This document shows, piece by piece, positions 1 through 64,000 of a DNA stretch of 64,000 nucleotides. The DNA is taken from the NCBI GenBank assembly GCA_047495785.1, contig JBLDXI010000024.1:682001-746000 (forward strand). Reading direction: 5' to 3'. The notes under the pieces are model-generated. The model was given only the letters and a program-made list of their open reading frames with translations, ran no database searches and had not been told where the DNA came from. Numbering within the stretch: the stretch's first letter is position 1; every line of letters starts with the position of its first letter. Origin of the DNA: Lepidodermella squamata. Its lineage: Eukaryota; Animalia; Gastrotricha. A program made the position numbers and the translations under genes.

Positions 1-3000
1 CATCAATTGCCGTATCACGTATCAAGGTCGCCATTAATTATTGTAATAGACAGTTGGATCAACTTCAAAAATAGCGAATCTCGCTCGTTATTGATTTAAT
101 AATTCGTCTACAGCAATTATTTTTTATATAAATCAAGGACGGCTCTTCTTGTGTCGAAAAGTTAATCTCTATCGAATCTCTGCGCCGGACAGGATGATCG
201 ATAAGGTGTACACGAATAATTAGGGCGTGAAATTATCAACCAAATGTCAGAAACTTTTCCGATCTGCAGCTGACCAAAACTGCTAGCATCGCTCAATTTT
301 TTAAATTATAGCTTATATAGAATTTAAAATCATCGACTAGTTGCCAAATCAATACTGTAACGCATGGAAGTATCCAAAGCCAATACGGCGTTTTCCTCCC
401 TGTGTTTTTATCGTCATTTTTTGCCGTAAGTAATAATTTCAGCGCAAAGCCCCTCAATCATAATCTGGAATATTAGCGAAATTCAGGAGATTCCTATGAC
501 GTATGATAGCGGTATTTTTTGCGGCTTGAGTTTAAGACTTTATAGTAAAGAGTAGTAAATATCAATTGTAGGCGCTACTTACATCAGTGCCTTCGGCGTG
601 AAAATTCCCTGATGTGCCATGCGCGTTCTAATGTAAACAAAATAGATAGGCTAGGCACCGAATTGTTGGTTTGTTAACGTTCGAAACATAACATATGCCC
701 ACTGGTTAAAATCCACAACGCGTTTTTTTTAACGCAGTGTATTTAATATTAATGACTTCACCCTCAGCTGTGCTGGCTTCGAAAAGCCTGTCTCCCCCTC
801 GGGGAATTCACATTGCACTACATTAAACTTCGTCTAAAGCCTGTGCATTATTACCTTGAAGATATTAGGGTACATCAGGTATATTGGTGTAGCGTGGTGT
901 CATTGATTATTCTTTTTTATAATCACCCAAACGGCTTTATGAACAATATTATTTCATGACCGATTGATTATTAGTGAGGTCCTAACCCTTTATTCTGATT
1001 GTTTTTTAACGATATATGCGGCGCCCTAACTAAGGAAAACGCATGGGCTTGCAACTACCAGGTACTTTCTCGTCGGAAATGAATGCCTCTACGCAAAGGA
1101 TAGTACTCAAACTTCGTTTAAGTTCACGCAAAATTCATTGGAGACTTCCGCCGCAAAGTCCGGTTTTACCTTCTCCTACTTCTTCGCAATTTGAAAAGTA
1201 AAATTGGGCAGCAATCAGTCGAGACGACCTAATTCTTAATTTTGAATGGAAGATGTTTCCCGAGTCTTTTGGGACGTCGGAATGGAGAAAAAATAGCACG
1301 CAAGCTATACTACCAGAAACCAGAAGTTATAGGGAAATTTATTATTGTAATGCGTTCTGTGGTTTCAAATGTCTGATGTTAGCTGATTTATTCAATGATT
1401 ATAAGGCGGACTTGTGCATATTAATCTGATCTCCCTGTTTTTTATTCGCTTATATGTACATGTTCTACATATCAGCGATAGTAGATTTGCTCCTATTTCC
1501 TTGAGAATTGATCACGATGCTGCATTGTTTTCAGGCAAGCTAATAATATCTCCCCGTAATAGGGACAGGCCCTTCCTGATGTAGTACTCCTGAATGTCAC
1601 ATCCTACTCGCGTTCGCGCTGCGTTGCGAACTTCGAATTAGCCGTTGCATTCTTTAGGCAATTAAAATTAATCCACAGTCTCAAGAGCATGCATGTCTTT
1701 AGGTCAAATCAGCTGATCGACGTTTTTAATAGGTGCGCAGTTCGAAATCTCAATATAAATTGTCCTCATTTTTATTTCGTTACCGAACTTTGTCATTTTC
1801 AATTTCATCAAATCCTGACTGCATTCCGTCTTTTATGTCTTTACGATTTAAGACTTGGGACTAACAGCTATTGGTCCCAAGAAATAAGATAATTCTGCAG
1901 AGACAACGGGCTAAAACCAGTTTGCTTGATTCCTCGCTCAAATCTGCGCTGCGGTTGTATGGAAGCGTCTAACTCAACATGGCCCATTCATGCATTTCCT
2001 ATTCATAATTTATCATGCCCCGGATTTCAAAAACGGCACGCTTCATTTCAAGCAGACAAAATTATGACCGCGCTTTTAGTGATGTTTGTCCTTAAATGAC
2101 GCAGACTGCGCGTAGTTGTTCCGGAAACGACGGGTGCGCGAATCTACGCGGTTCGGTTTCGATTTGAAGAGCTCGTAGCCCGAGCTATGCATGCCTCATC
2201 TGCGTTCGTGTTGCTAGCGGTGCTGTCGTGCGCATCTACTGATTTTTTTTCAAATGAGCATTAATCAAAATGAAATTACTTCCCATATATTTTCATGCAT
2301 CAACAATACATCCACGCAATAAAGGCAATATATTGCTTCGTTTAATTTCAAAGATATCTAACAGAAAGTTAGCCGAAGAAAATTTCCTTTATCTAATCCA
2401 ATTTACTTGCTCACGCTCGCTATGTTATACTCAGTTGTTTCGTTACTGAGCTATAGTAGAAAATGTGCGTGAGCGAGTGTAAAAATTCCTATAGGAAACT
2501 TGTCCCGGGTATCATGGCGAATTGGAGCGTGAAGGATGCGCGACGCAGATATTCTCATAAGTAACCTCGATAGACGACTACTGGAATTAACTATCACGCA
2601 TTTTATAATATACTGCTACTTTCACTGTGCATAAAAAATTATTCAGTTAGGGAGACGTCAATTCTGCGTTTCTGTCATGCGTTTGGAAACAGAATTAATG
2701 GGCCGTGTCTATAGGCATTTGGAATTAAAATATTATTCAATATGAAAATTCCCGGCTGAGCCTACGCTGCATTATCATCTGCCGTGATCCTCGTGACCTC
2801 TTTCCCGGTAATCCAGTATTTTAATTTCTGACAAATTGCTTTTCCCTAATGAATATCTAAAATAGCGTTTTATATATAGCCGTAATAGGCCTCAAATCAT
2901 ATGTACCAGCAAATTTGGTTCGCATTGTTTTTTTCCTATTGTTAAATCAGCTTGCGCTTTTTTCAAGATTTTTTTCATTCAGTTATTATTGCCCTTATAT

Positions 3001-3043
3001 CGGAGTCTAATTTGCGCTGGAAGGCAACAGTGGTTCCGGTAAA

Positions 3044-5165
3044 ATGCTTATGGCCGAAGAGGTGGCCTTCGAATCGGCAGGTATCAACATCACGATGAGG
3101 CCACAGGACGACTTTCAGTGCACCGCCGAACGCCGCCCTGGCACCAGTAAGTTTCATAAATTTGACCGCATCGTTCAGACGTGCATTCGTTTATGACACT
3201 TAAGCTAATGAATTCTCAATTTTCAAAACACGAACGAGCCCTCGTCATACTTATTTGACATAATTAATGGGTCCAGTGTTGATAGCATTTTATTGAGGAT
3301 TGCTATGCGTTGAAATTCAAGATCATTTCCATTGACTTGGGATATCCGGACTTTTTTGTCGAGACGAACTTTTTCTATACAGCTATTTTTGTATTGCAGA
3401 CGTCGAACTCACCGCGTATGGAATCATCTACCCGCTGCTGACTGTTATTGTCATTTTTACTAATGTTAACGGCATCGTTGTATTAGTTCGTTTGAAAAAC
3501 TTCACGCAGACAAAGTAAGCAGAATTTTGAAATCTGAGAAATTTCATTAAAACTCCTTCCCACAGCATGTTATTGCTCAGCATATTCATCGTCGATTTGT
3601 TAACAACAGCCATCCCTTCCCCGAAATTCCTGCTTCAGTATACGCTGAATGAAAACCGGCCGCAGATAGCCTACTACCCGTGGTGTTACCTGAGCAGCCT
3701 TCTATTCCCAGTTCTGCCCATCATCACCAACAACATCAGCATTTGGTTCGTCGTGGCCCTTACGATTCAGCGGTTCACTTGCGTATGGAAACGCGCTGTT
3801 TACGACCGGGTCTTCTCGCGGCGCAACATCGTGGCAATAATTGTTGGCATCGCAATTTTTACAACCGCTTTTCATTCAGTTCTACTCATCGACAATTACC
3901 GCCGGCCGCTGACTTGCAACTCAGGGACAGGCTCGACGTACACTATTTGCAACGAGGACCCGTCTACGTTTGTAATACCCGGCGGTACCGATTTGGAGCT
4001 TTACGTTCTATCGACTTACTATTTATCGCGAATCGCCGTCTTTCATTTTATCCCAATTTTCGCTATTGCGGTGTCCAATTTGCTACTTATTCGAATTTTG
4101 AAATCAGCAGAACAGCGGCGTAGTCGTCTTTTCAGCCAGAAGACGAAAACGCAAGACAGTCTGACTCGGCTTGATGAAGACGAGCGGATAACCGTATCAT
4201 CACCAGCGAAAAGCCCACCAGTCAGTAGCCAGGCTAAGAGGAAGTCCAAGGTTTACGAGCAAAATGGCGCGCAAAGCAACGGAAATTTACCGAAAAATCG
4301 TAGTTGGTCCCAACTCGCGTTATCAGCTGTATCTAAAGGCGCTCATAGGCTATCGGTTGCAACGACATCTCAACCCCGAGGCAAGCAATCGTCGATTAGC
4401 GGTGAGACTCCTGCTAGCAAAGGCCAGCGAATGTCGAATACAACGCATATGTTGATGGTGATATCAACGATCTACTTGATTCAACACATTTGCCAGTCGA
4501 TTCTCTTCGTTTCTGGCGTTGCGATGAATGTGCTTGGGCTACCTGAGCCCGAACTGCTGATTCGAGCGATAACCGTTCAAAATCTCATATACTGGGCCGG
4601 CTTTCCAGCCAATTTCTTCCTGTGCATGCACGTCCAAGCACCGTTTCGCGACATGTTCTACTCAATGTACGCCGGGCTGTCCCAGGTTGAAGGCTACTGC
4701 AAGTTCTGCATCTCTTCCGTACCGCTTATTCGGCTTAATAAGTCTGAATCCCTCTTCGGCGACCAGCCTGTCATGAGAAGTTCGATACCTGAAGCTACGA
4801 CAATGCTCACTAATTTCCCTGAAGGTCACAGCTCGGTGCCTTCATCGCCGCCCCAAGCTGGTAACGATAAGGCTGATCAACCGATATCACCTGACCAAGG
4901 TGAATGCAGGCCCCTGTTGAGGTCATCGAGCAATAGCCATAGCCTGGGCTCAGATCTGTATGAAACGCCTGGAATGATGACACCGGAAGACATCGACGAC
5001 CAACCGGTTACGTTGCAAAACGATCACACCGATAATTTGGTTGATTTTTTCTCGAACAACGTCGACGCTGATTTTGACGAATTAACTCCTGTTGAATTGA
5101 AACACTCCAACTCGATAGTTAACCAGAACAAACACGCGACAGTCGAAGATGGGCCTGTCGAGTGA
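3044..5165 (+). CDS. Class A (rhodopsin-like) peptide GPCR, sex-peptide/FMRFamide/myosuppressin-receptor-like; 3 exons (3044-3146, 3400-3514, 3566-5165)
   Basis: Two GT-AG introns join the exons in frame to give MLMAEEVAFESAGINIT...YGIIYPLLTVIVIFTNVNGIVVL (TM1) followed by the 532-aa ORF. Seven hydrophobic segments; the DRY-equivalent is 'ALTIQRF' and TM7 reads 'FPANFFLC'; N-terminal NIT sequon; long third intracellular loop. Confidence 0.88.
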
Positions 5166-6922
5166 GCTGCGTTTGTATTTCGAAAGCCTTTTTTCGGTGT
5201 TTACTTGTCAAAACAGTCCAGCCGCTTCGGCTTTCACGTGGATCACGAAACGTTGATAATTTTTCGTACTCAACGAGAAACGTTCGCCTGCTTCCACGAA
5301 GCCGAGATGATTAAAACCCGTGATTTTTACCTGTTTTAGCCGTAGAGCAGATTTCGTTTGACGTCCTATACCTGCTGTTTACGGAATCAAACTCGATGTG
5401 TGCGTCTCTATTGATGTTATTCCAAGGCGTGGGATAGCCGTTGCCTAGTTTTATAGTTCTCGCTATAAATATTTACCTTTTCGTCTTTTATGAAAAGATG
5501 ATTCATCTTTGGTTTGATGAAAAAATTAGCAATCATCACATCGGAAACCGATAGAATGTATCTAATGAAGGCCTTAACAGAGCGATATTTCCTCAAACTT
5601 CGTCATGGTATAAATTTCTGCATTTATTTCGTTTTAAAATACTTGATAAAATTAAACCGCGGCATGGTGACACGTTCGAAGAATAAAATGTCGGTTATAC
5701 GCGGATACTGAATACACATCGATTGTTTTTATGCTAGACTAGCTCTGGACTCAATGACGGCATCAATTATCGGCGATGGTTCGAGTATCATCGAGACATA
5801 AACTGGTCACGTTTTTCGGGAAATCAGATAATGATGAAAAAATATCGAGGCCGCGAGCTGTAATGTTTTCACACTGGAAATATTTATTGCACCGTAATTA
5901 TTTGGCCTTATAACGTGTCCCGCTGAGCTGATACAACGAAATGCTGGACTTGATGTTAAAAAAATACGAATGTTTTGGATTATCCTGCCAAAATGTAAAT
6001 GAAAGAATCAGAGAATTGTGAGGCAATAGCAAAATGATAAGGCGCCGGGATCTTCTCACTCACTCGCGCTCTCGTTGCGCAAAGCGGCCGTAATAAAAAA
6101 AAAGCGCAAAGAGGCGAAAGTGCGGCTATCTCTTTGCCAATATTATTACTATTTGCAATATTGCTGCATCTCACATGGTATATCATAAACTTATCAATAT
6201 TTTCACCGCGTTCGTTTATAATAATAATCTATGATAAATGGCTGTGGCTCTGGTAATAATAATAATAAATTCTCCAAGTGGCTTTGAAGAACCATATGCT
6301 GGTTTCTCACTTCTCGCTTTTATCTATAAACACGAGGAGCCAATCTGCGCTGCTGCTTCCGAGCCTGTGTCATCCCGCCCAGTGCAGTGCTCGGCTTTTG
6401 GGATTCCAGACTACGCGCCTTGCCATAAACATGATATAATATCGCGCCACTATACTATCATTATCACCATCGTTTGCCGTCGCCTCATTACTATTATTAT
6501 ATTTTTAGCTGCAGCAACACCAATAGCATCTACTTATTCACATTGAAGTCAACTTTTTTCGACCCCCGAAACGTAACGCAATCCCCTCGCGATGCCGAGG
6601 ACGAAAACTAGAAGGCAAATTGCATTACTGTAATACTGTGGCCCGTTTAGTGAGTAGCTGGTGCATGCAATTGTAGCCCGCGGGTCATCCTGCGCTTTCG
6701 TAGAAGAACAATAATTCAGCCGCATGACAATGGCGGCAATTTATTTTCCGCATCATTATTACTTTTAACTATCAAACTATAGGAGACTATTAGCATAAAA
6801 TCTATCGCGTCTCAATTTCCACCATGTACAAGCAGCTCGGTGTCAATTGATGTCGCGTTTACCACCAGCAGCATTATGATTTTTCGTTATTTACGTGTTT
6901 CGCGATAAAAATACATCGGAAA

Positions 6923-7810
6923 ATGTTCTGTAAAAGTTCCAAGGCTAACAACAGCCAGCAGCAACTCACGTCTGTATCAATGCACGTCGGTGACGCGAAT
7001 TTACGTCGGAAATTGATGGAACTTGGGGGAGAGACTACGCTGAACTCAATCGCGGTCGGAAATACGTCGACTCAGGGCGTGTTTTCCACCGAAACTTCCA
7101 GCAGTATGTGGAGCCGTGTTATTCTGCCCCCTCTGCAGGTCGTCAATATAAACGGCCGGTGGTTCAGCCTCGACGACAATCTGCTTCTTATGTACAAAAC
7201 ACTGAAAAAGAACCGCTTGGTTACTTCTGTTCCGATCACTGTTGTTGCTATTGAAAGCGTTCCGCCCGGTATTCAGGCTATGATGGCTCAAAGAGCTGAG
7301 AACCAGCACACCTGCGTTGATAATGATCGAATTTCAAGCCGGCATCGACGAGCTGTTGATAGTGATGACGATTCAATCTCCCTTGAATCTTCGTCATCCG
7401 GCTCAAATTGCTGTAAATCAGACGGGAACGAATTCTGCTCGAGCAGTTGTCACACTTCCGATGACGAGCGGATATTTCAGAATAATCCGACCGCGTCGAC
7501 CACGCGAGCAAGTGCACCTCCCGAGCAGCGTCTTGAAAACCCAAGTAATATCGCTTGTGGTAATTCGATCACAAAGCCGAAATCGCGACCTCCTCGTCGA
7601 AATCGAGCCGAAAATCGGCATCGAAAACAGCGAAGTGCTAACAACCCCGGTTCAACTAGTCAGCAAAAAACGGCGAAGGTAAAAGGTTGCTACAACTGCA
7701 AAGCAACGTCGTCAACGGCCGTCGCTCAGGCGGATGAAACTAAGCCCACGACAGGGTCGTGCAGTTGCAACGACGATTGTGATGGCGACGTTTCAAGTAC
7801 GAATGACTGA
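6923..7810 (+). CDS. Intronless hypothetical protein (295 aa) with a possible ParB/sulfiredoxin-like globular segment and a Ser/Cys-rich disordered tail
   Basis: Long ORF preceded by AAA; AATAAA near 7833. The segment 'LPPLQVVNINGRWFSLDDNLLLMYKTL...VTSVPITVV' resembles the ParB/Srx core pattern. Confidence 0.7.
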   Translation: MFCKSSKANNSQQQLTSVSMHVGDANLRRKLMELGGETTLNSIAVGNTSTQGVFSTETSSSMWSRVILPPLQVVNINGRWFSLDDNLLLMYKTLKKNRLVTSVPITVVAIESVPPGIQAMMAQRAENQHTCVDNDRISSRHRRAVDSDDDSISLESSSSGSNCCKSDGNEFCSSSCHTSDDERIFQNNPTASTTRASAPPEQRLENPSNIACGNSITKPKSRPPRRNRAENRHRKQRSANNPGSTSQQKTAKVKGCYNCKATSSTAVAQADETKPTTGSCSCNDDCDGDVSSTND

Positions 7811-9055
7811 AGGACATTCAGGCTTCCCGAGCAATAAAACATGAATCATCATCTATTATACCACCTGCTTTAGAATCTCGGCTTCCGATTTCATCGATCA
7901 TCTTCCTTAAATTATCAAATTATTTTCATATTGATAACTTGATATTACTTGCGTTAGAACATTTCCAGTCATTTTTTAGCAATTGATGATCCGACTCAGG
8001 AACAGTAATAAAGATTGATACATTTGATGTACCCCGCTGACTTTTTTATAACTTAAGGGCGTTAGCGTAGTCTCCGAGTGGGCTAAAAATAGCTTAAAAA
8101 AGCTTCAATGAATTCAAAAAAGTAGCAAAGCTATTTATAAAAATATATTACGCCCACTTTTCAAAATAATTGTTCATATCTTTGTCCTGGAATTATTATT
8201 TTTCAAAATTTCACGTTAACGAAAACTCGGCATTCCTTGCGGCAATTGTTAAATTTGGTGCGATTTTAGAATGAGTTGGGCAGCTGATCTTCGTCTGAAA
8301 TCAATAAAAGAAAAACGCGAAAAACAAAGGTCAAAACTAATCATTTTATTATTAAATTTCTTTACCTTCGGTAAACAACAGAACCGTAGAAGATTCGATA
8401 TAGGTAATAATAATAATAGTAATAACAGTAGAAGTGAAGATTAATAGCGTAAAAACGGGTGAAGTAGAGCATGCGAAATCCGTTTTGTTATCGGAACAAC
8501 CAATATCATCTGCACCCCGCCTCTAATTTGCATGCTGCAGCAGCGCATCAGCAGTGAAAACAGCAAAGATAATAATAATAATATATCGCAGGATTAAAAC
8601 CGACTCAGCACTGGAATTATGCAAACTCTCCGCCGCGCGTTTCATTCGTAAAATGAACAACCCAAACAAGAATAATATTTGCCAATCTCGAAAAGGCTTT
8701 GCAGCTGCGAAAACCAACAACGCAAGATGAAAGCAAGCATGTAGGCCACTTTTCCCGAGCTTTACAAATTGCTTGACCAAATATAGCAGCACAACAGCGG
8801 AAGCACGAATTGTTGATATATTTACACAAGACTTTCGAAGTTTGGTGAAGAAAAAAGGTAGAAACGAGATATAATTTTTTTTGTTTAGAAAAAACAAGAA
8901 CGGCTCATGAAACAAAATAATTTCCCCGCGAGCCGAACATATCAAGCTTTGTTTATCCATGCATTTTTGATCATGCGAAAAATTGAGATTTGTAGTAATA
9001 GATACGAGACTATTAGGCCGGGACGTCATTTTTTGAGCCGAAATCGTCGCGCGAA

Positions 9056-9542
9056 TCAGCAGCGTTCATTCGGCAGGCTAAGACTGAGCGCCGACGACTG
9101 GCCCTGCAGGCGGTCGTCGTTGATAATGCCGGCCATGTCATCGTCGTCCTCCGTCCACAGGCTTGTATGGCCGTTGCGGTGCTGGATCGGACGCATCGAG
9201 GTCATGGCGTTGCTCACTCGGTGGAAAACGCGCCGGCCGACTTGACGCGTCGGTTTCGAGAAGTAACACAGCCCAAGCATGCCCATGAGGCCGATGACGG
9301 CGAAACTGGCGATTGGAATGAAGATCATAGCCATCAACTGAGTGTTCCAGTCATCGAAGTGAATCGACGGAAATTCCAACAAATTCCAATCAGCAACCCT
9401 AAAATTCAAATAATTTTAAAAACGCCCACCTTAAAATTCAGTTGAAAACATACGGAGTAGTCGTGTTTGAAATTTCATGTTGCGTCGAGGTTAAATTGAC
9501 ACTGGGTACTGTCGTGGTGGTCGAGTAGTTCGATATCGCCAT
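9056..9542 (-). CDS. Small single-pass membrane glycoprotein without a signal peptide, 2 exons
   Basis: Exon 1 (MAISNYSTTTTVPSVNLTSTQHEISNTTTP) splices through a gtatgt...ttttag intron in frame to ORF 9056..9409. Three N-glycosylation sequons, TM 'LMAMIFIPIASFAVIGLMGMLGLCYF', then a basic cytosolic segment. Confidence 0.75.
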
Positions 9543-9832
9543 CGATTCATTTTGAGATAATTGAGGCTCCAAGATCATTTTACCATTAAATGCCTAAGCA
9601 AAAGTAAAATGAGACTTCTAGTAAGAAAATTTAATTTCGAACAATGTGCTTTGAATAGACCACAAAAGTCGATTTATGACTACGTAGTTCAGTATAAAGT
9701 GACGTTTTCGATTGTAAGTGATCTGTTTGCTCATAGTAACGAAAAAAAAGAAAAACATTTGTGCGTGTTTTACTAGGAAGACATTGCTCATTGTATCACT
9801 GAAAGATCATAGAAGAATGACACCGGTTCGTT

Positions 9833-11086
9833 TCACAGAAAGAAGACCCAAAAGAGAAGGATCAGCAGCGAGAAGGTTGTACCATAAAACAGCATTTCGT
9901 TATTCAAAAAAGACTGCTGCGACGAATTAACAGCTCGAGACCGGCTGACAACCGGAACAGCCCCGCCAAACGTTTTCAGCCCGCTTAAAACTCGCGGGCT
10001 ATCATCGGAACCAATGAGAGACGAGACTTGCACGTCGTTTCCGGTCAAATAGCTGCCCTGGTCGTTTAGACCGAACCAAAACAGCAAAAAACGGTTGAGC
10101 AAAGATTCGTTTTGAGCTGGACTCGCGCCTGGTTTTGCAGCTACAGTCGACCCAGGCTGGGTCGAGACTGGTTTCGGTTGAGATTGCGTCGATGTAGCCA
10201 TCATTCCCATTTCATCCGAAACAGACAAAGCCCGCCGGAATCGCAGTTGTTTAGGCAATGTGCTGTTTCCGAAAACCGGCGAAATTCTCTTGTAATCGAA
10301 TCCACCCTCAGTTGCAAGCTGGTTCTCGATGAATTTCATATCATCCATCTGCCGGACAGTGAAAGACGAGCCGATATCTGGCGTTTTACTCGCGCCTTGT
10401 CCGAAAATGGTGGCTGCAGCTCGGGCCTGATTAGCATTAGCAAATCGAATGTAGACCCGGTTCGAGGTGAGGGAGAAATCTGTTTTAACCACATCGCCGC
10501 AGCGACGCAGGCGGTCGACAACAATCGAGCGCGCGTCGTCGCTAAAATTTTCGGCAATCACCCAGTTTTCAGCTTCAACTTTCTCAGGAGCGATGTACAA
10601 CGAAGCCGGGGTCTGCGGGCCTTCCATGCACGACATGGGCGAAGCCGCGGGCGACATCGGTCCGCCCATCATGCCAGACTGAGGTCGCCGGCAGAACAAG
10701 CTGGACAGATCAGCGGGATTGCCTGGGGTTTGCGCGGCCCCTGTGCCGGGGAAAGCCATCGAAGTCGACGGAGATCGAGCCCGGCTGCCGAAAGTCGCCG
10801 GAGACATGCCGAAACCGGCCGATGTGTTAATTCCCGGGGTTTTAGGCTGGGTAACGCTTTGACCCGCCCCGAAATACCCGGGTGACATTTGCGGCTGTGG
10901 CTGGTGAGGGGCTGAGGACATCGAAGACGATGCAGTGAGAAAATTCGGAATTTTACCAGTCCCCGAGCTAACATGGGGCGAGTTTACCGCGGCGAACCCG
11001 GAAACAGCAGGAGACGCTGGCATGAGGTTCGACATAGACCGGCGGTTGTGCGTCATTTGAACGGCTTGGTCATCAAAACGCAGCAT
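9833..11086 (-). CDS. NUP35: Nucleoporin Nup35/Nup53 (MPPN-type RRM), intronless, with a C-terminal hydrophobic extension
   Basis: SP/TP-rich N-terminus with an 'IPNFL' motif. The RRM 'WVIAENFSDDARSIVVDRLRRCGDVVKTDFSLTSNRVYIRFANANQARAA' matches the Nup35 RRM pattern. Amphipathic helix 'SLLNRFLLFWFGL'. The ORF-track start at 11203 runs through AT-rich noncoding sequence, so the ATG at 11086 is preferred. Confidence 0.8.
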   Translation of the reverse strand: MLRFDDQAVQMTHNRRSMSNLMPASPAVSGFAAVNSPHVSSGTGKIPNFLTASSSMSSAPHQPQPQMSPGYFGAGQSVTQPKTPGINTSAGFGMSPATFGSRARSPSTSMAFPGTGAAQTPGNPADLSSLFCRRPQSGMMGGPMSPAASPMSCMEGPQTPASLYIAPEKVEAENWVIAENFSDDARSIVVDRLRRCGDVVKTDFSLTSNRVYIRFANANQARAAATIFGQGASKTPDIGSSFTVRQMDDMKFIENQLATEGGFDYKRISPVFGNSTLPKQLRFRRALSVSDEMGMMATSTQSQPKPVSTQPGSTVAAKPGASPAQNESLLNRFLLFWFGLNDQGSYLTGNDVQVSSLIGSDDSPRVLSGLKTFGGAVPVVSRSRAVNSSQQSFLNNEMLFYGTTFSLLILLFWVFFL

Positions 11087-11377
11087 TTTAAATTTAAATA
11101 TTTCTATAATTACTAAATAAAATTGAAAAAAATTTAAGAATGATTTGTCACATATTATACTCTTCACAAGTGCACTTTTTATCCACAGTTTAAAATTTTT
11201 CACGCACTCAGTTCATCGGTGAAAGCTGATTTATCAAGAAGAAGACAGACTGCGTCACAACACATTTATATATAATAATTTTTATGATATAAACTAGTTG
11301 GTTCATGCCACAAATTAAGACACCAGATTTTTCTCAGACAGCCACGCTATCTCTTGTATACTGGAATATAGTTACAT

Positions 11378-14300
11378 CTAGTTGGTTTTCTTCTTTTTCG
11401 AGGAATGGCGAGTGCGTCCCTCCTTCAGTCGGCCATAGCCTGCTATGAACTGCAGAATCCGGTCGACCACCAATGAAAGCACAAGATCTGTCAACATTGT
11501 CTTCAGAATGATGCTTTGCACCTGGAAAAACATAATTAAATCCAAATTTTGCGGCTATAATTGCCTATATACCTCTGGAGCGAGGTCAATAAGTTCAGCT
11601 TGAGCAGCTAAATCAGGCAAAAAGCCAGTCGCCAGGAGAACTAGAGTGCCCATAGCACCGACAATCGACACCAATAGAGGCCGGTTGGCCATGAGCGGTT
11701 CCATGAAAGGTTCTCCCTTGTAGTTGACGGCAAACGTCACAACTTGCATGTAGACCGAGATTAAATAAACGATAGAGTTAACAATATTCGGCTCGAATTT
11801 CACATGCTCCTCCTCAGTCGAGGTAGCAGTCGTGTTTCCTGACAACGTCGAGTTTAGATCTGTCAGATTTGTCAAAGCGTTGGTTTCATTTCCAGTCGCA
11901 GCCAGGCTTAGATCGGTTAAATTAGTTGAATTTAAAGCTTCAGTAACATTGGCAGCGGCGATTGTCGAGTTCTTCGGCGGCATCAAACTCTCGGCCAGCG
12001 TTGTCAGGGTGTAGAGCGAGTAGAAGTGAACGGCGAATTGGGATAAAACCGTAGCGAGCGTGTAGAAATTGAAGATGTTGGGCAGTGGGCGCTTTTTCGA
12101 CAGCGTAGTCAAAGGACGCGAACGTGCGATGAACAAAAAGCACGCGGCCAAGAACAAGCCCTGAGCCGTGGCTTGACCGTCGCTGTAGCGAACGCCACTC
12201 AAGTAGAGCGCAGACTGACTGTAGGCCAGAACAAGGGCATTGACGGCCAAAATTTTGAACATTTGCAGGGTAGTAACCAAAGTGCAACGGCCCTTAAATA
12301 AAGGGAAAACTTTAAAAAAAAATCACCCTTAAAGCAATTTTTTATCCTACCTGTTTGATAACCTGGCAAACCGATCTAACAGACGATAGCTTTGAAGTGA
12401 ATGGAGCTGCGACGGAAGCATCGCCGAGTCGAACAATTTGAGCCCGTTCTTCCGCCTCCATTTCAGCCGCTAGATCAGCCATAGCCTTTTGAAGCCGCTC
12501 AGACTGCTGGCCATTCGCGCCTGGAGGCAGGGCGATGTTCCCGAAAGGCCCTGGAATTACAGCAGGAGCTTGACCTGGCTTATTCCGGCCGCCCTGTTGC
12601 GGCTGCTGGGGCGGGAAAACACCACCGGTTTTCGGGGCAGATTCGTGTTTCAACAAGGAGCGAGACAACAAGGCGATACCAACATGGGCGTGCTTCAACG
12701 CAGCAACGTCATTAGTACCATCACCACACATTAAGGTGGTGTATCCAGCGGCTTTCAACGCATTAACAACTCGTTCTTTCTGCTTCGGATCAACTCGAGC
12801 GTAAATTCGAACGCGGGTCAAAATTTTGCGGTAGAGAGCGGCGTGGTTTTCGGTAAACGCGTTCATCACATCACCGGTCATGCAGAAATCGTAGTCGGTA
12901 TCGACAATTTCAGTGAGTGGCACTGTTGTTTTGCCGTCAACGCTTTTCCAAACCAAATTGTGAGAATCGCCGTTAGCAGATCCGTTCGAATGGCTGGTAC
13001 CAGGGCTCAAAATCAACACCTCAGAATCGGTAAAACCAGTCTCTTTCGCGACATGGCATGCAGTGAGCGGATTGTCACCGGTAATCATGACCAGGTGATG
13101 CGAGCTTTTCTTGATCTCACGAATCGCACCAGCTGTGTCAGGTTTCAACGGGCATGAGACGATGAGGAAACCGGCAAATACTAAATTGCTTTCAACAGAG
13201 CTGCGATCCGCCTTAGCCATCGGGACTGGGTCAGCTCGGCCTAAATCCCGGTAAGCCAATGCCAGAACACGACTACCATTTCGGCTGTAACTCGAGCAAA
13301 TTTCATCGTAACCACTCGGAACTTGGACCAACAAGCCGCGAATAACTTCAGGTGCGCCTTTGGTGCAAACCTGGAAGTCGGTTTCCATCGACCCGGTCGA
13401 GGTATGACCGGCAATAACTGTCATGCGTTTCAGGGTAGGACTGAAATGGAAACGGTGATAAATTTTAAAGCCATGGGTGCGGCTTTTCAGCAATTTCGGC
13501 GGCACGACGCAATCTTGTTTAGTCACAGTCCATCCAGCGGCTTGTAAAACGGCCTTTTCCAGAGGATCTCCGACCAGTTCTTCATCAACATTGGCTAAAG
13601 AGTGGCACGAGGCGAGAACGTGAACAGTTTCGAGTGGAGCCTCAGTCACGTCAATGAGTTTTGCCGAATTATCTATACCAGTAACGCCCTCAACAACCAA
13701 TTGCTCAGAGGTTAAAGTGCCAGTTTTGTCAAAGCAACACTGAAAATTTAACTCTTTAATAACCGAGAAATAGAATGGCGAAGTCAACTTACCACATCAA
13801 CTTTCCCGGCAAATGGAATCCTGAATGGTTCCGTGCAAAAAATAGCCATTCTGGCTAGAGCCACGAGTGAATTGTTGACTGCCAGTGACAATTCGATCGG
13901 CAATTCAGGTGGAATGACTGAAGTTAAAATGAGCGAACACTCCAGCAGCAGCTTATAACGGCTTCGTTTCGGGTCCTCACTGCCCTTGATCCACACGTAA
14001 GCAGCGGCAGCAACCGCGAAAATCAGTAAGAACAAAATGAAACCAAACGTTTCAAGATTGTTAGCAGTAACTCGCTTCACACCGAATAAGATAGTCTTCA
14101 GCAATTTTCCTTGACTTGTCGAAAAACCGGTATGGATTACATAAGCCAGACATGAATTGTCCGGGCTTTTGATGCCCTGGCCAGTGCGGCGAGCGTCGCC
14201 CGGCGGCGGTGTGTGTTGCACAATCCTTGTTCCGCCGAATAAAATGTTCGCCTTATCCACCTCAACGTCAAGTTTGTGATCAGGTTCAAGACCGTCGATT

Positions 14301-15256
14301 GATTCTTTCACAACCGGGGTCGATTCGCCGGTTAGCAACGCTTCATCAACAACAGCGGTTCCTTTCAAAATCACCATATCGCAAGGAACTAGTAAGGTTT
14401 CATCGGCAGACCGGCCGATAGATACGATATCACCCGGTAGCAGGGAATCGGTCGATTCTTTCGCCCAGCGACCGCATCGATACACGTTGATCATGTATGG
14501 TTTATTGCCCATTTTTCGAATTTCTGTCATGTTTCGGATTTGCTGGCGCACAACGATGACTTCAAATAGGACAAGCATGAACAGTGTGAAGAGCGAGTAG
14601 TACCAGTACTCGTCGAGGCACCACAGACCCACGCAGAAGACTTGAAAGACGAAAAACGGCGCAGTTGCCCTTTCGGTGAACAACTCGCCGAACTGCGGGA
14701 TATCCATGTCCAGACGATTTCCCTCGTAATCCAATTTCGCATTAGGTAGGCTAATTTCATGCAAACCCTTCGCCGCAACGTAGTCAGAAATCTGGAGATT
14801 GGACGGGTAGGAGGTTGTTACGAATGTATTCGACTCGGTAATGTATTTATAACGCAGTTTTTGAAAGTAAAACCAATATTCGAGATGGCCAGCCGAATTT
14901 TGATCCGTCGAAACCATTCGCCGATGCAGCCGAACAAGAGCCTCTTGGCCGTTGTTAGCGGTAGGTTGGACCATAACGCAATCGGCCTGTTGCACCGAAT
15001 TAACGGAGCGGCATGTCAGTAAGCATCGAATTCGCACCGACCAGTAGCAGGAGAGAGCGGTGAGGATATGCAAAATAGTTATGATAACCATGCCGGTGAC
15101 ACCCATTTCCCACCACTCGGCGAACTCAGTCAGCGAGACCATCCAAACGGCGAACCATAGCACGTAGGCGCTGAGGAATGGTGCCGCATAAACATGCAAG
15201 AACAACGGCCGTTCGACATACAGACGGATTGCCTCAATCTCGTCTGACAACGGCAT
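11378..15256 (-). CDS. ATP13A1: P5A-type ATPase (ER transmembrane-helix dislocase, Spf1 orthologue), 4 exons
   Basis: Motifs LTGES, PPELP, CCFDKTGTLT, KGAPE, MITGDNPLTA and MCGDGTNDV. GT-AG introns at about 13740-13792, 12293-12350 and 11522-11572. The C-terminus KKKKTN* is a KKxx ER-retrieval signal. Confidence 0.96.
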
Positions 15257-15369
15257 ACTTATTTATTTAGCAAACAAACAAAAATCTACTGTGAAAAATT
15301 GAGTAAATTTATTTTCAGACCGTGTTTGGTTAGTGAGAAAAAAGCAGGTTAAAATCTCCACCTTAAAAA

Positions 15370-16762
15370 TCACGCACTCAAGGCGCGAACAACGCGGTTC
15401 GCAAAGAATACGCCGATGAACACGGCGATAAATAGCGATCCAAAAGCCATAGAATACCCGCATAATTCCGAGATAATTGCGAAAATCGGGCTAGCAGTTG
15501 ATACTGCTAATATTGTGGTAATCGTCCACAAGAATTCGAACCTGAATAACTTTGATCGAATCATCAAGTTTTCGTTGAAGCATTTCTTAGCAATATTTTC
15601 AATCCAGCATTCGATGCCAGTGAGATAAAATCCAGCAATTGAAAACGCGAATAGCGCCATTACATTGAGGTAGGACAGATAAAGGAGTAAAAGTCCAGCA
15701 AAGGCGCAAAGAAATGAGGACACCACCTGGGTGCTCGATAAAATCCATCGTAGCCGCGAGGCAATCACAGCAAATAGGTAGAAAAAGCCTTGGAGTAATA
15801 TAGCATATGGATATGGAAGGTATTTCTCGTCGACTAGAAAATACACAGCCCACATTTCCACGGATATTTTCACGAAACAGATCGCCCATTGAGATACCAA
15901 CAAATTTGAATAAAACTGACGATTTCTCATCGAGACAACGCCCCCTTCGACTGTTTTCTCCACGGAGGAAATGTCGCAAGATCCTGAATCATGGGTAAAA
16001 CAGCTGCATATGTATGGAATTACTGACACTACAATAGCTCGTTTAGCGAGCAGAGACATCACTGTAGGAGCTTCGGTCCATAAATCCAATTGCTGATACT
16101 GAAAGATTTTTCAAATGAGATGGCAAGTTTACTTATTAAGCAAATTCAAACCGCAATAATCATTCCAGTGATAGCCCCCACGAACGGAAATATTTGGAAT
16201 ATGTCGATTAGCGTTTTCGAAAATTGAACATCTCCCTTCCAAAAGTTATGAACTGATTTCTTCATGAATCCCGCTACTAAACCTTGCCACAGGGCGCAGT
16301 ATATCAGCTCTAGTCCGCCCCAGCCCTGCGTTTCAATATTGAAAATCCAGCCTAATTCTGACTTTGAAACTTACGCAGAAGAATATCGTGAACATCGCAG
16401 GAAGAGAGAATGCGCAATTTGGAAACATTTTATAAAGCTTTTCAGCGATGAATTTTTCAGAAATTAAAGCAGTGAATAGGAAGACGAAATCAGCAAAGCC
16501 TAGTGAGATCATGGTATCGAATCCGTACTGGTTTATCAAAACCCATTTATACTAAAATTGTAAGTGAATAAAGTATTGATGCCCTTTAGCTGTAAAATGC
16601 TCACCACAGCACGAATAGCAGGAAAAACAAACGGTACAATGTATACCCAGGCAAGAAGAAAAGTTATTCCAAGTTTATAAACCGGCTGTTTAATAATAAT
16701 GAGGCTGTTTCATCAAAAATCATTAAAAAATGACTTACCTGCCATAGCGAAATAATACCCAT
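15370..16762 (-). CDS. Divergent multi-pass MFS-like transporter, multi-exon
   Basis: Short exons joined by about 50-nt GT-AG introns (MGIISLWQ|PVYKLGITFLLAWVYIVPF...|YKWVLINQYGFDT...) lead into the 239-aa hydrophobic ORF. Many TM segments; C-terminal 'STASPIFAIISELCGYSMAF' resembles MFS TM11-12. Confidence 0.65.
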
Positions 16763-17135
16763 TTTCGATTAAAAAATATCTAAAGAAATAGAACAACAAT
16801 TATAATTGCAAACAAATTTTGGCGGGTCTGCCAAATAATTTCATAACCCGGAATATCATTTGCATAGAGGCTTTGTCACAAGCTGAGATATACATGGCTT
16901 TGGTACAGAAGATCAAACGGGGATAACACAAAATATCAGGTACAAACCATACAAAATTACACCTGCTAAATATTGCATACAAACATTTCTCAAATTTTGG
17001 TCAAACATTCGATAATAATGTGGATTATAAAATCCACTGCGCTATTCGAAGTCATGATCACACAACCGAGTCAACTGAGACTATCGCAAAACAAATGAGC
17101 ATGTTAAACACAAATGAAGTTCATCGGAACGTAGG

Positions 17136-18809
17136 CTAGCGACCAAGCGATTTTGTCTGGCCTTGGCTGAAAATGCCAGGATAGAAAAACAGAGGTAGAG
17201 TCGAGGCGACAGCTGATAGAATTATGCACAGCAAGAAAGCCGTGTCCCAGCCACCAATCATCAGCATGATGCTGAAAAACGGGCCTTCTAAAACAGCGCC
17301 CATAGTTCCAATCCCATTGATGAATCCGATAACGCTGCCGGGTGCGCCCAAACTATCCCCAATTTCGGCGGCGATAGGTCCAGCTGTTAAACAAAAACAT
17401 CCTTTAAATAGTTATTTACTCTTTAAAAATCGACTCTCTTACATAGTAACGAATCAGCGCCGCAGTTAAGGAAACCAATTATACTAAGCCATAAAATTGC
17501 ATGAACAATGTGGTAACAGTAGGTATGAAATAGCTTGATAGCAACAGCGGTGAGTATGTTTGCTAGCAACACGCATAAAACGGCCCGCCGACAAAGAAGC
17601 CTGCAAGGAATAGCATAGAAAAACCGATCCCTTCGAAAGGAAATGACATACTTATCCGTAATCAGACCGAGAGCAAGGCTACCGAGAATTCCGCCACCTT
17701 CGAAAGCAATGGATATCAAACCCGAGTCAAGTTGAGCGTATAAAATCTGCAATCAAAACAAAATTTTCAAGTTTACTGTCTAATAAAAAATTTATAACTC
17801 TACCTCGTCAAGCAGAAAATATGGAACCCACATGTACATCGTAAATCTCACAAGTCGGACGACGAACATTGAAGCGGAAATCGTTAACACGCTCCTATTA
17901 GAGCACAGCTCAAAAGCCGATCCCACCGACGATGTCACTGCTGAGTATCTATTCGAACCTAACAATAAATAGCATACATGCATGCTCAGCCAATAACGTT
18001 GAAATTACCTAATCCAGAGATCGGCTTATCGCCATCTGGACATTCTTTGAAGAAAAACAAAGCTAGAAAGCCAACGACAGCCTAGATGAATATTATTCAA
18101 ATAACTTCATCAACAAGCTGGTACCGCAAAATTACGCATATTATTCCAGGAACCAAGTAAACATGAGTCCAGCCATAAGTATATTGCATATGAATCGTCG
18201 TTATTGTTCCAGCTATGCCACCAATGAATGAGGCGCTAGTCAGTACGCCCAAAATAGTACTGCGATATTCGCCGGGAAAGTTTTGGACAAGAACTCGAGA
18301 AATGATTGGCCAGAGAGGAGCTTGGCATATACCGAGAAGCATCAACATGACAAAGAATATTCCGAAATTATTGAAACCAGGGAATATCAAAGCCTACATT
18401 CGAAAGAATAAGAGATAACTTTTATTATTGGAAAGAAACTTACCAATGGCAACGAAGACATCAGCATCAGGGAACATAAAAATTGCCGAGAATTTTTGCG
18501 ATCGCCAAGGTAACCAAGAAAAATCTAAGGTACATCACGATACTAATAACTTGAAAAATTCACAGTCAAGGCACCCACCTGTCCGATCGCAAACGGCAGG
18601 AGAAAGGCAAAATCAATGAGACCCAGCTGCAGAGTTGAAAACTCATTGTCGAAGTCTAAATCAGCTTTGATCTATCAAATGAGGAAAAATAAACATTGCA
18701 TGGCACAAATCAATGCATCCCTTACCAATGACATAGGCTTGCGAATGATGTGAATAGACGCATACGCCAGCCATCCGATCAAAAACAAGGCGATTCGATT
18801 AAAATCCAT
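17136..18809 (-). CDS. MFS sugar-phosphate/phosphate exchanger (SLC37/GlpT-UhpT family), multi-exon
   Basis: N-terminus MDFNRIALFLIGWLAYASIHIIRKPMSL; motifs 'GICQAPLWP', 'YRSTILG', 'VRFTMYMWVPYFL', 'FEGGGILGSLALGLITD' and 'GFINGIGTMGAVLEGP' are typical of OPA-family antiporters. Confidence 0.85.
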
Positions 18810-19633
18810 GCCTAAAATCACCTATCATCGATTGCGAATTGAAAAATACAGTTGTTTTCGCCCAAGCAGATTAGGCTAAAAGGGAGGCTATTGCATACAT
18901 CATGTCAACGCTTATTAAGTGGATGGACCGTTTTCGTTCGGTAAATAATTAGTCCCCAGCTTACCAGAAGTGCTTATTATTATCTTTATTACTGCTGGGT
19001 GTAAAGTTGAACTGAAAATATATTGCAGCGAAAAAGAGGCAGGGAGCAGGGATCAACTGATTGTATCGAATCTCTCGGTTTGAAACAACAAGGGCTCCAT
19101 CAAACGGGTAAAAATTGCACGCAAAAAACACTGTAATGAAGCGGCTTTTTTCAGTATAAATTATTAAACGAGGCATAATTTGTAAGATTCTGCTTTCTAC
19201 TGGAAATGGGGTTCCATTCAGATTTAAAAGGGATTGTAGAATGGCACGCATTCAAAATTGCCTGAACCAGTGCACAGTGCACTATGAAACGACAACGACC
19301 TTTTTATGGCATTCACATGCATATACTTAAGTTTCTTCGAAGATGTTTCCAATGTTTACAAGCCCAATGGCGATTTTATGACGAGACGCAAGACTTGAAA
19401 TGAAACTGGAGTTCTCGACACCGGTCAACGCTAGGTCTGGAGCATGTTCAACCAACCCGGAAGGCTTTCACTAGTGAAAGTCTGCATGAAGAAGCCGCAG
19501 TTCTCGTCTACCTTGCCCTTTGAGAAATGTCAAACGTCAAAACGTCAAACCAGAAAAAAACCGTTCCGGCCCGGTGGATTTGAATTTTTACACCTTTTTA
19601 ATCATGACAATAATTAATTATCATTTATATTAT

Positions 19634-19658
19634 CACGTGACTATAACACTGTCACGTG
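19634..19658. promoter_or_regulatory. Paired E-boxes (CACGTG twice, TCACGTGAC/GTCACGTG) in the divergent spacer between the SLC37-like gene and TPI
   Basis: CACGTG at 19634-19639 and 19653-19658, arranged as an inverted repeat and followed by TATAAAATAAA. Confidence 0.4.
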
Positions 19659-20258
19659 TTATAAAATAAAAACAGCATTGCCGCGCGATAATCAAGGGTT
19701 AGATCTTGCATGGACGGGGTGTAATCTGCCGGGTTTTTCTAGGGCGGCGATCAGCTGTTGTTTTGCCTGGGCTGAATCTGGGCTAACCTGGACTATTTGG
19801 GCTAAATCCGAAGTCCTAAAGGCCTGCATAATCAGTTTCCGATTCCAAATTCAGAAAACGCGCTCAGGTCTTGCGGTAAGGGAGCAACGTTTATCCACTA
19901 AAGCGCCAACCATTTGATAGTTAAATCTACCATATACGATGGGCCCGGATAGGCAGATCGGATATTTGAGATTCCAAGACCTCCGCGGTAGCGAAGCCGG
20001 CTGTATTTTTATATATATGTCAAATATTGCACTCGGACAAGAACAAGAGGGATTCGTTGCCGGGGACCAGGGGACGGTGACCAGCTGACTACCCTAAAAC
20101 TACGAGTTTTTCATTTTGTTGAGCTGGTTCTGTGAGAGTATGAGCACTTGGTATTTCGTTTGCATTACTATCAACTATCACTATGACTTGATGTACTTGC
20201 TCGTATAATCACAATGCTCCATTATTTCATAGATTTAATAGCAATTTATAATAACACA

Positions 20259-21061
<803 letters not shown>

Positions 21062-21385
21062 CTCATCTGAAGTCTTTGGAAAGCTTGAAAGCTGCCTAAA
21101 CAGTTGAACAGAACTTATATTTTTGTTTTTCGACTTCCCAAGTCAGTGCTATTGTTACCAAATTATTTAAATCATGATATATTCATCACGTGCTGTGTTG
21201 CCTACCACTTCCTTCATAGAAGGTGTTTTCTCACGAGCCGGTTATATATGAAACTCTGAGTCAATTATAAGATATTCGCCCTTGTAGTGGGAGATTTTCA
21301 CAACATCTTTCAAGATCCAGTAAAGTCGAATTGTGCGTGTCAATTGAAGGCTGAGAAATTATTTTGCATTAATTAGGATTATTAA

Positions 21386-23950
21386 ATGGAGGCCGTCAAG
21401 GAAGTTTCATCCGACGCGGTTTCTTCAGAGCAAGATCGGTCATTATCATGGGGTGAACTCAAATCTTGTTTCTGGCTGTGCCCGATGTGCAAATTATGTA
21501 TTCGCTCTCCGAAAGTTCTTCCATGCCTTCATTCACTTTGCTTGGAATGTCTTGAAAAGCACGTTTCAGATAAACAAGCTGGTACGTTTAGCTTATGACA
21601 GTCTTAAGACTATATAACATGTTTCGCTTAGTTTGCGGTGGACGATTCAAGTGCCCAGTGTGTAAAACTCTTGCAATTCTGCCGCAGAATGGAGTGATTG
21701 CGTTCGCCAATAATGTCTACATCGAGCAGCTGCAACAATCAAACAAAAGAGTTATTGATAAATTTGGAGATCGCTCAATCGAATCGTGCAGTTGTAGTTT
21801 ATGCAGCGAGTATCGAAAGAATCGAAAAACTGTCATGGATCGAGAGCAAAGCCAAAAAGAAAATATTCAGACTGGCGACAATGATAGCCCTGAGAGTTTA
21901 CTTGAAATTGGGTCGAAATACCAACTGGAGGAATGCATTTATCATTCTGGCGAGCATTTGCTGTACTTCTGCGTTGATTGTCAACAATCGGCCTGTCGAC
22001 TTTGTGTCGAGCTCCGTCATCGCGACCACCGATTCGAACCGTTGGCTTTGGCTGCAGAAAACGCCAGATCATTACTGAAAACTACTCATGAAGTTCTTGC
22101 TGTTCGGCAGCAATCAAATGCGAAATTCCTGAAAAAATTGGAAGACTATTCCGAAGATCTTCGCAGTCAGCGAGCGAAGACTTTGAATGATGTTGAAGTT
22201 TACGTCAAGGTATGATTCTAATCACGTTTATATCTGCTATTATTTGGCTCTTTTTTTTTAGCAAATGCATGATATTTTGGACCGAGTGAAGGAGCGAATG
22301 GTTGCCGATATTGACAATTTGTATACATCGGAGAGCGTTGCTGTAGGAAAACTGTGCGAAGAGCTGGAACTCTCTCAGCAGCAACTACAAGGTGTTTCCG
22401 GTTTCTTAGAGGCTCATCAAGGCCACGACCCCTCCGAATTGATTCAGCAGCGATTTTTAATCACTGATCGGATAAATCAGTTATATGCAGCTGAGCAAAG
22501 GGCTAATTTCCCGCTTAGCATTTCATTTTTAGCCGCGATTTCGGGCATGTCCAAAGACGAATCTTGGCTTAATAGAGCTGAGGTCGCACTGAAAAACTGC
22601 GTTGGAAGCATCGTTTCCAACCGAAATATGGCTATCGATTTTGTTCGAAATCAAACGGCGGTTCGAGGCGAGGTGAACAAGGCAGTTATGCTGGCCGCTT
22701 TCACGTTAACTCTACCCGTAAATACCTCACATGAAACAATCTATCTAGCCGAAAAAACGCGCCGTCAGTCAGTTTCAACCCGACCGAACAGCACTCAGCC
22801 ACCGGTTTCGAGTTCCGGCAGTGAAATCGCGTTGACCCGACATCTCCATCCATCGATTTCTGTCGATCCTTACGGTTATGTTCTGTCACTAGACCGATCT
22901 ACTGGGACGGTGGCGCGTTATTTCGGAGGCTGCGATATCGCTAGACGCGTTTATTACTTTCCCACGGATAAATGCCGGCCTTTGAGAATCTGCTGCGTTG
23001 GATCAACAGGTGGTTTTGCCTATGTCGACGCTTTTTCACCAGCCGCTAGCGCTCAGGCGTTTTCGCTGAGGTTTGTGCCGAGGACTGGCGATCGTTTCGA
23101 CTTGATTCTACCCCTTGATCGTTCGCTTTTCTCCGGATCTGAGACAGACGTAGCTTTGCCGGATAAAATTCCAGCGATTTGCTCGGACCAGAACTCGAAT
23201 ATTTACATTCTTGATATCGACGGCGACGGTAAAGCTGTGATCATTGCGTACTCAATGAGTTTCGGATCAGTCCGTCGTATTCTTCTGGAAACCTCCCGGG
23301 GTAGTAACGACAATGTCGTAGGGGGCATGCACCGACAGACCGGTAGGCGATATTCCGTTGTTGCCCCGCCTCCAGTGAATAGCCGTAGGTCAAATTTATC
23401 GAATCTAAGCGATACGGCCGAGGAAATTCCCGACACGCCGTTATCAGCTTCAGGCAATGAATCGCCCGTAAAAGGCGTTGTTAGCGCCGATTTCGGTTCC
23501 TACATCGCCTGTTGTCCTCATTGCACGGGTACTCGAGATGTTGTTCAGCCAGCGTCGTCGACCACTTCTTGTCCTGGAATTTTCGCTGTGGTCGATACAT
23601 GGCGAAATTGCGTGAAAATGTATGACATTTTCGGAGCCTTCATATGCGAACTCGTTGTTCCAAGCCCTCTCGAAAAAATTTCAACCCCAAGAGGTGTTGC
23701 TTTTGATAACCAAGGGAATCTGATTTTATGCGACCAGGGTAATAACCGTTTGCTACTTTTCGACCACACTGGCCGTCGGCTGCGTGGAATTTTAGCCGCT
23801 GGACCGCCGGCTCTCGAGGCATTGCGCCGACCGTCTGATGTCGTCGCGATTCCAGGCCGGTTCCAATGTTTGGTGGCAGAGGAAACCACAGTTGTTGCCA
23901 AATTATTTGATTACTCGACTCTTGTTTCTCTACACACTCCAGCCAAATAG
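21386..23950 (+). CDS. TRIM-NHL E3 ubiquitin ligase (RING, B-box2, coiled coil, NHL repeats; TRIM2/3/71-like), 3 exons
   Basis: RING CPMC...LPCLHSLCLEC...CPVC split by an intron at about 21582-21631; B-box CIYH...FCVDC..ACRLC...HRDH; second intron about 22211-22261; NHL 'TPRGVAFDNQGNLILCDQGNNRLLLFD'. Confidence 0.9.
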
Positions 23951-23997
23951 AGCTGATCTGCACATATTGAAGCTGTGATATTTTCATGTTTGACTGA

Positions 23998-25712
<1,715 letters not shown>

Positions 25713-26158
25713 TTCCTGCGTGCTTTAACTTGAAACATAGTGTATTTATTTTAAGATTTTAAGATTTTAATTTATTATAGAGTAAAACTGAACTTCTTTC
25801 TTGAATCTTTTTGTTGCTATTTTGCGTATAATAAACATGCCAATCCCTGTGTTCTATTTGCATGCTTAGTTAACGATCTCGTTTCTAGCAATTGACGACA
25901 AATGACAAAAAAGTTGTGCCTTTACTCACTGATTATTATACTCGATTTTTCTCTGATTGAAGAATAAATATTGTACACAAAATTATTGTTTATTATTCAT
26001 ATTATTTCATCAAAAATACTGCATAAAAGCAAGAAAAGGACTGCCACCTTTCGTACCACGAAACGCAGGAGGAAGTTACATTTACCATAGAGCATAGCAA
26101 GCAACGTTTGATTTCAACACAAGTTCAACACATCGAAGTAAACGAAACAAAAATTATC

Positions 26159-28506
26159 TCACAGTTTAGACTCAGCTTCATCAACTTTTTCCGGCGGTTT
26201 CGAAGCTGGTTCAACGACAGGCTGTTTAACAACGACCTCGCCTCGATCATCGATCCGTTGAGAAATCGGGGGAGTTCCGACTGGGGCTGATTGCCGATTG
26301 CTGGAATGAATACCGATATCGGACACAGAAGCGGAATGTGGCCGTTGAAGAGAATGGCTTGACTCAGACGATTTTATCGGCGGTGTTAGTGAGTGCCCGC
26401 CGAAAACTGATGACATAAAACCTCCGGCTCTTCCTAGGAAGAACTTTTTCGCTCCATCAGCAGCTCTAGAGACTACTGCTGCCTTTTGAGTCAACTGAGC
26501 TGCCGCGAAAGTCGACGCATTCGTCAAAGCCGTCGATGAGAAAATGTTACCGCTCGACGTAAAATTACCAGCGGCAGCCGGGTCGTCGCCAGGGTGGCAA
26601 TAATGAGGATATTTATCACAATCGATGGACCTCAACCAAACAGAATGATTCAGCTTTCGCCGCCAGGCGTGTACGAAAGTCGTCCCGTATGATTCCTGAA
26701 GTTTTTCGTTATTATGAGCGACAGCGCTAAACAAACCAAGCAGATACAAGCGAAATTGCTCCCGAATCCATTCATCCGACGCTACCCAGTTAGACCCGGC
26801 AAAGTAAGGGTCACTACTTTTCGAATCATTTTCAACTGTTTTCAGCAGCCAGCCGATGAATCGCTTGTCACTTGGCGTGGACTTCGCGATTTTTTTCAAC
26901 AATCGATCTTTAACAGTAATTTTTAGCTTTACAGTGCCTTTATCGACGGTTTGTTGTTGGCCCGGGGTTGAAACAGCGCCGTTGTTGCTGTTATTACTCT
27001 GGTTATCACATTGGATTGCGATGTCATGATCGCATTTATGCAAGTAAAGAATGTTGGTACATCCGATTAAATACGAATTAATCATTGGAAGCCGCTCCAA
27101 ATACGAAACAGAAACGTAAGGCAGGCAAGCATTTTCCTAAATTAAAACTTGTTACAATGCTGAAAACTAGCTTTCCAAGTTATTACCGGTCCAAAAATGG
27201 CCAGGGGAAACCCGAATTCATCGGTTGTTAGCGAACGTGAGATCATGTCGATTGATGATTGCACTGATGATGGATCAAACGCTTTCTTCTTCCCTTCGGT
27301 GTCTCCTTCGTCTTCTTTGTTAATTTCGGCTGATCCGTATGAAAATTGAGAAGTTGATGAGTTGACGGTCTGAGGCGTTGGCGGAGGCACCAAATGAGGA
27401 CTGACTCCGGACAAGAGTAAGCCCTTTTCCAGCATGCCTATAATCAACTCTTTAAAAATAATTTAGCTACAAAATTGCACAACATACCAGGATATAACGA
27501 GAGAAACCCCAAAATAGTTCGAGACATGTCAGCAGTTGGCTCGATCAAAAACATCACTCTAGGTTCCAATAGCAGCACTTTGAAGAGCTTGATTAGCTTA
27601 GCTCCGAATTTTGTAATTGTTGAGCGCAAGTCCAAATCTTAAACAAGATGAATTCAAACTAAACAGTACATTACAAATAAATTTCGATCAGCCTACCTAT
27701 ACTAAGAATAGAAATGTCTGAGCAGACAGGAGAAGGCACGGCGACCGTAAGACTTTTGTAAAGATCTTTTAATAAGTCGACATCGCTAAAATCTTCTTGG
27801 TCGAACCAGACATGTGTGGCTAGTGCAACTTTGGATGATATTAACCCGAATAGAGGCTGTTGAATTTACATGAAATCCACGAATTTCGCTATAGTATAAA
27901 ATTACCACTGCCGATAGAACGCATATCGATTTCAGCACAGAACTTCTGGTGACAGATTCATCTTTCGCCTTGAAATGCGAAGATTCAACTTGCATCAAAC
28001 ATGACACGCAAAATATTGTTCTTTTCGGCTCATCCACAGAAGGTAAGTGGAAATAGACGATGTCTAGAAAGAAAAGGAAATTATAATTGGAAACTTCTTA
28101 ATAAATAAAGGGCTAAGGGCAAACCGTTCTCATATTTATGCGCGCCATCAGGAAGGGCTAAAGCAGGCAGGTCTTTCCATTGAGGCGGCAAAGAAATACC
28201 AGTCTGATCAGGTAGTTGATTCGGAGAAGATAGTGGTGGGTATACATATTCAACCTGAAAGCGCGAAATGATTCAAAGTAAGCGTGTTGACAATTACTCG
28301 AGTGTTTTAAAGTTACCAAGCTTCCTTTTTTATGGTGAAAACCCACCACCATCACATGAATTATAACATTGCTTGCCGTCGTGGTTAGCTTCAGGAAACA
28401 AAACCTATAATTGAAAACACGGCAAATGCGTTAATATAATGATGTGAATAGAGAGGAACATCATTTATGCTTGACCATACAAATATGAACGACAGATTGA
28501 TAACAT
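26159..28506 (-). CDS. AVL9: AVL9 (DENN-like late secretory pathway protein), multi-exon; 5' end uncertain
   Basis: 'VVGFHHKKGS', 'LALPDGAH', 'VTRSSVLKSICVLS', 'SYLIGCTNIL', 'TPSDKRFI' and 'SDEWIREQFRLYLLGL'. The start at 28506 is inferred from an in-phase upstream exon and is tentative. Confidence 0.88.
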
Positions 28507-28832
28507 TTCTTATAAAAGGACTATAGATTATAGATACGAGTCACATTTTTGAACAATTGACGTTGGGATACCTTTGGGGTTACTTGAAATTTGACCAATA
28601 ACGCATGAACACTAATTCAGCTGCCAAATTAATTCCGTACCATCAATGGTATGAGAACAGTATGCATTGGCTATATTGGCGTTGCGTTAATAATCACACA
28701 TTCTAGATATCAGACTAGGAGAAGGAGAAGCGTTAACAGCTGAACTTGAAAATCAAAGCTATGTTCATTGAATTAATCATGGCGTATTTAACAATTCATC
28801 GGAGCCATAAACGCAGACCAACGCCAGGCGCC

Positions 28833-28845
28833 AGGTCACAGGTCA
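28833..28845 (+). promoter_or_regulatory. Perfect DR1 nuclear-receptor element AGGTCA-C-AGGTCA
   Basis: Exact direct repeat in the divergent spacer between AVL9 and CCDC66. Confidence 0.3.
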
Positions 28846-30261
28846 GGGCTGACTAATCGACGGTTGGCGAGTGGCGAGATTCTCGAGCCAAAAAAATCCC
28901 AATTTCGGCTAAATCATCAAATGAAAAAACGAACCAACAACAATTGTCCCGCCAAAAATGTTGACACCTATAAATTAGGTTATATAGAATGTTAAATACA
29001 GCTGTTTTTATCAAGCTATAAAAATAATCAATATTGGAAAATGATTTTGGCGCGCTACTAGCGTCGTTAGCGATGAATCTTGCGCGCTATGACGTAGACC
29101 GAGACGTAGACTGAGAGTTGTTCGATGGCGGGTTCGCAATATTCGATGCTTTCGCTTGTTTTCATTTAGTCTTATGTTCAATTGTAAGAAAGATATGGGT
29201 GCTCTTCTGTGTTGTTATCTGCTTTTTACTGTGTAGTAACCCTGGACTACTGGAAAACATTTGACGGTCGAAGTAAACTAGCGATGTCATATGTCACTCG
29301 GCTTATTCACATGAGATACTTACGTGAAATTGGTCCAAAGTTGTCTTAACAATGAAATGAGTGGGTCAGTGTACAGCAGGTCATTCATTCAAGAGACCGG
29401 ACACCGATTCGGTTACGCTATTGCGAGTTCACTCCATTCTGATAAGTCAATGTTAGGATTTGGGATTATTGTCATGTTTACGGACCTATCTAAGTATTGG
29501 CCCGCAGGTAGCTGCGCCGCCATTTCTAGATGCTTGAATTTGCCACATTTACTTGCCGAGCTGTGTCCATTTACAAGTTTTTGAGTAGCGACCATTACAC
29601 TGAATTGCTCACCAGAAACAAGAATGGTCATTCGACGATATTTGTTTTGATATTTAGTGCTTCCAAATGCTTACAATGTAGAAATAGGTCATTGTTATGA
29701 ATATTTTAAACTTAAAACTTGAATTCGGTGTGCGTTTTACAGGCCTCAGAAGACCCATGGCTTCTTTTTTCCTGCCCTGGGTTGCCTTCGCTAGCTGTTT
29801 TTGATTAATTTGAAATGATCGGTTATGATAGCAACATAAAATGAGAAATGAGATATACTGAACAATTCACAACTTAGTAAGATTCCTTCTGGATCGCCGC
29901 CTCAGGAGTTCAGTGTAACTTGGCGCTAATCGCTATGATTATTTGGCTGATTGTCTACTTCATTATGGTGGGTGAACTCGAATATTTCTGCTCTCACTCC
30001 TCACTGTCGGCTGCGCAATCGCTCATTCCACTTTTAGAGATACTGTACCTAATGTTTTGCATTGTTGCGCTATGAAATGCTCTTTTATGCTGTTCTGCGA
30101 GTCCAGCCGAGCAATATTTCCAAATGAGTGGCGTCAGGTGGAGTTTTATTTACCATAAATTGCCATTGAACCAAAACTTAAACATTGCTTTGTTCGCCTT
30201 AAATGCATCATAGATCTTGAATAACGCCTTTTTTATTGTAGATAATTTTAAGTTAGTAATT

Positions 30262-33200
30262 ATGAAGGTGGGCCAGAAGTTCCCCCTCAGAGATAAGCAG
30301 TTGAGAGAACAGCAGAAGCAAGCATGGATGGAACATGAAGAAGAGCGGAGACGTAAATATGGCGAATTTCAGCAGAAAAAGAACAAAGGAGAGGATTCAG
30401 GTTTGACGAGTTGTTTTTAGATGAATTTGTCTAGATTTTATTATTAAGATTTCGACTTGGTTTCAGGGCGATATAATGAAGCTTTATCTGCGAAAACAAA
30501 AATGCAGCGAGAATATGAACTCGCTACCAAAAAACAGCCGCCTCGTGCGAGTTCCGGTTCGAAGAATGAGGCAAAAAAGCACGCGGACCATTCATATGAA
30601 TCGCGACAGAATAAATCTTCCGGCGGGGCCGATCGCACTGGTGGAAAACCTTCTGCTGACTATGTCACATTAACTAGAGAGCAGCTAAAAATCCTTCTGG
30701 ACGCGGCCGAGGGCGCGAGGAAGGCGCAAAATAATTACACTTCCGGTGAGCGAAATCGATTTTTTGTTACAATTTTCAATTATGTTTGTTTAACCTTGCG
30801 ACACAGAAGAACGAAGTAATGCAAATAATTCAAATAACCGCGCTACAAATGGTGAATACAGTTCAGCAAACGTAAAACGTACGCCTTACATTTTACAGAA
30901 TGCACTTAGCTTTTCCGCATCTGATGCATAATACATTAAACCGACGTTACTTCTTTTATTGCCTACCACTAGTACCGGCAGGTGATCCGCGCGTAATTAC
31001 TGTCGACCCAGAGCAAATCGACGGACTGCTGCACCGCGCGGCGAATCAGCATGAGTCCCACCAGCCCGCACCACAGCCCGCGTCTCTCGGCGACCGCAAA
31101 CGTCAACAATGGGCCGAAGAGAAAGAAGGTACGTATTGTTTATCCAGCGAGTCACGTGTTATCAACAAATTTATTGGCATTGACAGAGCTGTCGGAATAT
31201 TTACGCGAAGCAGCAGCGGCGGCAATTAAGAAAACTTATGGAAGCAAGAATGATTTGCCCCTACCGGGTGACCCTGCTGCAGCGACTATCGTGTCGCATA
31301 TGTTGTCTGAGTCACTTCGGGAGAAAAAATTGCGTCAGTGGGAAGTGGAAAATCGCCTGGCCCATGAACCCAAAGGGAGCATAGCTGATATTGGCAAGTA
31401 TGAAGATGAGCGTAGATACAGGGCAAAAACCGAACCGGACGTTGGCCCTCCACCACCTGCCCCGCCTGAACAAAAGAAAATGTCACTTGTCGAGAAGAAG
31501 AAACAGCAGTGGAGCATGGAAAAAGGCATCGCGAAAGAGGGCAGCACAATTGGCGAATGGTTCGGCAAACCAGGCGCTGGCGCTCCGATTCGTGACGATG
31601 GCGGTGAAGTTTTGACGCAATATGGCTCGAGGGCTAACGATGCGAAAGCAGCTCAGGAGTTGACAGCGAGAAATTATGCGGCGAAAAGGCCGCAAAATAA
31701 CGCACCGGTTGTTGCTCCAGATTTCAGATCGTTGATTTCACAGGCCACGAAAGACTCAGCCCGCAACGTTGTGATTAGCGAACCTGGTCGAAGCCCAGAT
31801 GCCGAAATCCCGCCCGCTGCGATGCGATCTGCCTTTGCGGCCGGCGGCATTGACGAGCGGCGCTTCGATGACGTGAAAGAACGTGAGAAAAAATCGTGGC
31901 TGGAAGACCTGCGCCGCCAGATCGAAGAAAAACAAGCGCAAAAAGCCAAGGAGAAGCAATCTCTCGATTCCTACTACCGCGATGAACCGCAGCAAGATGT
32001 CACTCACAACAAACCGCCGAGGCCAACTGATTCGAAGCAAATCGTTCAAGTCGAATATGACAAAAAACGCCCGGTGGAATCTGATTTAAAGGTAAAAAAA
32101 TATTACATTTTACGCGCAATTTTTTTTTGAAAATAATGTTGTACCAAGTTTTCGGCCTTTATTCCTCCTGATAAAGAGGGAATTGAGATCGAAAGAGATC
32201 GCATTGACCGGCGACAGGTTTGTTGTCGTTGTATCGATGAATGAGCACGCTTAGAGACTACTCACATTTATTTGTTGGGTATAAATGTTGGAAATTTCGA
32301 AATATTTTACCGCAGATTTTACGATTATTTTTGTTTGTTTCTTACAGAAAGAAGCCGGCGATAATGCAGCCCGCCTTCATCATGCGTTAGCCCAGGCCGA
32401 AATCGAAGCTCAACGTTCGAAGTTGCTGAAAAGGATAGAAAAACTGCGAGCCGGTGGTCATGATACTCGAGGCCTGGAGAAAACTTACAAAGACCTGCTA
32501 ACGCCACGTGGGCCAGCTGCAAATGGCGTACCAGGCCTGCATAACATGTACGACGGCCACGAAGATGGCCCATTGAGCGTTCAACACCAAGCCACTCGCA
32601 TTTTAACCCCGACAGAACGACGGTCGAACCGGAATCCGCCGCAAGTTGAAATGATTCACGTGCCGGTTTCTGAGCGCGATGACCAGGGTAGCACGAACCG
32701 AGAGGAGGCTGTTCAAACCGACGAATTCGTCTTCGCATCAGGCAAAACACTGCGTGATATTCTGCGGGAGCAAACTAAGGTGGAGATTGAATATCGCGAT
32801 AGTCGGATGGGGCAACGGAACAAAGAAGCGGGTAAAAAGTCGCAGAATCAAAAAGTTCAGATAAAAGATACGAAGCAATCTCCGCCGAAATCACGCCCTG
32901 ATAACACGAACAGCCATCATCACGCAGAGCAGAAGAAATCGGCGCCTGAGCCTCGTGGCAGGCCGGGTGAGAAGAAGCCGTGGCAGTACCAGAATACGAA
33001 AAATCGGCCGGCTTTGAAGGCTTCTGATCGAGAGGTTGCGATTGGCTCGGCCGAGCGTAGCGAACGCGACAGGCGTCGCAAGGAACGGGCAATGCAAATG
33101 ATTGCCCTAGCTGAAGCTAATATGGCCAAAAGGTGAGAGTAAATATTGTATAACCTCCACTTCAATTGCCGTAACCGTGGTTAAATTTCGATTGTTTTAA

Positions 33201-34072
33201 ATCTGGAAAAATCGCATTTTTCAGGTTTTTGAATTTTTTTATTTTTTTTTTTAAATCACCGAAATTACCTCTGAAAGCTAAAATGTGATCGAACCTGCAT
33301 TTTTATGCGCAGAAAATTTAAATTTTTTTCTGATTTTCCGGAGTCCTAAAAACTGGTTTTATGCAAACTTCCCCCTCGTAACGATATTGAAAGTATTTAT
33401 GAGTGTCAATAATGTTGAACTTGACTATTTGTAGCAACCAACCAGCCCCAGTCAAAAGCGATAAGAACAAGCCCCATTCCAAGTTAATTTCTTATTATTT
33501 ATGTGAAACCGCTTTATTTGTAGACTTCCTTAATTTTCGACGCTTAATTATGAAATTTTCAATTTTTTCAAATAATTTTCAAATTTTTCGTTTTCAGTCG
33601 CCTTTTACCTGCGGATAGTGAAGAGCGGCAACCTCGTAGGCCGAGGAGCCGTTCGAACCAGCGCGCGCCGGTTGCGACGAAAGCCGCCGGCAAGCAACCG
33701 CGCCATGTGTCGCCGCCACCCGACCTTCCATCAGCCCGCTTCCAGCAGTACCAACAGCCATCTGGGCGCAACATGCCGCCCGCCCCGCAACGCCCGAACC
33801 CGCAGCAACAGAAACAGCGGCCGGACGCCGAGTATCTGCCGTTCCGGCGCACATCTGGCGGCCTGGAGCGCGACGAGTTGCCGTCAAACTACGACGCTAT
33901 GGTCGATACGTCCGGACATTTGTACGACGCGAACGGTGCTCACAAGGGCGAGCTGATGCGGCAACATCTTCAGTTCCTGAAACAGGGCCTCTTGAAGCGC
34001 CAGCAAGAACTCGAACGCTCAATGACCCCGAACACGCTTAGCGAAGTTCGCGCATCACAGCAATATCGCTAA
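30262..34072 (+). CDS. CCDC66: Coiled-coil centriolar-satellite/ciliary protein, CCDC66-like, multi-exon
   Basis: 'VTLTREQLKILL', 'WFGKPGAGAP', 'MRSAF...EKKSWLEDLRRQIEEK', 'EYLPFRRT' and C-terminal 'LQFLKQGLLKRQQELE' resemble CCDC66 conserved blocks; exons are joined by GT-AG introns. Confidence 0.7.
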
Positions 34073-36867
34073 AACGAAAAAAATGGCCTAAAAGGCCGAT
34101 TTTACTGAATTGCACTAAAATCTCATCTTTTTACTGTTTTTTCTATCTTTATTATATCGACTTGCACGAGTTTTTGCCACATGATCAATTTTTTTCTCAA
34201 AAAATTCATGTGATTTTTTGATATCGATCGTCTCTTCTTTTTACAGCCAAACTTGTTTCAGCGTCATTTTGGTTTATGTTTGAGTACTCGATTATAATAA
34301 TGATAACGATGAAGCGGTGATGAAAGAATAAAAATTTTCGATGCAAATGGGATGATTTTTTACTGTTGCTATTTTTCAAACACTTTTGCGGTTAATTATT
34401 TATGTCAGGAGGTGAACGCGGCGGCGCTGCTGTCAACACGTGTTGTTGTTTTTGCGGCACAATTTTTCGCCAGCCATTGCTGCTGTGGTTAAGTGGCCAT
34501 CTCTCTCTCTGTGTCGGCTGTTGACGATATGAGCTGATATCATCATAGCTGTGGCGCGACTGACTAACTGCCCAGTGGCGAGTGAGTGTAAAACGCGCGC
34601 GCACCGCCTAAAAACTTTTCCGTGTGCGAGCGCGCATTAATTATTTTGTCGCGTGTTATTTTCGCCGCGCGCACTGTGCAAAATGCTAATTCTACAACAA
34701 TGAATAGCCGACAGGTAGGAGTAATGCAATTATTTTGCTGTCCCATCTCTCGTAGTATCTTCATCAGAAACGGCCGAAACGTAGTAGCTTTTTTAAACGC
34801 ATATTATATGCCATAAGCAATTTGCAGTCATCTCGAGCGTGTTGAGCTAAGAAGTTGTTGCCTGAGCAGTTTTCAGTTATTTACTTAATGTTGTTTAGCC
34901 CGAGATACACAAAAACCGCTACATATTTCGTTATCACTAGATGTTATTGAGCTACTCACTGCCTTAAAAATCCGCGGTCGAAACAATTTATACAACTCAG
35001 CGTTTTTCAAGCGATCGCTCTTGTGGCTTTGATTTGTGTTGATATCAAAACCACACCCTCTTACGCGCGAGTTCCAGCTGTAAATATAGTGCTCGCGATA
35101 ATGATAAAACAATAACAAACAAAATAATAAGTCGAGCTGATGATGATCATCTTGATCATCGAAGCATTTACTCGTAGCTATGCTGTGTGTGGCCCGTTTG
35201 TTTTGTTTTTGTGCGGGTGAGAAAAACGCGAGTAATCTTACGATCGCCAACCCACCCGTGAAGATGATGATGACGACTTCACTTGAGCGCTGATCTCCAA
35301 ATAATGTACCACACCCCTATAATCATTTTATACTTTATTATATAGATATATCCTAATAAATAGTGATAATAAAAATAATTTTATTTTTGTTTTCTTCGTA
35401 TATATATATGGTAGTGCGGTAGCTATGCCGAGTGTATATTGCTTGATTCGACCAACGGCAGTAGCAGTAGTAGTTGGGCGAAATCCGAGAATACACCAAA
35501 GTTGAGGATTATCGCGCGGCAAAAATATAGAAACGTAGTGAAGAGTTGTTGTTTTTATTAGGGCGTGGTCAGCGGCCACCAGGGGGTGTTCGCGCGCGTC
35601 GCCGCATCGCTAAATCGCGAGTAGTAAGTGCGCGCGCGTCTCTGGTGCGCGATCGCCACCGTTTCGTAGGTTTCGCGCGATATGTTCGCGCCTCTTAATA
35701 AGAGTAATGATTATAAAGCTCACAATTGCGTGTTGCCTCTTATCATTGCATTTTGATGTTCGATATTATTATTATTTATTTCTAAACTCTACACAACATA
35801 TCGAGCCGCTTGTTAGATATTCGCTCCGCAACTACTCTCAGTACTCCGCCCCCCTCCTACTACTGCTGCTGCCGTCGCTTTTAAGCTCTATTAAGGACCA
35901 TCTCAACAGGAAAAGGGCAACATCGAAGGGCAAATAGCAGCAGGGAGGCTTTCGAGTGCGCTGGATTTTCTGTTTTTATTATCTCTTCTTAATATCGAGA
36001 GAGGTGTGTTTTCTTTATTCATTAACATCAAGAAGTATTACCTATGCAACATTTATTGCATTAACCAATATTTTGATTGTTATTGCTATTTATAGCAGAC
36101 TTGCCTGTCGCCGGGCGTGTTTTGTTTACCTGACCGTGAAAGTGGCGATATCGGCGCCGGTTAACCTGCGCGCCTCTTCGGTTCGCTTCTTCGCCCGCTC
36201 TTATTCCATCTCTTCGATGCGCGCAATGATAATCGCAATTTGTAGTTAATCCGAAGCTCTTGTAAAACAGCGATATAGATTGACTCTTGAACATAATAAC
36301 AACAACGACACGTGTACGGCGGCCGGGCTTGGCAACGCTTTGTATACATTCGGTAATTACCTCATTTCCACACATGTGCTTCGCCTTGATGCCCGCATCG
36401 AAAGATGATGGTGCATATGGTTGTTGCCGGAATTTTATTGCTATCTCGCCCACTCTCGTACGCGTGTTACCATCATAGCGTAACCGAACAGATTAGGTAA
36501 TAATAACTCGCCGTACAGCTGTTGAATCGCTCGATCGCCTTCGGGCCGGAAGCGTGAAAACGACGTCTTATCTATTTCGATGTTGTATTATTTTTATTCA
36601 GATTTTCGGTACTTAATCTATAGCTTATTTATACCTATGTATTTTTGATCGCACGCCAAACGATACAAAACATCTGCAAGTATCGCAGATTCGATGAATA
36701 GTCACGCTCACAGCTTCACCATGCGTCATAAAAAAACAGCTCCGTTCGGGGAAATTTATTACCTGACATTTTTCGAGTGGTTTTGCACTTTCGCATGCCT
36801 TCATAACGCACCAGGCGTTTTCGTTATATACCTACATATTCCCGCTTTTTTTATAGGTTCCTACAAT

Positions 36868-39400
36868 ATGATTATTCAACTGATGGTCGTCGCGCTGTGG
36901 CTCGGTGAAATTGCGGCCAATGACGAGCCCGTCGACGGCCAGTGGAGCGCGTGGCAGATCGGCCGCTGTTCGGTCACATGTGGGGATGGGCTTCGGCCTC
37001 GTTATCGAACGTGCACGAACCCATCGCCAAGCAATGGAGGCAAAAAATGCCTAGGACCCGTTCTCGAGCATGACTTGTGCCAGCTTGAGCCCTGCCCAAT
37101 CGACGGTAAATATTTTTTCCAAAACTTGCTTATAGATAAGTCGAATATATACTTTGCGTCCGATATATCAAACAATTTCACTGACTGCGAGTTTGTACTT
37201 GCCGTCCAGTTACAGCAGCCAATATTGAGGACTGAGGACGGCCGGAGAGAAATTTACTATAAAAATATATCTGATCCTTGTCGGACTGTTACAAGGTTCA
37301 TGCTATAGGAACTGATTTATTCATCAAAGCTCGTTTTATCTGAAAAAATAGCCATGGAAAGTTCCATTTTTTATGCGATGAGCGATTGACCTAGTTTCAT
37401 CACATTCTTCCTGCCTAAAACTGTTTACCTATTTATTTTTCATTTGAGCATCGACGACAATAGCCAGTGAGATTAATTAAAGTATTACTCGAATCGAGCG
37501 ACTGGCTCGTAATAACGGGATGCCTTATATAGTAGGCTGGGTTCGAGCCAACCAGATTTCATAAGAGCCCATTCAAAATAATTGCCAACCTCGAATAAGA
37601 GGCAGGGGTTCCGACCATCCGACGAAAAATACGATTGTTCCTTTATTTATAGGCTAATACGGTAATACGAGAACTGTTGTTTTTTGATAATTTTTCATTC
37701 CCCTAAAACAAAACGAAAATACTGAAATGCAAATTTTCATCTTATTCTCAGGCTGTTATTTATTTAGTTAAGGCCCTGTAATCTCTGAAATTGCCACGGT
37801 TACTCCGATTTAAAGTTAGTTATTGAGCTCGAGGCTCGAGCATGCTACGATTCCCTCTGCAAGAAACGTGGATCGGCTGACAAACTTTGGATGATGTAAA
37901 TAGAAAACTGTCCTCTGCCATTGAGCGACATTAGTCCGTGCGATTAGACTGTGGGTGCTTCAAGGATTTTTACTTGGGATTTGGGATTTTGCGGAACAAA
38001 GTCGGGGAGTTTCGCATGCTTTTTTGAGCAATTAGAAGTTAATTTCCTGTTTCTAAAAGTTGGAAACCAAGTATATTTCAGTGCTTTTATTCAACATTTT
38101 AATTTATTTAGGTGGCTGGACCGATTGGTCAGACTGGTCCAAATGCAGTTCGACCTGCAGCGCAGGTGTGCGCCGGCGCACTCGGAGCTGCAAGGCCCCT
38201 GCGCCCCAGAATGGCGGCGCGCCTTGCGAAGGCGCTGCCGAGGAGACGCAGCCGTGCAACACCGATGACGTCCAGCCATGCCCTCAGGATGGCGGCTGGA
38301 CCGACTGGATCCAGTTCCTGCCATGCCCATCAGACATCGGCGAAGTTTGCCGGAATCCAAAGAAGCACCAACAAGTCCGGCAGCGGTTTTGCACAAACCC
38401 AGCCCCAGCTTACGGGGGCGCCGACTGCGACGGGTCCGACTTCGAATATACGTCCTGTTCGGAACTTTACGCATGCGCTGATGGTGGCCAATGGTCACCT
38501 TGGAGCCGCGGAACTTGCTCAGTCACGTGTGGTGTTGGCCTTGAGAAACTTACCCGAACCTGCTTAGATTTAAATGTCGCTAGAAACTGTTCCGGAGCCG
38601 CTGAATTAATCCAGGAATGCAAGATGCCGGCGTGTCGGGTTGACGGTGGCTGGTCGAGCTGGCACGAGACCCAGTCATGTAGAATCGCCCATGTAGAAGA
38701 CCCATGTGCCGGTGAGGGGCCGGCTGATGATGATATACGCATTTTAGAACGCACCTGCACCAACCCGGCGCCATCGAATGGCGGCAATTTTTGCCAGGGT
38801 GACAGCGTGAGGACTGAAAAATGCCGAGAAGTCTACGGCTGCCCACCACGGACGACCACAATCTCCCCGATGTGGAGTGACTGGGAGACGGACGGACCTT
38901 GCGGGGTGACCTGTGGCACCGGGCTTCAAAAACGGCGCCGTCATTGCCTCCTTAAATCCGGCGAATGTCACGGTCCATCTGAAGAAGTCATTCAGTGCCA
39001 CATGCCGACCTGTCCGACTACAACTAGGTCGACCCCATTTATGGATAACAAAGGATTTTACACTATTACAGTGGATGACGAGGCGAAAAAGCAATCGACT
39101 GGACCCAGCAATGTTCTAAATATGGCGACGGTCGGGTCTAGTGGGTTTTCGCAATGGACCGAATGGTCGTCGTGTGATTCGGCCTCGTGTAAGCAGACAC
39201 GGTGGCGTTTGTGCCAATCGAAGCGGTTCGGTTGCTATGGAAACGACGTTGAGAAACGCACGTGTTCCAACCCGGCCGATGTGTGCCTGGCAGCCGCCCT
39301 CCGGTCATCGTCAGTCTCATGTTCGTCTCTTCATGTAACCGTATTCCTGACCTCACTCACCCTGCTACTATCAGCGCTTCTTATGCGGAATCAGCAATGA
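36868..39400 (+). CDS. Secreted/GPI-anchored thrombospondin type-1 repeat protein A (7 TSRs); exons 36868-37105 and 38112-39400
   Basis: Signal peptide MIIQLMVVALWLGEIAA; repeated WxxW..CSVTCG.G.R.R.R.C motifs; Thr-rich stalk; hydrophobic C-terminal GPI-like signal. Confidence 0.9.
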
Positions 39401-41380
39401 TATACACACACTCGCAGCAAAATTTCGTCCGTCTCTCTCGCTATCTCTATACATAATTTTAGTCGCGTTGAATTTTAATCAATATTAATTGAAGCAAATG
39501 ATGTTAATTTTTTTATTTATGTTTAAAAAAATGATCGCTCTGATGTAAAAACTGAATATCAATGATGATGATATAAAATTCGATGGATTCAGACGCTGGT
39601 GAGATATTATAAGAAATTATACAATCACTTTCTCGCTTGTTCATCGTTGAAGAAAACAAACGAGGCAAAAATGTCGTTTCTTTGTTCGAAAAATTGTAAA
39701 AATAAATAAAAATTTGAAAAATTAATAATATTTTTTTAATTACTCCTCTCAATGTCATTCGGCTGAAACCTGATAGCTGAATTTCGGAGGAAGTTCGAAA
39801 AAATGTGACATGGTTTGGGACGCTCTCAGATATGTCCTCAGTCATCTGATTTGTGGCATTTTTGCTCATCGTTAATATATATAGTCTATCTGAGTCAATT
39901 ATCACAGCGCTTTCATTGAGAAATCGCTCGGTACCGTATTCCCGTGCAAACTGCGGCACTGCCGTTATACAAGAAGCGAGCTGGAATGCAACTATACCCC
40001 GGGGACACTGGCATGCCAATAATGGATGGGGTAAATTGGGAAAATTTGAATCTTTCAATTAAGATTAAGATGATATGGCACTCATTTTCATTTCGATGCG
40101 CATCCTATAAGTGATTATGGCGTCATTCCGAAGATAACTGGAGACTCCTAAGGTCTATGACATCACCGACTTTCATTCTGGACTGCGTCAAATCCTCGAC
40201 AGCCAGTCCAAAGATGAAGAACCAGCCCCTTATATATCGAATACATATTTTTATGATTTTTTCGCATTTTCTTACTTCAAGTAAAATTCGCACATTTATT
40301 TGTAGTCATCTACAACTGATATATTTCTATCAACTAATCATCGCAATTTTATTGCTTCTACTGTCGCACATCAAAATAAATAAAATACCCAATATTTTAA
40401 TCCTGTTTCGCTTATTATACCAGTCCCTTTCGGTTAGTGGCACTGCCATACTTAATGAGGGATTTCGTTAGTCACTTTTTGATCTGCCAGCTTTTTTATT
40501 GGCTGCCACAGTTTTGCAAGGGAAGTCTGTTGAAGAGCTTGTAGTTGTAAAAACAAACACAACCTTAGGAAGCCATGCGTATTTTTTCGGTTGCACCAAC
40601 TTAACCGAGCGGGGCGCGTCGCCGCCAATCAGTGCGCACTTGAAGAAATCTCGTTTTTTCTCGCTTGTTGTGAAAGAAAACACGTCATAAAATCATTTAT
40701 TCTGCCCCGATTGATAAATCTGATGAAAAATGGCGATGATCGCGATATAGCGATGCAGATGATACGGTTATGTAGGGCCGCTTAATAATAAATGATGATA
40801 ACATAGGAGCAGCCTATCGACATGATAGGAAGCGATACGGATATATTAAAAAATATTATAAAAAATAGCCGCGCACGCGAGAGTGCTCGAGTACTTATCA
40901 CCGTGCTGGGCACAGAGGCGCGCGGCCTGTTCGTTTGTTTTCGTAAAACATGCATAGCACCACAGATACACGGCCGCGCGGCGCAATCAATCGGCGACGG
41001 CCGTATTACTTCCATCGGGTGTTGGTTGCATGGCCTCTTGTTGTCACATATCGCCGAAGCATACAATAATTACGTGTACCCGCGAGTGATTGCTGTCAAT
41101 TGGGCCGCGCGTGCGCGCGATCGGCACGATGACGAAAAATAGCAAACATAACTATGCTAATATACTAAGGTTTGTATTATTTTTTGCCTCTCCAACTACA
41201 CACAACTCCACTACATCTATCACTAATGACGTATCATCATCATCATCATCTTCATCGCGCGTATTATAGGCGGTAATATTTTCTATAATTTGTGTTTTTC
41301 GATGCGATGCGCCGCCGTCGGCTGCGTGTTTAGCTGTTGAGCACAAGGGGGTGATTTCGCAAACAAAAAATAACGCTCAA

Positions 41381-43340
41381 ATGATACTTCATCGCCACCG
41401 TTGTTTCTTACTTCTTCTACTGACGCTACTGTTGGTGATGATTTCTGGCACCTTGGGAGCAACTACTAAAAAAGCCCCGCCTAAAAAACGTAACACCAAC
41501 CGCGTGATACACGGCAACTGGGGCCCCTGGACGTCGGGCCGATGCTCTGTTACCTGTGGCGAGGGGAAACGAACTCGAGTGCGTTTATGCAACAACCCGG
41601 CTCCAGCAAATGGCGGCGAGAAATGTCCCGGCTTTGGTGTTATGCCTGAACCGTGCCGTTTGCCACCCTGCGATTTAGGTTACCTTCATTTCAGTTACAT
41701 TTAATCGTTCACTTTTAACGTTTTTTCCCCCGATAGAATCAACCCGGGGTGAATGGTCAGCCTGGTCAGCGTGTTCAGGTAGCTGTGGCCATGGAACCCG
41801 AAAACGTACACGGTCTTGCTTAGCCGTCTCAACGCCGTGCTTCGATTCTCAGACCGAAAGTTGCCGTGACCCGGCGGTTGTACCGCCGTGCCCAATTGAC
41901 GGCGGCTGGTCGAACTGGTTCACATTTTTGCCGTGCCCGAAAAATGCGGAGAAAATTTGTACACACCCGACAAAGTACCACCGCGTCGATATGCGGTTTT
42001 GCTCCGCGCCGTTTCCGAGCTACGGCGGAAAGGACTGCGAAGGACCCGAATACAACTACACGCTTTGCGCAAAAATGACGCCGCTTTGTTTAAAACGTAA
42101 GTGATAATTTTTCTTCTCAGAGAAAGTAAACCAGTTTTTAAAACATGTTATTTGCGAATAATGTTGTTACAAGTTGAATAATTTATGAAGCTCGAGTAAT
42201 CAACGATTGATGTGATAAACATCTTCTTTGTTGTTGCTCATATTTATTGATCGACTAAACCTCCTTAATACTTCTAGGCGATTTAAATATTCTTTTTCAA
42301 TTTTTTCCAGCCCATTGGTCACCCTGGACGATGGTTCAAAAATGCAACGCAACTTGTGGGGCTGGGATCGAGAAAAAATCGCGTACCTGCATTGGGGCTG
42401 ACTGGACAGGTCAAAAGTGTTTCGGCCCGACGATTATGAATACCGAATGCCACGCGGCCCCCTGCGAGAAGGGTTGGACAAGTTGGCGCGAGATTCAGTC
42501 ATGTGTAACCCAGTCACCCGGCGAACCTTGCAAGGGCCTGACCGAGGGCCATGTTCGCATTCTCGAGCGGACCTGCCAGAAAAAGGAATGCGAAGGCGAG
42601 TCTAAGCGAACAGAGCGATGCTTAGATTTCTTCAAATGCCCACTATCAGCGTTATCGTCAACTGTTTCGTCGATTCTCTCCAGTACCATGCCGTTTTTCC
42701 TGCCAACGTCTTGGACCGAATGGGAGGCGCAGAAATGTAGCGTATCATGCGGTCGGGGCATTCAAAGGCGGACTCGGGTTTGTGTGCCTGAGGTGGGCCC
42801 GGGTTCGGAAATTCGGTGCCCTGGTGCTTCCGAAGAATTCGTGCCGTGTTTAATGCCGAGTTGCTCACATGAAACCACGCCTTACTCGCTGCTATCGACT
42901 CCGAGTGAATGGTTGACCGTTTCACTCGCTGCGGGAAGTGGCACAACCGTAGAAAGAGGTGAACAATTGTTTACACTTAAAACGCTGGGAGTAATTGATA
43001 CATTTTTGTTACAGCTGATAGCGGCGAAGAAGAAGAGGATGAGGAGCCGATGACTACGACATTGGGCAGCGAAGAGGGCGAAACGTACACGGAATGGAGC
43101 GCGTGGTCTAGCTGCGAGGGCAAGTGCCGGCAGTTTCGGAAGCGAAAATGCCGCCGGAAGCAAGGCATCGGCTGCTTCAACGGCGTCGAGGACACCGAAT
43201 CGCAGCCGTGCCAGAACAGAGCCGGCGGGAAGGAGCTGTGCTACTACAACGCGGCTATGATAACGCGAACGAATGTGATGATTTCAACACTGCCTTTGCT
43301 AGTAACATTTGTGTTTCACTCGAATAACTACTTTTTCTAA
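41381..43340 (+). CDS. Secreted/GPI-anchored thrombospondin type-1 repeat protein B (7 TSRs), paralog of A; introns 41679-41736, 42097-42310, 42959-43014
   Basis: Signal peptide '[20 protein letters not shown]'; seven TSRs collinear with gene A; hydrophobic C-terminus '[12 protein letters not shown]'. Confidence 0.9.
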
Positions 43341-44229
43341 TGGGAAAAATGCTGCCAATAACTATTTTTCTAACTGTTGTTTCTATAGTTTGTATACTTC
43401 AATTATAGCCTTGTCAACTGTGTAAATTTATTCGATTCCCGGTAGCGAATTAAAAAAAGCGATCACCTGAGATTAAACAAGATGTGACTCATTTTCAAAG
43501 GGTCTTACTTTTAGTGGAACCAAAATTGCTTAGTTGGCCAAATGGCTGGAAGCGGAACCTAACTTTGAAATCAATTTGCCAAAAACGCAAATTTTCCACA
43601 TTTTCTGGAATTTCTTGAATAATTTGAAAAAATCGAAATAAATGACCATACAGCGTGTCCCATTAGCAACGCAAGCAAAGAAAATACACGGAAAAGGGTT
43701 CAGAAACTCTAAAATTAGAGACGAAGTCACATCTAATGACCAGAAAAATTGTAGAAAAATAGTAGAAATTGTGATGGGATTAAAAAATTCCGAAGAAATT
43801 TGATCCAATCGGGTAAATTACCGAAAATTACCGAACCAATTACCATCGGGGTTTTCCGGGTTTTCGTCGGTAAATTTTTTATTTATTCGGGTTAAATCGC
43901 GGATATTCTCTCAGTAGGCTTAATTTATAGGAATTGGTTGAATTTCCTACAAAAAGTTGCTAAATTAAAAAGTAGTTGCGCAACTTCGGGGACACGCTGT
44001 AGAATTCTCCGTGATGTTTAGTACGAAGCCAGGACATAACCTTGAGAACAACACATTTGCGTTTGGTGCCAACTCTTGAAATTCGGTTCCGCCAATTTTG
44101 GCTCCACAACAGGTAAATTTAGTTCCGCTAAATGATATTCTGATTTTTAAATTCAAGCGCTGAATTTTATTTCAATAACTTGAATAATTGCTGCAATAAT
44201 CAGTTGGTTAAAATATCAAGTTTATTTGA

Positions 44230-47200
44230 TCACATTGAATCGACTCGGCGTTTGTAAACTAGCAAATAACCGGCTTCGCTCTGAAAAATCAGAATTACCT
44301 CAATTTTCAGGGTCCGGAAATCAAACTCACGACAACTTCTTTGAGGGAAGATGACACGCTTTCAACTGTAGCATCGTCGAAAAGGTACCAATTGCCCGTT
44401 GTTGAGTTCAGGGCATAGGCAGTATAATGACCGAAACCCATGCTGCCCATGTGGTTCGAAACACAAATCAAGTCGTATTTTGGCGAGGAATCCATTACAG
44501 CCCAGTTAGTGAATTCAGATAGATCCAGCCTAATAATTACAGAATATTAATTTAGTATTTTTTTATTATTTATGATTATTTTTTTAATTTCTCAATTTTT
44601 TATTAATTTTTATTAATTAAAAAAATCAGAGCTTTCTTACTCGAATGGATAATTGACGAATGTTTCGAGTTTTTCGGCCTTGTTGTAGCTGTCTACGTCG
44701 AACCGTTTCAGGTGGATGATGAGGTAAGGCGGCAGTCGCCAAATATCAAGTTTTTTGAAAGCTCTTCGATGCTCCTTGCACTTCGAACAGTACCAAGAAT
44801 TAGCTTCAGACAACTGCTCCTCCGTAAGAAACAGCCGAATACAATCTTCAAGAACAACTGGGCCAACCTTGCTACCCGAACCCGAATCGCCTAACCGGCT
44901 CAAATCTGACAGGGCCATTCGTTCAAAATCAATCAAATCAGCAGTATCATCGTCGAATTTCATTATCAAATAATGCGATTTAACAGTCAGGCTTAGTTGC
45001 TTTTCGAACTCAGCTTGATCGTCATCTGCGTCGTCTGAAATCACCCCGTGATCGTACATACCAGATATATTCGAGTGGGACAGGGTGTAGCGGCCCTTCA
45101 AGCTACCTTCGCTTGGCGTCTTGAGGTAAATTTCGGCGATTTTCACAGCATTGCGGTGAGCTTCGGCCGATGTCAATTTCGACTTGGGAATAGTGACTAA
45201 AAACGGGAAAATACGGGGAAAGTCGCGATGTTTGATGTACAGAACCACAGTGGCTAGGTCATCCATTAGATCAGGAACTTCAAACGCCATAATATCGTCG
45301 AAATTCGCGCTCAAGTAAGGCGCATAGTCGGAAATTTGATACCATTGTGACAATGCGGCCGAGTGAGTTTTAGTAACCGCGCAAGTTTTCAGTCGTTCCG
45401 TTGGCAGGCCCAGCTGGGCTGAGAAGGCGTCGAAAATGTCTTGAGACGAACATTTGATCGGGATATCGAGGCTTAGATTTACCACAGGTTTCGACGGATC
45501 CAAGCTTCGAAAATGGCCGATGTATTTTCGTGATTTCGGCCGAGGAATCGGAACGGTCAGATAGCAAAAAGGGTCGAAAGTAAGTTTGACTTTTTGACAA
45601 ATATTGCAGCGAACAGTCGATTTTAGTTGGCCATGAAATAGGTCAACGATTTTTGACGAATTCCGCTTCTTATGACAGTCCCAGAACTCTGAAAATTCCG
45701 TAAATTATTCTGGAATAATACCGTAATGTGGGGTAACTTGGCCTGGAAAAAAACCAGTTTTTCGAAACTAGGCGGTAGCTGTTTAACTATCCTACAACAA
45801 ATTACGTACTAAAACAGCCGTTTAAATCCCCTCGATAGTTCGAAACCTGGTCGTAAAACCAATGAAACCAATCCGTTTCGAGTTATTCTCAAATCGCCTG
45901 ATGAATCATCAGTGACCCCATAAAAAATAGTGCTCCTAGATTTTTCTATGAATTAGGTTCAGAGGCCAAAATGAGGGGCGAATTCCAAGGTGTCCAACGT
46001 GTCGTTTTTGGAAGGAATTTTTCTGAAAAATCAGGAGAAAACTGAAGTTCACTGAAAAAGTGAAGCCACTTTCCGAAATCGGGAAAATGGTGCTTGAATG
46101 GTGCTTTTTCAGTAAAAACGGCTTTTTGAGGTGGCTTTTTCGACCAAGATACCCCCACATCACATAAATTAATCTGAGAACTCACCTTGACCTTTTTCCA
46201 AATCCGTCAACTGGTCATTTTCCTCAATCTCGTAGTAAGGTTTGACTGTAACCTCGTTCAAATCTTCGTGCAGTGCCTCCAAAACGAAGGATAAAAGTTC
46301 ACTTGAGTCATGCTGGGCGTAGCCGGCAAAACGAGGCGCGAAATGGCCAACGGCGGCTTTCAAATCTCGCGGCGCGACCGAGGCGTAAGATCCAGACCAC
46401 ATCGCCTCGATTAAGGCGGCAAACTTATCGACCAACTCGCCTTTTGTTCCTAGTCGATTCACTCTATTTATTTTGTCGCGATATTCACCTGATCGGATGA
46501 AATTCGTTAAATCAGGCACATTGGAAAGACATTGGATTGCACTGTTCATAAAACAAGTATTGCCAAGATTTTGAAGGCCGCAAAGTCCCGGAATTCCGGC
46601 GTATTTCGACGAAGTAGTCCCGTTGAAAGCGTTAGACGAGTAAGACGGGGGCTGCTGGTCGCCATTTTCGTGAAAATGAGAATAAGGTGCAGCTATTGAA
46701 TATCCTACTTTTGATAAATCCTCCGAAAATTCCGGCTTGGAAGACGGCCACTGGTCTGAAGATATCTTCTCCGCGATGAACAACGACGCATCAGCCACAT
46801 CCAATTTTTGCAGAGTATCCGCCCCGTTGTCTTCCAAGGTGAGGCAATCCAACTAAAAAAATATCGAATTATTAGACTGCCCTAATTTCAATTAATTTAT
46901 TTACCGAATTCGTTCCGTAAGGGCTCCACCATAATTTAATATCATCATCGCTGGAAATAACGAGATCCCGCCTAATTTTAGCCACCAGTGCAAAAATATC
47001 AGCTCCCCTGCTTATCGAAATGGCGTGTGATGTCGATAAATCCGGATATAACCTCACGTCGAGTTTCAACGGGTAAACTTCAACTTTGTTCAAGGTAGAA
47101 TGATGGCTCGCCGGAATCACCCTGCAGCGAACAGGTGTAGGTTGCCGACTTGAAATGCCGTACCTTTTCACCAGAAGATCCCACGCGCTTTCAGGCAAAG

Positions 47201-47483
47201 TTCGGTAGTCACGAGGCTCGGCTAGGCAATCTAACAACTCGCCAGTTTTAGGGTCGAATAAGGTCGAGTTATCAATAGGCCCTGGGTGCAGTGATGGGTC
47301 GCCTTTAATCGAATCAGCCCACGGATTTTCAGCGTTCGACCCGCCGACGAAAATCTCCCATCTCCGATACCAGCTATCGGCGACAAGGTACCAGTCTTCG
47401 CCTTTCAGCCGCTGGCCCGAGTACCAGGCTTCCCGTACCTGGTTCAGCTCATGAGCAAGCAGCTCGTCGTTTCCCGCGGGCAT
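44230..47483 (-). CDS. Ubiquitin-specific protease, USP4/11/15 family, paralog A (DUSP-UBL-catalytic)
   Basis: DUSP 'WYLV..SWYRRW...HPGPIDNS'; Cys box [13 protein letters not shown]; QHDSSE; His box [13 protein letters not shown]...FDD; final exon [16 protein letters not shown]. Confidence 0.93.
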
Positions 47484-48216
47484 TTTTTTCACGAACTGTA
47501 GAATAGAGTAAAAATGAATGTGTAATTAGTATGCAGCGACCGGTGTATCGTACAACTAATCAGAAATCCAAAAACTCACGTTATCTTATCTGCCTTAAAA
47601 ACAGATTAAATCAACGATAAACTCGAGAAGACGAAAATAGTGAACCCATTTTTTTCCGTTTTATTTTGCTGTTATATTGTTATAAAAATTTGCTCAAATA
47701 AAGCATCCCAATGCCATTTTAAATGAGAATTCTACACACCACTTGCCATTATACATTTATGTCGATTTGTTTTCATGAGTTTTACAGCCTTCTTCAAGAG
47801 CACATATTTCACACATAGCAACTAGATTTGTCTGAAATTTGATTCGCGTTCAAACTTGATCCGCAGCCTCAACAACAAGAAACAATTATAGATGAATGAT
47901 TGCGATAGTTGTTATGATGTTGTACGGTAAAAAACACATTACAATTGTTATGAAAGCCTCGCATAGTAGTTGAATTTCATCGTTCTAGCATATATAGTAT
48001 ATAAGAATGTAAATGAAACATATCCGCTTATCCGAGAACGATCACAGCACTATTAAAAAATCTTAGAGACATCGATGATACAATCATGTTTTAAATTGAT
48101 CTTATAGCGCGAATATCTTTGCACCGATTTAAGTCACCGAGAGATAAGTATTGGCAAAACGCTAGTAATAATAATAATATTTAATAAGGCAGAAATCAGA
48201 TAATAAGTCCTGAAAT

Positions 48217-49119
48217 TTATTGCCATTGGTCGGCGGGCGGGCGCTGCTGTGTTGAAAATTGTGCGTAAAAACCAAGCGTCTCAGATGCCTTCCGAGCAAA
48301 ATCCGGCGACGAAGCCGGCCAATTTTCGCGGGCACTGTTTCTAGTTTCGAAAACGAACAAATTGCCGTCACGAATTGCTAAATCTTGCAGCAGCATCAGC
48401 TCATCGTCACCGAGTTCCATCGATTCGGACGAATCAACGTGATACCAAACACGTGATTCAACATCGTCGGATATATTGAAAAATTTTCTGAGCAGCGAAT
48501 TAATTTTTCCTAAATAGACAAAAAATTTTATAAAAATTAGAAAATTTTGAAAAAAATTTACCAAGGCTTGTAATGCGGCTGAAATGAAATTTCATTGCAT
48601 GGGCCAAGTCCCACTGGGGTCGAACCATAATTTCCAGCGGGTACAATTCGACAGTTTCAACATTGAAATTTTTCGAATTTCGAGTCAATATAACATTTCG
48701 CATTAAAGCTGGCGGCTAAAAAAAATCACACAAAAATAATTAAGCTGGATTTTTTAAATCAGGTTATTTACCGATTTCTCAGCAATTCCATATCTTTTCA
48801 CGAGTAAATTCCACGAATCTTCTGGGACGACTCGGAAATCACGCAGTTCAATAAGATCGCGTCGAAGTTCGCCGTTTTCGTCGACCAGGCGGGTCAAGTC
48901 GATCTGGCCAGGGTATTGGGCAGGATCGCCCTTGGAGTGTCCGTAGCCGCCCATGCCAACGTATTTTTTCCATTTATGGTGCCACTCTTCCGTGATCAGG
49001 TAGCGAATTTCACCCGCTCGCATGTTCCGCAGCAGCCCGTCTCGAACCGCAGTTCGCTCTCGCTCTAGCGTTTCACGCTCGACTGAACTCACCGAACCGC
49101 GCGGTGAGCGTGTTGTCAT
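48217..49119 (-). CDS. DUSP-UBL-only USP4/15 paralog B with no catalytic domain, about 264 aa; exons 49119-48772, 48715-48562, 48509-48217
   Basis: DUSP 'YLITEEWHHKWKKYVG...YPGQIDL' and UBL 'VELYPLEI...LFVFETRN...W'. Both introns are canonical and in frame. The stop comes before the Cys-box position, with AATAAA overlapping the stop codon. Confidence 0.75.
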
Positions 49120-50378
49120 TAGTTTAGCCTCAAAATAAAATTCTATGCACACAAAAAATGTAGTTAGTAATAAAACAATAAATAAGGGTGTTTGCCGAGA
49201 GGAAAAAAATGACGAATTGCAACGCGTCTTATCGTTGTAGTGGCTTTTCAATAAAATGTAATAATATGCGCGCGCATATCAGGAGAAAAGCGTTCTATAT
49301 TCCCATACGGCAGTAGGGAGAGAAAAAAAATTGGCAATATTATCACTATTCCAACATCACGGCGGAAAATCTATAAAACCACGCAAAGTAACATGGTAAT
49401 CGTCTGCAAACTATCAAGATAACAAAATGACAGTGGACTTCTTCTTATTCATATTCATTTTTTACGGCAAATAAAAGAATGATAAAAAGACAGAAGTAAT
49501 GCCCTCGTTCCCATGGGATTTAAATATTATAATTTTTGGCTGTCAAGGAATTTTGCTATACGATTAAAAATTAATCTTCGCCCTCTGACGGTAGTGAGAG
49601 GTGGATTACAAAATTAGATTACACGGCAATCAGGGCAAAGCTGCGTTATTTCTGGGGCAATTTCCTTGATTACTTTAAGGATAATAGGTATTAAGATAGA
49701 ATGGGCCTTGCGTCGTAAAAGACGTGCATGCTGTTTTTTGCGATTCGCTTCACTGGCGGCGGCTATCTATTACGAAAAACAGCACGAAAACACGCGAAAA
49801 ATGGGTATTGATGAATGAGAAGTTGGTATGCGTTTTTGGTAAACAAGCAGACAATAATTAAAATAATACGCTGGAGGTAAAAAATAAGATAAACAGCATG
49901 GTATAAATAATTTACAAAAACAGGAATTGTATCCGCAGCCGACTGAGAGATGATATTTGAGGCTTTTGGCTGACGGAAGCATTCAAGTGGCACTCTCGAC
50001 GCGGATTGCTATCTCGATTGATTAGCATGTAGTTCATGACGATTATAACGAAAAGAATTTGCGGCTCCGAAGTACTTTTCCGCGCTTAGCATCGATTGCA
50101 GTTAATTAGCGCAAAAAGCTAGTCATTATAAAAAGGCTAGAAAATTCTTGTCCAGGCGCCGGTGACACAAAAACCATAGAAGTATCGCATTTCAGTTGAT
50201 TGGCTAGGCTAAAAATTCAGTATAATCGACCTGAACTTGATTCATCAACGCTTTATTCAAAAGTCCCAAAATCGAGTGAATTATTCTAGCAAATTTGCAG
50301 GTAAAAATTAAGGCCGCAAGTCTCATAAAACACCGAGTTGCTCGCTCGAATCCTCAACAACACGGCTATTCGTTTCAA

Positions 50379-53225
50379 TCAAAGCGTCGTTTCGATTTTC
50401 AATTTAGCTCGCTGATAGAACAAAAGGAACGCCGCATCAGTCTGTGCAATAAAAATAGCCGCAGCTTATAATATGTTACTCACAGAGCAGGAAATCCTGA
50501 AAACTCACAACAACTTTGTCGGGCGCAATTTCAGCGACGGATCGATCGTCGAATTCGTGCCACTTTTTGAGATCAGCATGCAACGCCAGTGTTTTGTAAT
50601 GACCGCCGTTGATATCGCCCTGATGCGTTACAACAGCTATCAAATTGTAAGGCGCCAAATTTGACGGCGGCAAATCGGCAAATTTCGACATTTCCAAGCT
50701 AGAAAAAATATTTGGAATTTGATTTTTTTCAATTTCTCAATACATACTTTTCGATGGGATATTCGACAAAAGTTGACAGTTTGTTGAATCCGAAGTCATC
50801 CCTGTGAAATCGATTGAGGTGGATGACGAAATAAGGCGGTAGCAGGGTCAAATCCATCTTTTTTGTGGCTGATTGCGGCCGATCACCGCATTTCGGACAG
50901 CGCCAAGCATTTGCACCCGATAGCATTTCATCGTCCAAAAACGCTTCGAAGCAATCATCCAACTTAACGGCATCGACCTCCGCATTTTGAGCTAGAGATT
51001 TGCCCGGAACGACTTTCAACGAACTTTCGGTGAAAAAATGCGGGAAATAGCGACTATCCCAGAGCATTATCAAACATTTTGTTTTAGCCCTAGCAAGGTT
51101 GTTTCGGAAGACAAAGGCATGCGATCCTCTCAACGCGCGCCTATCGTTAGATAAATCCGAATCAGCCATTAGCAGGGAGTAATGTTCACCCTCGATAGGA
51201 ATACCTGCCTGATGGGCAAACAACGGCTCAACTAAACGATAAACCTGATGGTTTAGAATCATCTCACTCGTAGTTTCGCGAGAAACAGTCAACAAAAATG
51301 GGAAGCCCTGAATCGCACGATGACCTCCAGAGCCCAGGTAGACAATAATCCTAACGTAGTCGGGCGGTGGTTGGGATGAAACCTGGAAGCAAACCAGAAG
51401 CAAATTCTCGCTGTCTGAAATCGGGGGCCGGTCACCATCCGAGAACCATTTTGAGAAGCGGTAATCTAACGTCATACCGGCTATAAGAAATTCATCGGGT
51501 TTCACGCCGTAAGCTGCTGATATTACTGATCTCACTTTTACGATCTTACAACGACGGGGTATCATCAAATTCGTAACTACGACCTGTTTTGACGAGTCTA
51601 AAAACCGGAAATAAACCGGAATTTCTCGATTCCCAGGAATAGGTACTGACAGGGAGGAGAATGGTTCGTAAACAACCAAAGTTTCACGGCAAGATTCGCA
51701 TCTCAGCGTAGATTTCAGCTGACCGTCGAATAAATCGGAAACAATCGATCGCTGTCTGTCTTTATATTGTCGCCAGTTTTCTGTTTCAAAGACAAAAAAA
51801 TGAGCAATCATCATTTTGAACAAGTCTTCTAGGTGTCAATTTTACTTCCTGGTGACAATAACTTTCAGACTATGACTCACCACGTGCGGCTTTTTCCACC
51901 GGAAGATGATCCTTGTGAATGTTTCGCCGCTCACTTTTCAACAGCTCATCTTGTAGACAATGTAAGAAATACTGCAAAAAGTTGTGAGCATCCTGCTGGC
52001 CGCTGCTGAAGTGAGGAGCGTATTTGAGAAAAGCCTCCCTAAAATCTCGAGGCGTCGCTGTTTCATTCAGCCCGGACCACACGGACCGCATAAGCGCGGC
52101 GTATGTATCAGCCAATTCACCGCGTTTCGAATCGAGATCAACAATAGCTTTATACTGGCCGGACCGGAAGAAATCACGCAGTTCATCGATGTTACCCAGG
52201 CACTGAATGACGGTGTTGATGAAACACGTATTGCCCAAGTTATCGAGCCCACACAATCCCGGCTTTAATTGAACCTTTTTCACTGCGATTTGCTTCTCGG
52301 CCTCCTTTGATTGAACAGGCTTAACCACAGCGCTTGGAGTTGTCTTTTGATTGACAATTTCTAACGATAACCCGAGCGTTTCGAATATTTTCTTAAGGGT
52401 GAGTAAGTTGGGGGGATGGCTTTCTGTTGACCTTTTCAGAACCAACATACACCCATCAGTGATTTGAAGTTGCTCCAAGGTTAGCACAGTTTTGCCTGGC
52501 TGAAGCTCCAGTTGGTTAGATTGTTGGCGTTTCAGCCAAAAATGAAGATTTTTCTGTTTCATCGACGATGTTAGGGCGTTGAACCATGGCCGGCCTGCTT
52601 GCTTTTCAGCTAATTGCTCGGGGGTGGTCGCTCGGCTGATCACCTGATTCGTTAGAGTGACTGCTTCGTCTTCGATAAAACAAATAACTAGGTTGAGTGG
52701 ATATAATTCAATCACGTTGTTGCCATTCGCATCGCAAATTATGCTTCGAACAATAGGATGAGGCTGCAAGGTAAAATAAAAAAATTAAATTTGGGAACTT
52801 TATGATCCGCTAAATTATCAAATCCAACTCACTGTGATCCCTCGAAGTTTGTAGTAAGTCTCGAGACGTTGGAAAACATCGACAGGGACCGCCATGAAGT
52901 GCTGTTCATTCAGCCCGGGTCTCAATTGCCCGTTAGAGTCAACAATCGATGAATTATCGATCGGGCCCGGGTAGTCAGGTGTGAATTGCGACGTAGTGTC
53001 CAGGCCGACATAGCGCGACCATAATTGGTACCAGGCTGTGGCTATCAGTGCCCATGATTCGCCCTTCAATTTCTGTTTAAGGAGGCCATTGGTTACATAG
53101 TTTCTTTGTTCTGCCAAAATATCGGCAGTTGTCCGCTGTGAGTAGTGGTACTGAGCAGATAGGTCCATATTGTCAGCAGAAGCTATACGCAACTGGTCAT
53201 TTGTGAGGAGATGGGTGGGAAACAT
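50379..53225 (-). CDS. Ubiquitin-specific protease, USP4/11/15 family, paralog C
   Basis: DUSP (YPGPIDNSSI); GLDNLGNTCFINT; QQDAH; His box HQGDINGGHY...FDD; last exon TDAAFLLFYQRAKLKIETTL*. The start is either 53225 or 53168. Confidence 0.92.
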
Positions 53226-54126
53226 GGCGTTATATAAGCTACCACGTTATCGTCAGTAGCGGTAAGTTTCTTGATAAAAACTCGGCATCTAAACAGCGTA
53301 GAAATTTCAGCACGCCATTAGAGGTAGTATAGGGGCGAAACTGGGAATGAATCATTCTCAGGGTTAGTATATATATATATTGCATACACGCTGTACGTAT
53401 TTGTTTAGTCACACTCACGGCAGGGTGAATCACCATGCACCAAAAGCAGAAAAACAATATCCACCTTTTTTCTTATTTTATTTTTCGCGGTATTTTCCTT
53501 CATTGCTTCATTAGCAACTTGTTTATCGAATTAGTCTGTATCATAGCATTTCAAATAGTGTCTTATTAGTATTACTATCGTTATATTGTACAGCAGGGTC
53601 AACGTTTTTCGAGCCGATAATAACAATAATAATAATAAGCGAATCAAAACTGAGAAATAATAAACCTTCTCATATTTTTACGCAAAAATAAGCCAGCAAT
53701 TATTTTACAAACCACGAAAGAACAAGAAACCAGCGGCCGCAACGATCGACCATGCACACAGCCCGGTCGTAAATTACAATGCGGAAGTTGCTATAATAAG
53801 GATTTATAATAACACAATTTTGCTGTCAACTACATCGATATCACTCGGAATAATTGCTGCCGAGATTATGGACATGTATATAGTAGCATTTCAAAGAAGA
53901 ACGTATAGAAATGAAGAGCAGCGCGACGACAAGATATTGGGAAAAATCAAATTCCGACTTTTTCACTTGTTTGAAACAACAATCATTTTTTTTATCGAAA
54001 GAAATTGAAAGCATCGTTTATATGCCTGTTGTATTTATACGCTTAAATCAAGCAGATTGTGCGTTTGCGGCGAAAGTAAATCAAATGATATGAAGGGTAA
54101 TAGAGCTTGCGATTCGAAAATCATTT

Positions 54127-57100
54127 TCAACTCGTATCCATTCCGGTGTCTTCCGAGGGTGCGGAGAGTGATGAGGGCTGAGAGCCCGGTTGTTTTGTAA
54201 CAACACCGCCAATCGAGTTCTGAACTTGAGCATCAGGGACATCCAGCGTTTTACGCTTGTAGACCAGCAGGTATCCGGCTTTACTCTGAAAAAATAAGTA
54301 ATTATAAGCCCAGCCACCCAAAATTTCTCATCAAACTTACGACAACTTGGTCTTCGCTCATCGGGCTAACGCTTGAGTCGTCAAAAGTGTACCACCGCCG
54401 AGTGGTTTTGTTGAAGGCATAAGCCGTGTAGTGACCACCGCCGATACCGCCATAGTGATTCGACACACCGATCAGGCTATAAACGGCATTCGCTTTTTCT
54501 TTCGGGTTCAGCACAAAATCAGCCATGTTTAGCCTGCAAACATTGAAATATGATCAAACCAAATGATTTAATGGATTACACCATAACATGGCGTAACTTT
54601 GAAAAAATGTTTGTCTACGATTCGAAATCAGCATTTAATTAGATATTTTGGACCGACGTGAAAGAGATGATTAATCGGCAAATTTTAAGCAATTTTTCGA
54701 AATTAAATTTGGCGATAATTAGCGTGTATTTTTGAATGCTCATTTCCTTATAAAACTGCCTTGCGATTTCTCAGACTTGCAATATTGCCATTGGATTCAA
54801 AAAATAATAGAATTATTTTGAGTTAAAATGACCCGATTTCGAACTTAAACCCAAAGTGGATAGCCTGCTACAACCATTCGACCTAGCATTGCAAAATTCC
54901 ACCCAACAATTATCGCTGATATCGAAAGGGTCCCAAATTGACAAAATTAACCTCCAATCACCTTGAGCTTTACGCCATTCGAAGCTTTTAAGGCAACATG
55001 TGATTTTTATGCTCGGGGTTACAAAGCTAATAGCCAATGAAGCCGAAAGTGCTCAAAGTTCGAAGTTATGATAATAATGAAATATCCACCTTAACAAAAT
55101 AAATGCATAAATGAGCTTACTGGGCCGGGTAGTGAACCATAGTGTCCATTTTCTCGACGCGCCAGCGTTGTTGCTGGAACCGTTTTAGATGGATGATGAG
55201 GTAAGGCGGTAGGCGCCAGAGATCGAATTTCTTGAAAGCCTGTTGGTGCTTCTTACACGACGGGCAATACCAAGTATCCTGCGCCGACAATTGCTCCTCG
55301 GCAGTGAATGAGTTCAAACAATCAGCCAACTGCAACCCACTGCTGCCCGTCAACGAAGCCGCAGCCCCAGATACCGCCTGCAAACTGTGCTGGTCGATAG
55401 ACTCCATCGCCGCTGTGCTGAATCGGCGTTCGAAAGCAACAGTCCGCCACGTCATTACCAGGTAATGAGTCGTGCCAAGGCGCAGTTTGTCGAGGATCGA
55501 CACGTTATCAGCACAGTCGAGCTCTTCCAAAACCATAGTTCCAGCCGAGTTGACCAACTTCATGCGGAAATCCGGCTCATGCTCATCGTCACCACTATCA
55601 TCATCTGGGCTCTCAGGCTCAGTACGTTCGAAAGGCCGCAGCCAGTCCCAAACTGCTTGATGCAGGGCGAAGGGAGTCGTATGCGCCCGTGAGACTTGAA
55701 CAAGAAACGGGAACGCGCGAAGATTGTCACCCGCCTTAATGTAAACAACGATAGGCACATCGTCCTGAGACGGGTCCGGATTGACACAGTCCGGGATCTG
55801 GAACGCCATCGCTTCTTCACGCTCGTCAAATCGAGGCTGGTCACCGTCCCGGTAGAACATAGTCACCCCTCGAGACATCGATAGACCGGAAATAGCGATT
55901 TTCTCAGCTGGAATACTGGTCGCTTTCGCAACCGCCTGGCGGACGTCACTCGCTGTGTACATCCGATTGACAACTATCGAAAACTTGCACACCTTCGTCT
56001 TCGGATCAGCGAAGCGGAAATACACGGAAAGCGGGCGGGTATCACGGCGCGGGATCGGCAGGCTCAAGTAGCAGAACGGGTCGAAAATGGATACAACTTT
56101 CCCGCACTCATTACAGCGCAGAGTTGATTTAAGCTGGCCGTGGAATAAATCAACGATTTTCGAGTCATTGCGTTTCCGATAGTAATCCCAGTACTCCTTC
56201 GCCCGCATTTCATCCGCCATTTTTTCGTCGTCTTTCACTTCATAGTACGGCTTTTTCTTGACTCGGTTCAAATCTTCGTGAAGACCGTCGAGTAAGAACG
56301 ACAGTAATTCAGACGAGTCTTGCTGAGCGTAGCCGTGAAATCGAGGGGCGTAATCGCCGACTGTAGATTTGAAATCCCGAGGCGCGACCGAGCCGAATTT
56401 TTCCGACCACATCGCCTTGATTAAGGCGGCATATCTCTCCGCCAGTTCGCCCTTCATTCCGAGGGGATTTTCTTTATTGATTTGCGTCTTGTATTCGTCG
56501 GAAACGAAAAACTCAGTCAAATCCGGGACATTCGACAGGCACTGAAGGGCGCTATTCATAAAACAAGTGTTGCCTAAATTTTGAAGACCACATAGCCCCT
56601 TAGTACCGGCAGTTCGCCCGGCAACTCCGTCGACTTCATCGCGAGAACCGCTAAATAAACCGCCCCAGGTCCAGCTTCGAGTATTGTAAGGTGGCTGAGT
56701 TTGGCCAGAAGTCGAGGAAACTGTTCCGAATCGCTGGCCACCTGATGATGAAGCGCTTTCCGGAGCTTTAATGTCGGCTCCCAAGGCTTCAGCGGCCTGT
56801 TTTAGGAATTCCTGGTTCGATGACATCCAAGCCTCTCCGGGCTTTCGAGTTTCCAGAATGAAAAGACTGTCGTCGGTTACGTTAAGCTGTTCGAGAGTTG
56901 AAGTGCCTTTACTGCTGAGTAGGTCGACTACGTTAAGGCTTTTCAATTTCAGCCATAATTGAGCTTCTTGGTCAGCAGAAACAGTGAATCGAGTTTTCAA
57001 AACCGTAACCAAGTCATCTGCAAAATCAAATAGGCACTTTGACAGAAAAATGCAAGGTTTAAGCCAACTTACCAACTGTGAGAGAACGGCTGATTGTTTC

Positions 57101-57589
57101 TTGCTGTAGATTTTTTATTTCTTTGTGCTGGCAAATGTTGACTACAAGTGGATACAGCTCAATAACCGCGACTTTCGTGTAGAGACCAGTCACGATAACA
57201 GTTCGACGTAGGGCTGTTTTGCTATCAACAACTCCGTAGTATGACTCGAGAATTTTCCAACAATCCTCAGGAACAGCGGTGTAGTCGCCCAGTTCATCAA
57301 GATTTCGCTTCAAACGGCCATTTGAGTCAAGAATAGATGAATTGTCGATTTTGCCCGGATGCTGCGATGAGTCACCGGCTTGAATGCCTCGAGCCTGGCC
57401 GACATATCGTTTCCACTGTTCGAACCAGGGCATGGCAATCAGGTACCAAACATCATCTTTGACGAGTTCGCGGCTCAAACCAGCCATCACAGTTTTCTGC
57501 TGGTTTTGCAGGGTATCTAGCAGGGTAAGCGAGGAATCAGCCGGTGACGTGGCATGGTTGGCCGTTTCCGCAGAAACTGATCCCGACAT
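54127..57589 (-). CDS. Ubiquitin-specific protease USP15/USP4-like, paralog D (most conserved copy)
   Basis: [87 protein letters not shown] and [10 protein letters not shown]. Confidence 0.95.
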
Positions 57590-58207
57590 CTTTCAAACAA
57601 CAATTAGTGTAACAAACGCTAGAAAAATAATGAAAGCACTCCATTAAGAGATTTGACTTGCTTTTTTAGCAAATTTTCGATTGATTGACAACAGGAATAA
57701 TGCACATTATAGAGCAGCTGCATCAGCCAAAAAAAAGTAAGTGTTAATTTAAATAATATAAGTAAACTTTGCGTCAAAAGTGCAGACATTGGTAATTTAT
57801 CGCCAAATAATAATAATAATCGAACGAAGGAAACAAGACAACATCAGCTGTGACGATGACCTCGGATTAATGGGAAGTAGACACAATCATCATTTTATTA
57901 AAATTGCAGCGCTTGTTGAGCGGTTTGATAAATTAACATAGTTTCCAAAATGATTAGAAAACGCTGCCTTAAGCTATTTATAACTTGTTGTAGACATTTC
58001 CAAGTGCACATTAGTCAGCAGGAACAAGCGAAAATTCGGAATATAGCAGACACCGAGCCTTATAAACATACAATCTCACAATAATAACTCCCACGCTCTA
58101 GTTACACCAAGTCCCTACTTTTGCGCAAAATTCCATTGATGAGAGCAGTGTGTATGCGTGTAATAAATAAAATATTGCCTCTTCCAGAGTTAAAAGTCTC
58201 GCTTTAT

Positions 58208-60029
58208 CTATTGTTGTATTTGAGTTAAGGCTTTAAGATGGGATTGTGCCTCGGCAAACTGTGCTCGCCGGCAAAACGCAACCGCCAACACTTCGTCGAT
58301 TTCTTTCTCGGTCCACTTGGAGGTCGGAAGGTTCTGAAGGGTAATCATTAAATTCTGGAAATCTTTTTGCTCTTTCAGCGTTTGGGAGAATTTGCACAGG
58401 AATGCAGCGCAGACGTATAAATGGAAGTCGGCAAAATTATCCGATTCAGCCTATAACGAATAAAATTAACAAAATGCCAACATAAATGAATGTGGACAAA
58501 CCAAATAAGTGTCCCATAACCGAATACAACAATGAAGTGGGAGTTCTCTCGATAACAAATTATTCATCCAACGAAACGCAAATTGAAAATACTCGACGCC
58601 GTTGATTGAAAGATGATCATGCAGTGGTTTGTCGATTCGTTCGACTAGTTGCTGAAGCTTGTCCAGCTTTTTACGAATACCTTCATGGTTTGGCGTATAA
58701 TGATCTTGAATAGCGTCGAGTAGGCGAGAGACGCAAAAGAAAGAATCCGCCTCTAATGCGTCAAGAGAAGTGGGATCAAGGGAAGCCACTTCGAATTGCT
58801 CGATTGGCTGGCCAAATTGAACATGTTGAGTGAGAAAGACTACGAAAAATGGCGTCACCAAATCGTTCATGCCTTGGACATAGCCCGAAGCAGGGTGTCG
58901 ATGAGCCCAAATGAACAGAATTCTCTCGAAAATGTCCTGCACAACTCGTTGCTGAAAGAACTTCAAAACTGGACACATCCGCGGAATATCCATCTTGATC
59001 TGTTTATATATTTCTTTATGCCCATCAAAGTTTCGGGCTTCGAAATGCTTCTTCAGCACGGTGTGATATTCGTTGCGCTTCTGATCCAATACTGCTTGCC
59101 GCCTGTCGGAAGCGAGAGGAACGTAATCGGTGATATGACGCCAAACAATCGGCCGAAGATGGGGTGGAACGCCCGTCCATGCTAAATTGCGCAAATCCAT
59201 AATCGAGGCGTCCTTTTTGGACAAGACATTCTGCAAAAATAGAGTGAAAATAACATAAGCGAATAGCCAGAGTACTAACATCGAATTGTTCGATCTTTTG
59301 CCGAAGTTTGCTGGGTAAATTATCCAGTAAAGGTAAGCAGTATGCGTTGTTACCGTGGTTCGCTCGAAATTCTCTCGCACTGGGTTGAGCATCATGAACG
59401 TCTAAACTTTTACTGTTGCCTAGCGACATCTGAGAAAGCGATGACGACATCTCGCTATGAGAATTTCGCTGTGACGATCGCGCCTCGGGAGGAGATGACA
59501 CGTCTTTCACTTTGTCTTGGTGATCCTCGATAACCTTATTAAATAAAACAATCAGAGCTTGGAAAGGCTCCCTCAATTTCAAAAAACCTTTAAAGCGCAA
59601 GCTTTCACATCACGGACTGAAATCTTTACCGAATTAGCAAGAATAATTTCATCCTCCGTGGGACTCCAAGCATCGAACGTGCCCTGCTCGAACGATGCAA
59701 AGGCGGAATTCTTTGAGCTCTTTGATACGGGAGACGTTCTTTCCGGTCGTCTGGAAAAGCGGCCATAGTTCAGTGTCAAAATAACAAAAGAAAAAACAAT
59801 TACCCGCCATCAGAGCTCTTTCCTTGAGGAGCCGCTTGATTTCCTGACGAAATCAATGCCGAGTCAAACGGCTTATGTTGGGCGCCATAAACAGGTTTAA
59901 CTCTAATGAGATCAACATACATATTCGACACAACATGTTAACGCTAATTACTCACGTTCCTGGGTAGAAATTCATCGTATTACTCCAGTATGTCGGCTTC
60001 TTTTGACTATTTTCATTCAGCTCTCCCAT
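58208..60029 (-). CDS. TBC1D22: TBC1 domain family member 22 (Rab GAP, Gyp1-like), 5 exons
   Basis: N-terminal 'YW...PGTVKPVYGAQHKPFD'; 'LRNLAWTGVP', 'IKMDIPRM' (arginine finger), 'HPASGYVQGMNDLVTPF' (glutamine finger), 'FAFRWMNNLL' and 'RLWDTYL'. Confidence 0.94.
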
Positions 60030-60709
60030 AAACAAGTAAGTATCTAAATCCACCAGGGATAAATTGTAAGCATGCTTCAACTTATGACAGCATAAGATGA
60101 CTTTTAGAGCAGCGAAACCCGGTTTTCTGCTAAGATTAATAAGCGGAAACAGGTTTTTAATCTTAACAAAATGTTGCAGTTCATGCCATCTACCCAAGTT
60201 AATTACGGTGGTATTACAGTTTTGCGTTCCTCGATAAATGCAAGAGTCAGACGTATGAATAGCTGAAGGAAAAAAGGCCAATAAAATTTCCTTTAAAGAC
60301 GGGATCTTCAAACGGCAAGTGCTGCAAATGGTAACATTTTCTGCTAGTAAATGACGAAGAATGATTCTTTACACTGTCAATCATCCACATTTTGGGCCCA
60401 ACTTAGTGGAAGGCCTTCTGGTGAAGTTTCACATGTCTTTTTGTACTCGCTGCTAACTGCTAACGGGCAGTAAATGCTCGATCGCAACCACCATAGGGAA
60501 AAAGGTGACGTGTCGCGGGACACAACCGCGGTCAGCTCACCGATGAAAGCGGGTTCCAAGATTCGACACCGCGGGCATCTGCTACGATCGAAAAATAAAT
60601 CAACTGTGGCGCCTTTTCTGTGAAGGTGTAACTATATTTATAGCTAACAGCAAATATAGTAATCATTAAAAATAGGTTTATGAGTACTTAATATTATTTG
60701 ATGCTATTA

Positions 60710-61345
60710 TGTAGCCGCATGCAGTTTTGTTTCTCCCGCTCGAGCAGCGCCGAGAGGTTCTTGAGTCTCGAGCTTTTTGGTCCCATCGGGCATCATTCGC
60801 CCCTCAGTATGTGAGCTATCTCTTTGTCCCTGAGAGGACGACCCGCGGTAGCTGTGAAAACTGTGATTTGGGATTTGTCGTGTGATTTGTGTTGCAGTCC
60901 CGCCCAAGCTGCAACACTGCATCAGCGAAAATCCCACGAGACGGCCCTCTCTCTGTGTGTCAAGTTCCTGTCAAGTCTCGAAGATTGATCGCCCACCGCG
61001 TACATCGACCCCCCGATCGTTGCAGCAAAAGCGCAAGATGATTGTTGCTGGCCTGGACGTTAAGGCCGTCTACAATTCAGAGTGGCTTCTATCTGCGCGG
61101 CCAGAAGGCTCCGTGCCACGTACCTGTCCCTCGTGTGCTTTGTTGCCACCTTCGGCTTAGTCGCGTTTGGCACTGCCGCCAAGACACGCAGCTTCACAAC
61201 CTGAGTCTGATACTACTCATTGTTTGATAAATTCCCGGTTGCCGCCTCGCCTCTGTCTCCCGTCTCGTCTCTGTCAGTCTTGAAGCAAACTTCGCTCCCA
61301 GATTTATTTAATGTTAGGTAATGTTAGGTCATTTTCATCTGACAT
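60710..61345 (+). mobile_element. Possible degenerate Penelope-like retroelement remnant; boundaries approximate
   Basis: GC-richer island between AT-rich flanks. The peptide 'MIVAGLDVKAVYNS' (61038-61079) resembles Penelope-type RT motif A (DVxxLYxS). No other RT motifs were found. Confidence 0.25.
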
Positions 61346-61546
61346 GTGGTTTCCGAATGAAAAATAATTCAGATGAAAAAGTCTTATTCTGCTTTCTGCT
61401 CTGCTTTTGGAAATTGCTTTCAGGCTCAGATCTGCGAGGGCAGACGCCGGGTGAGATGAAACAGTAAAAGGCATATATCAGCGATATCTCTTTCAATCTC
61501 TTTTAATGAGACAATCGAGAACATATCTTCTTTAACAGGAAAGCTA

Positions 61547-62099
61547 TCAAAACATCGTAAAAACAAATATTATTGACAGAATTCGACCGATCACGCTGCT
61601 GATTGAAAGTGGGGTCGTGAAAGATACCGAATCATTGCACTGATTGCTGCAGCAATAGCAGTCAACATATGCACTCTCTGGCAGGCCTGCAACGGATTGA
61701 CGCGATGAACAGCCGGAGCTGCAGTAATCGCAAGTTGTGTTGCAGCTAGAACCGTAAACACACGATCGAACTATCGTAAGATCACCAGAGACCCAGTAAT
61801 ACACCCGTTTCTGTAATTTAAAATTTTCAAGTAAAATTAAAAAAATATTGAAGTTGGCCAATATTGTTAACCAAGCAAGCGACGCAGTTTGTTTGCACTG
61901 AGGCTGCGACGCTCGTGCTGTAAAGGGAATAACAAGAGTAAGGCCCAGGGCTCGCACGCTTCACTATATGATGAAGCCACGGATCAGGCGCTGGCGGAGG
62001 AACATCTTGGACCGCTTGAGTTTTCGCAAACATAATCCAAGAGCAAGTGCTGATTAAAATTAATCCATTGAGATTCGTTGTCTTGCTGACATGAAGCAT
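61547..62099 (-). CDS. Ly6/uPAR (three-finger)-like GPI-anchored protein 1, 2 exons
   Basis: Signal-like N-terminus, KR dibasic site, a Cys-rich domain ending in CYCCSNQCN and a hydrophobic GPI signal; one intron at CVACL|KRVYY. Confidence 0.82.
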
Positions 62100-62637
62100 T
62101 GCTTTGCTGTTAGCGTCGGCTCTCGACAGTGCCCGTCTCGCAACAGTGAACACTGAACTAGAAGATTTTCATCAAAACGTGTCGCTGTAGGTGTTCGTCA
62201 AGTCGCGCGGCTGAGAATCGTATAGATGTCAGATAAGCAGAAAAACACCATCGTATGCAATTATTAGTTAGCGAATTACTTTATTACTGCCAGGAAAGTT
62301 CACTAACCCTTGCGGCAATTTGCTATTAAAACAAACAACTCTTATTGTTCACAGCCAAAGGTGACAGGTTACAAAACAGCATTAGCATGTTACTGGCTGT
62401 CTTCATCGCGATTCTCATTATTTGCAGCGTGGAAAATAAAGCCGCTAAATAGACATCCGAAATACGTACGCGTTTTAAACGGAACGCTCCAGATTTATCC
62501 AGCCGATGATATCAGCTGATGCTGCTTTTTGTGTACATACAATTTCACCATCGATTCAACGCATAAATTTCACGCAGCAGCTACTCGAAAAATTGTTGCG
62601 TACAAAATTTTACTTCATCTAAATTTGAAAAAGTCCT

Positions 62638-63337
62638 CTAAAATAATACTATCGATATTAAAAGCATGAGCAATGAGGAAATGAATGAGAATCTCGGGAT
62701 AGAACTGGCGTTGCACTGATTTTTGCAGCAGTAACAGTCTTGGTAACCGCTTTCTGGAAAGCCTGGAACAGCAGTTTTCGATGAGCAGCCATAAGTACAA
62801 TAGTCTACGATGTCACAAATTTTAACCAGAAGCATACTCAAGAAAAAAATAAGTGCATACTTGGACAATTGGTACACGACGCTCCGTAAACACATGCACG
62901 CACGGTCGTTATGTCACCTGTTTAAGAAATGACTAGGATGGAGACAATTGGCATCGGAAAATTGTGAAATGTAAATACCTGAGACCCAATAGTAGACTCT
63001 TTTCTGGAATAGAAATGATCCTGTTAGCAAAATAGTCAGAATTATCCAGCAAACTTACCAAACAAGCGATACAATTTTGCTGAACCTGCGCGGCAGTCGC
63101 TGTTGAGTAGACGGCCCAGCAACTGTATGTCCCAGGTCCATCCGATAAGACTGAAGTCCTGTTTACTAATTCACCATATAAGCAAGGTAACATGCTTATT
63201 TTTCATTAACAAAATTATTTACAAGGCAATATTGACGATGATCGATTCGCTTTCACAACCATGGCGTAGACCGATTGTTCGCTTAGCGCCATCACAAAGA
63301 GCGCAACTGATAGACTCCACCGATGACCTGTCTTCAT
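62638..63337 (-). CDS. Ly6/uPAR (three-finger)-like GPI-anchored protein 2, 5 exons
   Basis: Signal peptide MKTGHRWSLSVALFVMALSEQSVYA. Spliced core SCWAVYST...NCIACL|KRVYYWVS|GDITTVRACVYGASCTNCP|NYCTYGC...DCYCCKNQCN plus a GPI tail; highly similar to gene 1. Confidence 0.82.
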
Positions 63338-64000
63338 TATTATTTCTGAAGTGATGAAAATGACATTCGTGTTTTCCCGGCAGTTGCATCTTTGTTGTTG
63401 ATAATAACTCTTGTTGGGCATGTGAGGTATATATTATATTTAGTTCACGCGACAAATATTTGCAATTTGTCTCTGAGGTCAAAAGCACCGAGCAATTTGT
63501 CAGACTGTGGTCACGTTCAAAGCAACGCAGTCACAAACAAATACTGCAAAACAATTAAAGATGATGGACGCCGTCAATTTAATACCTGGCTTTTTTGTAA
63601 ATGAATGTTGCTAGAAGAAATACCATGTGTTTTCGATTGAAAATTAAGAATAAATTCTCAAATTTTCATCCCATGTTATTTCTGATCTCTACTCATAGCA
63701 GTTTCAAGTCAAAATTGAATAGCTTATGAATAATCGTGAATAAAAGTGAAATGCCAGTTATCATTTATAATACAAATTTCCACGATAAGTGCAGTTGAAT
63801 TTTGACTCTGGACCAATAGGCATAACAAAACCAGTCGCGGAAACTAAATCACAGAATTTAATTCAGCAGAACCTAGATTTCAATTGAATCTGGATCTAAT
63901 AAAATTCTAGTCAAACATAATCCACAATCCAAAACTCAAGGTTTTCTAGTGTTAAATAATTAAAGTATAAAATTGGCCGTTCTTCAAACGACTGCAACGC

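Follow-up and report, generated by a model that had tools for sequence, protein, structure and literature searches.

How the scaffold of the nuclear pore is fastened to the membrane is among the least conserved and least understood aspects of the pore. The locus described here raises this question for an animal, the gastrotrich Lepidodermella squamata: in the window, by which we mean the whole 64-kb stretch of DNA that was analysed, it encodes a protein resembling the nucleoporin Nup35/Nup53, in which a helix presumably of the membrane-binding kind is followed by a long extension with a hydrophobic end. Has this nucleoporin become a membrane protein? With moderate confidence, we favour the answer that the gene at this locus lacks introns, is expressed and encodes a fast-evolving Nup35/Nup53-family protein that has kept its helix and has had a predicted tail anchor added to it. 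The other genes of the window were animal-like and included a rhodopsin-type GPCR, NHL repeats and USP genes. Scanning the 64 kb for Rfam families and tRNAs gave no matches.

The coding sequence (Table 1) lies within a minus-strand ORF that covers 9833..11203 in the program-made ORF list, and its stop codon occupies 9833-9835. The start was assigned to the methionine at 11086 because the alignment with P0001, a 445-aa protein called on the ENA metagenome scaffold L001, starts exactly there, with Met33 of P0001. The AT-rich in-frame stretch that lies 5' of this methionine showed no conservation with P0001. The segment SLLNRFLLFWFGL corresponds to residues 328-340 and is followed by exactly 77 in-frame residues, the last 20 of which form the hydrophobic sequence MLFYGTTFSLLILLFWVFFL, with the stop codon directly after it. 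The earlier note had described an in-frame extension of about 77 residues past FWFGL with a 20-residue hydrophobic end, and we found its coordinates and counts to be right. By our own estimate, made for a GC content of ~43%, the chance of finding 77 open codons in a row is ~0.01.

Table 1. Features of the Nup35-like gene and of its product, with positions in the window
Feature	Position	Strand	Basis
Nup35-like coding sequence, intronless, 417 aa + stop	9833..11086	-	ORF list, translation, no contig joints
N-terminal Ser/Pro/Gly-rich region, residues 1-161, predicted disordered	10604..11086	-	pLDDT <50 over residues 1-171
Nup35/MPPN-type RRM, residues about 170-260	10307..10579	-	Pfam, PDB profile and fold matches
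Most conserved block, residues 261-296, contains PKQLRFRRALSVSDE	10199..10306	-	P0001 alignment
Unconstrained linker, residues 297-326	10109..10198	-	17% identity to P0001; pLDDT <50
Hydrophobic/amphipathic helix, residues 327-340	10067..10108	-	AF2 helix 329-337; P0001 alignment
Extension linker from helix to tail, residues 341-397	9896..10066	-	Proximal 12 residues conserved, middle variable
C-terminal hydrophobic segment, residues 398-417, predicted TM tail anchor	9836..9895	-	Hydropathy, AF2
3' UTR, poly(A) addition site at 9687	9687..9832	-	X1 contig with poly-T end

P0001 was the only relative returned by the word-index protein search; a poorly sampled phylum would explain why protein collections hold a single one. 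The two proteins were 44% identical over 97% of the length, with the extension included, and P0001 also has a hydrophobic C-terminus. A P5A-type ATPase gene is found just upstream on the same strand at both loci, in the window and on L001. One 490-aa exon of this ATPase was 81% identical between the two, and its ORF ends were identical, which indicates that the two organisms are fairly close; the hydrophobic tail is so far known in two fairly close species only. Judged by these identities (44% versus 81%), sequence change has been much faster in the Nup35-like gene than in the neighbouring ATPase gene.

Conservation was unevenly distributed along the protein. The N-terminal region was 42% identical to that of P0001 and contained an invariant block, KIPNFLTAS (residues 45-53), and the RRM was 60% identical. 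The block that follows the RRM (residues 261-296) reached 81% identity and 92% similarity, versus 44% identity overall. It may be a linear motif to which a partner nucleoporin binds. Identity was also high in the helix at 327-340 (71%, with 93% similarity). Within the extension, it amounted to 58% over the first 12 residues (341-352) and to 26% over residues 353-390, and the terminal 20 residues were 55% identical and 80% similar. The extension was thus kept in P0001, its hydrophobic end included.

Vertebrate Nup35/Nup53 ends in a terminal motif, for which our literature search gave no result. In the window protein, AF2 predicted a helix at residues 329-337, within the conserved segment 327-340, and this helix is internal rather than terminal. 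By its placement it is presumably the counterpart of the C-terminal membrane-binding helix of Nup53. Searches of PDB sequences with the helix region and with a helix profile gave no matches, and for this reason we can only infer its homology to the vertebrate terminus. Position and character suggest that SLLNRFLLFWFGL may be equivalent to the vertebrate helix, as claimed at the outset, but the sequence searches gave no support for this. In Xenopus Nup53, the last eight residues are needed for binding to liposomes and to NDC1, and the terminal Trp is required for membrane deformation and for interphase pore assembly (PMC3474928).

Membrane binding by Xenopus Nup53 also depends on dimerisation of the RRM, which becomes monomeric when F172 and W203 are replaced by Glu (PMC3474928). 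In an ungapped profile alignment, Glu179 and Arg210 of the window protein fell at F179 and W210 of human NUP35, and the identity of the residues and their spacing of 31 suggest that they correspond to Xenopus F172 and W203. Both Glu179 and Arg210 are invariant in P0001. The interface could have been rebuilt as a charged pair, forming a salt bridge across subunits, or the dimer could have been abolished. More speculatively, dimer avidity might have been lost and the anchor might make up for the loss.

The replacement of the hydrophobic residues that Xenopus Nup53 uses for dimerisation, and the very fast evolution compared with the neighbouring gene, would also be expected of a lineage-specific Nup35 paralogue, recruited as a tail-anchored protein of the ER or the nuclear envelope and acting elsewhere than in the pore scaffold. 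Another gene of the same genome would then encode a canonical, soluble Nup35. Our view of this genome is one 64-kb window, which leaves room for such a second gene. However, the protein has kept the whole architecture of Nup35, the helix among its parts, and this architecture is under constraint. That Nup35 is single-copy in most animals also counts against this explanation. We consider it unlikely.

We then have the tail itself. The mean Kyte-Doolittle hydropathy of the last 19 residues was 2.14, versus 0.74 for the best 19-residue window elsewhere in the protein. A position-independent Hessa sum was -2.2 kcal/mol for the tail and -4.1 kcal/mol for that of P0001, while nothing below +7 was found elsewhere in either protein; these figures are approximate. 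Because its hydrophobic moment (0.05-0.06) is close to zero, the tail is uniformly hydrophobic and not amphipathic. AF2 predicted a single helix at 391-416 with a pLDDT of 75-81. Arg residues are present in the upstream flank in both species, and the tail reaches the very C-terminus, so that no lumenal residues are left. The N-terminus is polar and has no signal peptide, and the tail is the sole hydrophobic segment of TM length. A GPI signal was ruled out for the tail because of the absence of an N-terminal signal peptide. Hydropathy and helix prediction both support the tail-anchor layout originally proposed, with one segment of TM grade at the extreme C-terminus. The tail has the sequence features of a tail anchor and is a predicted TM segment.

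The first half of the tail contains Gly, Thr, Thr and Ser. Together with the lack of a lumenal flank, and given that insertion is predicted from hydropathy, this composition could also suit a true Nup35 orthologue whose C-terminus does not span the bilayer but forms a second, stronger peripheral helix that dips into the membrane, or a contact with another protein. Several properties argue against this: a length of 19-20 residues, over which Kyte-Doolittle hydropathy averages 2.1, a hydrophobic moment that is not that of an amphipathic helix, an estimated insertion energy that is negative in both species, and a helix that AF2 predicts to be continuous. We find a peripheral helix quite unlikely and retain the tail anchor as the preferred reading.

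Nucleoporins of the Nup35/Nup53/Nup40 family are located in the inner ring of the pore and bind Nup93, Nup155, Nup205 and NDC1. The assignment of the protein to this family was examined with sequence profiles, fold comparison and a protein language model. The window protein had a sole Pfam match, RRM_Nup35 (PF05172; E 0.0046, 17.4 bits), which lies below the cut-off of 24, and P0001 also had a sole match, Nup35_RRM_2 (PF14605; E 0.026, 14.8 bits), below the cut-off of 27. The Nup35 RRM profile that the earlier note had pointed to is thus the only one to match the protein, but at 17.4 bits it falls short of its cut-off. The fungal NUP53_C domain (PF28376) was absent from the Pfam matches of the window protein. 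A profile built from the two proteins was compared with 177,635 PDB sequences, with E values up to 10 being accepted. It gave six matches (E 0.008-0.15), all of them RRMs of Nup35/Nup53, in human, mouse, Xenopus-type and Dictyostelium entries.

The predicted structure gave stronger evidence than these sequence matches, which are specific but weak. The AF2 model, which was computed from a two-sequence alignment, had an overall pLDDT of 43.5 and one confident domain, at residues 172-260 (pLDDT 69-85), with the beta-alpha-beta-beta-alpha-beta topology of an RRM. When this domain was compared with known structures by Foldseek, ranks 1-6 were taken by Nup35 MPPN chains (E 8e-6 to 3e-5, 23-25% identity, TM by target about 0.8). 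With VIA-align, Nup35 MPPN domains occupied ranks 1-3, with Z values of 11.7, 11.7 and 10.8, versus ~10 for the best generic RRMs; a Nup35 match at Z 11.7 had an rmsd of 2.4 over 80 aligned residues and 22-23% identity. This margin of Nup35 over generic RRMs is modest. Among the language-model neighbours, 18 clusters carried RRM_Nup35 (score 0.94; 209/256 features shared), and the ten best family-bearing neighbours were all Nup35 clusters. The neighbour clusters were 268-405 aa in length. The AF2 confidence profile also matched the architecture of the family, which comprises a disordered N-terminus, a central RRM and a disordered C-terminal region.

From sequence, fold, language-model neighbours and architecture, we assign the protein to the Nup35 family with high confidence. 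The PDB profile, the fold ranks and the language-model neighbours agree in supporting this assignment, which had first been made from the sequence alone, even though the Pfam match is below its cut-off. A divergent, fast-evolving nucleoporin of the Nup35/Nup53 family is the description that suits the protein best.

Database searches outside these comparisons gave little more. When an RRM-plus-tail profile was compared exhaustively by HMMER with 1.84 billion representative proteins, no bridge to canonical Nup35 was found, and the only real match was P0001. The second match, P0002, was rejected as a six-fold tandem-repeat protein whose score was inflated by its repeats. No match was found when the whole protein was compared with PDB sequences by phmmer. 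JGI metagenome contigs gave no match either, be it with back-translated motifs or with a degenerate pattern for LRFRRALSVSDE, and a language-model search with residues 261-417 alone gave no usable match.

An RRM-fold protein unrelated to Nup35, which bears a tail anchor and resembles Nup35 through its generic fold, might behave in this way: its Pfam scores would be sub-threshold, as they are in both proteins, HMMER would find no way to canonical Nup35 among 1.84 billion proteins, and generic RRMs would come close in structure, as they do with Z ~10. Against this, the profile found only six matches in the whole set of PDB sequences, every one of them a Nup35/Nup53 chain, and Nup35 comes first in either ranking by structure, where its sequence identity (22-25%) is also the highest. 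The ten best family-bearing language-model neighbours, all Nup35, and the fit of the architecture point in the same direction. We regard an unrelated protein as very unlikely and keep to the family assignment.

Transcription of the gene was assessed with contigs from the sequencing runs X1, X2 and X3. In X1 and X3, GT..AG introns of the neighbouring genes on the minus strand (11520-11570, 12292-12349 and 9398-9452; 51-58 nt) were precisely removed. Because these introns are absent from their contigs, X1 and X3 are RNA-derived. X2, on the other hand, spans the intron edges 11520-11523 and 12346-12349, which are continuous with the adjoining exons, and it has none of these joints; it is therefore DNA. 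An X3 contig (9744-10361) started in the 3' UTR, crossed the tail, the extension and the helix without interruption, and reached the block that follows the RRM. An X1 contig (9687-9984) covered the stop codon and the tail and had, before position 9687, a 22-nt poly-T loose end that is not encoded in the genome. As this end is non-templated, it represents the poly(A) tail of a minus-strand mRNA, added 146 nt past the stop codon. X1 had a second loose end, similar to a cDNA adaptor, which we take to be the SMART adaptor. No splice joint was found between 9687 and 11200 in the cDNA-derived contigs, with the general caution that contigs drop rare isoforms. The intronless frame and the transcript coverage of the extension, both of which had been in question, are thus established by the unspliced X3 contig, and the poly(A) site in X1 lies 3' of the stop codon.

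The three independent runs agreed over the extension, and no stop codon or frameshift was found after FWFGL in any contig. None of the variants listed for the runs relative to the window introduced a stop codon. Seven of the eight listed in codons 334-368 were synonymous. The same was true for 6/7 in the extension linker (341-397), with two further synonymous variants in the adjacent helix, and for all 11 in the RRM and the block behind it (codons 181-273). In the linker at codons 307-322, four out of five were nonsynonymous. The coding sequence of the extension is transcribed and conserved, and it is shown here to be under purifying selection.

That the extension is an artefact (an unspliced intron, read-through into the 3' UTR or an assembly error), with the true end of the protein near FWFGL, is almost certainly wrong and already largely refuted by the 77 codons without a stop, the conservation of their amino acids in a second species up to and including the tail, the unspliced RNA-derived contigs, the poly(A) site 3' of the stop codon, the agreement of three runs and the synonymous variants. 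Intron read-through in particular was rejected in view of the conservation in P0001, the unspliced RNA-derived contigs and the synonymous variants.

For the fast-evolving Nup35-family protein with a retained helix and a predicted tail anchor, we propose the following scheme. Free ribosomes would synthesise the protein. Past the helix, unlike in the Nup35 proteins otherwise described from animals, fungi and plants, its chain goes on with a flexible linker of 57 residues and finishes with a hydrophobic helix of 20 residues. Because this hydrophobic segment is the last part to be synthesised, we propose that it would be inserted post-translationally into the ER and the outer nuclear membrane, like the segments of tail-anchored proteins. 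The whole nucleoporin part would then be on the cytosolic and pore side, and none of it in the lumen. By lateral diffusion the protein might reach the pore membrane, where linear motifs that bind other nucleoporins would retain it; the conserved block at 261-296 and the KIPNFLTAS block near the N-terminus could be such motifs. The retained helix, tethered 57 residues from the anchor, may lie on the membrane surface. Membrane insertion, localisation at the pore and the partners of the protein are all presumptive.

A wider proposal would be that the anchoring of the pore has been rewired in this animal lineage, and that in the course of this change Nup35 has independently turned into an integral, tail-anchored protein of the pore membrane, together with a rebuilt or lost RRM dimer interface (Glu179/Arg210) and/or the loss or strong divergence of Ndc1, Gp210 and Pom121. 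It would parallel what has been proposed for trypanosomes, which to our knowledge have no recognisable Ndc1, Gp210 or Pom121. We find this wider proposal quite improbable. We also find improbable the suggestion of the earlier note that the tail anchor might compensate for a loss or divergence of anchors of the Ndc1/Pom121 type.

The evidence presented here is computational and comes from a little-known meiofaunal species. If the preferred reading is true, the locus would provide a second natural case of anchor plasticity in the inner ring of the pore, and a natural intermediate that carries both the helix and a tail anchor. It would also bear on the question of whether a permanent anchor can take over from dimer avidity or from binding to NDC1.

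Compared with known systems, the protein shares with vertebrate Nup35/Nup53 (PDB 1WWH, 4LIR, 8OZB, 7R5J/K) the central MPPN-type RRM, with 22-25% identity, the disordered regions on both sides of the RRM and a hydrophobic helix C-terminal to it, although the divergence from the vertebrate protein is so large that the Pfam cut-offs are missed. The helix of Xenopus Nup53, which is the site of membrane binding and membrane deformation (PMC3474928), forms its absolute C-terminus, whereas here it is internal and 77 residues follow it to the end of the predicted TM segment. Yeast Nup53 and Nup59 likewise have the architecture of the family, and their C-terminal amphipathic helix binds and tubulates membranes (PMC8700311), but they have no TM segment; with VIA-align, the RRM of Pichia Nup53 gave a Z value of 9.3, weaker than the vertebrate matches.

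The layout of the C-terminus is also that of the tail-anchored proteins Sec61-beta, cytochrome b5 and LRRC59, which have one C-terminal hydrophobic segment, no signal peptide and their bulk in the cytosol, as here. There is no sequence relation with these proteins, and the cytosolic part here is a nucleoporin. LRRC59 is described as a tail-anchored ER protein that also gets to the nuclear envelope, with the inner nuclear membrane as its target (PMC6359192).

The closest parallel is TbNup65 of Trypanosoma brucei, an orthologue of Nup35/Nup53 with a TM helix that is conserved across kinetoplastids. It is membrane-integral by carbonate extraction and was proposed to be the sole identified anchor of the pore, which prompted the proposal that amphipathic helices and TM helices are interchangeable as anchors (PMC4758718). 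A review from 2021 considers the TM helix of TbNup65 as unique in its orthologous group and as a replacement for the amphipathic motif (PMC8421043). The earlier note did not mention this precedent. TbNup65 is already a TM-bearing Nup35 orthologue (PMC4758718), so that the arrangement in the window is not categorically new. No report of a TM-bearing Nup35 in animals, fungi or plants was found in the literature searched. TbNup65 resembles the window protein in being a Nup35-type RRM protein with a TM segment near its C-terminus; it differs in that its TM helix stands in place of the amphipathic (ALPS) motif, whereas here the helix and the predicted anchor are both present, and in that its host belongs to the Discoba, whereas the present lineage is an animal one. 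The search of 1.84 billion representatives with the RRM-plus-tail profile returned no kinetoplastid protein. As a relation to kinetoplastid proteins could not be detected by sequence, the TM-bearing C-terminal region probably arose independently. Judged from the sequences, the likeness to TbNup65 is most likely convergent, lying in how the anchor works and not in common descent. The window protein is thus a probable second, independent TM-bearing Nup35, found in an animal, in which the helix has been kept and not replaced.

The gene immediately upstream of the Nup35-like gene encodes a P5A-type ATPase (see table), and two GT..AG introns in it, of 51 and 58 nt, were borne out by RNA contigs. 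Its transcripts extend to about 11156-11212 and thus stop only ~70-125 nt short of the Nup35-like ATG (11086), so that the two genes may form an operon-like pair. Their adjacency is kept in the relative, on metagenome scaffold L001. Because P5A-ATPases clear mis-inserted tail-anchored proteins from the ER, the position of such a gene beside one for a predicted tail-anchored protein is curious; at present we regard it as a coincidence and no more.

Coordinates of the features discussed (window positions unless stated)
Feature	Position	Strand	Remark
Rhodopsin-family GPCR gene	3567-5165	+	Intronless, 532 aa
Small downstream gene	8378-9550	-	3' of Nup35-like gene; cDNA contig coverage
36-residue block	10199-10306	-	Includes PKQLRFRRALSVSDE; directly C-terminal to RRM
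Arg210 codon	10457-10459	-	Nup35-like RRM
Glu179 codon	10550-10552	-	Nup35-like RRM
P5A-type ATPase gene (ATP13A1/Spf1-like)	11379-16089	-	Same strand as Nup35-like gene
P5A-type ATPase gene of relative	L001 3885-7310

On the other side, a small gene begins just a few hundred bases past the Nup35-like poly(A) site. A cDNA contig revealed a 55-nt intron (9398-9452) in it, and the product of the main exon (ORF 9056-9409) is short, has a single hydrophobic segment and an acidic tail, and gave no Pfam match. Elsewhere in the window, the GPCR matched 7tm_1 and an Srw-type chemoreceptor profile; the presence of this rhodopsin-family gene supports an animal origin of the window.

Bubble contigs in two public runs, one RNA-derived (X1) and one of DNA (X2), disclosed two haplotype-like versions of the Nup35-like gene, which differ at ~2-3% of sites (window 9985-10331). 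This points to high heterozygosity, or to the organism A and organism B samples having come from different strains.

Within the Nup35-like protein, conservation with the relative was highest in the block that follows the RRM (81% identity, versus 44% overall). This block, for which no counterpart was found among known Nup35 proteins, is a candidate motif for binding a partner. The RRM itself differs from that of Xenopus Nup53, in which the hydrophobic residues F172 and W203 are needed for dimerisation: the positions inferred to match these carry Glu179 and Arg210, both unchanged in the relative. Either the interface may have been remade as a salt bridge or dimerisation may be lost, leaving a monomeric RRM.
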